From Phycisphaerae bacterium (GTDB lineage Bacteria > Planctomycetota > Phycisphaerae > UBA1845), in the NCBI GenBank assembly GCA_013360585.1, contig JABWBH010000004.1, forward strand, positions 49,422-113,421: a DNA stretch of 64,000 nucleotides, read 5' to 3'. The position numbers and the translations under genes are program-made. Below are positions 1 to 64,000 of the stretch, piece by piece. The notes beneath the pieces were generated by a model. It searched no databases, was not told the DNA's origin, and worked only from the letters and a program-made list of their open reading frames with translations. Each line of letters opens with the position of its first letter. The first letter of the stretch is position 1.

Positions 1-572
1 TATCCGGCGCGGACTTGCGGCGTCATCCGCTCGCGGTGAACGACCGCCATCGTCAGCGCGGCGCGCGAGAACCCGTTAAGCCCACGGACCAGCGCCTCTC
101 CCAGCAGCGGCGGACGGCACATCCGAATCCGCAGCGGAACCCGGCCGAAAAACGCCGCCGTGTTCAGCACGACAAACCGGCGGAAAAGCTCCGGTCGCCG
201 CACCGCCACCGCAAACCCGATCGCCCCGCCCCAGTCATGCACGACGAGCGTGATGTCACGCAGATTCAGGTGATCTATCAACGTCTCGAGGTTCGCCGCG
301 TGTTGACGCAGCGTGTACGCGTAGTGCGCCGGTTTGTCGGATCTGCCGCAGCCGACGTGATCCGGCGCGATCGCGCGATGCGACCCGCGCAGCGCCTCGA
401 TCATCCGCCGGTAGAAGAACCCCCACGTCGGGTTGCCGTGGAGCATCAGGACCGGATCGCCCTCACCTTCATCCACGTAGCGCAGGACCGCCCCCTCAAG
501 CGGCAAAGCGCGCGTCGCGTAGTCGAACTTCGCCGCGTCGGCGCCTCCCGGATCCGTGGCATGTGCGCTCAT
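1..572 (-). CDS. Alpha/beta-fold hydrolase (haloalkane-dehalogenase-like), partial; the C-terminus lies beyond the window start
   Basis: Not in the ORF track because it is truncated. My own translation of the minus strand from ATG at 570-572 gives MSAHATDPGG...VLMLHGNPTWGFFYRRMI...DHVGCGRSDKP...LVVHDWGGAIGF. This shows the HGxP oxyanion motif and an HDWG nucleophile elbow. Its ATG overlaps the stop of the upstream gene by 4 bp (ATGA). Confidence 0.8.
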   Translation of the reverse strand, partial: MSAHATDPGGADAAKFDYATRALPLEGAVLRYVDEGEGDPVLMLHGNPTWGFFYRRMIEALRGSHRAIAPDHVGCGRSDKPAHYAYTLRQHAANLETLIDHLNLRDITLVVHDWGGAIGFAVAVRRPELFRRFVVLNTAAFFGRVPLRIRMCRPPLLGEALVRGLNGFSRAALTMAVVHRERMTPQVRAG

Positions 573-1459
573 GAACGTAGTTTCTGCCGATCCAGCGTCA
601 CCGTGACGAACACCAGCGTGTCCGTCCGTCGCCCTCCCCGCGCCGAGGTCAGGTACCGGCTTCCGAGCAGGACATCCGTCTCCGGGGTGTTCTCGTTCGG
701 ACCGAGGATCATCACGTCGCCGGGATTCAGGATCAACGAGGCGGTCAGCTCCCGGAAACGCTCCAGCGGAATAAGCGCGCTCGGAGACTCCGGGATCAGG
801 GCCCACGCCGAGGTTCGTTCCGGCGCCAGCACGTTCAACTCGACCCACATCCGCAGGCGGTCTCGCCTCGGCGGCAAGGTCTCGTATTCAAGACGGATCG
901 TCTTGCGTCCGGCGTCAAGCGTTCGTCCGATCAGACGGCCGTCCGCGTGATGAATAAAAAGCGTCTCGCCTGGCTCGACGTCGCCGACGTGCAGAAAAAG
1001 AGGGAACCCGGTCTGGAGCGACTGCGCACTGGCGACCGACGGCGTCACGCTGTCGCGCAGGATCGCCTGGATCGCCGGCCAGTTATTCTGCGTCACCACG
1101 CCGATCCGCAACCCGTTTCGCGCCAGCCGGACGACGACTTCGGGATCCACCCGCAGCACGTCCGCATGCTCCCAGATGTTCAGGGAATGCCGGATCGGTT
1201 CCGCCGGAAGTTCGACGCGCAATACCTCAAACCGGACGAGCAGAACCTCCAGTTCGCCGTTCGTCGGCGTGCGCGGTTCGACGAACTCGGCAAAAGGATG
1301 TGCGTCGTCAGTCGGGGCTTCCGAAGTCGCGGGCGAATTCGGCTTCGGGGCCGGAGCAAGACCCCAGTTCCAACCCATGTCACTCTGCGGCCGGCAACTC
1401 GCCGACAGGGCTAGAAGAAGCGGCGGACCGATCCTGCAAATGCGATGAAGTCGACGCAT
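569..1459 (-). CDS. Hypothetical lipoprotein
   Basis: ORF 569..1501. An internal ATG at 1459 gives MRRLHRICRIGPPLLLALSASC, with the lipobox LSASC. Amino-acid composition is normal, unlike the Arg-rich antisense ORF. I recognise no family. Confidence 0.6.
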   Translation of the reverse strand: MRRLHRICRIGPPLLLALSASCRPQSDMGWNWGLAPAPKPNSPATSEAPTDDAHPFAEFVEPRTPTNGELEVLLVRFEVLRVELPAEPIRHSLNIWEHADVLRVDPEVVVRLARNGLRIGVVTQNNWPAIQAILRDSVTPSVASAQSLQTGFPLFLHVGDVEPGETLFIHHADGRLIGRTLDAGRKTIRLEYETLPPRRDRLRMWVELNVLAPERTSAWALIPESPSALIPLERFRELTASLILNPGDVMILGPNENTPETDVLLGSRYLTSARGGRRTDTLVFVTVTLDRQKLRS

Positions 1460-1537
1460 GCCGTAATGCGCAACGTTAGCGCCGGGATTCCGGGGCGTCA
1501 AGACGCCAGAACGTACGCCCCGCTGGTGTTGGCGCCG

Positions 1538-2131
1538 TCATCGAAGCGCCTTCTCGCCTCGCGCCACGCGCTGCTGGTTGACGTGTCCCCACGCCAGCCC
1601 GTCGTTCCGGAGAAATTTCACCAACTGCGACGTCGTCAACCGCAGCGCCTCCGCCGCCTCCGAAACGCGCAGGTCGCACGCAAAAAGCACGTCGAGCACC
1701 TCACGCAGTACGACCGGGTAGTCTTCATTCCTCAGGTTGATCGCCAGTCCGGCCCCTTCCTCAGCGCCGGCATCCGCTTCAGGCGTATCCTCCTCCGACG
1801 CCCGGCGACGCCCGCGCGATCGTGTGCGGTACTCGTCGAGCAGAGGACTAGGCCGATAATCACGGAGGTCGGTCAACCACCGATCGTGCAGCGCCAGCGT
1901 GTGCCGCAACCGCCGCAACGCACGCGCCTTGTTCTCATGCTGCGACCGGCTTTCCACGCCGACCGACGAAAGCCCGGTCCGTCCGTGCCGCAACCTCACG
2001 GCCGAGTCGGTCTTGTTCCGCTTCTGCCCGCCGGGACCGTGCGACCGGAACAGGTCCACCTCGCACTCCAGCAGGAGCGCTTCGTCATCGAGCTTCAGGC
2101 TGTCCCGCCTTCGTGGCTGGGTCATCGTCAT
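1538..2131 (-). CDS. RF-1/GGQ-domain protein (ArfB / peptidyl-tRNA hydrolase-like) with an extra C-terminal domain
   Basis: The motif HGPGGQKRNKTDSAVRLRH is the class-I release factor GGQ loop. ATG at 2131 (MTMTQ...) is preceded by GAAAGAAGG. The C-terminal ~60 aa (LRVSEAAEALRLTTSQLVKFLRNDGL) looks helix-turn-helix-like. Confidence 0.8.
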   Translation of the reverse strand: MTMTQPRRRDSLKLDDEALLLECEVDLFRSHGPGGQKRNKTDSAVRLRHGRTGLSSVGVESRSQHENKARALRRLRHTLALHDRWLTDLRDYRPSPLLDEYRTRSRGRRRASEEDTPEADAGAEEGAGLAINLRNEDYPVVLREVLDVLFACDLRVSEAAEALRLTTSQLVKFLRNDGLAWGHVNQQRVARGEKALR

Positions 2132-2403
2132 GCCTTCTTTCAAGGATCGGTGCGGCATCATGCGCCGTTTCGGCGGCAAGGCAACCGGGGCATGCGGAAC
2201 CCGGCATCGCCCTCGTCCGAATAACTTCTTCAGGGAGAAACCCTCGGGGCAGCACCGCCGATCGCGCGGAAAACTGTGTTCCGCAAAGATCGCGCGTCAA
2301 CGCCCGCCAGTGCAAGTCCCGCCCCGCCCCAACCGATAACGCAAGCGGATTATTGTCACAATCGAGCGCCGCTCGTCGGCGGTCGGCAAGGGAGGTCGTG
2401 CTT

Positions 2404-4257
2404 ATGCGTAACCGGGTTCCTCATCGCATCGTCCCCGTCATTGCGCTCGTCGGCATTGTCGTGGGTTGCAGCTCGCTTTTTGATCATCTTGCGTCGCAAT
2501 CCGGGCGCGACAGCGGCGCGTTCAGCTCGATCAGCAGCGACTTCTCGAACGACAACGTCTCGATCGTCCCACCCCCGCCGGACGACTCCGCGCCCGTGGA
2601 CGGCGCGGGAGAGGAAACGCTCAGTTTCTTCACCGCCTATCAGATCGATCCCACGGCGGAGGACACGGCCGGTCCGAAATTCGTCGTCTCCGGCGATCTG
2701 GATCAGGACGGGTTGCCCGACCTGGTCAGCGCCTGGAACCAGTCCCAGCCGGTGCAGATTCACCTCCAGCGCCGGGACGATGACGGCAACATTTCGTTCC
2801 GCACCGTGACGCTCGCCGGTACGACACCGGTCGCCGTCGTCGCCGGGGTACAGGTGGGCAACATCAACGGCGACGCCTTTCCGGACGTCGTCGTGCTGGT
2901 CAAAGCGACCGGGGCTGGGACGCTGTGTCCGGCCAACTCGGTCGGCGGTCCGCCGACTTCGCTGGGTCTGCTCGAAGGGGAGATCATCATCTACATCAAC
3001 CCCGGCAGCGACAGCCTGGTGCCCAACGGCGACCGCTGGGCGGAGATCCTCCTCTCGAATCCGATGGTCATCGCCTATCAGGTCGATGACGCCGGCAACA
3101 TCGTCCCGTCCCGCTGGATTCACAATCAGTTTCCCGGGCGTGAGACCGCCGAAATCGACGACGCGAAGACGAAGCCCGAGTTGTCCGGCTTCACCTCGCT
3201 CGCCCTGGCCGATCTCGACGGCAACGACGGTGACGAGATCATCGTCGCCAACAACGCCGCCGAGTGTGAAGCCCTCCTGCACAAGCCGCCGCTGTCGATG
3301 CTCGACGTCTGGATCAACCCCGGCGGCGTCGCAGCTGAGGATCCGGCGAACTGGGGCGTCCCCGTGCTCACGCCGGCGAACGAGCTGGCCGGCGCGCCCA
3401 TCACGATCGAATTCGACCTGCCTGATCTGAACACAATTCACGTCAGCGACGTGGACGACGACGGCGACCTCGACGTCATCGCCACGTTCACGAACTCGCT
3501 CAGCCGCAACATCCGCTGGTGCCGCAACCCCTTCGTTGCGCATCAGGAGGGCGGACCGGGCGGTTTCGCCGAAGTCGTCGCGGGCAACGTGGATCCGCCG
3601 CTGTATCAGGCCAGCGGCTGGGAGCAGCGCCCCGTCGGGCAACTCGACACCGGCGCCGATATGATGGCGATCGGCGACGTCGACGGCGACGGGTTTGACG
3701 ACGTGGTCGTGCGTTCAACGCTCGGACAGATTGTGCAGTGGTTCCGCCGTCCGACGTTCGAGGCCGTCGAGCCGGAATTCCCCCCGCCGGACCCGACACC
3801 CGACCGCACCAACTTTCCCTGGCAGGTGTACACGTTGACCGAATTCGAGCTGCGCGAGCCGGAAGCGCTCAGCGTGGGCGACGTCGACGGCGACGGACGC
3901 AATGAAGTCATCGTGGCCGCGGAGGGCGCGGTCGTCTGGTTCGACGAGTCGCCCACCCTGACGGCTTACGACCCGTGGCTGGAGAACAAGATTATTCAGG
4001 ACGGCGCGACGGAGACCACCACACCCGGCGCAGGCGCCACGTCCGGCAACACCAACGACAACAGCTCCACCCCTCCGGCGGGCTCCGGCGTCGGCGTGTC
4101 CGACGTGGACGTCTCGACGCACATTAACTTCCTGCTGATCGTGGACCTCGACGGTGACGGGTTCAATGACATCGTCGGAACGCTGGACCGACGCACCGGA
4201 CCGGGATTGTCCGATGACCGGCTCGTCTGGTATCGCAACAATCTCGGAGACGAGTGA
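2404..4257 (+). CDS. FG-GAP / integrin-alpha-like beta-propeller lipoprotein
   Basis: Seven DxDxDG-type Ca-binding FG-GAP motifs: GDLDQDGLPD, GNINGDAFPD, ADLDGNDGDE, SDVDDDGDLD, GDVDGDGFDD, GDVDGDGRNE, VDLDGDGFND. ATG at 2404 follows GGGAGG. The signal/lipobox is VIALVGIVVGCSS. The ORF-track start at 2113 is probably too far upstream. Confidence 0.85.
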   Translation: MRNRVPHRIVPVIALVGIVVGCSSLFDHLASQSGRDSGAFSSISSDFSNDNVSIVPPPPDDSAPVDGAGEETLSFFTAYQIDPTAEDTAGPKFVVSGDLDQDGLPDLVSAWNQSQPVQIHLQRRDDDGNISFRTVTLAGTTPVAVVAGVQVGNINGDAFPDVVVLVKATGAGTLCPANSVGGPPTSLGLLEGEIIIYINPGSDSLVPNGDRWAEILLSNPMVIAYQVDDAGNIVPSRWIHNQFPGRETAEIDDAKTKPELSGFTSLALADLDGNDGDEIIVANNAAECEALLHKPPLSMLDVWINPGGVAAEDPANWGVPVLTPANELAGAPITIEFDLPDLNTIHVSDVDDDGDLDVIATFTNSLSRNIRWCRNPFVAHQEGGPGGFAEVVAGNVDPPLYQASGWEQRPVGQLDTGADMMAIGDVDGDGFDDVVVRSTLGQIVQWFRRPTFEAVEPEFPPPDPTPDRTNFPWQVYTLTEFELREPEALSVGDVDGDGRNEVIVAAEGAVVWFDESPTLTAYDPWLENKIIQDGATETTTPGAGATSGNTNDNSSTPPAGSGVGVSDVDVSTHINFLLIVDLDGDGFNDIVGTLDRRTGPGLSDDRLVWYRNNLGDE

Positions 4258-4277
4258 CGCGGCGAAGTCGACCGGGG

Positions 4278-5147
4278 TCAGATTTCGGAGGGACCGTAAT
4301 ACGCCTCGACGGCAAGCCCCGTCTCCGCGCGAACGCGGGCGGCGACATAGTCCACCTCCGCGGCCGACAGCGGCGTCACCGACGGCTCCGCGGGCTTGCG
4401 GGCGACGGTGTACACCTGCACGCGCGCCAGCCGCCCGCCGGCGTACGTCACGCCGTTCAGCGCTGCGATGTACGCGGTGAGCTCCTTGTCGTCCGGTCCG
4501 ACGCCGTCCACGCGCATGAACAAGGACTGGATCACCACCGGACGCCGGCGCGCGCACGCGAGGATCTCGTCTAACACATGCCGCAACGGGACGTTCGGAC
4601 GGTTGATCCGGCGGTAATATTCCTCCGTCCCCGCGTCCAGCTTCGCCCAGATCTCGCTGCGCTCCCGATCGAGCAGCGCCAGCCCCTCCTCCACCTTCGG
4701 TCGCGTCAGGTACGCCGCGTCCGTAATCACCACGATCTTCACGTCATCCAGTCTCAGCGACCGCTTGACGCCCGCCGTCAACGCGACGCATTCCGCGAAC
4801 GTCTTGCAGGCCGTCGGCTCACCGTCTCCGGAAAACGCGATGTCCCGCAGTCGAACGAGGTGCTCCGGCAGCCCCGCAAACTCCGGCTCCCGCGCCAGCC
4901 GACCGTCGATCACGCGCCTCAGCATCTCGCGCAGCTCGACCTCGAGCACGCCGGCGTCCACCTCGCGCACCACCGGCGGCGTCGTGCGGTCCACCTGGCA
5001 GTAGATGCAGTCGAAGTTACACGCCTTGTCGGGATTCAGGTTGATCCCGATGCTGATGCCCCCGCTGCGGCGGGAAACGACCGGGTAGACGTAGCGGTTT
5101 GCGCGCCAGTCCCGCGGGTGATGCATGAATTGCGGCAAGGTCGTCAT
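4278..5147 (-). CDS. Radical SAM protein (COG0731-like, function unknown)
   Basis: CNFDCIYC is the CxxxCxxC radical-SAM cluster motif. It is preceded by VVSRRSGGISIGINLNPDKAC, which is typical of this subfamily. Confidence 0.85.
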   Translation of the reverse strand: MTTLPQFMHHPRDWRANRYVYPVVSRRSGGISIGINLNPDKACNFDCIYCQVDRTTPPVVREVDAGVLEVELREMLRRVIDGRLAREPEFAGLPEHLVRLRDIAFSGDGEPTACKTFAECVALTAGVKRSLRLDDVKIVVITDAAYLTRPKVEEGLALLDRERSEIWAKLDAGTEEYYRRINRPNVPLRHVLDEILACARRRPVVIQSLFMRVDGVGPDDKELTAYIAALNGVTYAGGRLARVQVYTVARKPAEPSVTPLSAAEVDYVAARVRAETGLAVEAYYGPSEI

Positions 5148-5316
5148 CTCGGTTCAGCGCCTTCGGCACAAGGTCTCGTCCCGGGGGATTCTAACGTTAC
5201 ACCGCGGCCTTTGCTTCAGCGACCATGCAGACTGCGGCGGCGAAGGCGGTCGGCGCGGTCGGCCGATGCAGGTGCGAGTCAGGCCGGAGGATACGCCTCC
5301 CCCGTCGGCAAGTTCG

Positions 5317-6945
5317 TCACATCCTGAACACCCCGTGCGTCCGGGGTTGCGGCGGAGCGTTGAACGATGCGGAGAGGGCGAGGGCGAGGACGTTGCGGGT
5401 TTCCGCCGGGTCGATGACGCCATCGTCCCAGAGGCGGGCGGTGCTGTAGTAGGCGCTGCTTTCGAGGGCGTATTTCTCAAGGATCGGGCGTTTCAGCTCC
5501 GCTTCCTCCTCCGGGGTCATGCGGGACGGACCGCGACCTTCCGCCTTCGCCTTCGCCGCGAGCTGATCATTGCGCACGGTCGCGAGGACGCCCGCCGCCT
5601 GCTCCCCGCCCATCACGCTGATCCGCGCGTTCGGCCACATCCAGAGGAACCGTGGCTGATACGCACGACCGCACATACCGTAATTGCCCGCGCCGTAGGA
5701 GCCGCCGATGATGACCGTGAATTTCGGCACGTTGGCGTTGGCGACCGCCGCCACCATCTTCGCCCCGTCCTTCGCAATGCCCCCGGCCTCGAACTGCCGA
5801 CCGACCATGAAACCCGTGATGTTCTGCAGGAAGATGATCGGCACGCCGCGCTGGCTGCACATCTCGACGAAATGCGCCGCCTTCAGCGCGCTTTCGGAAA
5901 AGAGCACGCCGTTGTTGGCCAGGATGCCGACGGGGAAGCCCCAGAGATGCGCGAACCCGCAGACCAGCGTCGCGCCGTAAAGCGCCTTGAACTCGTGAAA
6001 CCGGCTGCCGTCCACGATCCGGGCGATGATTTCACGGACGTCGTAAGGGCGACGGATGTCCTTCTGAATCACGCCGTAAATCTCGCTCGCGTCATAAAGA
6101 GGCTCCTCGACCTCGCGCGTCTCGATCGGCGTACGCCGCGGGCGGTTGAGGTGCTGGACGATCGACCGGGTGATCAGGATCGCGTCTTCGTCGTTCATCG
6201 CGTAATGATCGGCGACGCCGGAGGTGCGGCAGTGAACATCCGCCCCGCCGAGATCCTCCGCGCTGACGTCCTCGCCGGTGGCGGCCTTCACCAGCGGCGG
6301 ACCGCCCAGGAAAATCGTCCCCTGCTTGCGGACGATGACGGTCTCGTCGCTCATCGCGGGGACATAGGCGCCGCCGGCGGTGCAGGAACCCATCACGACC
6401 GCGATCTGCGGGATGCACTTCGCCGACATCCGCGCCTGGTTGTAAAAAATGCGCCCGAAGTGATCGCGATCCGGGAAAACCTCGGCCTGAAGCGGCAGGA
6501 ACGCCCCGCCCGAGTCCACAAGATAAATGCAGGGCAGGTGATTCTCTTCCGCGATCTCCTGCGCGCGGAGGTGCTTCTTCACCGTGATCGGGTAGTACGA
6601 CCCGCCCGCGACCGTCGCGTCGTTGGCCACGATGACACACTCGCGCCCGCAGACGCATCCGATGCCCGTGACGACCCCCGCGGCCGGTGCAGGCTTCTCA
6701 TACAACTCCCACGCCGCCAGCGCCGAAAACTCGAGAAACGGACTGTCCGGATCGAGCAGGCGGTGGATGCGGTCGCGGACGAAGAGCTTGCCGCGGGAGG
6801 TGTGCTTCTTCACGGCGTCCACGCCGCCCCCCTGCCGAACGAGTTCGAGACGCGAGCGGAATTCGCCCACCAGGGCGGCCATGTGCGCCCGGTTTTCCTC
6901 GAATTGCGGGCTGGATACGTCGACGGCGGTGGAAAGGATCTCCAT
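5317..6945 (-). CDS. Acyl-CoA carboxylase carboxyltransferase beta subunit (methylcrotonyl-CoA / propionyl-CoA carboxylase beta-like)
   Basis: Full-length carboxyl-transferase signature: [40 protein letters not shown]..., [37 protein letters not shown]. The ORF-track start at 6969 is TTG. ATG at 6945 (MEILSTAV) is preferred. Confidence 0.9.
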
Positions 6946-7120
6946 CCAGGGCAGGGTATCCTTCCGCAACGTGAATGCAACGCCGGCATCCTGAGCGACA
7001 AGGACGCCGCCTCCTCTCGGATCGCGGACCTCCGATCCGCATGTTGTACGTGAGAGCGCGGGTTTGCGGTCCGCACCGTGTAAAGCGGAGCCTCGTTATC
7101 CCGCCGCGCGAAGCTGAGCG

Positions 7121-8263
7121 TCAGACTCGTGTCCGGTCCTGCGCCTGCCAGAGCTGCTCCAGCGTCGGCTCGCGCCCGCACTCGGGACAGCGCGTGCGCG
7201 TCAGCCCGGTCAGGGCGTACCCGCAGCTCGGACATCGCGGTCCGGATGACGGAAGGTCGCTTGTGTCGTGGATCGGCCAGCACGACACGGTGACGATCAT
7301 GAAAACGCCCCAGCCCAGCAGCGGCGCCAGATCCCTCGCCTCGCTCAGCGGACTGCCCAGATTCGGAAGCAGCACGATGATCGCGCACGGAAGCAACATC
7401 AGCAGCGCGGCCCAGCCGACCGTGCCCCAGATCACCTCACGCCGGAACACGACGAGTCCTCGCCAGATGAGCATCCACAAGAGGGTGAAGATCGCGGCGC
7501 TGAGGGCGTACGCCAGGGCAAGCGACGCGGGGTGTGCGATGTTGGAGAGGCTTGAGATGGCGATGACGATGATCAGGAAAAGCCCCACGATGATCGGAAT
7601 CGCGCCGATCGAGGCGAGAATGCGCCGAGCCGTGGGCGTCATCCGCGCAGGTCCGGGCGCCCCGGCGGGATCGTCCGCAGTTCGCCCAGGCGCGATCAAG
7701 GTCGCAGCGTTCCTCGGCGCGCGATCAGGGTCGTCAGCGAAACTCACCGACCCGGACGGGGTTACCGGGGAATTCGACGGCTTCACTACATCCTCGCTCG
7801 CTGCAAAAGACTCCGCCGTCGGTTTACAGATCGGCGGGGTTCGCGTCACCACGGCATGCGCCGGACGCAGTCGCGGAAACATCGCCTTGCTCCACCAGAT
7901 CCAGACCGCAAGAAAGACCCACGCTCCGAGGCAGGCCTGCTCCTGTCCCATCTTCAAGGCGTCGTCGGTGAAACAACCGGAGTCCCACAGCGGCTGGGCG
8001 TAAACGACCTGGGCAAAAGGGACGAGACCGATGACCGTCGTCCAGAAAAGACGACGACGCGTCCACGCCACGTACCGCCGCCAGATGCCCAGCGCCGCCG
8101 CGATCGACAGGACGGCGAACCACGCATTCATCTGATTCGTCGGATCCTCCAGCCGTTGCAGACCGAACCCGCCGCTGACGTCCTTCAGGAGGTACGTCAG
8201 CAGGATGGCGCTGGTCGGGATCAGCACGATCAGCGCCACGGACGCCGTCAGTCTTCGCAGCAT
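7121..8263 (-). CDS. Polytopic membrane protein with a C-terminal CxxC...CxxC zinc ribbon
   Basis: Multiple hydrophobic segments. The C-terminus reads CPSCGYALTGLTRTRCPECG. ATG at 8263 is preceded by GGAGTAAGG. The track start at 8281 is GTG. Confidence 0.6.
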   Translation of the reverse strand: MLRRLTASVALIVLIPTSAILLTYLLKDVSGGFGLQRLEDPTNQMNAWFAVLSIAAALGIWRRYVAWTRRRLFWTTVIGLVPFAQVVYAQPLWDSGCFTDDALKMGQEQACLGAWVFLAVWIWWSKAMFPRLRPAHAVVTRTPPICKPTAESFAASEDVVKPSNSPVTPSGSVSFADDPDRAPRNAATLIAPGRTADDPAGAPGPARMTPTARRILASIGAIPIIVGLFLIIVIAISSLSNIAHPASLALAYALSAAIFTLLWMLIWRGLVVFRREVIWGTVGWAALLMLLPCAIIVLLPNLGSPLSEARDLAPLLGWGVFMIVTVSCWPIHDTSDLPSSGPRCPSCGYALTGLTRTRCPECGREPTLEQLWQAQDRTRV

Positions 8264-8300
8264 GACCTTACTCCGACCCACGGCGCCCCGAACCGCGATT

Positions 8301-8472
8301 GCGGCGCAAGATCTCGCCCCCTCAGGCGCGGCACAAGGTCAGAGACTCTCCGCCGCGGCGCAAGGTCTCGCACTCTCAGCCGCGGCGCAAGACCTCACCC
8401 GCTTGCCGACTCCGCCGCCGTAACGGTGCAGAATCTCACCCGCTGCTGACCCAGCCGCGGCAGCGGCGCAAG
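8301..8472. repeat. Degenerate tandem repeat with core GCGGCGCAAGRYCTC; four copies are exactly 27 bp apart
   Basis: GCGCAAG/GCACAAG cores begin at 8304, 8331, 8358 and 8385 (27-bp period). Another begins at 8466, which is 8385+81. Degenerate copies lie near 8427 and 8535. The repeat is intergenic between two minus-strand genes. Confidence 0.7.
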
Positions 8473-8659
8473 ACCCCAGCCCACGGCGCCAGCCGTGGGT
8501 CGCCGATCGTTCCGCGCGCCAAGCCCCGGCAGGGGCGCAAGAATCTCTGACGACTTCACAAGATAGAAACGCAGACTCCTTGCCCCGCAGCGTTCACATC
8601 GCGCGAAGCCTCGCGCGGACTTAAGCCTCACGGCTCGGTCAACATCCCCCCCGGCTCCG

Positions 8660-9148
8660 CTAAAACAGCGGCGGCTTTCCGGCACAGCGCCGCCAGAACG
8701 AGAGCTGCCCGGTATGAATCGCCGCGTGCGTCGTCATGAGGTGGGCGATGAGCTGCTCGACGGTCTTGATCGGCGTGCCGTCGAGCACCTTGACCGGGTG
8801 CGGGCCCTGAAGCTGCTCGGGGCGGGCGCTCTTCACCGCCTCCTTCACCCGGGCGTGTCCGGCGGCCAGCGCCTCCAGCAACTCCGCCTTGCTCGGTCGA
8901 GTCTCACCCTGCGCCAGTTCCGCGCTGCCGGGTCCGAAGCGCTTGTGCCACTCCTTCGGCAGGGCGGCTTTTTGCCCGAGGTTCATCAAAGCGTAGTCGG
9001 TGGCGATCGCCAGATGCGACAGGATCCACGCCGCCGAGTGTACGCCGGGTTGCGGGCTCCACCCGAGCTGGGCGTCGTCCACGTCGGCGGTCAGCCTCTG
9101 AACATACCCCAGCAGGAAGTCATAAAGCACGGTTTCTCGCTCGAACAT
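8660..9148 (-). CDS. DinB-family (DinB_2-like) four-helix-bundle protein
   Basis: Size is 162 aa. The His pattern is SHLAIATDY ... LIAHLMTTHAAIHTGQLSFW. ATG has a GGAG Shine-Dalgarno sequence. Confidence 0.7.
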   Translation of the reverse strand: MFERETVLYDFLLGYVQRLTADVDDAQLGWSPQPGVHSAAWILSHLAIATDYALMNLGQKAALPKEWHKRFGPGSAELAQGETRPSKAELLEALAAGHARVKEAVKSARPEQLQGPHPVKVLDGTPIKTVEQLIAHLMTTHAAIHTGQLSFWRRCAGKPPLF

Positions 9149-9343
9149 CGGTTTCTTCTCCAGCTCCGAACGCGGACACGGGAACGTCTCCCTCGGGGCA
9201 AGATTAACAAATCCCGCCGTCGTCGTCGATCCGGCGAAGTCGCCGCAGCGGGTCGCCGGCGTACGTCATTGCCCCCGGCGCGGCTCGCCCGCACAATGCG
9301 CCGTGATCCAGCCGACGGCGGTTCAATTCGAGAGGAGTCGCGC

Positions 9344-11458
9344 ATGTTCAAGACGATCCGAATGTTGTTGCTTCTTCTGCCGGCGTGTGCGCTCACTGCC
9401 GGAGTTCGCGCCGACGATATCGCGACGCGCACACGCGACATCACCCTCGAGGACTACTTCACGATCAGCAACGTGCTGGACGCCGTGCTGTCCCCGGACG
9501 GCGAGCACGCGGTCTACGTCGAGACGCGCTGGGAGCCCCCGGCCGAACCGCGCAACGCCGATCTCTGGATCGTCAGTACGCGCACAAAAGAGGTCCGCCG
9601 GCTGACGTTCGAGCCGGGTTCGGACGCGTCGCCGCAGTGGAGCCCAGACTCGAAAGTGATCTACTTCGCCGCCGCACGGAAACGCGAGCCCGCCGAGGCA
9701 CCTTACAACGGGCGCCCCCAGGTCTGGCGCATCGGCGTCGAGGGCGGGGAGCCGCAACCGGTCACGCGGCTTCCCGAGGGCATCGGGCTTTTCCAGCTCT
9801 CGCGCGACGGCCGCACCCTGTATTACACCATCTCCGAGGGTTCCGTGGATGAACCGTGGAAGGCGCTGAAGGAGAAATACTCAGGTCTTCAATACGGGCA
9901 CGGCGTGGAGCGGTTCAGCGAACTCTGGAAGCTCGACCTGACGACGTGGCGCCGCGAGAGAATCCTCGCCCCGAAACGCGTCATTACGGCGCTGGCCGTC
10001 GCGCCCGACGAGCGACGCCTCGCGATGATCACCGCACCGGGGGAGCACATCATTCATAACGAGGGCGCGTCGCGCGTCGAGGTTTACGACGCCCGAACCC
10101 TTCAGACGAGCGTTCTTCCGGATGCGCCGTGGCGCGCCGAGGCACCCTCGCCTTACGGCTGGTTGATCGCGCCGGCGTGGGCGGACGACGGCGCGGCGCT
10201 CGCCTTCCGGATCGACTTCGACGGACACCCGGGGGAAATCTTCATCGCCCAGTTCGCCGACGACGGAACCGCGACGACGTGGAAGATGAAGCGACCGCGA
10301 GAAGTGTCGCTCGGTCACGAGCACCTGGAGTGGATGCCGGGACGCCGCGACCTGGTTTTTCTCGCGGAGGACCGGGCGCGCGAGCGCGTCTACTGCGTTC
10401 AGGATCTCCGGGACGGCGGACAGGGCGCGGCGCTGGTCCTGACGCCGGGCGACGTGTGCGTCGATCATTTCAACCTGGCCCGGTCCGCGGACCGCGCGCT
10501 GGTGGTGATGAACACGCTGACGCACCCGCAGGATCTGTTTCTCGTCTCGGGTTCGGGCGACGCGACGAAGTTCGACCGGTTGACGCGACTGAACCCCCAG
10601 GTGGACACCTGGAAGCTGCCGCGCATCGAGCTGGTCCGCTGGACCGCGCCGGACGGGACCGAGGTCGAGGGCGTCCTCGAGCTTCCGCCGGATTACAAGG
10701 AGGGGCAGCGCCTTCCGATGGTCGTCGAGATTCACGGCGGACCGACGGCGTCGGTGCATTACATGTTCCAGTTCTGGATTTACGGGCGGACGCTGCTGCC
10801 GGCGCGGGGGTGGGCGCTTTTCGCGCCGAACTACCGCGGCTCGACCGGCTACGGCGACAAGTTCCTCACCGACCTGATCGGACGCGAGAACGACGTCGAG
10901 GTGCAGGACATCCTCAGCGGCGTGGACGCGATGATCGAGCGCGGCGTGGCGGACCCCCAGCGCCTCGCCGTGATGGGCTGGAGCAACGGGGGATACCTGA
11001 CGAACTGCATCATCACGCGGACCGACCGGTTCAAGGCCGCCTCCAGCGGGGCGGGCATCTTCGACGTCGTGCTGCAGTGGATCGCCGAGGACACCCCCGG
11101 ACACGTCATCAACTTCATGCAGGGCTTCCCCTGGAATCAGGCCGACGTCATGCGTCGCTGCTCACCGCTGTACCTGGCGGATAAGATCCGAACGCCGACC
11201 CTCGTTCACGTCGGCGAGAACGACGAGCGCTGTCCGCCGGAGCACAGCCGCGGACTGCACCGGGCGTTGCACCAGTATCTGAAAGTTCCCTGTGAATTGA
11301 TCGTGTATCCGGGCGAACCGCACGGGCTGACCAGGTACACGCACCGCAAGGCCAAGATGGAGTGGGACATCGCCTGGCTGGATCATTACGTCCTTGAGGC
11401 GTCGAGCGAAGACGCCGCGCCTTCGCCCGCCGGTCCGATCGGTCTGCGTTCGCCCTGA
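9344..11458 (+). CDS. S9 family serine peptidase (prolyl oligopeptidase / dipeptidyl aminopeptidase type) with an N-terminal beta-propeller
   Basis: The catalytic elbow is VMGWSNGGYL, with a C-terminal D...H region (VGENDERCP ... GEPHGL). PD40-like repeats include SPQWSPDSKVIYF. ATG at 9344 follows AGAGGAG, and the signal peptide is MFKTIRMLLLLLPACALTAGVRA. The track ORF start at 8714 is too far upstream. Confidence 0.9.
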   Translation: MFKTIRMLLLLLPACALTAGVRADDIATRTRDITLEDYFTISNVLDAVLSPDGEHAVYVETRWEPPAEPRNADLWIVSTRTKEVRRLTFEPGSDASPQWSPDSKVIYFAAARKREPAEAPYNGRPQVWRIGVEGGEPQPVTRLPEGIGLFQLSRDGRTLYYTISEGSVDEPWKALKEKYSGLQYGHGVERFSELWKLDLTTWRRERILAPKRVITALAVAPDERRLAMITAPGEHIIHNEGASRVEVYDARTLQTSVLPDAPWRAEAPSPYGWLIAPAWADDGAALAFRIDFDGHPGEIFIAQFADDGTATTWKMKRPREVSLGHEHLEWMPGRRDLVFLAEDRARERVYCVQDLRDGGQGAALVLTPGDVCVDHFNLARSADRALVVMNTLTHPQDLFLVSGSGDATKFDRLTRLNPQVDTWKLPRIELVRWTAPDGTEVEGVLELPPDYKEGQRLPMVVEIHGGPTASVHYMFQFWIYGRTLLPARGWALFAPNYRGSTGYGDKFLTDLIGRENDVEVQDILSGVDAMIERGVADPQRLAVMGWSNGGYLTNCIITRTDRFKAASSGAGIFDVVLQWIAEDTPGHVINFMQGFPWNQADVMRRCSPLYLADKIRTPTLVHVGENDERCPPEHSRGLHRALHQYLKVPCELIVYPGEPHGLTRYTHRKAKMEWDIAWLDHYVLEASSEDAAPSPAGPIGLRSP

Positions 11459-11583
11459 GCGCCGCGGCGGTCCTTCCGCAAACCGACGACGGAAAGGTGA
11501 CGGCGGAGTGATCGAGCGCGGACTCGTGGATTCAGAACCTGCGGGAGGTCTGAAGAACCGGCTTCCTGACGGGCGCGGCTCGG

Positions 11584-11612
11584 AAAAAAACCGGCGCCGC
11601 GGACCCGCGCGG
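11584..11612 (-). terminator. Putative intrinsic terminator downstream of the recombinase gene
   Basis: Read on the minus strand, a GC-only hairpin (CCGCG-6 nt-CGCGG) is followed by CGCCGG and T7. On the plus strand the run appears as A7 at 11584-11590. Confidence 0.45.
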
Positions 11613-11678
11613 ACTCAACTCCGCAGTTCGCGCCCCACGCGCGAGCGTTCGCCCGTTACGACCGCGCGGGTTCGTTCA

Positions 11679-12698
11679 TCATGACCGCGGGTGCGCCTCG
11701 TCGTAGGCCGACTTGAGGCGCTGGGCGGTCAGGTGGGTGTAGATCTGCGTCGTGGACAGCGACCGGTGTCCGAGCATCTCCTGCACGCTGCGCAGGTCCG
11801 CGCCGTTCTCCAGCATGTGCGTGGCGAAGCTGTGGCGCAGGGTGTGCGGACTGATCGACGGGTCCAGACCGCATTCGAGCAGGTACTTGTCCAGCTTGCG
11901 ACGGACGCTGCGTGTGCTGAGGCGCTGTCCGTGCTTGTTGACGAAGAGCGCTTCGGCGTGGAACGTCGCGGAGCGCGGGTCGGCGTCGCGCAATCCGGTG
12001 TACTTCTTGAGCGCCGCCAGCGCCGTCTGTCCGATCGGCGTGATGCGCTGCTTCTTCCCCTTGCCCCGGACGCGCACGGCCTGGTTGGTGAAGTCCACGT
12101 CGTTGCGGTTGAGGTCCACCAGTTCGCTGACGCGCAGTCCGGTCGAGTACACGACCTCGAGCATCGCGCGGTCGCGCGCGCCCAGCAGCGTGCCGTCGTC
12201 GGGCGTGGACAGGAGCGTGTTGATCTGCTCGACCGTGAGGCACTTCGGCAGGCGTTTCTCCTGCTTCGGCGTGCGGATCGTGGCGAGCGGATGCGTCTCG
12301 ACGTATCCACGGCGCATGCAGAACTTGTAAAAGCTGCGCAGCGTGGCGAGCTTCCGCGCGGTGGTGGACTTCGAGTAGCTCTGCGTCCCGAGGAACGCGA
12401 GGAACGTCTTGACCCGCTCGGCGTCGATGCTCAGCAGTCGCGCCGGACCGGCAGCGTCAGCGAGGGCGACGCTCGGACCGCTGGTGGCGGGGGCGGCGGA
12501 ACCGGCGCCGGCGTCCGCGCGCCCGGCGACCGCGGGCCGGGTGAAGTTCTGACGTCCCGTGGCGGCCTCCATGTCGCCGTGGATGTAAGCGCAGAACTGG
12601 TACAGGTCCGCGGCGTAGCACTTCGCCGTATGAGGGGAGAAGTGGCGCTCGAACTTGAGGTAATTCAGGAACTCGTCAATCAAGGCGATGTCTTTCAT
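11679..12698 (-). CDS. XerC/XerD-family tyrosine site-specific recombinase
   Basis: N-terminal SAM-like domain: FLNYLKFERHFSPHTAKCYAADLYQF. Catalytic region: GLRVSELVDL ... LRHSFATHMLENGADLRSVQEMLGHRSLSTTQIYTHL (R..HxxR..Y). ATG is at 12698. There is an Ala/Gly-rich insertion of about 45 aa after the first helices. Confidence 0.9.
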   Translation of the reverse strand: MKDIALIDEFLNYLKFERHFSPHTAKCYAADLYQFCAYIHGDMEAATGRQNFTRPAVAGRADAGAGSAAPATSGPSVALADAAGPARLLSIDAERVKTFLAFLGTQSYSKSTTARKLATLRSFYKFCMRRGYVETHPLATIRTPKQEKRLPKCLTVEQINTLLSTPDDGTLLGARDRAMLEVVYSTGLRVSELVDLNRNDVDFTNQAVRVRGKGKKQRITPIGQTALAALKKYTGLRDADPRSATFHAEALFVNKHGQRLSTRSVRRKLDKYLLECGLDPSISPHTLRHSFATHMLENGADLRSVQEMLGHRSLSTTQIYTHLTAQRLKSAYDEAHPRS

Positions 12699-12786
12699 AA
12701 CGCGCACACACCGTCGGCGAATGCACCTTGACGTACCCGGTCCGGGTCAGGGAACCGGGGGGCTTTCCGCACGCCCGTCCAAAACC

Positions 12787-12993
12787 TCATTGGACGACTT
12801 GATCGAGCTCCGTCTCCAAACGTCGACCCATCTGATACGAAAGCACCGCGGCGTCGAACCAGTCGAAGTCGCTCTCCCGCGAACCCGCAAGCCGCGTGAA
12901 CGCGTCCACGACCTCAACCTCACGACCGGCCGGATATCGAAAGATGAAGCGCTGAGATCCCTTGACCAATGATAATTGCCGGATCACATTCAT
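12787..12993 (-). CDS. Small hypothetical protein (68 aa)
   Basis: ATG at 12993 gives MNVIRQLSLVKGSQRFIFRYPAGREVEVVDAFTRLAGS..., which has a balanced composition. It lies between the lipoprotein gene and the recombinase gene on the same strand. I recognise no family. Confidence 0.4.
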   Translation of the reverse strand: MNVIRQLSLVKGSQRFIFRYPAGREVEVVDAFTRLAGSRESDFDWFDAAVLSYQMGRRLETELDQVVQ

Positions 12994-13154
12994 GCCACGC
13001 GCCTCATCCCTGATCCCCGCCGCAGGCTTCGGCGCGACCGGTTCAATACCGTCCGCCCTTCGCCTTCCCGCAGCCCAGGCCTTTTCTTTCAGCCTGCATC
13101 CCGCCGGCGCGCCCATCCCGTGGACCGCCGGTTCAACGTTCATGTCCCCTCTCC

Positions 13155-13937
13155 TCATCGCTTCGCCACGCGATCCGCCGGCTTCCCCGCGTCCGCGTCT
13201 TTTCCCACGGCATCGTCCGACGCCTCGCCGAACAGGCTTCGCAGCGTCGCGTGGCAGCAGTACTGCAGGTACCGCCGCTGGCTGACCAGGTACCAGCGGT
13301 GTCCGTAAGGGTTCTTCCCCGCGTTGCGCCGCGCCGCGAACGTCTTCACGTCCGCCAGCACGTCTTCGCGCGACGCATCGAACACCGCCGACGCCTCCGC
13401 CAGCACGCCCCGCATCGGCCCGGACGACGGCGATCCGCCTTCGCCAGGCGACCCCGCCAAAGCAACCGGATCCAACATTCCCCCGCCGTCCGGCAACTCG
13501 CCGATCAACTGCGCCGAAACCCCGACCCGCGGCGGGTCATACGGGTTGTACGCGGTGATCGCGAACACCAGTACGGCATCAGCCCCCGTCAGGCTCGCAA
13601 GCTCCAGCGCCTGCCCGACGCCTTCCACCTGCGCCCACCCGCGTTCCTGCATCACGCCGATCACGCGGCTCACCGGAATCACTCGCACCCCGCCGACCTG
13701 CGTCAGCTCCGCCGCCATCTCGTCGGCTGCGTGCTCGACATCCACGTCCGGCGACCCGCTGTGATTCAGCGCCGGCGCGACCGCGATCGTCAGCGGACCG
13801 AGCCGCTCACTCGTGATCCGAACCGGGGCCGTCGCCCTCTGCGTGCATCCTGCACCGCCGCAAAGCGCCAGAAGCAGTCCGACCGCCCCTGTGCGCCCCG
13901 CAGCGAATCCTCCCTGATTCCCCGAAATCATCGACAT
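13155..13937 (-). CDS. Lipoprotein, possibly DUF799/LpoB-like
   Basis: ATG at 13937 gives a signal with lipobox LLLALCGGAGC. The pattern IAVAPALNHSG...VIPVSRV...ADAVLVFAITAYNPYD resembles small periplasmic lipoprotein families. The family assignment is from memory only. Confidence 0.6.
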   Translation of the reverse strand: MSMISGNQGGFAAGRTGAVGLLLALCGGAGCTQRATAPVRITSERLGPLTIAVAPALNHSGSPDVDVEHAADEMAAELTQVGGVRVIPVSRVIGVMQERGWAQVEGVGQALELASLTGADAVLVFAITAYNPYDPPRVGVSAQLIGELPDGGGMLDPVALAGSPGEGGSPSSGPMRGVLAEASAVFDASREDVLADVKTFAARRNAGKNPYGHRWYLVSQRRYLQYCCHATLRSLFGEASDDAVGKDADAGKPADRVAKR

Positions 13938-13972
13938 TCCAACGGCGCTCCTGAAGATGCCTTTAAGTCCGC

Positions 13973-15112
13973 TCACGGCGAAGCGTCGATAACTGCGTCG
14001 CCCGTCGCGTCCGACCCGCTTTCGATCGCCGTAAGCCGCGAATCCGCCGTCTCTCCCGGCGTCCACGGCAGCGACCAGATGTTCTGATTCCCCTCCCGGT
14101 CCGCCACGAAATACACCCGCCCGTCGGCGCTGAAGACCGGACTCTGATGAGACCCCTGTCCGTCCGTCAGTTTCCGGCGAGAACGTCCGTCCAGACCGAC
14201 AATCCAGATGTCCGAGGAGAAGGAAACCGAGGTTTCAGTGGAATCCGGCGCGGCAGGTCCGATCGTGGTGAACGCGATGTGCGTTCCGTCCGGGTGCCAA
14301 TTCGGCGCGATCATCGCGAACCGCGAGGAGGCCGCGATCTCGGTCGGGTGCTTCGGCTCGCCGTCCACCAGCGTCAGCGTCCAGATCGAGAACCAGCGGC
14401 TTCCACGCTGACGTGCCCTTTGATACAGAATCACGTCCCCCGCCGGCGACCACTCGGGAAACAACCCGTATCCGATGAACTGAGACGTTCCGCCTTCCCG
14501 CGCCCCCGTGATCCACAACTCCCACTGATTTTTCCCGGGAGGAAGCGCGCAATACACCAGCCGCAACCCGTCCGGCGACCACGACGGGTGGACTTCGTCA
14601 CCCGGTCCTGAGGTGACCTGGATCGGCGACGCGCCGTCCACCTCCATCACCCACAGATCCCAGTTCCCGGAACGATCGCTGGCGAAGGCGATGTAGCGAC
14701 CGTCGGGACTGAACGCCGGCTGAACCTCGGAGGACGGATCGCTGGTCAGTTGCGTCACCGCTACGCCGTCCACGGATTGCAGATACAGGTCCGGATTCAG
14801 GTGATGGCGCGTCGAGGCGAAGACGAGTCGCTGTCCCGCGGCGTCCAGGTCCGGATCGAAATCCGCGCCTTCCTCCGAAAACGTGTGACGGCGCAGCGCC
14901 GTCTGCGCAAAAGAGGCGTATGCGTCGTTCGCCCGGTCGGGCAGGTCGCCGAAAAGGCTGATCGGCGCCGCATCCGACACCAGCCGGGCATGACTTTGCT
15001 CCGCGCCCGCGGCGGGCGACGGACGATCGTCCGATCGACAGGCGCCTCCCACAAGGATAATCCCGCACGCGGTGAGAAGGATGAACCGAGGCTCGGTAGC
15101 GCTATGACACAT
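13973..15112 (-). CDS. TolB-like WD40/PD40 beta-propeller lipoprotein
   Basis: Repeated PD40 motifs: PAFSPDGRYIAFASDRSGNWDLWVMEVDG, PSWSPDGLRLVY, PEWSPAGDVILY, PNWHPDGTHIAF, PVFSADGRVYFVADREGNQNIW. ATG at 15112 gives the lipobox ILVGGAC. Confidence 0.8.
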   Translation of the reverse strand: MCHSATEPRFILLTACGIILVGGACRSDDRPSPAAGAEQSHARLVSDAAPISLFGDLPDRANDAYASFAQTALRRHTFSEEGADFDPDLDAAGQRLVFASTRHHLNPDLYLQSVDGVAVTQLTSDPSSEVQPAFSPDGRYIAFASDRSGNWDLWVMEVDGASPIQVTSGPGDEVHPSWSPDGLRLVYCALPPGKNQWELWITGAREGGTSQFIGYGLFPEWSPAGDVILYQRARQRGSRWFSIWTLTLVDGEPKHPTEIAASSRFAMIAPNWHPDGTHIAFTTIGPAAPDSTETSVSFSSDIWIVGLDGRSRRKLTDGQGSHQSPVFSADGRVYFVADREGNQNIWSLPWTPGETADSRLTAIESGSDATGDAVIDASP

Positions 15113-15406
15113 GAGGTCAATCTCTTGGTCGGTCGGCGCGCAACGCCTCGGCCCGGCTTCGGTGCATCCCGCGGTCGTATCCGCGGGGCCGGGCGGACCG
15201 ACGCCCGCGCGCAACGCTCCCTCGCTCATCGGAATCGCTCGTTGGACGATGCAGTTGACCGTCTTCTCGCCGCTGTCCGATAACCACCGTTTATCGGCCG
15301 GACGCAGGTGGCGACTTCAAAACGGGCGCAGGCCGTTTCGGCGCGTTCGAGACACGGAAAACAGGGGCTGGCCGCAGCGCCCGGGGCGCGGTTTCGATTC
15401 AAGAGG

Positions 15407-16117
15407 TTACGCCGGTGACGCGGGAGGGGCGCTGACCGGGTTGTCGGCGACGAGAAACGCCAGGTCGGCGCCCTCGAATTCGCGGCCCAGATCCTCGACG
15501 AACCGGTCAAAGACGCGCATGCGCTCCTCCGCCAGGCGCTGCACGTCCTCGAAGAAAAACGTCGTGCGCCGCGCCGGAAGATACTCGTAGGCCTTCCAGG
15601 TCCGCCACCGAAGGATCAGGTCGCCCGGTCCCTGACCGGTGGAGACCGACTGTCGGATCAGCGGCCAGAGCGTCAGCAGCCCCAGTTGATAGAGGTTGTC
15701 CGCATCGCGGATGATCTGCGACTCGACCCGACGACACTCCCGCTTTCCGGTTTCGCGGATCACCTCGGCCGCCGCGTTAAGGACGCCGGGTTCGAGCAAG
15801 CCCTGGAGGCGATCCAGCGCCACTTCCGCGCTGCGATCGCGGGTGGCGCCGTCGCCCGCCCGGGTGATGCAATCCACGTCGACGAACCCCGCGCCGTGCT
15901 GGTCGATCGCGTAGGCCGCGTCGTGGTAAAGCGACGCAACGGTAAGGATCACCAGGTCCGGGTTCCGCTGCGATGCTGCGGGCAACGCCGCCACGCGCTG
16001 ACTCGCACGGGTTACGGATACCGTGTGCTCCCAGAGCAGACGATCCTGCCCCCCCCGGGCATTCGGTATGACCAGGTCTGCTTCGGCTTTCGCCCAGATC
16101 GCCGCGATTGCATCCAT
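15407..16117 (-). CDS. HD-domain protein (putative metal-dependent phosphohydrolase)
   Basis: H...HD pattern: LLWEHTVSVTRAS ... VASLYHDAAYAI ... IRDADNLYQLG. Confidence 0.6.
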   Translation of the reverse strand: MDAIAAIWAKAEADLVIPNARGGQDRLLWEHTVSVTRASQRVAALPAASQRNPDLVILTVASLYHDAAYAIDQHGAGFVDVDCITRAGDGATRDRSAEVALDRLQGLLEPGVLNAAAEVIRETGKRECRRVESQIIRDADNLYQLGLLTLWPLIRQSVSTGQGPGDLILRWRTWKAYEYLPARRTTFFFEDVQRLAEERMRVFDRFVEDLGREFEGADLAFLVADNPVSAPPASPA

Positions 16118-16639
16118 GTTCGGTGAGGCTCCGCCGGCGTCGGGCGCGCGTCAGCCGGATGCAAGCGCACCCGAAGCCCCGCGCTCCCGCGGAAACGCAA
16201 TCTTCAGGCGGGCGGACGGGAGGTCCGCAGTCGTGCTCAAAGACGGCGCGGACGGCGCATACAAACCGCCCCCGTCAGGCGCAGCGCGCTGACGCAGGTC
16301 GGGGTATGCGACCCCCGCCGCAGACGACCACGTTCACGGAAACCGTACCGGTTGACGGAGTCGACTCCGGGACGATCTCTGCCTCCCCTTCGGAGTTCAG
16401 GGCAAGGAGCGCATTGCCGCCCCTGATGACGCCGCCACGGAAGCGGCCCGCCTCGGTCACCTTCCGTGTTTGAAACCCGAAGCCCTTTCCAACAAGATAC
16501 CGTCGCGCGGTCCGCCGGACAAGCATTTTCTGTCCGTGGGACCGGACCCCGGACGGCGAACCGCGCAACCAGGACGACGGCGCGCACTCGGACGCGCCGC
16601 TGCACGAGGCCCCCGCGTCGCATCAGCGAGAGGTTTGGG

Positions 16640-17842
16640 ATGTCCAACGTAGGCGTGACTGGAACGTTCGAGGCGCTCGAGCGAGGCGGCGGGTTTCTTC
16701 GCCAACCGGCGCAGAATTACGCCGTCCGCCCCGGCGACCCGTTCATCGCCGCGGACCTCGCCCGCAAGTTCAATCTCCGCGGTGGCGAGACCGTCTCCGG
16801 AACGGTGAGCGCCGATACCGGAAAGATCGCGCCGCCCCCCAGACCGAAGCACGGCGGACAGAGGAATCGCCGCGACGGACGACAGCGCGACTCCGGTCCG
16901 CCCTCCGGAACGCCCCGCCTCACCCAGATCGACGCCATCAACGATCGCCCCCCCGATCAGAACATCGAGCTTCGCCCGTTTGAGGAATTGACCCCGATCG
17001 ACCCGCGCGAACGCATCCGTTTTGAAGTGCCCGGAGGATCCCCGTCGATGCGCGTCGTGGACCTGATGACCCCGATCGGGTTCGGGCAGCGCGGGCTGAT
17101 CGTCGCCCCGCCGCGCACCGGAAAAACCATCCTCCTCCAGCAGTTCGCCCACGGCATTGCCGTCAACCATCCCGACGCCTACATGATGGTCCTGCTGATC
17201 GACGAGCGTCCGGAGGAGGTCACCGACATGCGCCGCAACGTCCGCGGCGAGGTCATCGCCAGCAGCAACGACCGCGACGTCGCCAGCCACGTCCGCATCG
17301 CCAAGCTCATCATCGACAAGGCCCGTCGTCTCGCCGAACTCGGGAGGAACGTCGTCATCCTGCTGGACTCGATCACGCGGCTCGGTCGGGCGTTCAACGC
17401 CTCGATGTCCGGCGGCGGGCGGACGATGTCCGGCGGAATCGACATCCGCGCCCTCGCGGAACCGAAAGCCATCTTCGGCGCCGCCCGCAACATCGAAAAC
17501 GGCGGATCGCTCACCATCATGGCGACCGCGCTGATCGACACCGGCAGCCGGATGGACGAGGTCATCTTCAACGAGTTCAAAGGCACGGGGAACATGGAGA
17601 TCATGCTCAGCCGGGAGCTGGCCAACCGCCGCGTCTTCCCCACGATCGACCTGAACCAGTCGGGCACGCGCAAGGAGGAGCTGCTGCTGTCGCCGCAGGA
17701 GTTGGCCGTCTCGCGGCACATCCGGCGGACGCTGCTGGACCGCGGACTGGAGCAGTCGATGACCCTGCTGCTCGGATCGCTTCAGAAGTTCCCCGACAAC
17801 GCCGCGTTCGTGGCGAGCTTCAACACCGCGTCGCTGCGCTAG
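16640..17842 (+). CDS. rho: Transcription termination factor Rho (short N-terminus)
   Basis: Walker A: GQRGLIVAPPRTGKTILLQ. Also LLIDERPEEVTDM, ILLDSITRLGRAFN, GGSLTIMATALIDTGSRMDEVIFNEFKGTGNMEI and RRVFPTIDLNQSGTRKEELL. ATG at 16640 starts directly in the CSD-like GGGFLR region. Confidence 0.92.
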   Translation: MSNVGVTGTFEALERGGGFLRQPAQNYAVRPGDPFIAADLARKFNLRGGETVSGTVSADTGKIAPPPRPKHGGQRNRRDGRQRDSGPPSGTPRLTQIDAINDRPPDQNIELRPFEELTPIDPRERIRFEVPGGSPSMRVVDLMTPIGFGQRGLIVAPPRTGKTILLQQFAHGIAVNHPDAYMMVLLIDERPEEVTDMRRNVRGEVIASSNDRDVASHVRIAKLIIDKARRLAELGRNVVILLDSITRLGRAFNASMSGGGRTMSGGIDIRALAEPKAIFGAARNIENGGSLTIMATALIDTGSRMDEVIFNEFKGTGNMEIMLSRELANRRVFPTIDLNQSGTRKEELLLSPQELAVSRHIRRTLLDRGLEQSMTLLLGSLQKFPDNAAFVASFNTASLR

Positions 17843-17857
17843 GCGGTCCAGTCCGTT

Positions 17858-18079
17858 TCAACGTCGGGCATCCCACGACGGATCGCAGACCTCCGGTCCG
17901 CCTCCTCCCGCGCGCATAAGCTGGCATGCAATATTGAACCGCCGGGGTCCGGCAAGAAAACGCTCCTCTATCGGCGTTTGCCTCGCCGCACGGACCTTGT
18001 CCGCGTAAAGCGCGTCAACGAGTTCCTTCGTCGGCTCCACGGCTTCGCCCCTTCCAGCCGGCGCCGGATCGCCCGTCAC
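17858..18079 (-). CDS. Small hypothetical protein (73 aa), weak call
   Basis: This is the only ORF in the rho-tsf gap and is on the same strand as tsf. The sequence EAVEPTKELVDALYADKVRAARQTPIEERF looks protein-like. I recognise no family. Confidence 0.3.
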   Translation of the reverse strand: MTGDPAPAGRGEAVEPTKELVDALYADKVRAARQTPIEERFLAGPRRFNIACQLMRAGGGGPEVCDPSWDARR

Positions 18080-18155
18080 GGATACGGTCCGGGCGTCCGC
18101 GCCAAAGTGGACGGCGACTGCGCGTCGGATTCCCGCGGTACCTTTGAATGCCGCG

Positions 18156-18986
18156 TCATCCGCCGACGCGCATGAGCACCAGGTCGGTGACGACCGTGAC
18201 GCCGGCCTCCTTGAGCACCTCGCGGACGGTCTTCTTGCCGTAAACGTCCGCCCGGGCGTGCTCCTGCTCCATCAGAACCTTTTCCTTCAGGTACGCGGCG
18301 ACGCGCCCCTCGGCGATCTTCTCCACGATCTGCGGCGGCTTGCCCTCCGCCTGCGCGGTTTCCTTCGCCAGCGTCCGGACCTTCTCGACCTCGTCGGCCG
18401 GGACGGCGTCCTTCTCGATGGCGATCGGTTTGGCGAAAACCGCGTGCATGCACAGGTCCGCGGCGACGGCTTCGCTTTTCGGAACGGCGTTGAGCGCGAT
18501 CATCACGCCGCTCTTGCCGTCGTGGTGAACGTAGTGGGTCAGGCACTCGCCCTTGAGGCGGCGCGCCTGACGCAGGTTCATCGTCTCTCGCAGCTTCCCG
18601 AACGTCTCGACGAACTTCTTGTCCATCTCCGGGTCCGCACGAAGCGCCGCCACGTCCGGCGTCGCGGACGACGCCTGCGACGCCTTGCGGGCGAAGGTGT
18701 TGGCCAGTTCGATGAAAAGCTCGTTCTTGGCGACCGGAGCCGTCTCGCACTGAAGCTCGACGATGCCGCCGGACTTGCGGTCCGGGCTGATGAAGATGCC
18801 GATGCGCCCTTCGCCGGTGGCGCGGTCGGAGCGATCCTCGAGCTTGCCCTTGTGCTTCTTGCGCAGCCACTCCTTGGCGGCTTCGAAGTCGCCGTTGTTC
18901 TCGCTTAAGGCCTGCTTGCACTCCATCATCGGAAGACCCGTCGTCTCCCGCAGTTGCTTCACCAGTTCGGCGGTAATCGCAGCCAT
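18156..18986 (-). CDS. tsf: Translation elongation factor Ts
   Basis: MAAITAELVKQLRETTGLPMMECKQALSENNGDFEAAKEWLRKK is the UBA-like EF-Ts N-terminus. ATG at 18986 follows GGAGAG. Confidence 0.95.
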   Translation of the reverse strand: MAAITAELVKQLRETTGLPMMECKQALSENNGDFEAAKEWLRKKHKGKLEDRSDRATGEGRIGIFISPDRKSGGIVELQCETAPVAKNELFIELANTFARKASQASSATPDVAALRADPEMDKKFVETFGKLRETMNLRQARRLKGECLTHYVHHDGKSGVMIALNAVPKSEAVAADLCMHAVFAKPIAIEKDAVPADEVEKVRTLAKETAQAEGKPPQIVEKIAEGRVAAYLKEKVLMEQEHARADVYGKKTVREVLKEAGVTVVTDLVLMRVGG

Positions 18987-19129
18987 GTCAGTAAGACTCT
19001 CCAGTTTGCCTCGCACGGTGCGAAGAACGCTCCGGCGGTGACGGTCCGTCGGACCGCGAACACAAATCCAACGCCCGCGACGGCGGAGCCCGCCCCCCGA
19101 GCGAGACGTTCCTTATTTCCCAGACAAAG

Positions 19130-19158
19130 GTGGACCTGTCCTTCCGCAACAGGTCCAC
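19130..19158 (-). promoter_or_regulatory. 10-bp perfect hairpin in the rpsB-tsf intergenic region (possible attenuator)
   Basis: GTGGACCTGT (19130-19139) pairs with ACAGGTCCAC (19149-19158) across a 9-nt loop. On the minus strand it is followed by CTTTGTCTGGG. Confidence 0.4.
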
Positions 19159-19273
19159 GTCGCAAACCCTGGTATCGTTTTCAAGGACCGAACCGCGCCG
19201 GTCAAAGAGCGCTCACGTCTCCGGGAATCACTTCAACGACCCCCGAAGAGCCTCTCCGCCCCGTCCGCGCGGG

Positions 19274-20131
19274 TTACGCCGATCCGCCGGCCGCCGGTCC
19301 GCCGGTGCCGTCCGCGCCGATGCCCGCAGGCTCGACGTCACTTCCCGTCGGCTGGTCCGCCGCCGGCGCGGGACGGTTCTCGCTGAACCGACGTCGCGGG
19401 CGGGGTGCTTCCTGTTGCGCGGCGGGCGCCTCCTCCTTCATCGTCGCCCGGGCTTTCAGCCCCTCCGCCGCGGCGTCCGCGAGCATCTTGATCACCAGGT
19501 CAATCGACCGCATCGAGTCGTCGTTCCCGGGGATCGGAATGTCCGCATATCCCGGGTTCGAGTCGGTGTCGATCAGACAGATCGTCGGGATGCCCGCCTT
19601 GCGCGCCTCCTTCACCGCGTTGTGCTCGCGGGCGACGTCGATGACGATCATCGCTCCGGGCATCTTCGTCATGTTGCGGATGCCGTCGAGGTTGCGCTTG
19701 ATCTTGCGCAGCTCGCGCGTCCGCGACGCGATCATCTTCTTGCTGTATTTCAGCAGCGTTCCGTCCGCCTCCTCGCGCTCCAGCTCCTCGAGCCGCGCCA
19801 GGCGCGAGCGGATCGTGCGGAAGTTGGTGAGCGTTCCGCCCAGCCAGCGCTCCGCGACAAACGGCATGCCGACCCGACGGGCATGATCCTCTACCGAGGA
19901 CCGCGCCTGACGTTTCGTGCCGACGAACAACACATCCTGCCCCTTGGCCACCACCTGCCCGACGAGCTTTTTCGCCCGCAGGAGCCCCTTGACGGTTTCG
20001 CGAATGTCGATGATGTGAATCGTGTTTCGCTTCCCGAAGATGTAGGGTTTCATCTTCGGATCCCAGCGGCTTGCGCGGTGGCCGTAATGAATACCGGATT
20101 CAACCAGTTGACGGACCAACTCCGATGCCAA
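19274..20131 (-). CDS. rpsB: 30S ribosomal protein S2 with an Ala/Pro/Gly-rich C-terminal extension
   Basis: LVESGIHYGHRASRWDPKMKPYIFGKRNTIHIIDIRETV is the S2 signature. The start is TTG at 20131, preceded by GGAGGTGATTC. Confidence 0.95.
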   Translation of the reverse strand: MASELVRQLVESGIHYGHRASRWDPKMKPYIFGKRNTIHIIDIRETVKGLLRAKKLVGQVVAKGQDVLFVGTKRQARSSVEDHARRVGMPFVAERWLGGTLTNFRTIRSRLARLEELEREEADGTLLKYSKKMIASRTRELRKIKRNLDGIRNMTKMPGAMIVIDVAREHNAVKEARKAGIPTICLIDTDSNPGYADIPIPGNDDSMRSIDLVIKMLADAAAEGLKARATMKEEAPAAQQEAPRPRRRFSENRPAPAADQPTGSDVEPAGIGADGTGGPAAGGSA

Positions 20132-20379
20132 GAATCACCTCCGACTGAACTTGATGGCGCCCCCCGTGGGCGCCGTTTCCAGAACCTTGCAGTGTACACC
20201 GGTTCGCGGATCATTCAACGCGCCGCCTCGGTTTCGTCAGGCCGCGGCAGCGGACGCCCGCGCCGCACGAGGTGACAAGCCAGGACTGCGGCGCTCGGAT
20301 CGCGGCCTGTATCCGAAAAATCCAGCAACCCGAATTAAGTGTGAGCTTAATTAATACATTGAGTAGCGTTGCAAGTTCG

Positions 20380-21555
20380 GTGCAGGGTGAGCCTCAACGT
20401 CACTTTTTCCTCAGCGCCGCCGAACCGAGTGCCGACCGGTATGCCGCCGCCGTCATCCGGGCGCTGTCCGGACGGTCGCCGGGAATGCGGTTCACCGGGG
20501 TGGCGGGTCCGGCGATGCAGGCGGAAGGGTGTCGGGCGCTGGCGAATCTTGCTGACCGGGCGGCGATGCTCACCGGGGTTGTCGGGCTGCTGCGGACGGG
20601 GTACCGGATTCTCAAGGACGTTGACCGATGTTTCGCGGTGGATCGCCCGGACGCCGTGATCCTCGTGGATTCACCGACGCTTCACCTCCCGATGGCGCGC
20701 ATCGCCCGCCGCCACCACATTCCTGTGATTTACTACGTGGCCCCGCAGTTGTGGGCGTGGGCCGCCTGGCGCATCGGGCGAGTGCGACGGCGCGTCAACC
20801 GGCTTGCGGTGATCCTTCCCTTTGAGGAAGCGTACTTCCGCGCCCGAGGCGTGAACGCCGAGTACGTCGGACACCCGCTGTTTGAGGTGCTTCGGGAGCG
20901 CGCGCCGGACCCGGAGGAGGTCGCCGGGCTGCGTCGCCTGGGCGATCCGATCCTCGGGTTGATGCCGGGTTCGCGGGCGCACGTGGTTTCGGAGGTGTTG
21001 CCCGGGCAGATCGAGGTCGTCGAACGCCTCCTATCCCGCGGTTTTTCGGGTATTTCGGCCCTGGTTTCGGCGGCGACGCCCTCAACGACGCCGATCGTCG
21101 AACGTCTTATCGCGGAGTCGCGGATCGCGGATCGGTTGCACATCCGCCGCGGGGATTCCGACGCCTTGATCGCCGCTTCGGACCTCGTCCTGACGGCCTC
21201 CGGGACGAGCACGCTGCACATCGCCCACTACCGCAAGCCGATGATCGTCATGTACCAGGCATCCTGGTTATTTTATCACGCCGTCGGGCGGTGGCTGGTG
21301 CGGACGCCTCGCCTGTCGCTTCCGAACATCATTGCCGGGCGGGACATTGTTCCGGAGTTCATGCCTTATTACCACTCAACGGCGCCGATCGCCGAGGCGG
21401 CTTCCCGGATTCTCACCGACGCCTCGACGCGCGAGCGAATGATCGCCGAAATCGAGATTCTTGCCGCCGGTTTAAACGGATCCGGAGTGGCGCAGCGGGT
21501 GGCGGACATGGCGCTGGAAGAGCTAAGAAAGGCTGATTCAAAGGACATCGCCTAG
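20380..21555 (+). CDS. lpxB: Lipid-A-disaccharide synthase
   Basis: FFLSAAEPSADRYAAAVIRAL...GVAGPAMQAEG...VILVDSPTLHLPMARIARRHHIPVIYYVAPQLWAWAAWR matches the LpxB N-terminal pattern. The start is uncertain. In-frame GTG 20341, TTG 20359 and GTG 20380 are all possible. The track start at 20272 is unlikely. Confidence 0.85.
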   Translation: MQGEPQRHFFLSAAEPSADRYAAAVIRALSGRSPGMRFTGVAGPAMQAEGCRALANLADRAAMLTGVVGLLRTGYRILKDVDRCFAVDRPDAVILVDSPTLHLPMARIARRHHIPVIYYVAPQLWAWAAWRIGRVRRRVNRLAVILPFEEAYFRARGVNAEYVGHPLFEVLRERAPDPEEVAGLRRLGDPILGLMPGSRAHVVSEVLPGQIEVVERLLSRGFSGISALVSAATPSTTPIVERLIAESRIADRLHIRRGDSDALIAASDLVLTASGTSTLHIAHYRKPMIVMYQASWLFYHAVGRWLVRTPRLSLPNIIAGRDIVPEFMPYYHSTAPIAEAASRILTDASTRERMIAEIEILAAGLNGSGVAQRVADMALEELRKADSKDIA

Positions 21556-21656
21556 CGGGCGGGCCTTGGGGGAGGCTGATCCGTACGGGATTTTTCATCA
21601 CGTAATGTTCTTATTTGCAAATGATTAAGGGTTTTTTTCACAGACAGGCAGGACGC

Positions 21657-21685
21657 TTGACATCGGCGTGATGGGGAAGTAGCCT
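21657..21685 (+). promoter_or_regulatory. Candidate sigma70-type promoter for the beta-barrel gene pair
   Basis: TTGACA (21657-21662), a 17-nt spacer, then TAGCCT (21680-21685). The predicted leader of about 110 nt contains hairpins at 21719..21752 and 21768..21783. The second hairpin is followed by CTCATTTT just before the AAGGAG Shine-Dalgarno sequence. Confidence 0.4.
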
Positions 21686-21805
21686 TGTGCCGTTGCGGGA
21701 ATCACTGTACCCCGTGAACGAGCATCGCACTGGCGCGGTTTCGTGATGCTCGGAAGCGGAGAAACAAACCCGACACATCGGGTCTCATTTTAAGGAGAAA
21801 TGATT

Positions 21806-22732
21806 ATGCGCGGATGCGGAAACATCCTTGCGGTGGCGGTGCCGGTATTCTGCGCCGCCGCGCTGACGGTGTCTGCCGGGTCGAACGGGAACGAGAAAAC
21901 GTTTGTGGCGCCGACCCTGTCGCTTGCGGCGATGCAGGACGAGGGGACGGTGGTGGCGGAATCGACGACGGTCACGACGTACACCAGCGGCGGGATGCGG
22001 GGCATCACCGGTCCGATCCAGTTGCGCGTCGCGGATGCGATGGCGCCCGGCACGGTGGATTTCAAGAACGTGTTCGGCTGGCGGACGCTGCGCGGCAACG
22101 GGGACGACGACTTTTCGTACGCGGCGCAGATTGAGTGGGGGATGGTGGAGAATCACACGCTGCTGATCCACCTGGATGACCTTCACCTGGGCGACGGCCG
22201 GATCGACGGCAACGGCGACGTGACGATCGGCTGGCACTGGAAGCTCTGGAACGAGGACGGCGGGGTTCCGGCGACGGCGATCCGCAACTTCGTTCGGATT
22301 CCCACGGGCGACGGTTCGGAAGGCGTGGATTACGAACTGCGCGGACTGATGACGTGGACGGTGTCTGACAACGCCCGGTTTTCGATTAACCCGTGGCTGC
22401 GGTCGGTCAACGGCGAGAACGACGCCGTGTTCGGCATCGACGAGGACGGCGAGCGCCGGATTCTCGAGGATCCGCGTCACTTCCGGTGGGGCATCACGGC
22501 CGGCATGGACTACGACCTGTCGGACGACTTCAAGCTGATCTGGGACTACGTCTACAGCAGCAGCGTGCATGACGGTCACCGCGACAATCACTCGGTCGAA
22601 CTCGGCTTCGACTGGCATTTCGCGGAGAATCAGTCGTTCAACTTCGTCACCGACGTGAGCGTCGACGGCGACAGCAACGACAATGCGAGCCTTGGGGCGA
22701 AGTTCAGCTACGTGGTTTCGTTCGGCGGTTGA
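21806..22732 (+). CDS. Putative outer-membrane beta-barrel protein (Phenol_MetA_deg / 'transporter'-like), paralog 1
   Basis: Signal peptide: MRGCGNILAVAVPVFCAAALTVSAGS. Alternating amphipathic strands are present. The motif VRIPTGDGSEGVD resembles the lPTGd motif of that barrel family, which I recall from memory. AAGGAG lies 8 nt before ATG 21806. Confidence 0.65.
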   Translation: MRGCGNILAVAVPVFCAAALTVSAGSNGNEKTFVAPTLSLAAMQDEGTVVAESTTVTTYTSGGMRGITGPIQLRVADAMAPGTVDFKNVFGWRTLRGNGDDDFSYAAQIEWGMVENHTLLIHLDDLHLGDGRIDGNGDVTIGWHWKLWNEDGGVPATAIRNFVRIPTGDGSEGVDYELRGLMTWTVSDNARFSINPWLRSVNGENDAVFGIDEDGERRILEDPRHFRWGITAGMDYDLSDDFKLIWDYVYSSSVHDGHRDNHSVELGFDWHFAENQSFNFVTDVSVDGDSNDNASLGAKFSYVVSFGG

Positions 22733-22773
22733 GACTGCCCGACGCGACGCGTGCTTCATTCGTAGATCATGAG

Positions 22774-22813
22774 ACACCGATCCGCGCCGGGCGCGCGGAT
22801 CGGTGTTTGTTTT
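22774..22813 (+). terminator. Intrinsic terminator between the two paralogs
   Basis: ACACCGATCCGCGC-CGGGC-GCGCGGATCGGTGT forms a 14-bp perfect stem, followed by TTGTTTT. Confidence 0.8.
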
Positions 22814-22872
22814 GATGATCCTTGTCCAGCGAGCCGAGACGAGCGGATCATCCCAGGGAAAGGAAAACTCCA

Positions 22873-23790
22873 ATGCGAGGTCAGGAGCAGCGTTGGTTCT
22901 GGAGATCGGCCGTAGTGGGAGTCCTGGCGATCGGGACGGCGGTCGTCGCGCGGGGGGCGCAGGCGGAGGACGAACGATCGCATCGGTTTCAACTGACGAG
23001 CTTTCAGGACCGGGAGGCGGTGGTAGCCGAGTCGACGACGGTGACGACTGTGGCGGGAAGTGAACGCCACGATATCACCGGTCCGATCAGCCTTCGCGTG
23101 GCGGACGCTTTGCCACCCGGCGAGCTGGAGATCAAAAACGTCTTCGGCTGGGGCACGCGCAAAGGCGGCGGCAGCGATGAGTGGGAGTATGAATTCGAGC
23201 TTGAATACGGGCTGATCGAGAACCACCAGCTCCTTTTCAGTCTCCCGCTCGAGCTGGGGGAAGGGCGGGTTACGGGGAACTGGGACATCACATTGGGCTG
23301 GCACTGGAAGCTGTGGGGTGAAGACGGCGCGATTCCGGCGACGGCGATCCGGCAGTTCGTGCGTATTCCGACCGGTCATGATTCGGAAGGGGTGGACTAC
23401 GAGATCCGGCCGATCCTGACCTGGACGCTTTCCGACAGCGCCCGGTACACGCTCAGCGGCTACGCCCGCTCCGTGAACGGCGACAATTTTGACGAACCCG
23501 GAGAGGAGGGCGACGAGGAGGGCGAGGACGCCCGTCATTTCCGCTGGGGCGTCATCACCGGCTTTGATTATGATCTGACCGAGGACTTCAAGCTGATCTG
23601 GGACTACGTATACGGAAGCAGCGTTCACACCGGACATCGAGATAATCACACGTTGGAGGTTGGATTTGACTGGCATTTCGCGCCGAATCAGTCGTTCAAC
23701 TTCATGACGGAAGTGAGCCTCGACGGCGACGGCAACGACAACGCGAACCTCGGGGCTGAGATCAGCTACGTGGTGTCGTTCGGGGGGTGA
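22873..23790 (+). CDS. Putative outer-membrane beta-barrel protein, paralog 2
   Basis: Colinear with paralog 1 and, by eye, identical at roughly two-thirds of positions. Shared blocks include VVAESTTVTT, ITGPI.LRVADA, KNVFGW, GWHWKLW, PATAIR.FVRIPTG, DFKLIWDYVY.SSVH.GHRDNH and the C-terminal SYVVSFGG. ATG at 22873 gives a signal peptide ending in ARGAQAED. Confidence 0.65.
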   Translation: MRGQEQRWFWRSAVVGVLAIGTAVVARGAQAEDERSHRFQLTSFQDREAVVAESTTVTTVAGSERHDITGPISLRVADALPPGELEIKNVFGWGTRKGGGSDEWEYEFELEYGLIENHQLLFSLPLELGEGRVTGNWDITLGWHWKLWGEDGAIPATAIRQFVRIPTGHDSEGVDYEIRPILTWTLSDSARYTLSGYARSVNGDNFDEPGEEGDEEGEDARHFRWGVITGFDYDLTEDFKLIWDYVYGSSVHTGHRDNHTLEVGFDWHFAPNQSFNFMTEVSLDGDGNDNANLGAEISYVVSFGG

Positions 23791-23841
23791 TCGCAGGTTC
23801 GAGGCGCGTGTCGCGGAGGGCGGCGCGTTGGATGAATGATG

Positions 23842-23885
23842 AACCTCCTCGTCACCGGATCGGCGGCGAGGAGGTTTTTCCTTTC
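23842..23885 (+). terminator. Probable intrinsic terminator after paralog 2
   Basis: CCTCCTCGTCACC pairs with GGCGGCGAGGAGG as an imperfect stem (11 of 13), followed by TTTTTCCTTTCC. Confidence 0.55.
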
Positions 23886-24106
23886 CGTGATATGCGGCCG
23901 GAACGCGGGCCCGGCCTTTTCAACGTCGTCGCCCCGGCCACGTTTCCGATCGGTGCCGCATGCCGGATTGCGTGCTCACTGCAACCGGCTGTGCGAACTG
24001 AATCTACAAATGTCGAAAGCGGTTGTGCGTCACGGTATCGGCGGGAGGATCCGAGAATCCTTGCCGCTGCCGGGGGGAACATCGCGCGAGTGAACCCGAG
24101 TCGGTC

Positions 24107-24709
24107 ATGCCACATCAACCCGAGGACAGCCGAGGTTCCCGCGTGACGCCGAGACATGAGGATGCCGCGCCGGACTTTCAGGAGCTTTCGGACCGCGTGT
24201 ACCGGTTGTGTCTTGCGATGCTGCGCGATGAGACGCCGGCGCACGACGCGGCGCAGGAGGCGCTGGTTCGCGGGTGGGCGCGACGGGAGTTGCGGCGCGA
24301 GGGCGTGTCGTGGTGGACGTGGTTCGGCGGGTTCGCGGTGCGGGTGTGCCGGGAGTTCCGGCGGGGGCGGGCGCGCGAGGCGGAGCGATCCGCCGGGACC
24401 GAAGGACTGGAGGCGGTTGAAGCCGAGCGCGGTGTGACGGAACTCGCACCGGTTTCGCTCCCGATGACGCGGGTCGTGCGCGACGCGGTCATGCGCCTGC
24501 CGGACCGGCAGCGCGAGGTGACGGTGCTGCGGTATTTCATCGGCGCTTCAACCGCGGAAGCGGCGGAACTGCTCGGGTGTCCGGAAGGCACGATCAAGAG
24601 CAATCTTCACAAGGCGTTGGCGTCGCTTCATGCCGCGCTGGCGAAGGTCGGAATTGAGGATGAACTGTCAGGCGTGTCAGCAAGCTTTGATCGCGGCGGC
24701 AGCGGGTGA
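24107..24709 (+). CDS. ECF-type RNA polymerase sigma factor (sigma-70 family, group 4)
   Basis: Region 2-like: VYRLCLAMLRDETPAHDAAQEALVRGW. Region 4 HTH: LPDRQREVTVLRYFIGASTAEAAELLGCPEGTIKSNLHKALASL. Confidence 0.85.
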   Translation: MPHQPEDSRGSRVTPRHEDAAPDFQELSDRVYRLCLAMLRDETPAHDAAQEALVRGWARRELRREGVSWWTWFGGFAVRVCREFRRGRAREAERSAGTEGLEAVEAERGVTELAPVSLPMTRVVRDAVMRLPDRQREVTVLRYFIGASTAEAAELLGCPEGTIKSNLHKALASLHAALAKVGIEDELSGVSASFDRGGSG

Positions 24710-25343
24710 TCCGCTCTCTCCAGCCGCGAAGGCGCACGCCGTGCAGTGCGCGGCGTGCCTCGCTTTTTCACGGCGGCAGCGGGCAATCCTCGCGGCGTTC
24801 GAGTCGATCCGGGCAGAGAACGAGGCGCTGCGAGCGCCGTTCATTTTCGCCCCGCCGGAAAACGAGCGCGCAACGCCGAGACGGCTGAGCCTGCTTCCGA
24901 GGGTTGCGTCCGTCCTTGCGGCTGCGGCGGTGCTGGCGCTGCTGGTGGTGCGTTATGAGGTGGTTGAGCCGCGAAGCACGTCCGGGCCGTCGCGGGTCGT
25001 CGCGTCGGGCGGGGATCCGGTTGCGGAGGATTCGGACGGAGTGATCCCGGAAGTTCCGTCGTTGGCGTCCCCGCTGGGGTATTTCGAGGCGCTGGCGTGG
25101 GCGGACGAAGAAGCAACGTCGTTGGCGGGCGATGCGTTCACGGCGGATCACGTGGTGCTGGTCGGGATCGCTTCGCCCACGCTGTCGCCGACGCTTCACC
25201 TCGATGAACGATTACTTGAGGAAGACCTGATCTGGGACGAAGACGTTCCTGATGTTTCGGAGGATATGAGTGATGATGACCTTGAGTTTATCCTTGATGA
25301 CGTTGATTTCGGCGACGTGGGCGCTGCCGCCGGCCGCGGGTAA
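24660..25343 (+). CDS. Putative zf-HC2-type anti-sigma factor, single-pass membrane protein with an acidic C-terminus
   Basis: MNCQACQQALIAAAAG...HAVQCAACLAF has the Cys/His pattern of anti-sigma zinc fingers. TM segment: VASVLAAAAVLALLVV. It lies immediately downstream of the ECF sigma gene and overlaps it by 50 nt. Confidence 0.6.
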   Translation: MNCQACQQALIAAAAGDPLSPAAKAHAVQCAACLAFSRRQRAILAAFESIRAENEALRAPFIFAPPENERATPRRLSLLPRVASVLAAAAVLALLVVRYEVVEPRSTSGPSRVVASGGDPVAEDSDGVIPEVPSLASPLGYFEALAWADEEATSLAGDAFTADHVVLVGIASPTLSPTLHLDERLLEEDLIWDEDVPDVSEDMSDDDLEFILDDVDFGDVGAAAGRG

Positions 25344-26547
25344 GCCGGAGATCGTCGGCGAACCTCTTGCGCCCGCGCGACGACAGCCGGTCGCGGATGC
25401 CCCGGTTTCCGACGCACCTGTCAATCCTTTTCCGGGTTACGACCCGGATGCGCGTCGTCAACCCCCGCCGCCGGACGCGCCTTCGCCGCGGCCGCGCGAT
25501 GAAGGTCCGGGTGCGCCGCAGGCGGAGAGCGCGCCGCGTGGCGGCGGACCTCCGCCTCCCGGGCGTGGGCGAACGTCAGCGCCGGATGCCGGACCGCCGT
25601 CGCCCAACCCGTTTGACAGCGAAGACCGGGATGTGCGCCTGATTTCCGAGTTGCAAAGGCGCCGCGCCGAGCTTCAGCGGCTTCAGTCCCAACTGGATCA
25701 ACTCGAACACGCCCTGGCGGAAGGCTCCGCACCGGCCAGCGCGAAATCGGACGCGGACAATCTGCGTGCCCAGATCGCGATGCGTGAAAGCGACCTGAAC
25801 CGGTTGTTGTCGGAGCGGCGTCGCGTGATGGAGGAGCGCGAGCTTCAGATGCAGCAGCACCGCCTGAATTATGTGTCGGGGTGGCACGAGGTGGCGTTCG
25901 ACCCGCGTCAGGCGCTGGTCATGTCGGTGCAGGCGATCGTGGACCTGGCGTCGCGCGGCGGGCGTCTCGACGAAGCCGAAAAGGTTCTCCTGGACCTTCT
26001 GTCGCAGACGAACGATGTGGGGGGTCAGACGGCGATCCGGTTTGCGCTTAAGGACGTCTACCTGGCGCAGAACAAACCCGAGCGGGCCGCGGAGCAGATG
26101 ATTCTGGCGGCCCGGGCGAATTCGGCGGCTTTGTCGCCGGGACGTGCGCCGCGCGGCGACGGACGGGGCGGCGCCCCCGCGGATCCGGCGCCCGCGTTCC
26201 GACCGGATGCGTCGGGCGCACCTGAAGCGGCGCCGGCGCCTCCCGGACCTTCGCGTTCGTTCGACGGACCGAACCCGCCTCCGGGTTCGGGGGGCGGCGC
26301 GCCGCTGCGAGGTGTTCCGCGTCCCGAAGCGTCTGCGTTCGATATCGGGCCGCGGGGTTCGGACAATCCGCCTCCGCGTCAGCGACCCGCTGCAGCGCCG
26401 CCGGCGCGAGCCGATCGGAAGTTCCTCGTTCCCGGCCGAGCGCCGTCGCCGCCCGAACCTGCGCCCGTGCCTCCGCCGCCGGATGCTCCGCCGCCGCCGG
26501 ATGCTCCTGTGCCACGACCTCCCGCGGACGCCAGACCGCTGGATTGA
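25270..26547 (+). CDS. Secreted proline-rich protein with a central coiled coil
   Basis: GGAGGA precedes ATGATGATG. Signal-like N-terminus: MMMTLSLSLMTLISATWALPPAAG. Heptad-like region: LISELQRRRAELQRLQSQLDQLEHAL. The flanks are PPPP-rich. It overlaps the anti-sigma gene by 74 nt. Confidence 0.55.
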   Translation: MMMTLSLSLMTLISATWALPPAAGKPEIVGEPLAPARRQPVADAPVSDAPVNPFPGYDPDARRQPPPPDAPSPRPRDEGPGAPQAESAPRGGGPPPPGRGRTSAPDAGPPSPNPFDSEDRDVRLISELQRRRAELQRLQSQLDQLEHALAEGSAPASAKSDADNLRAQIAMRESDLNRLLSERRRVMEERELQMQQHRLNYVSGWHEVAFDPRQALVMSVQAIVDLASRGGRLDEAEKVLLDLLSQTNDVGGQTAIRFALKDVYLAQNKPERAAEQMILAARANSAALSPGRAPRGDGRGGAPADPAPAFRPDASGAPEAAPAPPGPSRSFDGPNPPPGSGGGAPLRGVPRPEASAFDIGPRGSDNPPPRQRPAAAPPARADRKFLVPGRAPSPPEPAPVPPPPDAPPPPDAPVPRPPADARPLD

Positions 26548-26652
26548 ACCATCATCGATCCTTCATAACCGCGGCCGCCGAGCCGAGCTTTGCTTCGGCG
26601 CGGCGGTCGCGTTTGTTGCCGGGATGACGCGGACGTCTACGATCCACGTTCG

Positions 26653-27816
26653 ATGTCGACGACGGAACATCATTCGGAATCGCCTGCGCTGTCGCGTTAC
26701 GCCGTGAAGGCGGCGCAGACCCGAGGACGTGCGCACGCGGAGCCGCCGGACCCGCTGCGCGATGCGTTCGAGGTAGACCGTCATCGTGTGCTCAGTTGCG
26801 CCGCGTTCCGGCGGGTCCGGGCGAAGACGCAGGTCTTCGGGGGCGCGGAGGACGATCATTTCCGCACTCGCATGACGCACACCCTGGAGGTCGCGGAAGT
26901 CGCCCGGCTGCTGGCGCGGGCTTTGCGCGTCAACGAAGCGCTGGCGCAGGTGATCGCGCTGGCGCACGATCTGGGTCACCCGCCCTTCGGGCACGCGGGA
27001 GAGGCGGCGCTGAACGCTTGCATGAAGAACCACGGCGGTTTCGAGCATAATGCGCAGACCCTCCGCGTGGTGGATTATCTCGAACATCCGTATCCGGCGT
27101 TCCGCGGACTGAACCTGACGTTCGAGGTGCGGGAGGGCGTCATCAAGCACGCGAGTTTGTACGACCGGCCTGCGCTGTCGTCAGCGGATCCGGTCGTAGC
27201 GGCGTTGCTGGAAACCGGGCGGTGGGCCACCGTCGAAGCTCAGATCGTAGATCTTGCAGACCGGCTGGCGTATGACATGCACGATCTGGAGGATGCGATC
27301 GGGGCGGGATTATTGTCACCGGCGCACCTTGAGTCGCTCTCGTTGTGGCGAGAGGCTCGTATTACGAGGCCGGACCTGCCGGATGCCGTCAACGTTTTTG
27401 CGATCCGCCGCCCTGTCCTCGACGCGATGCTGGACCGGGTGGTCCTGGACGCCGCCGCGCAGAGTATGCCGATGCTGGTCGGGATTGAAAGCCCTGATGA
27501 AGTTCGGCGCCTGCCGACGCCGGCGCTGAAACTTTCGGAAGACGTGCAGTCCGGACTGCGCGAGGTTGAGGAACTGCTGCGTCGGGATGTGTACCTGACG
27601 CCCCGCGTGCAGCGTCTCGACGAAGAAGCGCGGCGCATTGTGACGGAGCTTTTTGAGGCGTTTGTTTCCCGGGAAGACGAGTTGCCGCCGCGGTTCCGGT
27701 CCCGGGTCGCCGAACTCGGCGTTTTCCGCACGGTGTGCGACTACATCGCGGGGATGACCGACGGGTACTGCCGCCGGGAGTGGGAGCGCCTCGTGCCGCG
27801 GCGGAGCCAACGCTGA
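26653..27816 (+). CDS. dGTP triphosphohydrolase-like HD protein
   Basis: FEVDRHRVLSCAAFRRVRAKTQVF...HFRTRMTHTLEVAEVARLLA...LAHDLGHPPFGHAGE is the Dgt family signature. Confidence 0.85.
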   Translation: MSTTEHHSESPALSRYAVKAAQTRGRAHAEPPDPLRDAFEVDRHRVLSCAAFRRVRAKTQVFGGAEDDHFRTRMTHTLEVAEVARLLARALRVNEALAQVIALAHDLGHPPFGHAGEAALNACMKNHGGFEHNAQTLRVVDYLEHPYPAFRGLNLTFEVREGVIKHASLYDRPALSSADPVVAALLETGRWATVEAQIVDLADRLAYDMHDLEDAIGAGLLSPAHLESLSLWREARITRPDLPDAVNVFAIRRPVLDAMLDRVVLDAAAQSMPMLVGIESPDEVRRLPTPALKLSEDVQSGLREVEELLRRDVYLTPRVQRLDEEARRIVTELFEAFVSREDELPPRFRSRVAELGVFRTVCDYIAGMTDGYCRREWERLVPRRSQR

Positions 27817-27920
27817 GATTAAGGGGTAGGCTTCGACCAAAACTTCATTGTGTCTCGGGCCTTCCGCTGCATCGACCCGCCGGTCCGTCCGATATCCAGA
27901 TTGCCGGAAGGACGGATGCC

Positions 27921-29123
27921 GTGACCTGCCTCCCTGAAACAGGCTGCGCTCCCGCAACGGCCGCACTTCTCGCGGCAGGAGGCGTTGCGCGCCCACCGCG
28001 CTTTCGTGTGCTTGCCGTCGGACCGGATCCGCGGGAGATCGGCGGCATGTCCACGGTCGTCGCGCAGATGCTGGAGCTGGACTGGGGTCCGCGCGGAGAA
28101 GTCCGGTTCCAGCGGATCACCACCGGCGGTCGTGTGCGAGAGACAATGCTCGGGAAGCTCCGGCGGCACGGATTGCAGACGCGGACGCTGCGGAAGCGCA
28201 TCCGGCGGGAAGGTATCAATGTCCTGCATATGCACACGTGCAGCGGGGCGTCGTTCTGGCGGTCGGCGGCGGACATGACGACTGCGCGAGGAAGCGGGTG
28301 CGCGACGGTGCTCCACGTTCACGGGGCGATGTTCGATCAGTTTGTCACGGGGAGCGGGCGGACCGCCCGGCGGCTGGTTCGACTTGTGCTGGAGCGGGCG
28401 GACGCGGTGATCGCGCTGGGCGAGCACTGGGCACGGGCGATCCGAGCGTGCGCGCCGCGCGCGAACATCCGCGTGATTCCGAATGCGGTGGAGATCCCGC
28501 CGATGTCGGAAGTCGGTAAAACCGGTCGCGAAGCCGGCGCGGCGTGCCGCTTTCTGCTGCTGGCGAAGCTGGATGCGTGGAAGGGCGTGGCGGATCTGAT
28601 CGAAGCCGCCGTCATCCTTGAGCGCTCGGGCGCTCCTTTTGAACTCGTGCTGGCGGGGCCGGGGGGGTCGGCGGGTTCCGTCAAGGCGGTCGGCGCGATG
28701 ATCACGGCTCGGGGGTTGTCAACGCGGGTGCGCTGTGTCGGACCGCTTTGCGGAGCGGCGCGGACGGAAGCGCTGCGTCATGCGGACGTGCTCGTGCAGC
28801 CGAGTCATCATGAGGGGATGCCGATGTCGGTGCTGGAGGCGATGTCGTTCGGGAAGGCGGTCGTGGCGTCGCAGGTCGGGGCGCTTCCGGAGGTGGTCGA
28901 GGAGGGGCGGACCGGGCTTCTCGTTCCGCCGCAGGATCCCGCTGCGCTCGCCCGGGCGATGCTGCGGTTGGTGCATGCCCCGGAATTGCGTCACAGGCTT
29001 GGTGATGCCGGGCGGCGCGTCATCGGTGATCGCTTCAGTCTGGACCGGTGGCGCGAGGCGCTGATCGATCTTTATGAGGACTTGTTGGCGGAGCGCTTGC
29101 GCCGCCACTCCTGCCAGGCGTGA
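27921..29123 (+). CDS. Glycosyltransferase, GT4 (GT-B) family
   Basis: C-terminal EX7E-type region: PSHHEGMPMSVLEAMSFGKAVVASQVGALPEVVEEGRTGLLVPP. The start is uncertain. GTG at 27921 after GGAAGGA is chosen. The track start at 27735 overlaps the dgt-like gene. Confidence 0.8.
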   Translation: MTCLPETGCAPATAALLAAGGVARPPRFRVLAVGPDPREIGGMSTVVAQMLELDWGPRGEVRFQRITTGGRVRETMLGKLRRHGLQTRTLRKRIRREGINVLHMHTCSGASFWRSAADMTTARGSGCATVLHVHGAMFDQFVTGSGRTARRLVRLVLERADAVIALGEHWARAIRACAPRANIRVIPNAVEIPPMSEVGKTGREAGAACRFLLLAKLDAWKGVADLIEAAVILERSGAPFELVLAGPGGSAGSVKAVGAMITARGLSTRVRCVGPLCGAARTEALRHADVLVQPSHHEGMPMSVLEAMSFGKAVVASQVGALPEVVEEGRTGLLVPPQDPAALARAMLRLVHAPELRHRLGDAGRRVIGDRFSLDRWREALIDLYEDLLAERLRRHSCQA

Positions 29124-29743
29124 ACGAACATCGGCGAGATGCTCAGCAGGATGACGATCAGCACGGCCTTTTCGAGATTCTGCTGCACCCAGGGGATCTG
29201 CCCGAGGTAGTATCCCAGGAGGGTCATGCTCACGACCCACCCGATGCCGCCGAAGACATTGTAGGCGACAAAGTGCCGGTAGTTCATCGAAGCCGCGCCG
29301 GCGACGACGGGCGCGAAAGTGCGGATGATGGGAATAAAGCGGGCGAGCACGATCGTCTTGCCGCCGTGACGCTCGTAGAACTCATGCGCCCGCAGCAGGT
29401 AGTCTCGGCGGAAGAAGCGGCTCTGAGGACGGTTGAAGATCGGGGGACCGGCTTTGTGTCCGATCCAGTACCCGACGGTGTCGCCGACGATCGCCGCGAT
29501 GATGAGCACCACGTTCAGCCAGAAGATCGAGAACTGGTGATCGCCCATGATTTTCTCTCCCGCCGGGCTGGCGAGGAAACCGGCGACGAAAAGCAGGCTG
29601 TCGCCCGGGAGGAAGAAGCCGATCAGCAGACCCGTCTCCGCGAAAACAATGAGGGCAAGGACCGGAAGCCCGCCCCAGCCGATCAATGTCTGCAACCCCT
29701 CGGGCGTCGAGATCAGATGCCAGAATTGTTTGATCCACTCCAT
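29072..29743 (-). CDS. DedA-family inner-membrane protein
   Basis: FAETGLLIGFFLPGDSLLFVAGFLAS ... GKTIVLARFIPIIRTFAPVVAG is the DedA / SNARE-associated signature. ATG is at 29743. Its 3' end overlaps the convergent GT4 gene by 52 nt. Confidence 0.85.
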   Translation of the reverse strand: MEWIKQFWHLISTPEGLQTLIGWGGLPVLALIVFAETGLLIGFFLPGDSLLFVAGFLASPAGEKIMGDHQFSIFWLNVVLIIAAIVGDTVGYWIGHKAGPPIFNRPQSRFFRRDYLLRAHEFYERHGGKTIVLARFIPIIRTFAPVVAGAASMNYRHFVAYNVFGGIGWVVSMTLLGYYLGQIPWVQQNLEKAVLIVILLSISPMFVHAWQEWRRKRSANKSS

Positions 29744-29913
29744 CTTGTTCTCATATCCTTCCGCGAGACCTTGTGCCCGACAGGGAGGCGGCATCCTAGC
29801 GTCGGTCCCGGCAACCGGAAACCGACGATCTGCGAAGACCCCTGTCAGCGAGGCGCCGGGAAGATCTGCGAAGGTTGCGGGCGTTCGTGACAGGGGAGTT
29901 CAGCGTGGGAGGC

Positions 29914-30297
29914 ATGAATCCCAGCAGCATTCAGGCGGTCGAGAGCGTCACGTTGGACGCACCGCGCGATCGTGCGGAGGCGCTGCGCTGGTTTTACGGG
30001 GATCTGGCCGGGCTGGAGCCGGCGTCATCCGGCGCGGCCGGCGACGATCTCCGCTTTCGGTCGGGCAGGATTGTATTGACGATCCGGTTGGCGGAGGCTG
30101 CGGTCATTGATCCGATCCCGGTCCGGCTGACGGTGCTGGTCCGATCGTTGGCGGCTGTCAGGAAGGAGCTTGATGAGCGGGGGATCACATATGAAGTCTT
30201 CACCGGGATGCTGTCGTCCGACCGGTCGATCGCGGTGGCGGATCCGGCTGGCTACCGGGTGATCCTCCGTCAGGACGGGACGCTTTTCGGATTTTGA
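29914..30297 (+). CDS. Small VOC/glyoxalase-fold-like protein (weak)
   Basis: 127 aa. GGGAGG precedes ATG 29914. The beta-alpha-beta-beta-beta-like pattern and the ending VADPAGYRVILRQ are typical of VOC proteins. The assignment is tentative. Confidence 0.45.
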   Translation: MNPSSIQAVESVTLDAPRDRAEALRWFYGDLAGLEPASSGAAGDDLRFRSGRIVLTIRLAEAAVIDPIPVRLTVLVRSLAAVRKELDERGITYEVFTGMLSSDRSIAVADPAGYRVILRQDGTLFGF

Positions 30298-30375
30298 TCG
30301 ACGGCGGAGGCGTCGGGTTGGACGGTTGCGGGACGCGCGCCTAACGTAATCGCTCAGATCAGCGAGGGAACAAGG

Positions 30376-31647
30376 ATGATGAAGAAGTCGATCGACGGCG
30401 TTGCGCTGAGGGGCAAGCGTGTCCTGGTGCGGGTGGATTTCAATGTGCCGCTCGACGCCGCGCAACACGTCACGGATGACACGCGGATTCGCGCCGCGCT
30501 GCCGACGATCCGCCGCATTCTGGAGGAAGGGGGGCGCGTTATTCTGATCAGCCACCTCGGGCGCCCGGACGAAGAACCTGAGGCGAAAGCGAAGTACTCG
30601 CTCGCGCCCGTCGCGGGCCGGCTGAGCGACTTGATCGCCCGTCCCGTCCGGTTCGTGCAGGATTGTGTCGGTCCCGAGGTACGTCACGCCGTCGCCGAAA
30701 TGCGGGACGGGAGTGTGTTGTTGCTCGAGAACCTCAGGTTTCACGAGGCTGAAGTCATCAAGGACAAGAACGCGGCGAAGGATCCGGCGTTGCGGGAGGC
30801 GAAGGACGCCTTCGCCCGCCAGCTCGCCAGTCTCGCGGACGTTTACGTCAACGACGCATTCGGAACCTGTCACCGCGACAACGCCAGCATGTTGACCGTC
30901 CCGCAAATGATGACGGGAAAGCCGAAGGTCGTCGGTTACCTTGTGCGGAAAGAGCTGGAGTATCTCGGTGCGGCGATCCACGCCCCGAAGCGACCTTTTG
31001 TCTGCGTGCTCGGCGGAGCGAAGGTGTCTGACAAGATCCGCGTCATCGAGCGCCTGCTGGAGCGCTGCGACGCCCTGCTCATCGGCGGGGCGATGATGTT
31101 CACGTTCTGGGGCGCGGAGGGTCATCCGGTGGGAAAAAGCCGGGTCGAACCGGACGCCTTCGACCTCGCGCGGCGGCTCCGTGCCGAGGCCGGACCGAAG
31201 CTGCGCGTGCCGACCGATTGCGTCGCGGCGGATCGGATCGCGTCGGATGCGGCGACGACGGTCTGCGCCATCGAGGGGGCTTCGGGCGCAGCGGGAGAAG
31301 GCGGGCGCGGGGTGCCGGCGCCTCTGATGGGGCTGGACATCGGTCCGGCGACGATCGCGACCTTTGAGAGCGTGCTGTCCACGGCGGTGACAATTGTCTG
31401 GAACGGTCCGATGGGCGTATTCGAGACCCCGCCTTTCGACCGCGGCACGCGCGCCGTGGCCCGCGCGATGTCACAGGCGACACAGCGCGACGCGATCACG
31501 ATCGTCGGAGGGGGTGACAGCGCGGCGGCCGTGACGCAGGCGGGGCTGGCGCCGATGATGACGCACGTTTCGACCGGCGGAGGGGCGTCGCTCGAGTTTC
31601 TCGAGGGCAAGTCCTTCGCGGCCCTGGAAGTCCTCGATGACGCGTGA
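30376..31647 (+). CDS. pgk: Phosphoglycerate kinase
   Basis: GKRVLVRVDFNVPLD, ILISHLGRP, VYVNDAFGTCHR, GGAKVSDKI and ITIVGGGDSAAAV. Confidence 0.96.
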   Translation: MMKKSIDGVALRGKRVLVRVDFNVPLDAAQHVTDDTRIRAALPTIRRILEEGGRVILISHLGRPDEEPEAKAKYSLAPVAGRLSDLIARPVRFVQDCVGPEVRHAVAEMRDGSVLLLENLRFHEAEVIKDKNAAKDPALREAKDAFARQLASLADVYVNDAFGTCHRDNASMLTVPQMMTGKPKVVGYLVRKELEYLGAAIHAPKRPFVCVLGGAKVSDKIRVIERLLERCDALLIGGAMMFTFWGAEGHPVGKSRVEPDAFDLARRLRAEAGPKLRVPTDCVAADRIASDAATTVCAIEGASGAAGEGGRGVPAPLMGLDIGPATIATFESVLSTAVTIVWNGPMGVFETPPFDRGTRAVARAMSQATQRDAITIVGGGDSAAAVTQAGLAPMMTHVSTGGGASLEFLEGKSFAALEVLDDA

Positions 31648-31877
31648 TCTCAGCGGGTTCCGGACGGGCATCCGGGTGATGTCTGGCTCGGGGAGGGGGG
31701 TGGGTCTTCTGGGGGGATCCGGTCGCCCGGGGTTGGCCGGACACTTCAACTCGGATAGAATAATCGTGATCGTGGCTTGATGTTTCATCTTTCGGGGTCC
31801 GGAGATGGATCGTGGTCGTCGCGGTCCGAGGCAAGTCGAATTCGATCCGTCCGCCTCGAGGTAAGGCGAGGCGTGGA

Positions 31878-32663
31878 GTGCGCGCGGACCGGTCGGGCGC
31901 GGCCGGCGCCTTCACCCTGATTGAGACGCTCGTCGTCGTGGCGATCATCGCGCTTCTGCTGTCGCTGCTGGCGCCGGGGTTGCGCTCCGCACGAGCCCGC
32001 ATGTACACCCTGGGTTGTTCGTCGAACCTTCGGAACACGACGTTTCAGTTTCGTTTGTTCGTCGAGGGAGAGCGGGAAGACGGACGCGGCGACAGCGACG
32101 AACGTTACGGTCCGACCTCCGGGCGGTTTCAGATCGATGATTTTCAGGAGAGTCTTTACGGCGTAGCCGAGTTCTGGGATCTCGGGAATCCGTCGACGGT
32201 TCCGCTCGCCTCAGATCATGCGATGCGTTGCCCGGCGTCGGGGTCCGACCTGACCCGCGTGGGTCGTCAGCTTGACTTGCGCGACGCGATCACGCCGGCG
32301 GAGAACGTCTCGGTTGCGTTGAATATGCGTCTGCTGCAAGCCGTCGTGGAGTTTCAAGGTCAGATGCGGCTGGCGCCCGTCGCTTCGTGTTCGCTGAGCG
32401 CCCGCGTGCTGGAGCATCCTTATGCGCCGCTGGCGATCGACGTGGACGGTGTTGCGGCGATGCGGAAGGTGGGGAACCCGTTTTACATTGCCCCGCCGAT
32501 CCCGAACGTTCCGGAAGATGATTACACGTCCGGCGCATACTGGTCGCCGGCGCACCGTCATCACGGGCAGACGGTGGTGGGGTTCGTCGGCGGTCACGTG
32601 CTTCGCAGCCCGACGCCGGAGCGGGAACCCTGGGACTGGGCCTATCAGGCTGAGGTCCGCTAG
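31878..32663 (+). CDS. Prepilin-type N-terminal cleavage/methylation domain protein (DUF1559-like pseudopilin)
   Basis: GAFTLIETLVVVAIIALLLSLLAPGL is the type IV pilin-like N-terminal helix. The start is uncertain: GTG 31878 gives a short basic leader, while the track start is GTG 31812. Confidence 0.75.
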   Translation: MRADRSGAAGAFTLIETLVVVAIIALLLSLLAPGLRSARARMYTLGCSSNLRNTTFQFRLFVEGEREDGRGDSDERYGPTSGRFQIDDFQESLYGVAEFWDLGNPSTVPLASDHAMRCPASGSDLTRVGRQLDLRDAITPAENVSVALNMRLLQAVVEFQGQMRLAPVASCSLSARVLEHPYAPLAIDVDGVAAMRKVGNPFYIAPPIPNVPEDDYTSGAYWSPAHRHHGQTVVGFVGGHVLRSPTPEREPWDWAYQAEVR

Positions 32664-32680
32664 CCGGCCCGAGCGGTTCC

Positions 32681-34960
32681 GTGATGACCCTGCGTCGCAA
32701 GCTCATCCTGCTGCTGGCGGCGTTTGCCGTGTTCGTCGTCGGGGTCACCGGGGCGACGATCTACGCGATCCACCTCTACATCAACGACGCGACTCAGCGC
32801 TTCGAGCGCTGGACGACGGAGGCAAGCCGGACGGACCGGCTGCTGACATCGTTGAACGAATACGTCGCGGCGCTTCAGGACCGGCTGACCTCGGCGGGCG
32901 CCGAGGCGCGCCTTGCGGCGAGTCAATCCGTTCTTCTGGATCAGCTTGAATCCGCGCTGATTCCCGAGGCCTCGGGCGACGCGCGTTCCCGCGAGGATCT
33001 GCGGGTGCTGGGGCGGCGACTGCGGGAGGAGACACGCGAGTATCTGACGTTGATCGCGTCGGACGGACCGGAGGCGGCGCGGCGCTTTTTCGACGACCGA
33101 ATTCACGCGCAGACGGTTCCGCTGATGCGGCGCGAGCTGATGCGGACGCGTCCCCAGCTGGAGGCGTGGCGGCAGGAGTCGGCGATGCAACTGGTGCGCA
33201 CCGGCGAGCGTGTGCTGCTGCTGGCGGCGGGGGTGGCCGTGACGGCGGCGGTGATGCTCCTGCTGGGGGCGCACCTCATCGGGCGCTGGTTGATTCTGCC
33301 GATCGCGGACCTGCATCACGCGACGGAGCAGTTCCGGTCCGGGCGCCTCGACTACCGTGTCCGCCCGCGCGGCGGAGACGAACTCGGACAACTCGCCGCC
33401 GCGCTGAACACGATGGCCGGGTCGCTGGCGGAGGCCGATCGCGTGCTTCAGGCGTCTGAGCGGAAATACCGGGCGCTGTTTGAGAACCTGCGCGACGCGC
33501 TGGTTCTCTGCGACGCGGACGGGCGAGTCGTTGAGTGTCATGATTCTGACACTCTTCTTCTGTCCGCGGAGGCGGCGACGGCGCGCGGCCGGGCGCTGAC
33601 GGAGGCGTTCCCGGCGTGGGCGTCCGGCGACTTGAACGCCGAGCGGCTGGTCCGCGACGTGACGCACGACGGCATCCGGCGGCGGCGGTCGGACGCGGTG
33701 CTGCTGCGGGGAGAGGACGGCGTCCCCTGCGTGGTCGACGTCGTGGCGTTTCCGATCGAGATCGGCGGGCGCCGCTGCGCGGCGCTGGTGCTGCGCGATG
33801 CGCGGGAGCGGCGTGCGCTGGAGGAGCGGGTGCGCCGGGCGGAAACGATGGAGGCGCTGGGGCGCTTCGCCGGAGGCATCGCCCACGACTTCAACAACCT
33901 GCTGACCGGGGCGGTCGCGTCGCTGGGTCTGATACAGACCCGGGACGAGGCGAACAAGCAGACCGAGCGTCTGAACGCGGCGCTCGCCGCGTGCTGGCAG
34001 GCGGCGGGCCTGTCGCGGCGCTTGCTCCACCTGGCGCGCGGCGGCCGGGGGCATGCGCAGGTGCTGCGCCCCGCGGAGCTGGTCGAGACAATCCTCGCGT
34101 CGCAGGAGGAGGCCTTTTTCTCCGGCGTGTCGGTCGAAAAGCGCCTCGACCCCGCCGTCGCCATCCGGATGGACCCCGACGAACTGACGCAAGTCATCCT
34201 CAATCTCATTACGAATGCGAAGGAGGCGATGCCCGACGGCGGAAGACTCGCGATCGTTGTGGATCGCGAGCGGGAAGTCGACGAGGCCGGCGGGGACGCG
34301 CGGGACTGGGCCTGCATCCGCGTTCGGGACAGCGGCACGGGGATCGCTCCCGAAGCGCGCCGCCGCATCTTCGAGCCGTTTTACACCACGAAGCACCAGC
34401 CCGGACGGCACGGGACCGGTCTGGGGCTGTCGATCGTTTACGCCGCCGTCGCCAGCGCCGGCGGGCGGATCGACGTGGAGAGCGAACCCGGCCAGGGCGC
34501 TGAGTTCCTGATTCGGCTCCCACTCTGTCAGGAGGAGCGCCCGGAAGCGACGCAGCAGCGCCGGACGGGACGCTCCGACTTCAAACCCGGCGGTCTGGTG
34601 CTGCTCGTCGATGACGACGCCGACGTGCGTGGGGCGTGCGCGGACGCCCTGCAATCCTGGGGTTTCAAGGTGCGGACGGCGGCGAGCATTGCCGAAGCGA
34701 GGCGGTGCTTCGCCGATGCGTCCGGGGAACGACCGACGCTTGCCCTGATTGATGCGGCGCTGCCGGACGGCGCCGGGACGGACCTGGCCGAAGCGTGGCT
34801 GCGAGAGGATTCCCGGCTGGCGATCATCATGATGTCGGGGTATGCGCGCCAGGCGGACTCGGAAGTGCTGACGACTCGTCTTGCGGCGTGGCTGGAGAAG
34901 CCTTTTCCGCTGGAGGCGCTGGCGGCGGCGCTGGATCGATGCCGGCGTGAAGGCGTCTGA
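32681..34960 (+). CDS. Hybrid sensor histidine kinase (TM-HAMP-PAS-HisKA-HATPase-receiver)
   Basis: HAMP: ILPIADLHHATEQFRSGRLDYRV...DELGQLAAALNTMAGSL. PAS: YRALFENLRDALVLCDADGRV. H-box: FAGGIAHDFNNLL. G-box: GTGLGLSIVY. Receiver: VLLVDDDADVR...ALIDAALPDGAG. Confidence 0.9.
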   Translation: MMTLRRKLILLLAAFAVFVVGVTGATIYAIHLYINDATQRFERWTTEASRTDRLLTSLNEYVAALQDRLTSAGAEARLAASQSVLLDQLESALIPEASGDARSREDLRVLGRRLREETREYLTLIASDGPEAARRFFDDRIHAQTVPLMRRELMRTRPQLEAWRQESAMQLVRTGERVLLLAAGVAVTAAVMLLLGAHLIGRWLILPIADLHHATEQFRSGRLDYRVRPRGGDELGQLAAALNTMAGSLAEADRVLQASERKYRALFENLRDALVLCDADGRVVECHDSDTLLLSAEAATARGRALTEAFPAWASGDLNAERLVRDVTHDGIRRRRSDAVLLRGEDGVPCVVDVVAFPIEIGGRRCAALVLRDARERRALEERVRRAETMEALGRFAGGIAHDFNNLLTGAVASLGLIQTRDEANKQTERLNAALAACWQAAGLSRRLLHLARGGRGHAQVLRPAELVETILASQEEAFFSGVSVEKRLDPAVAIRMDPDELTQVILNLITNAKEAMPDGGRLAIVVDREREVDEAGGDARDWACIRVRDSGTGIAPEARRRIFEPFYTTKHQPGRHGTGLGLSIVYAAVASAGGRIDVESEPGQGAEFLIRLPLCQEERPEATQQRRTGRSDFKPGGLVLLVDDDADVRGACADALQSWGFKVRTAASIAEARRCFADASGERPTLALIDAALPDGAGTDLAEAWLREDSRLAIIMMSGYARQADSEVLTTRLAAWLEKPFPLEALAAALDRCRREGV

Positions 34961-34969
34961 CGCAGGCGG

Positions 34970-35704
34970 TCAGGCGGACGGAAACTCGTCCGGAGGCGTG
35001 TCGCTGAGGACGTAGCCGACGCCGCGGATCGTATGTATCAGGCGCGGGTAAAGCCCGCCCTCGAGCTTGTTGCGCAGATAATTGATGTAGACGTTCAGCA
35101 CGTTGCCGCCCTCCTCCGAGACCTCGCCCCAGACCTGCTGAAGGATGAGGCGGCGATCGAGGATCTCGCGCGGGTGATTCATCAAGTGCGCCAGCAGGGC
35201 GCATTCGCGCGTCGACAACTCATGCGCCAGTTTTCCGCGCCGCACCGCCCGCCGGACCAGATCCAGCTCGACATCGAGAAAACGCAGCAGGTGCGGATGC
35301 GACCCGCGCGACCGGCGCAGCAGGGCGGCGATCCGCGCCGTCAGCTCCGCGATCGCAAAAGGCTTGCAAAGATAGTCATCCGCTCCGCGCTCCAGACCCG
35401 CCACGCGGTCCTCGATCCGGTCCTGCACCGTGAGCATGAGCACGGGGAGCGTGCTGCCGGTCCGGCGCAGTTCGGAGGCGAATTCCAGCCCGCTTCCGTC
35501 GGGCAGGCGGACGTCCAGCACAATGAGTTCCAGCGCCTGATGCTGAAGAACGCGCCGGGCTTCCGCGAGCGTCTCCGCGGCGCTGACCGTGAACTCGTCA
35601 TGATTCAACCCTTCGACCACGAGGCGGCGGACGAGCGGATCGTCATCGACGACCAGCACCCTGGCGCGAGAGTCGGAAACCGGGGGATGAGTCTGAAGCG
35701 GCAT
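34970..35704 (-). CDS. OmpR/PhoB-family response regulator
   Basis: Receiver: RVLVVDDDPLVRR...LIVLDVRLPDGSG...KPF. Winged helix: LSTRECALLAHLMNHPREILDRRLILQQVWG...NVLNVYINYLRNKL...IHTIRGVGYVL. Confidence 0.9.
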   Translation of the reverse strand: MPLQTHPPVSDSRARVLVVDDDPLVRRLVVEGLNHDEFTVSAAETLAEARRVLQHQALELIVLDVRLPDGSGLEFASELRRTGSTLPVLMLTVQDRIEDRVAGLERGADDYLCKPFAIAELTARIAALLRRSRGSHPHLLRFLDVELDLVRRAVRRGKLAHELSTRECALLAHLMNHPREILDRRLILQQVWGEVSEEGGNVLNVYINYLRNKLEGGLYPRLIHTIRGVGYVLSDTPPDEFPSA

Positions 35705-35882
35705 GACGCAAGATTACCCCGTCGCTCAAACCGCGACAACGAAAAAACCGGCCGGAAAGGCTGAATCCGCGGTTGCCAGCCCAGCCGGGCGACCGTCCGG
35801 CGGCGCTGCATTACAGCGCGTCCCGGAATCAGTCCGATATCGCTCAAACCTGCTGAAAGGAATACCGGTTTTCGACGGAACA

Positions 35883-37535
35883 ATGCAACCCGAACGCCGT
35901 GGAATCCCTCGTGCATGCTCCCGCACGGTGTCCGACGCGCTCCAAGCCGGTCGAGTGCTGGCGCTGCCGACAGCGGTCGCTGTCGGGGTAGCGGCGGCAG
36001 CGCTGCGGGACACGCCGCTCTGGGCTCAACCGGACAGCGTCGCCTACCTCGATCTGGCGGCTGCGCTGTCCCGCGGCGACTTCACCGACGAGCTTTTTCT
36101 GATGCGGCCGCCGGGTTACCCGCTGCTGATTGCGGCGACAGCGCAGATTGCGGGAGGTTCCGCCGGGGTCGCGCTGCTCGTGATTCAGCGGATGATGGTC
36201 GTGGCGATCGCCGCGTTGACCACGCTGACGGCGTTTGCGCTGACGCGGCAGCGCAGCGTTGCAGCGCTGGCGGGGGTTCTGACGGCGCTGACCTGGCCGC
36301 TGACGGCGTACGCGGCCGTCATCCTGACCGAAATCCCTTACACGTTCGCGGCAATGACGACGCTGTGCTTGTTGGCGCATCACCTGCACGGCGGGTCGCG
36401 CAGCGCGCTCGCGTGCGCCTCCGTCGCCGCCGGAGCCGCCGGTCTGATCCGTCCTCTCGGGATGCCTCTGCTGGCGCTTTGTGCGGTCACGGCCGGAGTT
36501 CGGTGGTTCAAGGCGCGGTCGTGCGCTGACGAGAACACTCGGCCCCGGGGGTGCGGGGCGCGTTCGCTGGCGTCACGCCTTTTCGTCGCGGTCGCGCCGG
36601 GCGCCGTTGCGCTCGCTGCGTGGGCGTTGCACGTTCGCGCGGTTTTTCCCGACGGCGCGTCCGGGACGTGGATGCGGGCGCAGCTTTATGTCCGAGCCGT
36701 GCAGGTTGAGAGACTGAAGGCGCCGTCCTCCCCCGCGTTCCTCGAGCTTCAACGTTGCGTGGATGAGGTCAATGTCGGCCTTCCTGACGGCGAGCGGCGC
36801 TTTCGCGTTGAATATCCCTGGGACGCCGTGACCTGCTACCGTCGGAGGCACGGCGTGGGGTTGACGGAAGGGGTACGCCAGCTCGGCGACGCGGCTGAGC
36901 CGATCTTCCGGGCGCACCTGCCGCAACTTCTGCTGACAACGCCGCGTCACATGGCGCGGACGCTTCTGATTCCTGATCCGGTATACCGCTACCGTCCAGA
37001 CGCACCTCTCGTTGCGGATCCGGATCCGTCGTTGAATGTCCTGCTCTCGACAGAAACCTACGCCGCGTCGGTGCTGGAGCGGGTCCGCGATCCGGTGTTC
37101 GCAGGCAGATTCGTTCGCGCGGCGGAAGGCGGCCTGGCCGGCAGCGCGTGGACCGCGATGGCTCGCGGGTATTACGCCTTCGTCGAGCGGCCGACGCGAC
37201 TGCCGATTCCGGTTGCGGATTCGTTTTATGAAGCGTGGATGCTTGGGGCGGTGGCGGGGGGCGTCGTCTTTCTTCAGCGCGGGCGCCGCGCCGGCGCCTT
37301 GCTGCTGATGACGTTCGCACTGGTTCACCTTTTTCCAGCCGCCCTCACACAGGGGACGATCCCGCGTTACGCCGTGCCGGTTCAGCCGGCGATCCAGATC
37401 ACGGCTGCGGCGGGGGTGCTCACGATCGTCGCTTTCGCGCGGCGCCTATGCATGAGCATCCGACTTCGTCCGCGCAGATTCGAGCAGGCGGAGCGTTCGG
37501 CGTCCGCGGCCGGAGGTTCCGCCGTCGTCGGCTGA
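35883..37535 (+). CDS. Polytopic membrane glycosyltransferase, ArnT/PMT (GT39/GT83)-like
   Basis: About 10 hydrophobic segments. The first periplasmic loop, DSVAYLDLAAALSRGDFTDELFLMRPPGYPLLIA, resembles GT-C enzymes. The start is uncertain: ATG 35883 is chosen, and the track start at 35703 would overlap the regulator's start codon. Confidence 0.6.
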   Translation: MQPERRGIPRACSRTVSDALQAGRVLALPTAVAVGVAAAALRDTPLWAQPDSVAYLDLAAALSRGDFTDELFLMRPPGYPLLIAATAQIAGGSAGVALLVIQRMMVVAIAALTTLTAFALTRQRSVAALAGVLTALTWPLTAYAAVILTEIPYTFAAMTTLCLLAHHLHGGSRSALACASVAAGAAGLIRPLGMPLLALCAVTAGVRWFKARSCADENTRPRGCGARSLASRLFVAVAPGAVALAAWALHVRAVFPDGASGTWMRAQLYVRAVQVERLKAPSSPAFLELQRCVDEVNVGLPDGERRFRVEYPWDAVTCYRRRHGVGLTEGVRQLGDAAEPIFRAHLPQLLLTTPRHMARTLLIPDPVYRYRPDAPLVADPDPSLNVLLSTETYAASVLERVRDPVFAGRFVRAAEGGLAGSAWTAMARGYYAFVERPTRLPIPVADSFYEAWMLGAVAGGVVFLQRGRRAGALLLMTFALVHLFPAALTQGTIPRYAVPVQPAIQITAAAGVLTIVAFARRLCMSIRLRPRRFEQAERSASAAGGSAVVG

Positions 37536-37642
37536 TGCATTTTTCCGCCACGCCTCGTTTTCCCCGAACCAACACGCTCCAGCCCGCGTAGTAGTGGCGC
37601 GCCAGTTGCGAAGCGTTAGCATCGGCAGGCCGAGGACGGGAT

Positions 37643-38926
37643 GTGATTTCGTTTTTCAGAAGCCAACCGAGGGATTCGAGTCCGTCTGCGCGACGGCTGC
37701 GCGCCGCAGTCGGGATCGCGACGATGTTCGCGTTGGGCGGTGGGGTGTTGTCGGCGTGGCTGCTCACCTTGCACCTCAATCACGTCGCCTTGACCGATCT
37801 CTTTCAGAGGACGGGGCTGGTGCATGCGCTGGTTTTTCACGCCAGTACGGGGCTCCTGACGGGAGCGGTGTGGGTGCGGGCGCGGCGCGCGTTCATCAGG
37901 TCCGCGTGGCCGGGGCGCCTGATGTTCATGATCCTCCCGTTACTGGCCGTTGCATCCTGCGACCGGTGGATGCTGGTGTTCTTCGCACCGATCCCGGAGC
38001 GAGAGGATCGGCTGATTCAACCTCATCCGCGCCGGTTGTGGACGCTGGCGCCCGGATACACGCTTCCACCGAAGTGGGGCGGGGACACGATCAACGAACG
38101 CGGACTGCGCGGGCCCCTTGCGCCGTTTTCGCCGGGACCGGGTGAGCGGCGCGTGATTCTTGTCGGCGACTCCGTCGCGTTCGGATCGGAGGTGCCCTGG
38201 CCTCAAACCTTTGCGGCGGAAATCATCACGCAATCACGAGGGCTTGCCCCTGAAGCGACCTGGACGGTGGTCAATCTCAGCGTGCCGGGGTACGCACCGT
38301 GGCAGGAGCTGGACATCCTGAAAGAGGAGGGAATGAAATATGCGCCCGATGTGGTGGTCTACGTGTTCTGTCTGAATGACGTGACGGATCGCCTGCGGTG
38401 CGAGGCGCTGCGGGACGCGCCCCGGACGAGCTGGCAGAAGCGGCTCGAAAGCTCGGGTCTGTTCCGGTTCGGGCGCTCGCTGTCCGCCCGACTTTCGCCG
38501 CTTGACGCCCGGGTCTGGTACGAGTCTCTTGCCGATCGACACCTGATCGGCGATGCGGATTCGCCGTGGCTGGCGCAGGCGTGGGAGCAGTACCTCGAGG
38601 ATGTAGACGCCCTGGCGGGGTTCGTCCTCGCGAGTGAAGCCGAGTTCATGATTCTGCTGATTCCCTGTGCGCCCCACGTTCGCCCGGACGCTCAGACAGA
38701 AGGCCTGCCGCAACGACGGCTCGCGGCGCATGCCGAGGCGCGCGGTTATGCGCTCGTGGATCTTCTCCCTGTGCTGCGCGACGAGGCCGGGTTCGACATG
38801 GGCGGGAGTTCGCAAGCGTTCGTTGACATGTGGCATTTGTCCCCGGTGGGACACCAGCTCGCGGCGCGAGAGCTGGTCCACGCTCTGGATACCCTGAAGC
38901 GGAAAGTCAGCGGCGGACCGGATTGA
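37643..38926 (+). CDS. Membrane-anchored SGNH/GDSL hydrolase
   Basis: N-terminal TM segments are followed by block I (VILVGDSVAFGSE) and block V (FVDMWHLSPVGHQLAA, DxxH). GTG at 37643 follows GAGGA. Confidence 0.7.
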   Translation: MISFFRSQPRDSSPSARRLRAAVGIATMFALGGGVLSAWLLTLHLNHVALTDLFQRTGLVHALVFHASTGLLTGAVWVRARRAFIRSAWPGRLMFMILPLLAVASCDRWMLVFFAPIPEREDRLIQPHPRRLWTLAPGYTLPPKWGGDTINERGLRGPLAPFSPGPGERRVILVGDSVAFGSEVPWPQTFAAEIITQSRGLAPEATWTVVNLSVPGYAPWQELDILKEEGMKYAPDVVVYVFCLNDVTDRLRCEALRDAPRTSWQKRLESSGLFRFGRSLSARLSPLDARVWYESLADRHLIGDADSPWLAQAWEQYLEDVDALAGFVLASEAEFMILLIPCAPHVRPDAQTEGLPQRRLAAHAEARGYALVDLLPVLRDEAGFDMGGSSQAFVDMWHLSPVGHQLAARELVHALDTLKRKVSGGPD

Positions 38927-38963
38927 TGGGTTCCGGCGGGGAGATTTCGCTGCGGACCCGACT

Positions 38964-40646
38964 TCAAGGATTGCGGTTTCGGATCAGGAGCCGGATTGTC
39001 GGGCTGATCTTGCCGGTCGGTTCCGTCCCCCACGCCGCGACGCGCCACCACGACCGTGGCGCAAGATAGCCGCGACCTTCGATCCGCGCGGCCTCGTAAT
39101 AACCCAGCATCCCTTCCGAAAGCAACGTCAGCACGTCGCGCTGAGGCCCGTCGTAGCCCTGCGTCTCGAAGCTCGAGAGAATCAGCACATCGCAATCCGA
39201 GGCTGCGATCGACTCCGGGGTCATCTCGATCTCGACAACGCGGTAACCCAGCTCGATCGTCCGGGGCAGGTACTGCGGCTTGCCGAAGACGCCGACCCGG
39301 GCCGACGGGGGGACGTGCTGCGCCAGCCAGGTCTCCGCCGCATACCGGCTGTCGCCGCGCATCTCGAGATTCAGCGCCGTCAGCAACACGGCGGTCGGGA
39401 TCACGACGAGCAACGCAGCCACAGCGGTCAGCGCCCTGCCTCGCCGCGGATGTCGCAAAGCCGCAACGATCTCGCCCGCGCCGGCGACCGCCGCCAGGGC
39501 AAGCATCGGGAAAAGGAACCGGCTGTAAGAAAAGCCCAGCGCCCCCTGGATCGTCAGAAGGTAATACGAACACGCCGGGGCCAGCAGGATCGCGGCGCGC
39601 CGTGGACCGCGACCCAGGGCGGCGACGACGGCGACGAGCATCGTCGCCAGCAGCGGCCAGCCGACAGCGCCGCCGGCGTAACGCAGGCTGACCAGCGCGA
39701 GCGTGAGCGGATTGTCATAGCGCGTCTGCTGCGCGTGAAGCGTATCCGCCGAAGCGTCGAACCAGTATTCGAGGCGCGTGACGAAGCGCTCCCAGTTGTG
39801 AAACGCGCCGTTGATGAAAAGCCAGGGTAACACAAACGACGCCAGCCCGGCGAGCCAGACCGGCCTCATCAGGACGGATGCGATGACGGTGCCCCAGCCG
39901 GAGCGTCCAAGCGGCGAGGTTCTCTGCGCGGTCCGCGCCGTCTCGATCAGAAGCATGAGCGCCATCCCGGGGTAGGCGCCCGCGACGCCGTCCTTGGTAC
40001 CCACGGCCGCTGCAGCCAGCAGCCCGAGCGCCGCGCATCGACCGGCGCTGGGACGCTCGATCGCCCGCAGATAGGCGACCACGCTCCACGCGAACCAGAA
40101 CATCGACGGGACGTCGACGTTGCCGAGGCGGGCGAAGTAGGCGAAGTCCACGCCGGCGCAGAACGTCAGTGCCGCGATCAGTGCCGTGAATCCGTCACCC
40201 GTCGTCCGCAGCGCGGCGCAGCGCAGCGCCCACCCCGTCCCGACCGCCATCAGAAAGGTCAGCACGCGCGACGCCAGAATCAGCAGCCCGATCCGGTCCG
40301 CCTCGGGGGGCGCCAGCACTTTCGCACCGGTCGCGGGGTCGATCGTCATCAGCCCGCGCCACGTCCAGACGGCTTCGATCGTCCGGTACAACCCCGCGTT
40401 CAGCAGGTAGTGCAGCGGCGGGTAGCGTCCGCGCCAGTCCTCAGGCCAGCCGTCCACCACGAACGTGCGGTTCGGACCGGCGATCGTGTCCTGACTCCAC
40501 GAATTGAATGCGGGCAACCCCCAGCCGATCCCCGGCAGGTACGCCAGGCAGGCGAAGGCGGCAAGGACCGCCAGATCGCGGAACCAAGACGGACCGGAAA
40601 CGATGCCTGGAGCGGTTTGTTGAGCGGACAGCCGAGGTTTTTTCAT
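38964..40646 (-). CDS. Polytopic membrane protein, GT-C glycosyltransferase-like (second copy)
   Basis: ATG at 40646 (MKKPRLSAQQ...). Many TM segments are followed by a soluble C-terminal domain. The architecture resembles 35883..37535. The family call is an inference. Confidence 0.55.
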   Translation of the reverse strand: MKKPRLSAQQTAPGIVSGPSWFRDLAVLAAFACLAYLPGIGWGLPAFNSWSQDTIAGPNRTFVVDGWPEDWRGRYPPLHYLLNAGLYRTIEAVWTWRGLMTIDPATGAKVLAPPEADRIGLLILASRVLTFLMAVGTGWALRCAALRTTGDGFTALIAALTFCAGVDFAYFARLGNVDVPSMFWFAWSVVAYLRAIERPSAGRCAALGLLAAAAVGTKDGVAGAYPGMALMLLIETARTAQRTSPLGRSGWGTVIASVLMRPVWLAGLASFVLPWLFINGAFHNWERFVTRLEYWFDASADTLHAQQTRYDNPLTLALVSLRYAGGAVGWPLLATMLVAVVAALGRGPRRAAILLAPACSYYLLTIQGALGFSYSRFLFPMLALAAVAGAGEIVAALRHPRRGRALTAVAALLVVIPTAVLLTALNLEMRGDSRYAAETWLAQHVPPSARVGVFGKPQYLPRTIELGYRVVEIEMTPESIAASDCDVLILSSFETQGYDGPQRDVLTLLSEGMLGYYEAARIEGRGYLAPRSWWRVAAWGTEPTGKISPTIRLLIRNRNP

Positions 40647-40816
40647 CGTTTTTGTAACGCCGCCCCTCTCTTGTGGCGAATCCGCAGGTCCAGTGCGGGT
40701 CATTATAGGACGCATCCGGGATGAAACCGATCCCCAAGACCGTCCCTCGGGTGACCGATAATTCCCAAGTCGGACACCGGCTTTGAACGATGATACAGGT
40801 GAAAAGGAGTTCGCGC

Positions 40817-41344
40817 ATGAACGCAAGAGGTTGGTCCCGCGCCGCGGGAGTCGCCACATTGGCGCTGATCGGATGCACCAGCGCGCCACCCGCCGCGCGC
40901 CTGAACGCTCCGCCGCAAGGTGTGACGGGCGATCCGCCGGCGCTGGCGGACGCTTTCACGAGCATGTCGGACAACGCGATGACGCACGACATGACGGTGG
41001 CGGACCTGCATTTCATTCCGCACAGCAGCGAGATCTCAGGAACGGGCGTGGTGCGCCTGACGCGTCTGACGCCGCACCTGAATCACTACGGCGGCATCGT
41101 GCGCTACGAGACCTTCGAGAAAGATCAGGCGCTGGTGGACATGCGCCTTGAACACGTCCGGGAGTTCCTCGTCGACGCCGGGTGCGACATGAGCCGCGTC
41201 GAGGTGAAGGCGATGATCTCCGGGGGGCGCGGCATTCGCGCGTCGGATGCGATCCGCCAGATGGAGAAGGGCACGGCGCCCCCGGCGGACGGACAGGGCG
41301 GCGCGGGCATGACGGGCGGCGCATCCGCCTCGGCGGGCGGCTGA
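40817..41344 (+). CDS. Small lipoprotein (CpaD-like?)
   Basis: AAGGAG lies 8 nt before ATG 40817. The lipobox is LALIGCTS. The region ALVDMRLEHVREFLVDAGCDMSRVEV is reminiscent of OmpA-C/CpaD-type lipoproteins, which is tentative. Confidence 0.6.
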   Translation: MNARGWSRAAGVATLALIGCTSAPPAARLNAPPQGVTGDPPALADAFTSMSDNAMTHDMTVADLHFIPHSSEISGTGVVRLTRLTPHLNHYGGIVRYETFEKDQALVDMRLEHVREFLVDAGCDMSRVEVKAMISGGRGIRASDAIRQMEKGTAPPADGQGGAGMTGGASASAGG

Positions 41345-41379
41345 GCGTAAGAGGGGCACGGCAAGGAGGCACGACGGTG

Positions 41380-43365
41380 ATGACACGAAGGACGATTCCG
41401 CTCCTGGCGGCGCTGGCGACGCTGACGGGCTGCTCGCAGACGGACAACTCGATCGCCACGCAGAAAAAGGGCGGGTGGCAGCGGCTGGATCCCGCCGCTC
41501 TGGCGGACGCCGTGGAAAGCCCGCCGCCGAAGATTCTCCCGCAGACGCATTTCGCCGCGGGACAATTGCTCGAGGCGCAGGGCGACTTCAACCGCGCCAT
41601 CGCCCAGTATCAGCGGGCGGTCCTGCTCAATCACAACTTCGTCGCCGCGTATCATCGCCTCGGGATGGTGCTCGCGCGGCAGGGACGACATCGGGAGGCG
41701 ATCGACAACCTTGAAAAGGCCGTCGCCCTCCGACCCAACGAGCCGGTCCTCCGCAACAATCTGGGCTTCGAGTACTGTCGGATCAACGACTTCGACCGCG
41801 CCGTCACGCACCTTCAGGCCGCCGTGGCGATCGACCCGCAGTTCGAGCGGGCGCAGGTCAACCTCGGGATGGCGCTCAGCAAGGTCGGACGGTTTGACGA
41901 AGCTCTCGAGGCTTTCCGCGCCGTCCTGCCGGAGTCGCACGCCCAGTACAACCTTGGCATGATGTTCTGCGGCGCGAAGCGTTACCGCGACGCGGGGCTG
42001 GCGTTTCATCGCGCTCTCCAACTCGACCCGGCGCTGACCGCCGCGCGCACCCAGCTCGCTTCGATCGAGGCTTACGTGGACGTGTCTTCCTTCGAGACGC
42101 CGCAGCCGGCGTCCGACGATGACTCGAACCCGTCGCCGTGGGAGATTCAAACGCTCACCGGAGCGCCGGAGGCGCAGACGCAGGACTCCCCCAGCCGGCT
42201 GGAACCGCTGCAAAAACTGGACGACGACGTGAACCCGACTCCTTCGGACGAGACGGCGGAGTACGTCGCCGACGACTTGGAGCTTATCTCGTCGCCGATC
42301 GTTGACGAAAGCGACGACGCTTGCGACGACTCCGTCGCCGATGCGTCAGACGATACGGGCGGTTTTGCGTCGTCAGAGACGGACTCAGGCTCACACGCCT
42401 CGACAGAGACCAGCGAAGGTCAGCGCGACAATGACGACCCTTCCGGCGCGCAGCACACCGAGGCGGATGCGACATCGGACGTGCCCGAGAACTCAGACCC
42501 GATCCCGCCCGCGGATGAGGATTGTGAGGACGACGGCGAGCCGCACGTGCGCTTTGAAGACGTCTTTCCCGTCGATGACGGCCTGACGCCGCCGATGCCT
42601 TATCAGGACGCCCTTGATGCACCGGCGTTCGCCTTCTCGGCGCCGGTGATCGAGAAGTCCGTCGAGACGTGGGTGCGAACCGTCGAGGCGCGGGCGGAGT
42701 ACGTACCGGTCGAGGTTGAAACGTTCGTCGCCCGCGAGCCGACCTGGTGGACCGAAGCGACCGCCGGGAGCACGCCCTGCGCGGATGAGGCGACCTTCTT
42801 CACGGACCCGGATCCCGTGCTGCCCGCCGACGATGACGAAACCGCGTTCTTTATGACCGACCCGGAAGCGGCGTTTTCTGAAGACGATGTGCCGACGGCG
42901 GAAACGACGGTCCAGGACGGCACCCCGACGTTCGGAACGCCGCTGAACCCGGAGGCGACCCTGAATGAACCGATCGTGACGGTCGAGGCGTCGATCGATG
43001 CCGAGCCGTTTCCGCTCGCGCTTCCGACGACCGAACCCGTCGTTTTCTGGTCGGAGCTTGGATTCGGGCGGATCATGATCGCGGAAGAGCACGAACCGGC
43101 GACCTGGCCCAGCTCCCTGCTCGGCTCGATCGAACTGGCGGATCCCGCCGTGGATGCATTAGCGGGGTCGCCCGCCGAAGACTTGGACGGCGACGAAAAT
43201 TGCGATGACAGCGACTTCGTCGAGCACTGGTCGTCAGACGACTTCCGTTTCGGCTCGATTCTGATGCTTGCGGAACCGGGCGCAGAGGCGGCGCCGGCGC
43301 TCGGCACGATGTCGGACCGCCCGGAGCGGACGGCGCGGATCACGTACCCGCGGCCGTGGCCCTGA
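41380..43365 (+). CDS. TPR-repeat lipoprotein (TadD-like N-terminal part) with an acidic low-complexity tail of about 400 aa
   Basis: AAGGAGG precedes ATG 41380. The lipobox is LATLTGCSQ. TPRs include AIAQYQRAVLLNHNFVAAYHRLGMVLARQGRHREAIDNLEKAVALRPN. The C-terminal half is rich in D, E, T and P. Confidence 0.75.
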   Translation: MTRRTIPLLAALATLTGCSQTDNSIATQKKGGWQRLDPAALADAVESPPPKILPQTHFAAGQLLEAQGDFNRAIAQYQRAVLLNHNFVAAYHRLGMVLARQGRHREAIDNLEKAVALRPNEPVLRNNLGFEYCRINDFDRAVTHLQAAVAIDPQFERAQVNLGMALSKVGRFDEALEAFRAVLPESHAQYNLGMMFCGAKRYRDAGLAFHRALQLDPALTAARTQLASIEAYVDVSSFETPQPASDDDSNPSPWEIQTLTGAPEAQTQDSPSRLEPLQKLDDDVNPTPSDETAEYVADDLELISSPIVDESDDACDDSVADASDDTGGFASSETDSGSHASTETSEGQRDNDDPSGAQHTEADATSDVPENSDPIPPADEDCEDDGEPHVRFEDVFPVDDGLTPPMPYQDALDAPAFAFSAPVIEKSVETWVRTVEARAEYVPVEVETFVAREPTWWTEATAGSTPCADEATFFTDPDPVLPADDDETAFFMTDPEAAFSEDDVPTAETTVQDGTPTFGTPLNPEATLNEPIVTVEASIDAEPFPLALPTTEPVVFWSELGFGRIMIAEEHEPATWPSSLLGSIELADPAVDALAGSPAEDLDGDENCDDSDFVEHWSSDDFRFGSILMLAEPGAEAAPALGTMSDRPERTARITYPRPWP

Positions 43366-43397
43366 TTCCTCGCCGAAGTTCAAAGGGTAAGAGACGG

Positions 43398-43421
43398 AGA
43401 GGCGCTGCGGCGCCTCTTTTT
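43398..43421 (+). terminator. Intrinsic terminator after the TPR lipoprotein gene
   Basis: AGAGGCGC-TGCG-GCGCCTCT followed by TTTT. Confidence 0.65.
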
Positions 43422-43468
43422 CATTCCGGGGGTGTTGATCGCCCGAGCGTCCTGAAGAACGAGCGGCT

Positions 43469-43660
43469 TCAGCTTCCTTCGGACTCCTCGTCGGCGTCAA
43501 GGCGGTCCGGGTCGACGACGGCCGCGCGCACGTCGCCGCCGCCGGTGAGGCGAAGGCGGAGCGTCGCGCCCGTGCCGCCGCAGGTCATGTAAACCGTCGT
43601 CTCCGGCATGTCGAAGGAATGCGACCGCTCACACGCCGGACAATCAAAACGCACCAGCAT
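43469..43660 (-). CDS. Small hypothetical protein (63 aa) with a CPAC motif
   Basis: GGGAAGGG Shine-Dalgarno sequence before ATG 43660. The product is MLVRFDCPACERSHSFDMPETTVYMTCGGTGATLRLRL.... It lies 49 nt downstream of lysC on the same strand. Confidence 0.45.
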   Translation of the reverse strand: MLVRFDCPACERSHSFDMPETTVYMTCGGTGATLRLRLTGGGDVRAAVVDPDRLDADEESEGS

Positions 43661-43709
43661 AAGAACCCTTCCCGCCTCTCGAACCGCTTTTCCGACCGAC
43701 GCGCGTCCG

Positions 43710-44933
43710 CTACGGCGCGACATGAAGCCCGAAGGCGTCATGCACGAGCTGCAGCGCCCGCGGTCCGTCCTCGCGGCGCACGAGGCAGCTTAACACGATC
43801 TCGCTCGTCGAAATGTTGTGAATGTTGACGCCGCCCTCGGCGAGCGCCGAAAACATCGTCGACGCCACGCCGGACGCCGTCCGCATGCCCACGCCGATCG
43901 CGCTGACCTTTGCCACGCCGTCATCCACGCTCATCCCGGACAGGTTCATCTCACGCACAAGGTCCGCACAGATACGCTTCGCCTCGGCGAGATCCGCGGC
44001 GCTGACCGAGAACGTCAGGTTCGCCTGTCGCCCGTCGTCGTACACGTTCTGCACGATATCGTCCACGAGAACGTTCTTTGCCGCGATCGCGCTGAAGATC
44101 CGCGCGGCCATCCCGGGTCGGTTCGGCACGCCCGCCAGCGTGATCGATGCCAGATCCTGCTTGAGTGTGACGCCTTGAACGGCGGCGTCCTCCATCCCTT
44201 TCGTTTCCGTCATGATCAAAGTTCCCGGCGCGTCCGTCAGCGAACTGCGGACGTGGATCGGCACGCGATACTTCTTTCCGAACTCGATCGCCCGCGAATG
44301 CATGACCGCCGCGCCCGCCGCGGCCATCTCGAGCATCGTGTCGTAGCTGATGCGGTCGATCTTCCGCGCCTGCGGCACGAGGCGGGGATCCGTCGTGTAC
44401 ACCCCGTCCACGTCGGTATAAATCTCGCAGATCTCCGCGCCGAGGACGCTCGCCAGCGCCGCGGCTGTCGTGTCCGAGGCGCCGCGCCCCAGCGTCGTGA
44501 TCTCCCCGCCCGCGTCAATCCCCTGAAACCCCGCGACGATGACGATCCGTCCCGCCGCCAGCTCCCGGTCGATCCGCTCCCGGCTGATCCGCTGAATCCG
44601 CGCCCGCGTGTGAACACTGTCCGTGAGCAGCCCGAGCTGCGCGCCCGTCAGGCTGATCGCCTCGTGACCTGCGGCGTGGATCGCCATCGCCATCAAAGCG
44701 ATCGACACCTGCTCGCCGGTCGTCAGGAGCATGTCGAGTTCCCGCTTCGGCGGGTCCGCGGAGACCTCGCCGGCCAGTTTGAGCAGTTCGTCCGTCGTAT
44801 GCCCCATCGCGGACACGACCAGAACAACCTGCTTGCCCTCGAGCTTGGCGCGGATCGCCCGCCGGGCGGCGCGGTGAATCCGCTCCGCATTGGCGACGCT
44901 CGTCCCTCCGAATTTCTGCACGATCAGCGGCAC
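43710..44933 (-). CDS. lysC: Aspartate kinase with C-terminal ACT domains
   Basis: IVQKFGGTSVANAERI, VVLVVSAMGHTTDELL, RGASDTTAAALA and TDVDGVYTTDPR. The start is uncertain: GTG 44933 matches homolog N-termini, while the track start is GTG 45023. Confidence 0.92.
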   Translation of the reverse strand: MPLIVQKFGGTSVANAERIHRAARRAIRAKLEGKQVVLVVSAMGHTTDELLKLAGEVSADPPKRELDMLLTTGEQVSIALMAMAIHAAGHEAISLTGAQLGLLTDSVHTRARIQRISRERIDRELAAGRIVIVAGFQGIDAGGEITTLGRGASDTTAAALASVLGAEICEIYTDVDGVYTTDPRLVPQARKIDRISYDTMLEMAAAGAAVMHSRAIEFGKKYRVPIHVRSSLTDAPGTLIMTETKGMEDAAVQGVTLKQDLASITLAGVPNRPGMAARIFSAIAAKNVLVDDIVQNVYDDGRQANLTFSVSAADLAEAKRICADLVREMNLSGMSVDDGVAKVSAIGVGMRTASGVASTMFSALAEGGVNIHNISTSEIVLSCLVRREDGPRALQLVHDAFGLHVAP

Positions 44934-45316
44934 GGTCGGGGAAGATACCGGCCCCCACCAGCGGTTCAAGGACAGCGCGTCTGCCGCGCCGACGCGCAGC
45001 CCCTTCGCAACAGGATTACCCACCTGCCCCAGGTTCGGTGAGCAGGATTACGCACTCATCGCTTGTCGCGTCCGCCGTCTGCGCGTTTTTTGTGCGGACT
45101 TTGAGGCCTTTGCGGAGGCTCACCGCTTATCCTCCGAGGCTGGTACGCAACGTGCCGTGATATTATCGCTCGAAACGGGCGCCTTGCCGCCCGGCGGATA
45201 AGACATGCGCTTATGCCGTCGGGACTCGAGGCCTTGGGGAACCCGTTGCGCTCGTCGCAGCGGTGTGAGGTTGGTTCGGACGGGCAGGCGACCCGCCTCG
45301 GGCAGATCCGCCTCCT

Positions 45317-45369
45317 TCGCGACCGACGCGTGCATAACCCGCGCACGTTGTCGGTCGCGAGGCCTTTTT
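45317..45369. terminator. Strong hairpin between the upstream operon and the lysC leader
   Basis: TCGCGACCGAC (45317-27) pairs with GTCGGTCGCGA (45350-60), plus an inner CGTGC/GCACG pair. A T5 run follows on the plus strand and an A5 run precedes it on the minus strand. It lies about 107 nt downstream of the minus-strand gene that ends at 45467. Confidence 0.5.
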
Positions 45370-45466
45370 ACCGATGCCCTCGGATCCGGCTCGTTCTGGG
45401 CGGCACGGAACCGGAATCCTGAATCTTGATTCGTATCATCTTGGATTCGTTCCAGCCCCCGCGCAA

Positions 45467-47572
45467 TCAATCATCAAAGATGTCCGACGCGTCGCGGACC
45501 GCTTTCTCGCGCGTCTCCTCGTTGAGTTCCTTCTGAAGACGGATGATATCCTGAAGCATCGTCACCGCGTCGTGATACCCTTCCGTGCGCTTCATCCGCG
45601 TCAGGACTTCCGCCATCTCCTTCAAGACCAGCGCCTGCGCCGGATCGACGGCGACCTCGGAGGCGTCGGTCCCGTCGGCGCTCCAGTTCCGCACCAGCTC
45701 CGCCGCTCCCGGAAGCCGCGCCTCGGCGAGCTGCTTGAGCGGGAGCGAAACCTCGGTCTCAATCCGCTCGGCGATGCCCAGATCGTTCAGCGCATTGATC
45801 CGGATCTCCGCGACGATCCGCTCCACCTGCCGCGCGACCGCCGCTACGCCCGCGGCAAGGCTCCGCTGGCGACGCTCCAGCGGCGCGAGGCGCTCCGCGC
45901 GCTGCGCCGGCGTCGATTGCGGCGTCAGCCGATCCGCCGCGGTCAGCAACTGCCGCCGCAGTTCTTCCTGCTGATCGACGAGCCGCTGGAATTCCGAGCG
46001 GGCCTCCTGCTCACGCCGGGCGAGGTCGGCCTGAAGCTCCTCGGGCGTCACGACGCGCAGCGTCACCGGAAGCGAACGCGCTTCGCCCGGTCCCGTCACA
46101 TCATTTAAGTCCGCCGCGTGCGCCGCCAGTGAGATCATGTCCCCCGGCGCCGCACCCGCGGACGCCGGCGACCACTCCACCGTCACCTCGTACACCTTGG
46201 ACCGCGGCGCCAGCGGAGACAAAACCGGAGCAGCCGGAACATCCGGAGAGTCCGCCAGGTCCGCCTCCAGCCGCACCGCACCCAGCCCGAAATCGTCCGT
46301 CGCCTCGACGCGCATCGGGAGCACCGCCTGCGGCGTAACACGCTCGCCGACGCCGGGAAGCAGCAGCCGGACCGTCGGCGCCTCGTCCACGATCAACCGC
46401 ACCACGAAACGTTCATGTCGCCGGCTTGAGAGTCCTTCCGGATCGGTGAGCTGCACGTGATACGTCGCCCCAGTCGAGACGTCGATCCGCGCCCGCCAGC
46501 GCTCCTCCGCGCCTTCGAGAGTTCCCAGCGGTTGATGATCCGCGAACCACGCCGCCGAGGCGACGGGCTTGCTGGTCGTCAGATCGATATCGATCCGGCT
46601 TCCCGCCAGCGCCCGGATCGTTCGCTGGTTCGCCGGAAGCGTCGCTTCCTCCAGCCCCGCGTACGCCGGCGGCGCCACCCGGATCGACGCGGAACTGACG
46701 CGAGGCCTTTCCGAGAGCACGACCTCGATTTCGCGCGTTCGGTCGTCGCCGCCTTGAAGGCGAAACCGCAGCGGCTGCTCCAGATTCACGAAGGTGTGCC
46801 GCACCTCCGCGTCTCCGACACGCGTCATCGTTTGACGCCCGTGCTGTCCGCCCGCCGTCTCAAACAGAACCTCGACGTCGCGCGGTACGACTCCCTCCAC
46901 GCGGGCTCGCACCTCCAGATCATCCCCTGTCGCCGCGACGATCCGGTCTCCCTCCACGTCGAGCACCAAGTGCGTCTGCTTCGGCCACTCCCGGGCCGAC
47001 AGCAGAAACGAACGACGCAGCGCCAGCCCCAGCGACGCCGGGCAGACCTGATACCAGATGCCCAGGCACATTCCCGACAGCGCCAGAATGCCCGCCGCAA
47101 CGGCGGCCCGACGGTGGCGAAGCAGCGCCGAAACATCGATCGAGGACAAGGCTGCGTTCGCCTCGGCGATCACCCTTCGGGCGAGTTCTCGAGAATTCGT
47201 TTCTTCATCACCGATCTGCCCGCGCGAGAAACGCACGGACGACACCAGCAGCGTTCGAAGTCGAGGGTCCGCCCGCTCCACCAGATGCGCGGCGTCGGAG
47301 GTGTCGAGCGGCTGACGAAGCGCAGGCCGAAGCCGTCGAAGGACGAGGTAAGTTAACGTCGCCAACAACGGCGCCAGCAGCGCCCCGCGCGCCGCCCGCC
47401 CCAGCCGCAGGTAATAATCCGCCGCCACCAGCAACGCGAACCCGACGCCCCACGCCGCGACGATCGCCGCTGACGCCTCCGCCACGACGTACCACCGCCA
47501 CCGGCGCAGCAGCGCGCGGAGGCGATGTTCGATCGCCGGCGAGAGACGGATCGGTTCAGGATTTGACGACAT
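45467..47572 (-). CDS. Large membrane-anchored hypothetical protein (DUF4175-like?)
   Basis: N-terminal pair of TM helices (VVAEASAAIVAAWGVGFALLVAADYYL and LLAPLLATLTYLVL), followed by a long soluble region with a coiled coil near the C-terminus. The family name is from memory and is of low certainty. Confidence 0.6.
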   Translation of the reverse strand: MSSNPEPIRLSPAIEHRLRALLRRWRWYVVAEASAAIVAAWGVGFALLVAADYYLRLGRAARGALLAPLLATLTYLVLRRLRPALRQPLDTSDAAHLVERADPRLRTLLVSSVRFSRGQIGDEETNSRELARRVIAEANAALSSIDVSALLRHRRAAVAAGILALSGMCLGIWYQVCPASLGLALRRSFLLSAREWPKQTHLVLDVEGDRIVAATGDDLEVRARVEGVVPRDVEVLFETAGGQHGRQTMTRVGDAEVRHTFVNLEQPLRFRLQGGDDRTREIEVVLSERPRVSSASIRVAPPAYAGLEEATLPANQRTIRALAGSRIDIDLTTSKPVASAAWFADHQPLGTLEGAEERWRARIDVSTGATYHVQLTDPEGLSSRRHERFVVRLIVDEAPTVRLLLPGVGERVTPQAVLPMRVEATDDFGLGAVRLEADLADSPDVPAAPVLSPLAPRSKVYEVTVEWSPASAGAAPGDMISLAAHAADLNDVTGPGEARSLPVTLRVVTPEELQADLARREQEARSEFQRLVDQQEELRRQLLTAADRLTPQSTPAQRAERLAPLERRQRSLAAGVAAVARQVERIVAEIRINALNDLGIAERIETEVSLPLKQLAEARLPGAAELVRNWSADGTDASEVAVDPAQALVLKEMAEVLTRMKRTEGYHDAVTMLQDIIRLQKELNEETREKAVRDASDIFDD

Positions 47573-47587
47573 CCAACAACGCTCCGG

Positions 47588-48400
47588 TCACGACGCCGGC
47601 AGCAGCATTCCCGGCCAGAACACCTCGACTCCCGCGATGATCGCCGGCGGAAGGAAGACCGCCGGAAGCATGTCCGCCACCGGGATTTTCTTCACATCCA
47701 GGATCATCAGCGCCGTCCCCAGCATCAGCACGCCCCCCACCGCCGCCATCATCGACCGTGACACTTCCGGCAGCGGATCCGCCGCCAGATACGCCAGCAC
47801 GGACAACCCGCCCTGAAACCCGATCACCGTCACGACGCTGAGCATGACGCCCCACCCCAGCGTCGACGCCAGCGCCATCGAGCAGAATCCGTCCAGCGCG
47901 GACTTGATGTAGAGATAACCGGGGTCGCCCTGCGACCCATTCCGCAGGCATCCGAGCAGCGTCAGCGGTCCCACGCAGAAAATGACGCTCGCCGTCAGGA
48001 ACCCTTCCGCGAACCGGTGTCCCCCGTCCCCGCCGCTCCCCCCGTTCCCGCCCCCCCCGAACCGCACATGCACCCACGTTCCGAACCCCTCGATCCGCTG
48101 GTGCAGCCCCAGCAGCGTCCCGAGAATGCAACCGGGGATCAGCGACCCGATCATCACCATCGCCAGCCGCGCGCCGTACGTATCCGGATAACGCACCTGC
48201 CCCTTGAACCGCGCCACCGTGTCTCCGAAGACGATCACCGCCGCATCAATCCCCAGCGTGATGGTCATCAGCCCCAGCGCGCTGAGCACAATCTGCTGAT
48301 AACGCTGCGGCATCCGTCCGGACAGCAGCAGCCCGACCGCGCTTCCCAGCGCCACCGTGAGGGCGTTCACCACCGTCCCGTTGATATGCTCCCACCCCAC
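47588..48400 (-). CDS. DUF554 (YqgA/YdfK-like) membrane protein
   Basis: INGTVVNALTVALGSAVGLLLSGRMPQRYQQIVLSALGLMTITLGI ... CVGPLTLLGCLRNG ... KSALDGFCSMALAST is the DUF554 pattern. GTG start follows GGAGG. It ends 16 nt upstream of the next gene. Confidence 0.8.
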   Translation of the reverse strand: MGWEHINGTVVNALTVALGSAVGLLLSGRMPQRYQQIVLSALGLMTITLGIDAAVIVFGDTVARFKGQVRYPDTYGARLAMVMIGSLIPGCILGTLLGLHQRIEGFGTWVHVRFGGGGNGGSGGDGGHRFAEGFLTASVIFCVGPLTLLGCLRNGSQGDPGYLYIKSALDGFCSMALASTLGWGVMLSVVTVIGFQGGLSVLAYLAADPLPEVSRSMMAAVGGVLMLGTALMILDVKKIPVADMLPAVFLPPAIIAGVEVFWPGMLLPAS

Positions 48401-48746
48401 CGACCCGCCCTCCGCCGCAACCCCGCCGCGCCCCCCTCAATCCGTGCATCCCCATCCCGCGATCCGAGAATAACTCGTCAGGTTCCGCAATCCCAGCGCG
48501 GCATCTTCATTTCGAGCTTTGAATGCGGGATTGGTCGCCTCGGCGATTCCGGCTGGGCATCAGGGGCCATCGGGTTCAACGACTCGCATTCCCTGGACCG
48601 CCAAGGAGTGAACATCGCGTCCTGCGCCGGTCGGCGAACTCGTGAGGGATCATCGTGCGTACGAGCAACCTCTTTACACCGCAACCCACGATGAACGAAA
48701 GCAATAAACAAGCAGACAGAATCGCTGACTCGACCCCTCAACGTCG

Positions 48747-48803
48747 AAACACCTGCTCATCCGAGACATGAGCGGTCAAGTTAAAGCAGAGGTGTTTTTT
48801 TTT
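48747..48803 (+). terminator. Orphan terminator-like structure with a T9 tract
   Basis: AAACACCT (48747-54) pairs with AGGTGTTT (48790-97). This encloses an inner hairpin, GCTCAT/ATGAGC. Nine T residues follow at 48795-48803. No annotated plus-strand gene lies upstream. Confidence 0.55.
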
Positions 48804-48829
48804 GACATCCGCGTTCTTTTTGGTATGTT
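48802..48829 (+). promoter_or_regulatory. Near-consensus sigma70-type promoter of the Cys-rich cassette
   Basis: TTGACA (48802-07), a 16-nt spacer, then TATGTT (48824-29), in an AT-rich patch about 75 nt upstream of ATG 48903. Confidence 0.55.
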
Positions 48830-48902
48830 TTGTTTATGGGTCGTCGCCTAACCACCACCCCATCCGTGCTGATTTCATGGGAACACCGACCGGAGTTGTA
48901 GC

Positions 48903-49370
48903 ATGACACGAAGAATGGTTTTGACCGTCAGCGTTCTGTTGATGATGTTCTGTTTGGGAGAACACCTTTTCTCCGCCGTCCCGGCGCGCGGGATCGGAGC
49001 TTGTGGTTGCTACAACCCCACGAACGAGTGCAAGGTGACGCCGACGACTTGCGTCTGCCCGTCACCCGGAGGAACGTGTCCGGAGGATCGGCGCGAGAAA
49101 ATCAACGATGTGGTTCGGTTTGTGGATGGAAACCACAGTCAGGCGAACGACTGCTACGAGCATATCAACGAGGAAATCATCTGTTACAAGGACTGGGATT
49201 GTGTGGATGGAGGAAACCTCAACTGCACGGTTCCAAGCCCAACCAACCCCAGCGGAAGCTGCCGGCTTACCGGCGGCAGCCTGCTCCACACGGAGACAAT
49301 CTCTGATTACTGGATGAGACGCGGCGATTGCAACGCCTCTCCCTGCGAGGGAACCTCCTGCGGCGACTGA
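48903..49370 (+). CDS. Small secreted cysteine-rich protein (155 aa, 14 Cys in the mature part); no family recognised
   Basis: GGAG lies 7 nt before the ATG. Signal peptide: MTRRMVLTVSVLLMMFCLGEHLFSAVPA. Cys patterns: CGC...C...CVC...C...C...C..C...C...C...C....C....C. The C-terminus is RRGDCNASPCEGTSCGD. GC is clearly lower than in neighbouring genes. Confidence 0.7.
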   Translation: MTRRMVLTVSVLLMMFCLGEHLFSAVPARGIGACGCYNPTNECKVTPTTCVCPSPGGTCPEDRREKINDVVRFVDGNHSQANDCYEHINEEIICYKDWDCVDGGNLNCTVPSPTNPSGSCRLTGGSLLHTETISDYWMRRGDCNASPCEGTSCGD

Positions 49371-49449
49371 AGCGGAATCCGTCAAGGGGTTGACGCCGGA
49401 GGCTGCTGACCCGTCACCCGTTTGCCATTCCTGGATCGAGGGCGAAATC

Positions 49450-50931
49450 ATGTTCATGATCGTGATCTTGGTGGTTGCCTGCGGCTTTGTCGTTCAAGAT
49501 GCGCCGCTGCCCGAAGAACTTCTGGCGGCCCAGCGGTTCCGGGAAGACCTTTTTCTGACGGCGCACATCCGGTGGGTGCGGGAAACGCCGCAGGGTCGTC
49601 GATACTACTCGTCCACTTATGCTCCTGGAGATTTTCTTCTGAAGGATCACGGGGACGAGACGGGTCTCGTCGATCCGCAGATGGTTCGACCCAACATGGC
49701 GCACGCATATTCGGAGCGGCGCCTGCTCATGACGGAGGGGCGGGACCAGTGGGATTACCGCGACCAGGGTCTGCTGGGATTGTACTTTGAACCGGGGTGC
49801 CCCGTGATTCAGGAGCAGCCGGACCTCCGCACCCTCGGCTGGATTCCCAGTCCGATGCTGTATGACCGCCCCGATTTCCTCCAATCCGACACGTTTCTAC
49901 AGTCCGCGTTGGCCGGTACCGCGTGGGAGTTTCAGGTGGATTACCCCGCCGAGGGTTTGTGCGAAGTCCGGGCCAAGTCCTCGTCGCAGATTTACCTGTG
50001 GAAGCTGGACGCGACTCAGGGATATGCGCCGATATCGGTTCAGACCACGGCGACCTTTCCTGATGGGTCTACGCGCACGTATGAATCACGGTTTCAATAC
50101 GCGGAGTACGACGGCCGCCGATTTCCCTCTCAGATCGAGATGATCGACGGGCCAAGGGGAGTCCGCGAAGTCGTCAAGATCCTGCACGCCGAGTTCGACA
50201 AGCCGTGGCATGCTTTGGATCTCATTCCCGGCGAAGCCCTGGATATGCCCGCCAGAGTCAACATCGGTTACCAGTACGCAGGCGGCACACCGGCCGACGC
50301 CAAGCTCGGTCCGCACCTTTTCGATGGTCACAGTCGTCCGCTCAATGACGCCGAGCTTAAGGAACTTGCGGATAAGGGGCAGTATCCTCCAGATGCCGTT
50401 AAGCCATTGATCGCCCTTCATAAGAAGAGGCCGCTTCCCGGTTCCACGCCCGTGGATGCGGTCGCGTTTCTTGACGCCCCCGGGGAGCCGGTCAGGCGCG
50501 CGCTCGGGCGCTGGGAGGAATACGTCCGGCGCTACATCATCATCCACAAGATGAATGACGCCCAGGCGCGAGCCGCGTGGAAGAAACTCTCCGAATGTCA
50601 GGAGCAGGCCCGCGCGCACCTTGAGGACCACAAGGCGGAGATCGCGGAGAACGACCGGATGATCGACGCAGCGAAGAAAGATGCCGCAGCGAAATCGTCC
50701 TCTCCGGCGGAATCCAAACCCCAGGAGTCCACCCTTTCCGAAGACGTCGGACTTGCTGAACTTCAGGCCCGGCGCGCCAAGCTCGTGGACGAACCCTTGG
50801 ACAAGATATTTGACAAGTGTCTGCGGGCGTCGCTTTGGGAACTGCTGACTTCTGCGCAGCAGCGTTCCTGGAATGATACGTTGAAATCGAAGAAAGTCGA
50901 TCGTCCGCAGACGCCCGTCAACACGCCTTGA
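49450..50931 (+). CDS. Hypothetical lipoprotein or anchored periplasmic protein; N-terminal LolA/RseB-like region (inferred) and a helical C-terminus with LTxxQ-like motifs
   Basis: GAGGG precedes ATG 49450. The N-terminus is MFMIVILVVACGFV, with a possible lipobox VVAC. The C-terminal helical part contains KMNDAQARAAW and LLTSAQQRSW, which resemble Spy/CpxP LTxxQ motifs. GC is lower than in the flanks. Confidence 0.7.
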   Translation: MFMIVILVVACGFVVQDAPLPEELLAAQRFREDLFLTAHIRWVRETPQGRRYYSSTYAPGDFLLKDHGDETGLVDPQMVRPNMAHAYSERRLLMTEGRDQWDYRDQGLLGLYFEPGCPVIQEQPDLRTLGWIPSPMLYDRPDFLQSDTFLQSALAGTAWEFQVDYPAEGLCEVRAKSSSQIYLWKLDATQGYAPISVQTTATFPDGSTRTYESRFQYAEYDGRRFPSQIEMIDGPRGVREVVKILHAEFDKPWHALDLIPGEALDMPARVNIGYQYAGGTPADAKLGPHLFDGHSRPLNDAELKELADKGQYPPDAVKPLIALHKKRPLPGSTPVDAVAFLDAPGEPVRRALGRWEEYVRRYIIIHKMNDAQARAAWKKLSECQEQARAHLEDHKAEIAENDRMIDAAKKDAAAKSSSPAESKPQESTLSEDVGLAELQARRAKLVDEPLDKIFDKCLRASLWELLTSAQQRSWNDTLKSKKVDRPQTPVNTP

Positions 50932-50938
50932 GCGTTTT

Positions 50939-50974
50939 CCCGGAGCCGCTTTCGTGCCGCAAAGCGGCTCCGGG
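50939..50974 (+). terminator. 14-bp perfect hairpin directly after the cassette (no U tract)
   Basis: CCCGGAGCCGCTTT-cgtgccgc-AAAGCGGCTCCGGG, starting 8 nt after the stop codon. Confidence 0.5.
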
Positions 50975-51334
50975 AGGGGGCTTCAATGAGACCGAGAAGA
51001 TCCCAACGACTTCCCATCGGCGACAAAACGATCCGCAGACCGTTGTGGATCAATGACCAACGCCGATGCCCGACGCCATCGGAAACTCCCGCGGAAGTCA
51101 AGCGTGGTCCGGGGCATAACAGCCCGCGAAGAACCCGGGATCGGTCTTTGTGATGCCGGTTTTTCCCGATGAAATTCGCCTCCCGGGAGGGAGGCGCACC
51201 CCTTTGTCAACGGGCTGATCGGCGTTAACTCCTCCTCTTGTCCAATCCTCTCCCCGGCTGCGGTTTGATGGGATAGACTCTCCCCTGACCCGATCCATAA
51301 CGGGAGTGATCTGGCCGCGGGTGCAAGTGCGCCT

Positions 51335-51420
51335 CGGGCGAGTGGCGGAACGGCAGACGCCGGGGACTTAAAATCCCCTGTCCCGTCAAGGGACGTGCGG
51401 GTTCAAATCCCGCCTCGCCC
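51335..51420 (+). tRNA. tRNA-Leu (anticodon UAA), type II with a long variable arm
   Basis: Manual fold. Acceptor: GGGCGAG/CTCGCCC. D stem: GCG/CGC. Anticodon stem: GGGGA/TCCCC, with loop CTTAAAA. Variable arm: GTCCC/GGGAC. T arm: GCGGG-TTCAAAT-CCCGC. Discriminator: A. CCA is not encoded. Confidence 0.9.
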
Positions 51421-51542
51421 ATCCTGACGGGCACGGATGTCTCCTTCGATTCCCAGGGGTCAGGCTGCGGGGCGTCGCCAACGTACCCGCCGATCGGTGC
51501 GGAATGCGACACCGGTCGGGCGCCCCGCGGCGACGATCCGCG

Positions 51543-53873
51543 TCACGGCGAGGGTGAGGTGGAAGCGGATTCGAGCGCCGCCGCCCGGGCCTCGCAGGCG
51601 CGCATGTCCTCGGGCCGCTCGAGAACCCGGTAGCATTCCGCCAGCACGCGCCAGTGCGACGGCTGATTCGGCTCCAGCTCCGCCGCCTTCCGCAGCGGCG
51701 CTTCCGCCTCGCCCGCCCGGTCCGCGATCAGGAGCGCCTGACCGAGAAGGCGATGCACCACGGCGCGTTGCGGCAGCAGCGCCGCGGCGCGCTGAAGGTG
51801 CGGGATCGCGCCGTCCGTGCGTCCCAGGGCGAGGAACACCTCCCCCAGCAGGTGATGCCCGTCGCCGAAATCCGGGTCGAGCGTCACCGCGCGCTGGGCC
51901 TGCGCGACCGCTTCGAGCGGTTCATTCCGCGTCAAGGCGAGGACCGCGAGCGCATGCAGCATCTCGGGCGACTCGCCGTGAAGTTCGATCGCCCGGTGAA
52001 GCGCCGCCTCGGCCGGGTCGGGTCGGCCCGCGGCGGCGAGCAGCCGGGCGACGGTCATAAGGGTTTCGCGCGTCGGGTCGAGGTCCGCCGCGGCCTTGAG
52101 CTGCGTCACGGCGCGATCCGGTTTCCCCACGGAGAGCAGGAACCGCGCGTACTCCCGGCGAAGCGCGGCGCTTTCCGGGCTGACCCGCACGGCGCGCTCC
52201 AGATGCGCCTCCGCGTCCGCCCGATCCTGAAGAAGGATCGCGAACCACGCCTGCCTCGCCAGGTCTGCCGCCGACGCCGTCAACCCCCAGCGAATCAGCG
52301 CCGCACCTCGCGTTCGCCCTTCTTCGACGGCGCTGCGCTGCTCGGCGCTGAGACGCGACGCCCCGGAAAGCGACTGCTCCATCGTGACGCCGTAGTCGAA
52401 CGACGCGCGGTAGGCGCGATCCGCACCGGCGTCGAGCCGCTGCATCACCCCGCTGTGCGCCCAGAGCAGGGCGATCGGCGCCATCGCCGCCAGAAAGACC
52501 GTCCCGGCGCGCGTCAGCCGCCCGCCCCGGCGCAGCGAGAACTGCTGGAGACGCACATTCGTCCGCGTGAACATGCGCGTCGTCTGCAGCGCCAGGTAAG
52601 CAAGGATCGCCGCCACGCCCAGCGCCATCAGAAAGGGAACCACGTCATAAAGCCCGCGGAACGCCGCGAACGCCGCGAGAAAATACCCCCCCAGCAGCAG
52701 CTCCTCGAGGAGGTTGTAATCCCCTCGCATCGACGCCGACAGTACGCCCATCACGCACGCCAGCCCGACCCAGACCGGTTCGGGCATCGCGCCGAACGCT
52801 TCCGAAAACAACACCCGCGCCGCCGCGTAACCCGCCGCCGCGTAAACCCCCGCGTGAACCGCGAACCTTGCCCGCCGCGCCGACCGATCCCGCCGCGCCT
52901 CCGGCGAAGCCTTCCGCTTCGCGCGCGGTTGGGCGAACGAAGCCGGCGCGCCGAATCCGAAATACAAGGCGTCGTTCGGACACACGCTGACGCAGTCCAT
53001 GCATTTCATGCACCCGGGATCCACGACCATCCCGAAGTCGCGCACCTCCTCGTGAACCCGCACGTTCGATGTACACGCGGCTGTGCAATGCCCGCACCCC
53101 TCGCAGGCGTCGGTGACGCGGATGCGACCCGGCGCGAGCCGATCCGCCACGCCGAAGATCCCCCCGTAAGGGCATCCGTAAGTGCAGAACCCCTTCGACC
53201 CGAGCAGGTACACGATCACGAACCCGCAGGTCAGAAACGTCAGCCCGCCGATCACCCACCCGGGAAACGTCGCCCAGAACTGCGTCGTCGTCAGGTGCAT
53301 CTCGGCGTGCGCTACGGAACGCCCGGCCGAGGCGCGCTGCACGATCGGAAACACGAACATGTAGAAGAACGCGATCAGCGGAACCCAGATCAGCAGGCGC
53401 GACCGCATCGCCCGGGGACGGAGGCCCGCCTTCCCCAGCAACCAGCGACACAGATCCTGCAAGGCGATGACGTGACACCCCCAGCCGCAGAAGAACCGCC
53501 CGAGCACCAGCGTCGAGAGGATCGCCAGGGCGAAAAAGATCGCTCCCGCGTTGACGATCCCGCTCTTCGAGAACTCCATCGCTTCCGAAGGCTCCAGCGG
53601 CGAGAGCGTCCGCCCGGTCGCATACCAGTGCGCGATGTGCACGGCGATCAGGAGATGCACCGCGATCAGCACGAGCGCCCGGCGACGCGACATCCGCGAC
53701 GGCTTGACCCTGCCGCCGGAGGGCAGCACCGGCAGCGCGACCTTCGTACCGCCGCCGCGATCGGGCAGCGCGGATCCGGGATCGCCCCCGCAGCGGGCGA
53801 CCGCGGTCTCGCCGTCGCCCGGCGCCTTCGATCCGTTGCGGCGGGAAACGCGAGTCGTGCTAGAGTAGTGCAT
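51543..53873 (-). CDS. NapH/FixG-like membrane polyferredoxin fused to a C-terminal TPR array
   Basis: FFCGWGCH and FCTYGCPYG motifs sit within TM segments. There are two ferredoxin-type clusters, CEGCGHCTAAC and CMKCMDCVSVCPNDA. After further TM segments come at least 7 TPR-like repeats, for example AEAHLERAVRVSPESAALRREYARFLLSVGKPDRAVTQLKAAADLDP. The start is uncertain (ATG 53873 or ATG 53693). Confidence 0.8.
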   Translation of the reverse strand: MHYSSTTRVSRRNGSKAPGDGETAVARCGGDPGSALPDRGGGTKVALPVLPSGGRVKPSRMSRRRALVLIAVHLLIAVHIAHWYATGRTLSPLEPSEAMEFSKSGIVNAGAIFFALAILSTLVLGRFFCGWGCHVIALQDLCRWLLGKAGLRPRAMRSRLLIWVPLIAFFYMFVFPIVQRASAGRSVAHAEMHLTTTQFWATFPGWVIGGLTFLTCGFVIVYLLGSKGFCTYGCPYGGIFGVADRLAPGRIRVTDACEGCGHCTAACTSNVRVHEEVRDFGMVVDPGCMKCMDCVSVCPNDALYFGFGAPASFAQPRAKRKASPEARRDRSARRARFAVHAGVYAAAGYAAARVLFSEAFGAMPEPVWVGLACVMGVLSASMRGDYNLLEELLLGGYFLAAFAAFRGLYDVVPFLMALGVAAILAYLALQTTRMFTRTNVRLQQFSLRRGGRLTRAGTVFLAAMAPIALLWAHSGVMQRLDAGADRAYRASFDYGVTMEQSLSGASRLSAEQRSAVEEGRTRGAALIRWGLTASAADLARQAWFAILLQDRADAEAHLERAVRVSPESAALRREYARFLLSVGKPDRAVTQLKAAADLDPTRETLMTVARLLAAAGRPDPAEAALHRAIELHGESPEMLHALAVLALTRNEPLEAVAQAQRAVTLDPDFGDGHHLLGEVFLALGRTDGAIPHLQRAAALLPQRAVVHRLLGQALLIADRAGEAEAPLRKAAELEPNQPSHWRVLAECYRVLERPEDMRACEARAAALESASTSPSP

Positions 53874-53987
53874 GCCCGATGACCCGACGGACCTTCAATC
53901 CAACGAACTTCGCCGCGACAACGCCACCGACCGAACGTTGAAGGAGGCATCCTATCTGACGCGACGCGGGCGCCTCAAGATGCGATC

Positions 53988-54581
53988 ATGAAAGCCCAAC
54001 CCTTCGCCCCGAAAACCTGCCATCGTTGCGACTACGACCTTTCCGGTCTGCCGGAGGACCACCGCTGTCCCAAGTGCGGCCTGCGCTACGACGCCGACAC
54101 CCGCTCGTGGCGCCCGAGCGAACCGTGGATTCAACCCGCCGCTCTGTTGATGCTCGCCATGTACATCGGACTGCCGGTTCTCGTCTGGCGCAAACCAGCG
54201 CTTGAGCTTGTCGTGCGCGCCCTGGCGGAGACGGTGCTCTGTTTTCTGGTGGTACGTGCGTGGCGTCATGAGCGCAAGGGCATCCTCATCGCCGTCCACC
54301 CGGAAGGCGTCTTCATTCGCGACCACGACCGCGAGGAGTGCTTCGACTGGGCGTCGATCGAATCTCTCGAAGTCGACGAGCGCGCGGGCCAGTTTTCTCG
54401 CCGGCATCAACTGCATCTGCGCCTGACGAGCGGGCGGCGGATTCCGCTCACGACGTTTTTTCTCTGGTCGGCGGACAAGAAGGCGTTTGCAGCAGTTTTC
54501 GGACTCACCCGCCGGCGCCACGCGGATGCGTCGAGCGCGAACGCCGTCGTGCGGGAAACGCCGCCGTCCCCGACGCCGTGA
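53988..54581 (+). CDS. Membrane protein with an N-terminal CxxC...CxxC zinc ribbon
   Basis: CHRCDYDLSGLPEDHRCPKCG is followed by two hydrophobic segments and a soluble C-terminal domain. Confidence 0.55.
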   Translation: MKAQPFAPKTCHRCDYDLSGLPEDHRCPKCGLRYDADTRSWRPSEPWIQPAALLMLAMYIGLPVLVWRKPALELVVRALAETVLCFLVVRAWRHERKGILIAVHPEGVFIRDHDREECFDWASIESLEVDERAGQFSRRHQLHLRLTSGRRIPLTTFFLWSADKKAFAAVFGLTRRRHADASSANAVVRETPPSPTP

Positions 54582-54656
54582 TCCGGCGCCGAGGGCGGTG
54601 GGGCGTCGCTTCAATCCGGTTCCGATCCGATGACCGCGGCGCGGTCCGACCGGACA

Positions 54657-56051
54657 TCAGTCGCAATCACACGCCAGCCGTTTTGAGGGATACTTGCAGA
54701 ATTTCTTCTTCGGGGTGCTCGTGTCATTCGAGCAGGCAATCGCCACATCGACGCGGCCTGTGCAATCTCCATCCCCGTCGCATGCCTTTCCGGTTTCGGG
54801 GCAGATGACGTCTCCGCGACGATCCGGACATCCCCCGGCAGCCCCGTCGTCGCAGTTATTCGCGACGGCCAGCCCGGTGATCTCGTGACTGCACTTTTTC
54901 TTCCCCGCGTCCGCCTTGCACACCACGTCCTTCGGCGCGAAGCACTCCTCCGGGCGGATCAGCGTGATCTGCGGTTCGCCGATCCAACCGGTGTCGATGT
55001 ACTTGACGCGCTGCCCGCGTACGAGCAGGTCCAGCCAGTACGGACCCGCGGCGACGGAGACGATCTCGCCGTCGTGACGTTCGTCGGTCATGACCACGAG
55101 GATCTTCAGTTTGCCGCTGTCCTGACGACAGTTGGCTTTGAACTTCTTCACGTCGTCGCAGGGAATTTCCGGTGGGAGGGTGCAGTCGTTGCCGCCGTCA
55201 CCGAAGGAATGCATCGCACCCAGCGGGTCCGGGCACAAACCGAAGGCGTAGGCGTAACACTCCTGCGGCGCCTGAAAGATCCCGTCGCGCGGGTTGTCGT
55301 CGTCATACTGCGTCGGTCCCTGCGCCCCGGGTCGGTGGGCGCTTGTGCCCCAGAGCATCGGCTGGGCGCAGGTCGCCAACTCGCCTTCGGCGCTGCGGAA
55401 GTATTGCACCTGATACCAGCCGGCGCCGTCGAGCGGCATCGTGTAAAATAGACCGGATTCGGTCAGATCGACGTTGCTGTAGTAGTAAGAACCGGGGTTG
55501 CACGCCAGCTCGCCAAAGTCGTAGGCGACGCCCGGATAGGCGGTCCTGAACCCCTGGCACGCCTCGCTGAAGTCTTCGCCGGTGACAACAACGATGACGC
55601 ATCGCTCCGTCTGCGCGTCTCCGCACGTCCAGTACCACGCGAAGTTGGTGTGCGTCGACTGCGCCCCCGCAATCGGCGTAACGAGGTCGTTGACCGCCCC
55701 GCCGCTGCAGTAGGACGGACCGAAGAACCAGCGCGTGCTGCCCAACCCGCAACCGTCCTCGTCCTCCGGTGCGCCCGTGTGATCCGGATCAAACGCGTCG
55801 AAATGCTCCGCGCCGTAACAGCCCGCAATCGGCGCCCGGTACTCCTGCCACGGTCCGAAGATCGGCCGCCCGTCTTCGATCCGCACCGACGCCACCTTGA
55901 GCGGCGCGACGGCGACGCCCCGCTCAACCGGGCGCAACTCCTTCCCCGCCACCTGCCCCGTGATCGCCGCGAGGGCGGTCAGAGCCGCAACGGTGATCCT
56001 GCAATTCCGATGCGGCGACACTCGCACCTTCAGAGACTTTCCCTTGCACAT
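54657..56051 (-). CDS. Large secreted cysteine-rich protein (465 aa); no family recognised
   Basis: GGAAGGAG precedes ATG 56051. Signal-like N-terminus: MCKGKSLKVRVSPHRNCRITVAALTALAAITGQVAG. There are more than 25 Cys. The C-terminal module is CPDRRGDVICPETGKACDGDGDCTG...FCKYPSKRLACDCD. Confidence 0.7.
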   Translation of the reverse strand: MCKGKSLKVRVSPHRNCRITVAALTALAAITGQVAGKELRPVERGVAVAPLKVASVRIEDGRPIFGPWQEYRAPIAGCYGAEHFDAFDPDHTGAPEDEDGCGLGSTRWFFGPSYCSGGAVNDLVTPIAGAQSTHTNFAWYWTCGDAQTERCVIVVVTGEDFSEACQGFRTAYPGVAYDFGELACNPGSYYYSNVDLTESGLFYTMPLDGAGWYQVQYFRSAEGELATCAQPMLWGTSAHRPGAQGPTQYDDDNPRDGIFQAPQECYAYAFGLCPDPLGAMHSFGDGGNDCTLPPEIPCDDVKKFKANCRQDSGKLKILVVMTDERHDGEIVSVAAGPYWLDLLVRGQRVKYIDTGWIGEPQITLIRPEECFAPKDVVCKADAGKKKCSHEITGLAVANNCDDGAAGGCPDRRGDVICPETGKACDGDGDCTGRVDVAIACSNDTSTPKKKFCKYPSKRLACDCD

Positions 56052-56375
56052 GACGTTGCTCCTTCCATCAACATGACCAAGGCGCGGCGTCAACGCGACG
56101 CCTCGCGCCGAACTCCTCAACCCCCGTCCCGTCCCCCGCGCCGCAACCGGCGCGCGGATCGAGCCGGGACTCGTGCTGCAAGGGTGATGCACGACGCCAG
56201 AGGTCGATCGACCCGTCGAGCGGCGATCTTCGGCGCCGCCGGATCTTCCCCCGACACGCCTGACAACCCGGTTTCAAACGAGGCGGTCAACGAGACCTCT
56301 GTCCGGGTTCATCAACGCAGGTTAGACTTTCAATTCACGCGCCGGCGCCACAGGTTTTCTCAATATTCGCCGGCC

Positions 56376-56972
56376 GTGCTCGGAGAGGCGCTGGTGGCCG
56401 AATCACAACAGGAACCTGCAAGACCCGCTCCCGAGGGGCCGCGCGGTCCCGGCTGGGTGCTCATCGGTTTTCGCGGAAGCGGGAAGACGACCGTCGGCCG
56501 CGCGCTGGCGGAGCGGCTTGGGGTACCCTTCGTCGACACGGACGAGCAGATCGTACGTCGCGCGGGTCGCTCGATCCGGGAGATCTTTGCCGACTCCGGT
56601 GAATCGGCGTTCCGGGAGCTGGAGCGCGCGATGATTGCGGAACTTAACCCGTCGCCCGCCAAGATCATCGCCGTCGGAGGCGGCGCAATTGAGGATCGTC
56701 GCAACGTCGCCCGATTGCGTAAACTCGGCCGCATCATCTGGCTCGACGCGCCAGCCGCCGTCCTCACCGCCAGGATCGCTGCCGACCCGGAAACCGAAAC
56801 CACGAGACCCTCGTTGACCGGATTGAGTCCGGCAGATGAGGTGGCGACCGTGCTGCTGCGCCGCCGCCCGTTGTACGCCCAGGCCTGCGACCTTCGCGTC
56901 GATGCAACTTCCGACACTCCCGCCGTGATCGTCGAAGTCATCCTCAAGGCTTTTCCCCCCGCATCGGCCTGA
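56376..56972 (+). CDS. aroK: Shikimate kinase
   Basis: VLIGFRGSGKTTVGRALAERLGVPFVDTDEQI...SIREIF...GESAFRELE...IAVGGGA. The start is uncertain (GTG 56376 or GTG 56394). The long upstream part of the track ORF is an antisense shadow. Confidence 0.85.
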   Translation: MLGEALVAESQQEPARPAPEGPRGPGWVLIGFRGSGKTTVGRALAERLGVPFVDTDEQIVRRAGRSIREIFADSGESAFRELERAMIAELNPSPAKIIAVGGGAIEDRRNVARLRKLGRIIWLDAPAAVLTARIAADPETETTRPSLTGLSPADEVATVLLRRRPLYAQACDLRVDATSDTPAVIVEVILKAFPPASA

Positions 56973-57399
56973 ACGCGTCTTATTCAGGGCGGCATTGAGT
57001 TGCGGGGATTCACCCACCGAGAAGGGGGGGCGGAATCTGGGAAGCGACGCTAAGGCTTGCGTGGGTATCTGTCTTTGACATTCGGCGCAGATTGACATCC
57101 GCGAGGCGAGCATCGGTCAGGGTGCAGCGCCAGCCGGATGCCCAGATTTACGGATCGATCGAGAGTGCGTCTCTTGGTCGGATCTTCGATCCGAATCATT
57201 GTCGAACAACCAGTGCCGTCAGGTCGTCACTGACAACGAGGATCATGTTCAATAATTTAAGGGAGAATCCTCATAGAAAAGACGAAATTGCATGTTAGGA
57301 TTCCCCCCTTCAAGAGGCGGGTCGCCGGGCGGCTGCGGCCTCTGCGGTTGCCGAAAAATTTGAAGAACCCGCGCGTTCAACAGCGCTTCTTTCCCCTCC

Positions 57400-57443
57400 G
57401 GAAAGCACCGGGAGCACCTTGCATAACCCGGTGCTTTCTTTTT
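57400..57443 (+). terminator. Canonical intrinsic terminator with no annotated gene upstream
   Basis: GAAAGCACCGGG (57400-11) pairs with CCCGGTGCTTTC (57426-37) across a 14-nt loop, followed by T6. It lies about 430 nt downstream of the aroK stop. Confidence 0.75.
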
Positions 57444-57651
57444 TGGGGTCGCGCGTTCACCGGCGAGGGTGCCGCGGACCCGTCAACCCGCCCCTCCCGC
57501 CGCGTGGTTTCCGAGGGCGCCTGGATCGGATCCGCCCCGAAACGTCCTCACTTTCGGCGGTTTTCGGAGATTCTTAACGAATACCGCGCGCGGAAGACAC
57601 AATTTACTCACAGGCGGACGGGTTGATGTCGGCTGGAGAGGACGTGCCGGG

Positions 57652-58866
57652 TTGAAGATCGTTTACGGCGTTCACGGTTACGGTCGCGGGCACTCGATGC
57701 GAGCCCGAGCGGTGTTGCCTGCGCTGACCAGCCGGCATGACGTCCTGCTGCTCGCCGGCGGGGACGCCTACGAAGCGCTGTCGCCGGACTACCCCGTGAC
57801 GCGCATTCCGATCCTGCGTTTTCAATACCGTCGTCCCGGACGGATCTCCGTGCGGCGCACCCTGCGCGACAACGCCGGCACGCTGGCGGACCTCATGCTC
57901 AGACGAGGCGCGATGCGCGACGTGATCGAGCGCATCCGGACGTTCAAGGCCGATGTCGTCATCTCGGACTCGGAAGTGTTTACGAACCGGGCGGCTGCCT
58001 GCCTGCGCGTGCCGCGCATCAGCTTCGATCATTTCGGAGTGCTGGTGTACTGTCACCTTCCGCTGGACGCGGTCGATCGGTTGCGCGCCGCGGGACAGGC
58101 GGCGGTGTACCGCCTCCTGATGGGCACACCGCAGCGGGTCGTCGTCTCCAGCTTCTTCGACGCGGCTCCGAAGCGCCCCGGGGTCCGTGTCATCGGTCCG
58201 GTCATCCGCCCCGAAGCCCGCGCCCTGAAACCCGCCGCTGGCGACCACCTTCTGGCGTATTTCAGCATCGGGGAGAAAGAGTTCGACGCTCGCGTCGAAC
58301 AAGCGCTGCGGCAGGCGGGTGTTCCGGTCCGCATTTACGGCGCGCCTCGAACCGGGTCCGACGGCAACCTGACGTTCAAACCGATCGCGAACCGTCCCTT
58401 TCTGGAGGACTTTGCGTCGTGCCGGGCGATTCTGGGCACAACGGGCAATCAGCTCTTAAGCGAGGCTTTGCATTTCGGGAAACCGGTCCTCGGCCTGCCG
58501 ATCGACTGTCTTGAGCAGCGGATCAACGCCGCGGCCGTGGAGCGCCTCGGCATCGGCTGGTCCCGGCGGCGCGAGGATCTGTCCAGCGATCTGATCCAGT
58601 CCTTTCTGGAACGCGCGCCGCGATTCCGCGAGTCGCTTAAGTGCGGCGCACGTGACGGGGAGCGTGAGGCGATCGAGGCGATCGAGGCGTTTGCGGTCGA
58701 ACTGACCGGATCGAAGGGGATATCGCGAGGCTCTCCGGCGCCCGGCTGCCCCGCTCCCGTCAACGCCCCCGAGATCCTCCACACCAGGGAACTCCAGGAA
58801 AAGCAGCGGGATATCCGTTTCCGGACCGAGGCCGCGATGACCCCGCACACGCAGGAGGCGTTATGA
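57652..58866 (+). CDS. GT-B glycosyltransferase (MurG/GT28-like, TIGR00661-type)
   Basis: KIVYGVHGYGRGHSMRARAVLPAL is a Gly-rich N-terminal loop. The C-terminal half reads CRAILGTTGNQLLSEALHFGKPVLGLP. TTG at 57652 follows GGAGAGGA. The family name is from memory. Confidence 0.7.
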   Translation: MKIVYGVHGYGRGHSMRARAVLPALTSRHDVLLLAGGDAYEALSPDYPVTRIPILRFQYRRPGRISVRRTLRDNAGTLADLMLRRGAMRDVIERIRTFKADVVISDSEVFTNRAAACLRVPRISFDHFGVLVYCHLPLDAVDRLRAAGQAAVYRLLMGTPQRVVVSSFFDAAPKRPGVRVIGPVIRPEARALKPAAGDHLLAYFSIGEKEFDARVEQALRQAGVPVRIYGAPRTGSDGNLTFKPIANRPFLEDFASCRAILGTTGNQLLSEALHFGKPVLGLPIDCLEQRINAAAVERLGIGWSRRREDLSSDLIQSFLERAPRFRESLKCGARDGEREAIEAIEAFAVELTGSKGISRGSPAPGCPAPVNAPEILHTRELQEKQRDIRFRTEAAMTPHTQEAL

Positions 58867-59810
58867 CCACGTGCTCACGCGCGACGTCCGGCGGCGATGT
58901 CCACCCGCCCCACGGCAAGACCTACCGCAGCGTCTTCATTTCCGATGTGCATTTGTGCGCCCGGGATGCCCAGTCCGAGCGCCTTTACGAGTTCCTCGAC
59001 GGGCTTCGCTGCGACTACCTCTACCTGGTCGGAGACGTCATCGATGTCTGGGCGCTGCGCAAGAAGTGGTACTGGCCGCGGCAATACAACGACGTCGTAC
59101 ACAAGCTCCTGAAGCGTTCCCGCAAGGGGGCCAAGGTTATCCTCATTCCCGGTAATCACGACGACTTTTTCCGCGACTTCCTCGGCACGCGCTTCGGCGA
59201 CATCGAGGTGCGTGCGCACGACTATCACACCACGGCCGACGGCCGGCGCTTCCTCGTCATTCACGGCGACCAGTTCGACACCGTCGTGCGCTATCATCGG
59301 TGGTTGTCCGTGCTGAGCTGCTGGGCATATCAATACCTGATCACGCTTAACCGCCTCGTGAACGCGGTGCGCCGGCGGCTGGGCAAGCCCTACTGGAGCC
59401 TCGCCGGCGCGGTCAAGCAGCGCGTCAAGCGCGCGGTCAAGTTCATCAGCGACTTCGAGACCACGCTCATCGCCGAGGCGAAGCGGCAGAACGTCGCCGG
59501 CGTCATCTGCGGTCACATTCACCAGCCGGATCTGCGGCAGACGGACGGAATCCTTTACGTTAACACCGGCGACTGGGTGGAGCACTGCACGGCGATCGTC
59601 GAGGACGAGACCGGTCGCCTCAGCCTGATCACCTGGCCGGAGAACGCCAAGGCCACGGGCGCGCGGACCCTCCGCTTCGAAGCTCCCGCTGACGCCGAGA
59701 CGCAGGAGGGTGTCATTGACATGACCCTTGATACCCCGGGCGCCGACCCCGGCCGCAAAACCGGCGGCGCGCGGGGACCGCGGCGCCCGGCGCCCGCGCA
59801 CGCTTCGTGA
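58863..59810 (+). CDS. LpxH/YbbF-family metallophosphoesterase (UDP-2,3-diacylglucosamine diphosphatase-like)
   Basis: VFISDVHL, YLVGDVIDVW, LIPGNHDD, VIHGDQFD and ICGHIHQP are the calcineurin-like metal ligand blocks in LpxH order. There is a 4-bp ATGA overlap with the upstream glycosyltransferase gene. Confidence 0.8.
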   Translation: MTTCSRATSGGDVHPPHGKTYRSVFISDVHLCARDAQSERLYEFLDGLRCDYLYLVGDVIDVWALRKKWYWPRQYNDVVHKLLKRSRKGAKVILIPGNHDDFFRDFLGTRFGDIEVRAHDYHTTADGRRFLVIHGDQFDTVVRYHRWLSVLSCWAYQYLITLNRLVNAVRRRLGKPYWSLAGAVKQRVKRAVKFISDFETTLIAEAKRQNVAGVICGHIHQPDLRQTDGILYVNTGDWVEHCTAIVEDETGRLSLITWPENAKATGARTLRFEAPADAETQEGVIDMTLDTPGADPGRKTGGARGPRRPAPAHAS

Positions 59811-59950
59811 CCGCGCCCGACCGCTTCCCGGCGGCACTGCGGACGTCGTGTCGCCTCTTTCGGCGGCGTGCGCCGAAGCCGCGGCGGGGGTAGGGTGGGC
59901 TGACCGCTCCGCGGCTGCGTGTAAATCTCGCCGCGTTCCGACGCGAAGAC

Positions 59951-60556
59951 TCATCGCGTGGATTCCGACGGGATGAACGACATCGTGACGAGGAAAGGCT
60001 CGGGACCGGCGTCGTTGACTTCGAGGCGGATCACGACCAGGGCGTTGCACGGGAAGTCCGCGCCGAGAAGGAACGTCTGCGCCGCCGCGAATCCCGCATC
60101 CGGCACGGCTGCGTCCGCGTCGCCGGCGGGTGCGGAGGAAAAACCCACGCCGGTCAGAAGCGCGTCCTCGTTGAAATCGTCTTCGGATGCGGTTTCCCTG
60201 ACGAGATCCGCCAGCGCTTCACCACCGATGCTCAGCAGGCGGGCGCAGGGAAGCTCAAGCGTCTCGCTGGCGGCATTTCCCTCAAGGACGCGCAGGGGGC
60301 TTGACCCGCCGAACTGGACGAACTGCGGCACGGTGTCCGCATCCGTGTGATCGTAGGTTCCGGCGGTGAAGAGCGCCCGATGCGGCGTGTTGTTGATGAA
60401 GACGATCTCGATCGCCCCGCGCTCGCCCGCCGTGTCGCCGCCGAGAGACGCGGTCTGATTCAGAAAAGCATCGGCGCATCCGGACGCAACGATGACACAG
60501 ACTGACGCCGCGACGCCGACTGATCGTTTCAATACGGATTCCCACCAGTTGTGCAT
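59951..60556 (-). CDS. Hypothetical lipoprotein
   Basis: ATG at 60556. The lipobox is VIVASGCAD. Composition is balanced. I recognise no family. Confidence 0.55.
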   Translation of the reverse strand: MHNWWESVLKRSVGVAASVCVIVASGCADAFLNQTASLGGDTAGERGAIEIVFINNTPHRALFTAGTYDHTDADTVPQFVQFGGSSPLRVLEGNAASETLELPCARLLSIGGEALADLVRETASEDDFNEDALLTGVGFSSAPAGDADAAVPDAGFAAAQTFLLGADFPCNALVVIRLEVNDAGPEPFLVTMSFIPSESTR

Positions 60557-60729
60557 GACGTTTCGCCTTGCCCTGAATCCCGCGTCGCCGTCTCCACCCC
60601 GTTTCCGTGCGTCGAACGTCGCCCGGAAACGCGCCCTCTGAATGCATTATCGACGGTCGCGGCGGCTCGATAAAGGCCCCCCTCACGCGATCGCCGGGGA
60701 CGCAGCGGCGGCTCGGCAAGCCGGGCGAG

Positions 60730-61893
60730 TTACTCGCGCGGCGCCAGACCGCGAGCGGTGTCGAGGTAATGCGCGTACGCGGCGCGGACCTCGCGGATCG
60801 TGTCTCCGGCGAATTTCTCCAGAAACGCCGCCGCCACTTCGAACGCCACGACGTTCTCCACCACGACGCTTGCCGCGGGAACGGCGCAGACGTCGCTGCG
60901 CTCGTAATCCGAGCGCTGCGGCGTCAACGTCGTCAGGTTCACGCTGTCCATCCCCTGAAGGAGGGTGCTGATCGGTTTCATCGCCGCGCGGACGACGAGC
61001 GGCTGTCCGTTAGTCATGCCCCCTTCCAGCCCGCCGGCATGATTCCGCCTTCGGATGAAGCCGAGCGCCGGCGTCCCGCGCCGGGCGGGATCGAAGCCGA
61101 TCGCGTCATGCACGCGGCTTCCGGGCAGCGCCGCGGCCGCAAACCCCAGTCCGATCTCGACGCCCTTGATCGCCTGGATCGACCCGACCGCGCGCATCAA
61201 GCGCCCGTCCAGCTTGTCCTGCCAGCGGGCGCAGCTCCCCAGTCCTGGAGGCAGGTTGTACACCCTCGCTTCGACGATACCGCCGAGCGTGTCCCGGTCG
61301 ATCTTCGCCTGCCGGATCGCCGCGATCATGCGTTCCGCAGCGGCCGGGTCAGGGCAGTACGCCTCGTTGGCGTCCCGCGCCGCTCGCAGGGGATCCGACG
61401 AAAGCGAGTCGGGTGCGTCCGCCGCCACGTCGCCGATGCGGATGACGAACCCGACGGACTCGATGCCGAACTCGGAAAGAAGGGCTTTCGTCAGCGCCCC
61501 CGCCGCGACGCGACCCGCCGTCTCTCGCGCCGACGCACGCTCCAGCACGTCGCGGCAATCGGAGGTCAGCCACTTCAGACTGCCGGCAAGGTCCGCATGT
61601 CCCGGGCGAGGCGTGTGCAGCGCGGGTGCGTCGTCCAGGCGGTTGTCACGGTTGACGATCCGCAGCGCAACGGGCGAACCCAGCGTCATGCCCCGGCGCA
61701 CCCCGGACAGAATCTCGACGCGGTCCCGCTCGATCTGCATCCGTCCACCGCGACCGTATCCGCCCTGGCGCCGAATCAGTTCCGCGTCGATCGCCCCGGC
61801 GTCCACCCTCAGCCCTGCCGGCAACCCCTCGACCAGCGCCAGAACGCAAGGCCCGTGCGATTCCCCGGCCGTGTGACACGTCAAACGAGACAT
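60730..61893 (-). CDS. aroC: Chorismate synthase
   Basis: TAGESHGPCVLALVEGLPAG, RRQGGYGRGGRMQIE, RPGHADL and SARETAGRVAAGA. Confidence 0.96.
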   Translation of the reverse strand: MSRLTCHTAGESHGPCVLALVEGLPAGLRVDAGAIDAELIRRQGGYGRGGRMQIERDRVEILSGVRRGMTLGSPVALRIVNRDNRLDDAPALHTPRPGHADLAGSLKWLTSDCRDVLERASARETAGRVAAGALTKALLSEFGIESVGFVIRIGDVAADAPDSLSSDPLRAARDANEAYCPDPAAAERMIAAIRQAKIDRDTLGGIVEARVYNLPPGLGSCARWQDKLDGRLMRAVGSIQAIKGVEIGLGFAAAALPGSRVHDAIGFDPARRGTPALGFIRRRNHAGGLEGGMTNGQPLVVRAAMKPISTLLQGMDSVNLTTLTPQRSDYERSDVCAVPAASVVVENVVAFEVAAAFLEKFAGDTIREVRAAYAHYLDTARGLAPRE

Positions 61894-62107
61894 GCCCGTA
61901 TCCTAGCCGCCGGCATTCCGCGGCGACAGCGCAGCCCGGCGGAGGCCGATGTGTGCAGCACGTTGCAAGAGCGTTGCGGATCCGCCCGGATCGCGAAGCT
62001 CTGCTTCGTACGAGGCGAACCGGAGGTCCGCGATCCGGACTGGAACTGCGCCGGAGGTTCGTGATCCGGCGTTTACGTCGTTCCGCAAGGCGGTGTACGA
62101 TGTTCAT

Positions 62108-63052
62108 ATGCGAACACTGGTTACCGGCGGAGCGGGGTTTCTCGGCAGCCACCTTTGTGAGCGGCTGCTGCGGGACGGGCATGAGGTCATCTGCCTCGAC
62201 AATCTCTTCACCGGCTCGAAGGAGAACATCCGCCCCCTGCTGGAGCGTGATGGGGCGACGGGGCGCTTCGAATTCATCCGGCATGACGTCGTCGAGCCGA
62301 TTCTTCTGGAGGTGGACTGGGTCTTCAATCTCGCCTGCCCCGCGTCACCGGTTCATTACCAGTTCAACCCGGTGAAGACCGTCAAGACCAGTGTGATGGG
62401 CGCGCTGAACATGCTGGGTCTCGCCAAGCGCGTCAAGGCCCGCGTCCTTCAGGCGTCCACCAGCGAAGTTTACGGCGACCCCCAGGAGCACCCGCAGCGC
62501 GAGGAATACTGGGGCCACGTCAACCCGATCGGACCGCGCGCCTGCTACGACGAAGGCAAGCGCGTCGCCGAGACGCTCATGATGGATTATCACCGCCAGA
62601 ACCGGGTGGACATCCGCATCGTGCGCATCTTCAACACTTACGGACCCCGGATGGCCGTCGGCGACGGACGCGTCGTCAGCAATTTCATCGTCCAGGCGCT
62701 GCGCGGCGAGCCGGTCACGGTTTACGGCGACGGCCGGCAGACGCGCAGCTTCTGCTACGTGGATGATCTCATCGACGGGATCGTGCGCTTGATGAAGTAC
62801 GAAGATGCCGACGCGCATGAACCGGTCAACATCGGGAACACGACGGAAGTGACGATGCTGGAGCTGGTCGAAACGCTCGGCGAAGTGCTCGGAAAAAAGC
62901 CGGCGATCGAGCACCGTCCGCTCCCGGTCAACGACCCCGTCCGCCGCAAACCGGACATCGCCCGTGCGAAAATGCGCCTCGGCTGGGAGCCGCGCACGCC
63001 GCTGCGCGACGGACTCGCCCGGACGATCGAGTTCTTCCGGGCGATCGCCTGA
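62108..63052 (+). CDS. UDP-glucuronate decarboxylase (UDP-xylose synthase)-type NAD-dependent SDR
   Basis: [57 protein letters not shown] and [10 protein letters not shown] are the UXS-type signature. Confidence 0.9.
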
Positions 63053-63071
63053 CCGGGACGGTCCTGCGCCG

Positions 63072-63515
63072 TTACGCCCAACTCAGCCCGGAGTATCCGT
63101 CGCGACCGGACTCGGCGTAAACCTGTGCCCCGTCTTCGTCAAGACGCATGACCAGTTCGCGCCAGTCCTGCGCCAGTGGCGGCGTCCACGACGCCCCGCT
63201 GATCGATCCGAGCAACTCGACGAACACGTCGCAGGCCGCCTCTTTCCCCTCGATCCCGACGCCGAAGAGGAGTGGCGTCTCGGCGAACGCGGAATCCGGC
63301 CTGCCGTCCGCCGGAACCGCATGAAGCGACTTCGCCAACCGCACCAGCGACGCAAGCATCGCGTTCTTTCGCTCGTGCAGCGACGCGGGAAAGAGCGGAC
63401 GAAGCTCCGGATGCCGGGCGAAAAGCAGCGCGTAGAAACGAGTCACCAGCTCCTCCCCGCGATGTGCGACGGTCATGAAGCTGGACGCTAGTCTGGCGGC
63501 GCAAGCGCGATCCAT
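63072..63515 (-). CDS. Globin-fold-like protein (147 aa), tentative
   Basis: GGAGGGG precedes ATG 63515. EELVTRFYALLFARHPELRPLF is the classic bacterial globin B/C-helix pattern. The later part aligns loosely (WTPPLAQDWRELV). Confidence 0.5.
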   Translation of the reverse strand: MDRACAARLASSFMTVAHRGEELVTRFYALLFARHPELRPLFPASLHERKNAMLASLVRLAKSLHAVPADGRPDSAFAETPLLFGVGIEGKEAACDVFVELLGSISGASWTPPLAQDWRELVMRLDEDGAQVYAESGRDGYSGLSWA

Positions 63516-63725
63516 GTCTTTCCCCTCCGATGCGACGGGCGCGATTCCTGCGCCGGTCTGAAAGAGCGTACAATCCGCTCCGGCGGCTCGGATGAATCCG
63601 CTGCGACGCCGCAGGGATTCTCGGACGCCCGAACGCCTTGGCGACCGACGGCGGCATTTGCGGGCGTCGCGGTGCACAAAGCACGGCGCTGCATCACGCG
63701 AAACTCGGCGCGGCGGAAGAATCAC

Positions 63726-64000
63726 ATGAGAAAGGAAGCGCCTTCCAGGTCGCCTGAGCGCTTGACGGCGAAGCACTGGGCGGCGATCGCCGGAGTGGCC
63801 GCTGCCTGTCTGACGCTGCTGGCGTTCCGGCATGATCTGCGGGCGCTTCGATATCGGCATCAGCTTGTCAGGGCCGGTGCGCCGGTTGAACGCGAGACGT
63901 GGGGCTTGCGCCTCGCCGCCTGCGGACGCGCGGCGATCCCGCATCTGCGATCGCTGCTTCAGGACGCGGACCCCGGCATCCGTCGCGCCGCGGTCCTTGC
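63726..64000 (+). CDS. Membrane-anchored HEAT-repeat-like protein, partial (continues beyond the window end)
   Basis: My own translation from ATG 63726 gives MRKEAPSRSPERLTAKHWAAIAGVAAACLTLLAF...AAIPHLRSLLQDADPGIRRAAV. The last part resembles PBS-lyase HEAT repeats. Confidence 0.4.
   Translation, partial: MRKEAPSRSPERLTAKHWAAIAGVAAACLTLLAFRHDLRALRYRHQLVRAGAPVERETWGLRLAACGRAAIPHLRSLLQDADPGIRRAAVL

Follow-up and report, generated by a model that had tools for sequence, protein, structure and literature searches.

The lipase-specific foldase Lif (LipH, LipB) is encoded next to its secreted lipase and acts as an N-terminally anchored, private periplasmic helper with a helical embracing domain. 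RseB/MucB are periplasmic proteins of LolA-type fold with two domains, which bind a specific protein partner, the anti-sigma factor RseA/MucA. Canonical LolA carries a conserved Arg on the beta2-beta3 loop and LolB an exposed Leu on the beta3-beta4 loop, with the canonical proteins pairing with LolCDE or LolB (PMC13103446). The proteins of the LolA fold typically bind acyl chains, while LolA3, which does not pair with LolB, has no known role, its function being a non-Lol one (PMC13103446). Here we analyse a two-gene locus, g1 and g2, in the window (the whole 64-kb stretch of DNA that was analysed), where the second gene joins two envelope quality-control folds or motifs, the LolA/RseB type and the Spy/CpxP type, and is tied to a hypervariable Cys-rich exported partner. 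As the envelope of the Planctomycetota is unusual and poorly understood, such a compact, conserved and strongly promoted operon offers a tractable entry point. The features of the locus are as follows.

48795..48803, + strand: T9 tract, UP-element-like, abutting and overlapping the -35 hexamer; the T-run is conserved
48802..48829, + strand: sigma70-like promoter TTGACA-16-TATGTT, 10/12 match, the -10 being preceded by a TG motif
48892..48895, + strand: ribosome-binding site of g1, GGAG, 7 nt before the ATG, in conserved columns
48903..49370, + strand: g1, open reading frame of 155 aa with a Sec signal peptide
49438..49442, + strand: ribosome-binding site of g2, GAGGG, 7 nt before the ATG at 49450
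49450..50931, + strand: g2, 493 aa, exported or N-terminally anchored
50938..50975, + strand: terminator-type stem-loop with 15-bp perfect arms (50938-50952 and 50961-50975)
51336..51421, + strand: tRNA-Leu(UAA), a neighbour that is not demonstrably part of the module

The stretch is a real, autonomous two-gene operon with one promoter, two co-directional genes separated by 79 nt and one terminator hairpin, as the self-contained unit of an earlier sequence-only reading had implied, and its neighbours are the DUF554 gene, a 701-aa unknown protein, the tRNA-Leu and a Fer4/TPR protein. The promoter, which had been called the best sigma70-like one in the window, is indeed the one place in the 64 kb, on both strands, that matches at 10/12 or better. 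Its -35 hexamer TTGACA and the T-run are conserved in the relatives L001, L004 and L005, with the -35 invariant in all three, while the 500-bp upstream spacer is poorly conserved. The terminator-like structure that had been drawn at 48747-48803 survives only in its T9 run, the fold of 48740-48806 being no better than that of shuffled sequences (z = -1.06); because no co-directional gene precedes the run, because it overlaps the -35 hexamer and because the fold is unsupported, it is better read as a promoter-upstream T-tract. The GAGGG site, whose GAGGGC columns are invariant in a four-way alignment, fixes the start of g2 at 49450 and not at the TTG at 49390. Starting 7 nt past the g2 stop, the hairpin reported earlier as 14 perfect base pairs at 50939-50974 is borne out and has 15-bp arms (-38.8 kcal/mol, z = -5.8), without a U-tract; it is partly kept in L001, L004 and L016, where two changes still allow G-U pairing and a third leaves a mismatch. 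A scan of 48300-51600 with Rfam for regulatory RNA returned the tRNA only, and nothing in the 500-bp spacer.

As the substitution rates indicate, both genes are real and under purifying selection (dN/dS 0.17-0.28 over the two, with 0.17-0.28 for g1 and 0.20-0.26 for g2). The description of g1 as a 155-aa signal-peptide protein with 14 mature Cys holds: of its 15 Cys, 14 lie past the signal peptide, in a mature part of ~127 aa, and every Cys is retained in the orthologs. Neither g1 nor g2 has a usable match in Pfam, NCBIfam, PHROGs or PADLOC. Significant sequence similarity of g1 extends to the L008/L010 partner only (2.6e-9), and jackhmmer searches among the proteins that occupy the g1 slot gave no link beyond the window/P0007 subclade, so that the slot proteins of different subclades may represent more than one family. 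CxC, CxxC and CC motifs are abundant among the slot proteins. Their mature Cys counts, taken from inferred cleavage sites, are mostly even, which fits disulfides, and the conserved aromatic/Gly/Cys framework motifs point to a disulfide-bonded folded core. No catalytic-type residues are conserved in g1, and a PLA2-like protein (14 Cys in ~125 aa) was rejected for lack of conserved His/Asp.

It was stated in the sequence-only reading that neither protein could be placed in a family. While this stands for g1 in the family libraries, an exhaustive profile search with g2 reached 884 representative clusters at 50% identity, nearly all of them full-length. None of the 884 clusters is covered by a Pfam or NCBIfam model, the source names looked up were all 'hypothetical protein', and no paper on the family was found. 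By contrast, in a word-indexed protein search both proteins were near-orphans and the g2 family was missed even with a 53-sequence profile; the picture of an orphan island at a tRNA is an artefact of such word-based homology search. The former label of lipoprotein for g2 finds no support: the lipobox of the window protein is VVAC, with Tyr at the Cys position in P0003, an 89%-identical ortholog, the alignment column C11 of the lipobox Cys is not conserved, and a relaxed lipobox is present in just 17 of 143 relatives.

The AlphaFold2 model of g2 from the deep alignment reached pLDDT 90.3 and pTM 0.86, as compared with pLDDT 45 for an earlier model from 4 sequences. In the model a LolA-superfamily beta-cradle (~35-290) is followed by a helical C-terminal domain (~347-484), in which Cys383 and both LTxxQ-like motifs lie. 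A structure search had been suggested for both proteins, and it was made with Foldseek for g2, where 23 matches to the PDB reached E <= 1e-3; these top 23 are without exception of LolA type, with probability 1.0, and include LolA3, NE2245, RseB, DUF1329, LolA and LolB. At the level of the predicted fold, the N-terminal domain of g2 is a member of the LolA superfamily. At the profile level, g2 matched LolA3 (9tp6) in the PDB with E = 0.0018 over the block PVR..DG.WFP..AEFNRP, while Pfam LolA_like PF17131 gave no match to the window protein at E <= 1 and weak ones to 2 of 53 relatives (best E = 0.0077), its gathering threshold not being reached by g2.

The nearest described structures are outliers of the LolA group, namely LolA3 of Porphyromonas gingivalis (9tp6), NE2245 (3buu) and 4z48, a DUF1329 protein (Pfam LolA_like PF17131). 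As judged from the model, they share the cradle with the ~250 N-terminal residues of g2 (Foldseek E 2e-7 to 3e-5, target TM ~0.5), and they have in common with it the C-terminal block PVR..DG.W(F/M)..(A/P)EFNRP; but they are half as long, g2 adding a ~140-residue helical domain with the LTxxQ-like motifs, and a Cys-rich upstream partner is undescribed for them. No lol genes are adjacent to g2 among the window ORFs. RseB/MucB share with g2 the LolA-type fold, the two-domain layout and, on the reading proposed below, the binding of a specific protein partner in the periplasm (Foldseek E ~1e-5), but over their whole length they superpose poorly on it (query TM ~0.2, rmsd 13-16 A) and have another second domain. 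No sigma or anti-sigma genes lie beside g2 in the window or in the loci with gene tables.

The LTxxQ-like motifs that had been noticed at the C-terminus of g2 are real and family-conserved: each of the two L-[TD]-x-x-Q motifs, like Cys383, is kept by ~80-90% of 143 relatives, with L368 in 132/143 and Q372 in 126/143 for the first motif and T467 in 115/142 and Q470 in 125/141 for the second. Thus a helical domain with two L-T/D-x-x-Q motifs is common to g2 and Spy/CpxP/ZraP. By profile comparison, homology of this domain to Spy/CpxP is not detectable: hhalign against Spy and CpxP, with reference sequences verified against the PDB, gave a probability of 1.5% with 17 columns aligned at the motif, PDB profile searches with g2 brought up no chain of Spy, CpxP or ZraP with E <= 10, and Pfam Metal_resist matched 1 of 53 relatives weakly (E = 0.0094).

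What ties the two genes together is their recurrence. Of 12 independent lineages, 10 have a signal-peptide ORF with 9-13% Cys directly upstream of the g2 relative (L006/7, L008-10, L011, L014/15, L017, L018, L023, L025 and L026, besides the window clade), as against an average of 1.4% Cys for the window genes; these proteins have 100-150 aa and are hypervariable. In L023 the pair adjoins without a spacer (2474-3001, then 3001-4482). The flanks differ by lineage (DUF554 and tRNA, HisKA kinase, peptidase M1, multihaem cytochromes, a PARP-domain protein, GCV_T/DAC), and since the pair recurs in such unrelated places, it is an envelope module not described before, and no one-off tRNA island. On these comparisons the module is widespread in Planctomycetota, and the earlier idea of a dedicated partner is strongly supported by co-occurrence. 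The pairing is not complete: L012/13 and L024 have g2 without a Cys-rich neighbour, and the g1 slot is inactivated in four lineages, with g2 intact in three of them, L001-3 (a 2-bp deletion in g1), L006/7 and L011 (frameshifts). Programmed frameshifting in g1 was considered and rejected, since the lesions differ in kind and position (2-bp deletion, TAA, two different frameshifts) and lack a slippery site.

We tentatively favour, at somewhat less than an even chance, the reading that g2 is a LolA/Spy-like holder which serves, in the periplasm, the exported Cys-rich g1 as its own client or ligand. In this model, g1 would leave through Sec and fold as a small protein rich in disulfides, with a sequence free to vary outside the cysteine framework. 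The co-expressed g2 would either be exported or stay anchored in the inner membrane through its hydrophobic N-terminal segment, and would be a dedicated periplasmic binding partner of g1, with the LolA-type beta-cradle and the Spy/CpxP-like helical arm holding or escorting g1 during its folding or outward movement. By analogy, the operon logic would be that of Lif, a gene for a Sec-exported client followed by that of its helper, although Lif has no sequence or fold relation to g2, its client is an enzyme rather than a small Cys-rich protein, and g2 at times persists without g1. The last point counts against the holder model, because a purely private chaperone should vanish with its client. The model also has to face the lack of a sequence link between the slot proteins of the subclades, the lack of detectable Spy/CpxP homology in the C-terminal domain, and the fact that most signal peptides are without a basic n-region, so that the localisation of both proteins is one that we infer.

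The persistence of g2 would fit an effector-protector pair, a reading that we consider unlikely. In this explanation, g1 would be a secreted Cys-rich antagonist or toxin and g2 would guard the envelope of the producer by binding g1 or by screening its target, so that strains could shed the effector while retaining the protector; this is consistent with the dead g1 of four lineages, the intact g2 of three and the solitary g2 of two more. Also consistent with it are the variable contexts with atypical GC and the faster evolution of both genes (dN 0.06-0.17 and dS 0.25-0.87) than of the flanks (dN 0.006-0.028 and dS 0.10-0.15); in L005, moreover, the g1 allele has dS 0.87 and the adjacent g2 0.25, which suggests allele exchange. 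However, no domain for delivery or uptake is present, nor any export system other than Sec, and a folded protein of ~13 kDa would have no obvious route into the periplasm of a neighbour. Further, g2 is large (493 aa) and its motifs are strongly conserved over 884 clusters, unlike typical small co-varying immunity proteins; there is no PADLOC or PHROG match, and g1 lacks conserved catalytic-type residues. It is noted that the repeated inactivation of g1 with retention of g2 leads to the prediction that g2 has value without g1, by which the chaperone and the protector model can be told apart.

It is also conceivable, if rather improbable, that the coupling is loose, with g2 being a general envelope carrier or holdase of lipids, lipoproteins or unfolded proteins and the slot holding assorted Cys-rich proteins of the envelope or surface that share its promoter. 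The retention of g2 without g1, the slot proteins not being demonstrably homologous across subclades, and the acyl-chain binding typical of LolA-fold proteins together with the non-Lol role of LolA3 would all fit. But this is hard to hold when one unusual class of protein (9-13% Cys, signal peptide, 100-150 aa) fills the slot in 10 of 12 lineages, and the spacing is tight, as in L023.

That the module entered this genome recently as a genomic islet inserted at tRNA-Leu, a version of the acquired module proposed in the sequence-only reading, is very unlikely. The drop in GC between the DUF554 gene and tRNA-Leu on which it was based is real. The 500-bp windows over 48501-51500 have GC 0.54-0.63 versus ~0.66 elsewhere in the window, the unit 48691-51420 (2730 bp) has 0.591 versus a window mean of 0.660 (sd 0.017) at equal size, and the minimum of the 64 kb for 2730-bp segments (0.588) is at 48451. 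The first 60 nt of g1, put at about 43% GC by hand, compute to 43.3%. Codon use is shifted likewise, with GC3 of 0.70 for g1 and 0.71 for g2 against a mean of 0.80 (sd 0.047) over 40 window ORFs, g2 being tied for lowest. The poorly conserved, indel-rich flanking intergenic DNA, the dS above that of the flanks and the different contexts of g2-family members elsewhere also speak for import. However, 9 of the 10 other loci show the GC offset too, with a reversal in a low-GC host, and as it recurs across hosts it is characteristic of the family and does not prove that the import here was recent. Moreover, the cassette occupies the same site in every sampled close relative, including BroJett003, and it is elsewhere that the contexts differ. 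A DUF554 search of metagenomes, which gave 55-63% homologs only, without shared synteny, does not bear on acquisition. The ORFs include neither an integrase nor another mobility gene, no tRNA-derived or att-like repeat occurs in 47000-54000, and the cassette lies on the 5' side of tRNA-Leu and not at its 3' end, so the marks of a tRNA-targeted island (integrase, 3'-end repeat, 3' position) are lacking. No phage, plasmid or viral homologs of the cassette proteins were found, nor matches to known anti-phage defence or phage families (PADLOC, PHROGs). The other g2-family loci examined have no tRNA nearby, and the adjacency here looks incidental. An older horizontal spread of the module is plausible, since contexts differ and dS is elevated. 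As to a bldA-like link to tRNA-Leu(UAA), it was rejected, the cassette having 0 TTA codons, with TTG just mildly enriched.

Most improbable of all is metal handling, in which g1 would be a periplasmic, thiol-rich, metallothionein-like metal binder and g2 a ZraP-type (Metal_resist/LTxxQ) helper, because, although the CxC, CxxC and CC motifs, the single weak Metal_resist match and the conserved LTxxQ-like motifs are in keeping with it, the even Cys counts and the framework motifs suggest disulfides, motifs rich in His or Met are absent, neither metal-efflux nor regulator genes lie in the vicinity, and profile searches give no connection with ZraP, Spy or CpxP.

Finally, we note that while a dedicated holder for g1 is the reading that we prefer, a more speculative one, which we regard as improbable, is that the module is a new, Planctomycetota-wide class of system for envelope conflict or variation, where the slot would contain hypervariable, disulfide-rich exported proteins, either effectors or ligands at the surface, which frameshift or nonsense mutations repeatedly disable, and the conserved LolA/LTxxQ-type protein would neutralise or deliver its cognate effector and be retained after the loss of the effector. 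If this is true, a lipoprotein-carrier fold would here have given rise to a system of bacteriocin-like kind or of surface variation.

The g1-g2 operon, which encodes a Cys-rich signal-peptide protein (g1) and a larger exported protein (g2), is one case of a two-gene envelope module that is widespread among planctomycetes and so far undescribed. The sequence-only reading had described a two-gene cassette at one locus; the cassette is real, while the one-locus scope was too narrow for a module that is more general. The exact g1 and g2 proteins are present at NCBI as adjacent 'hypothetical proteins' in Phycisphaerae and Planctomycetota MAGs, and a literature search found no publication on the module. 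Its features are as follows.

48903-49370, + strand: g1, 155 aa
49450-50931, + strand: g2, 493 aa, LolA-type domain and helical C-terminal domain
from 48802, + strand: promoter TTGACA-16-TATGTT, the sole 10/12 match within 64 kb
48795-48803: T9 run overlapping the -35 hexamer
3' of g2: hairpin with perfect 15-bp arms, -38.8 kcal/mol, z = -5.8
51336-51421, + strand: tRNA-Leu(UAA)

It is noted that the promoter, proposed before as the best sigma70-like one of the window, and the perfect hairpin after g2 both hold on recomputation. The T9 run is real, but the terminator proposed there is not: its fold is no better than shuffles, and because the upstream DUF554 gene sits on the opposite strand, the run terminates nothing. 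Shine-Dalgarno sites are conserved for both genes and set the g2 start at ATG 49450.

The generality of the module rests on the DNA upstream of g2-family genes, which was inspected in 12 independent lineages with enough sequence. In 10 of them a same-strand ORF with a signal peptide, of 100-175 aa and 9-13% Cys, lies directly 5' of g2, the genes of the window having a mean Cys content of 1.4% and a maximum of 5.2%; in the other two (L012/13 and L024) the Cys-rich ORF is absent.

Table. Cys-rich ORFs directly upstream of g2-family genes (L, loci from public assemblies; P, g2-family proteins)
Window clade: window 48903-49370, 15 Cys (14 mature)
P0004 partner: L006/7, frameshifted
P0007 partner: L008-10 (L010:1905-2363), 14 Cys
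P0008 partner: L011, frameshifted
P0030 partner: L014/15 (L015:381-776), 15 Cys
Phycisphaerales SJ659: L017:2325-2729, 13 Cys
Planctomycetales bin: L018:1512-1868, 13 Cys
P0064 partner: L023:2474-3001, 22 Cys
P0141 partner: L025, 14 Cys
P0026 partner: L026:5498-5950, 17 Cys

These small ORFs are frequently overlooked by gene callers (e.g. L008, L026). Similarity among their proteins is significant only within subclades (window-L010, 2.6e-9; L006-L011, 3e-11), and jackhmmer did not unite the remaining ones; they nevertheless have in common CxC..G..C close to the beginning, a core of C-[YW]-x-x-[YW]-[DK]-C and a tail of the aromatic-Gly-Cys type (SDYW..G.C, for example). The genes around the module differ from lineage to lineage; as a module, the pair is both conserved and portable. 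In single cases, a g2 relative adjoins a phage small-terminase gene (Terminase_4; L022:1971-2426), and a 540-aa PARP-domain (ADP-ribosyltransferase) protein is encoded just 5' of another (L023:635-2257). Upstream of a distant module copy, L006:9166-9246 holds TATATTGTGATTTGAC as a direct repeat of two tandem copies, and after it a homopolymer junction, C10-T6; lying in an AT-rich spacer, this stretch may act as a promoter or operator.

The protein g2, previously regarded as unplaceable, can now be placed. While a word-indexed search gave only four relatives, searching 1.84 billion representatives exhaustively with a profile gave 884 at E <= 1e-3, of which 566 reach E <= 1e-10 and 62 reach E <= 1e-30, nearly all of the 150 best-scoring of the 884 being full-length proteins of 440-520 aa. 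The members are named 'hypothetical protein' at source, no Pfam domain was found in them, and the named genomes are Planctomycetota BroJett003, Phycisphaerales SJ659 and one Planctomycetales bin. An AlphaFold2 model from a 143-sequence alignment (pLDDT 90.3, pTM 0.86) has a beta-rich domain at about 35-290, a linker and long helices at 347-484. Foldseek assigns the beta domain to the LolA superfamily with probability 1.0, with matches to LolA3, NE2245, DUF1329, RseB/MucB and LolA/LolB, and an independent PDB profile search aligned the PVR..DG.WFP..AEFNRP block to LolA3, a protein with no assigned function and no LolB binding (PMC13103446). Overall, g2 is a LolA-superfamily protein of new architecture, with a new partner. 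The window g2 departs from the family consensus at several near-invariant positions (R replaces W224 and G269, D replaces G265, A replaces P188 and P460, and F replaces W291) and scores 364 bits with the family HMM, below most members (up to 504); it is therefore placed in a divergent subclade.

The LTxxQ-like motifs noted in the g2 C-terminus are family-wide (L368/Q372 and L466-T467/Q470), and the single conserved cysteine, Cys383, is present in 124 of 143 relatives. Homology of this domain to Spy/CpxP was not detectable with reference sequences checked against PDB (hhalign probability 1.5%, the motif alone aligned). A hydrophobic export or anchor segment is found at the N-terminus of 118/143 relatives. 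The lipobox Cys is unconserved, being Tyr in the ortholog P0003, with a relaxed lipobox in 17/143, and the former label 'lipoprotein' is therefore abandoned.

Selection was assessed against the close relatives L001-L005, which match the window at 93-97% identity in their flanks and share its gene order of DUF554, cassette, tRNA-Leu and Fer4/TPR gene.

Table. Divergence from close relatives
g1: dN/dS 0.17-0.28, dS 0.26-1.16, dN 0.075-0.200
g2: dN/dS 0.20-0.26, dS 0.25-0.33, dN 0.063-0.066
flanks (DUF554, 701-aa and 776-aa genes): dN/dS 0.04-0.23, dS 0.10-0.17, dN 0.006-0.028

The 14 cysteines counted earlier in mature g1 are correct, and all 14 are kept among these relatives. By these sequence comparisons g1 and g2 are real genes under selection. 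Nucleotide identity is 85-93% in the cassette and 95-97% in the flanks, dS is likewise higher in the cassette (0.25-0.31, with 0.87 for g1 versus L005) than in the flanks (0.10-0.15), and indels scramble the intergenic DNA on either side of the cassette. In L005 (9458-11479) both cassette genes carry premature stops, yet both seem to be under selection (dN/dS about 0.2); its g1 allele (dS 0.87) is far more diverged than the neighbouring g2 (0.25). Of the flanking genes, both little characterised, that at 45467-47572 encodes the 701-aa protein, without a Pfam domain, and that at 51543-53873 the 776-aa membrane protein, with 4Fe-4S ferredoxin motifs and a C-terminal TPR array.

As to function, we tentatively prefer, at somewhat less than an even chance, a reading in which g2 would hold or escort the co-expressed Cys-rich protein in the periplasm as its dedicated partner, using a LolA-type cradle together with a helical arm that resembles Spy. 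The main rival, an effector-protector pair, is rather unlikely; it better accounts for g2 outliving the loss of g1, but is without any delivery route. Such loss is repeated: g1 has a 2-bp deletion in L001-3 (three samples), a TAA within the signal peptide in L005, and frameshifts differing between loci in L006/7 (two identical samples) and L011. In these loci g2 is intact, except in L005, where codon 399 is changed from GAG to TAG. Since the lesions are heterogeneous, they are mutations, and programmed recoding of g1 is ruled out. That g1 and g2 are only loosely coupled is unlikely.

A recent islet is a very unlikely account of the cassette. The dip in GC seen between the DUF554 gene and tRNA-Leu is genuine: in this high-GC MAG (0.66), windowed GC falls to 0.54-0.63 over 48501-51500, and the 2730-bp cassette segment, at 0.591, is the lowest of the window, about 4 sd under the mean for equal-size segments. 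Third codon positions carry most of the drop (GC3 0.70-0.71 versus a mean of 0.80), with Leu codons shifted in CTG (31% versus 49%) and CTT (29% versus 14%). Compared with its flanks, the module is lower in GC at 9 of 10 other loci and higher in the single low-GC host; the compositional offset is a property carried along by the module. Every close relative sampled, BroJett003 included, has the cassette fixed at this locus, more distant DUF554 homologs sharing no synteny. The proposed acquisition at tRNA-Leu, as a recent targeted insertion, is not supported: the cassette lies 5' of the tRNA, with neither an integrase at it nor a tRNA-derived repeat around it. Horizontal spread of the module, ancient or repeated, is plausible; no homologs of the module were found on phage, plasmid or viral contigs. 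Least probable of all is that g1 and g2 handle metal.

Finally, between the g2 hairpin and tRNA-Leu, the window has about 109 bp (51112-51220), including a GC-rich palindrome (cgcctcccgggagggaggcg) that is single-copy within the window, where L001-L004 have 7 bp instead. The contigs of L001-L004, from independent assemblies, end about 100 bp beyond tRNA-Leu (window ~51526), and the L006/L007 assemblies end 130 bp after g2; these coinciding breaks 3' of the module hint at strain-variable or repeated DNA beyond.
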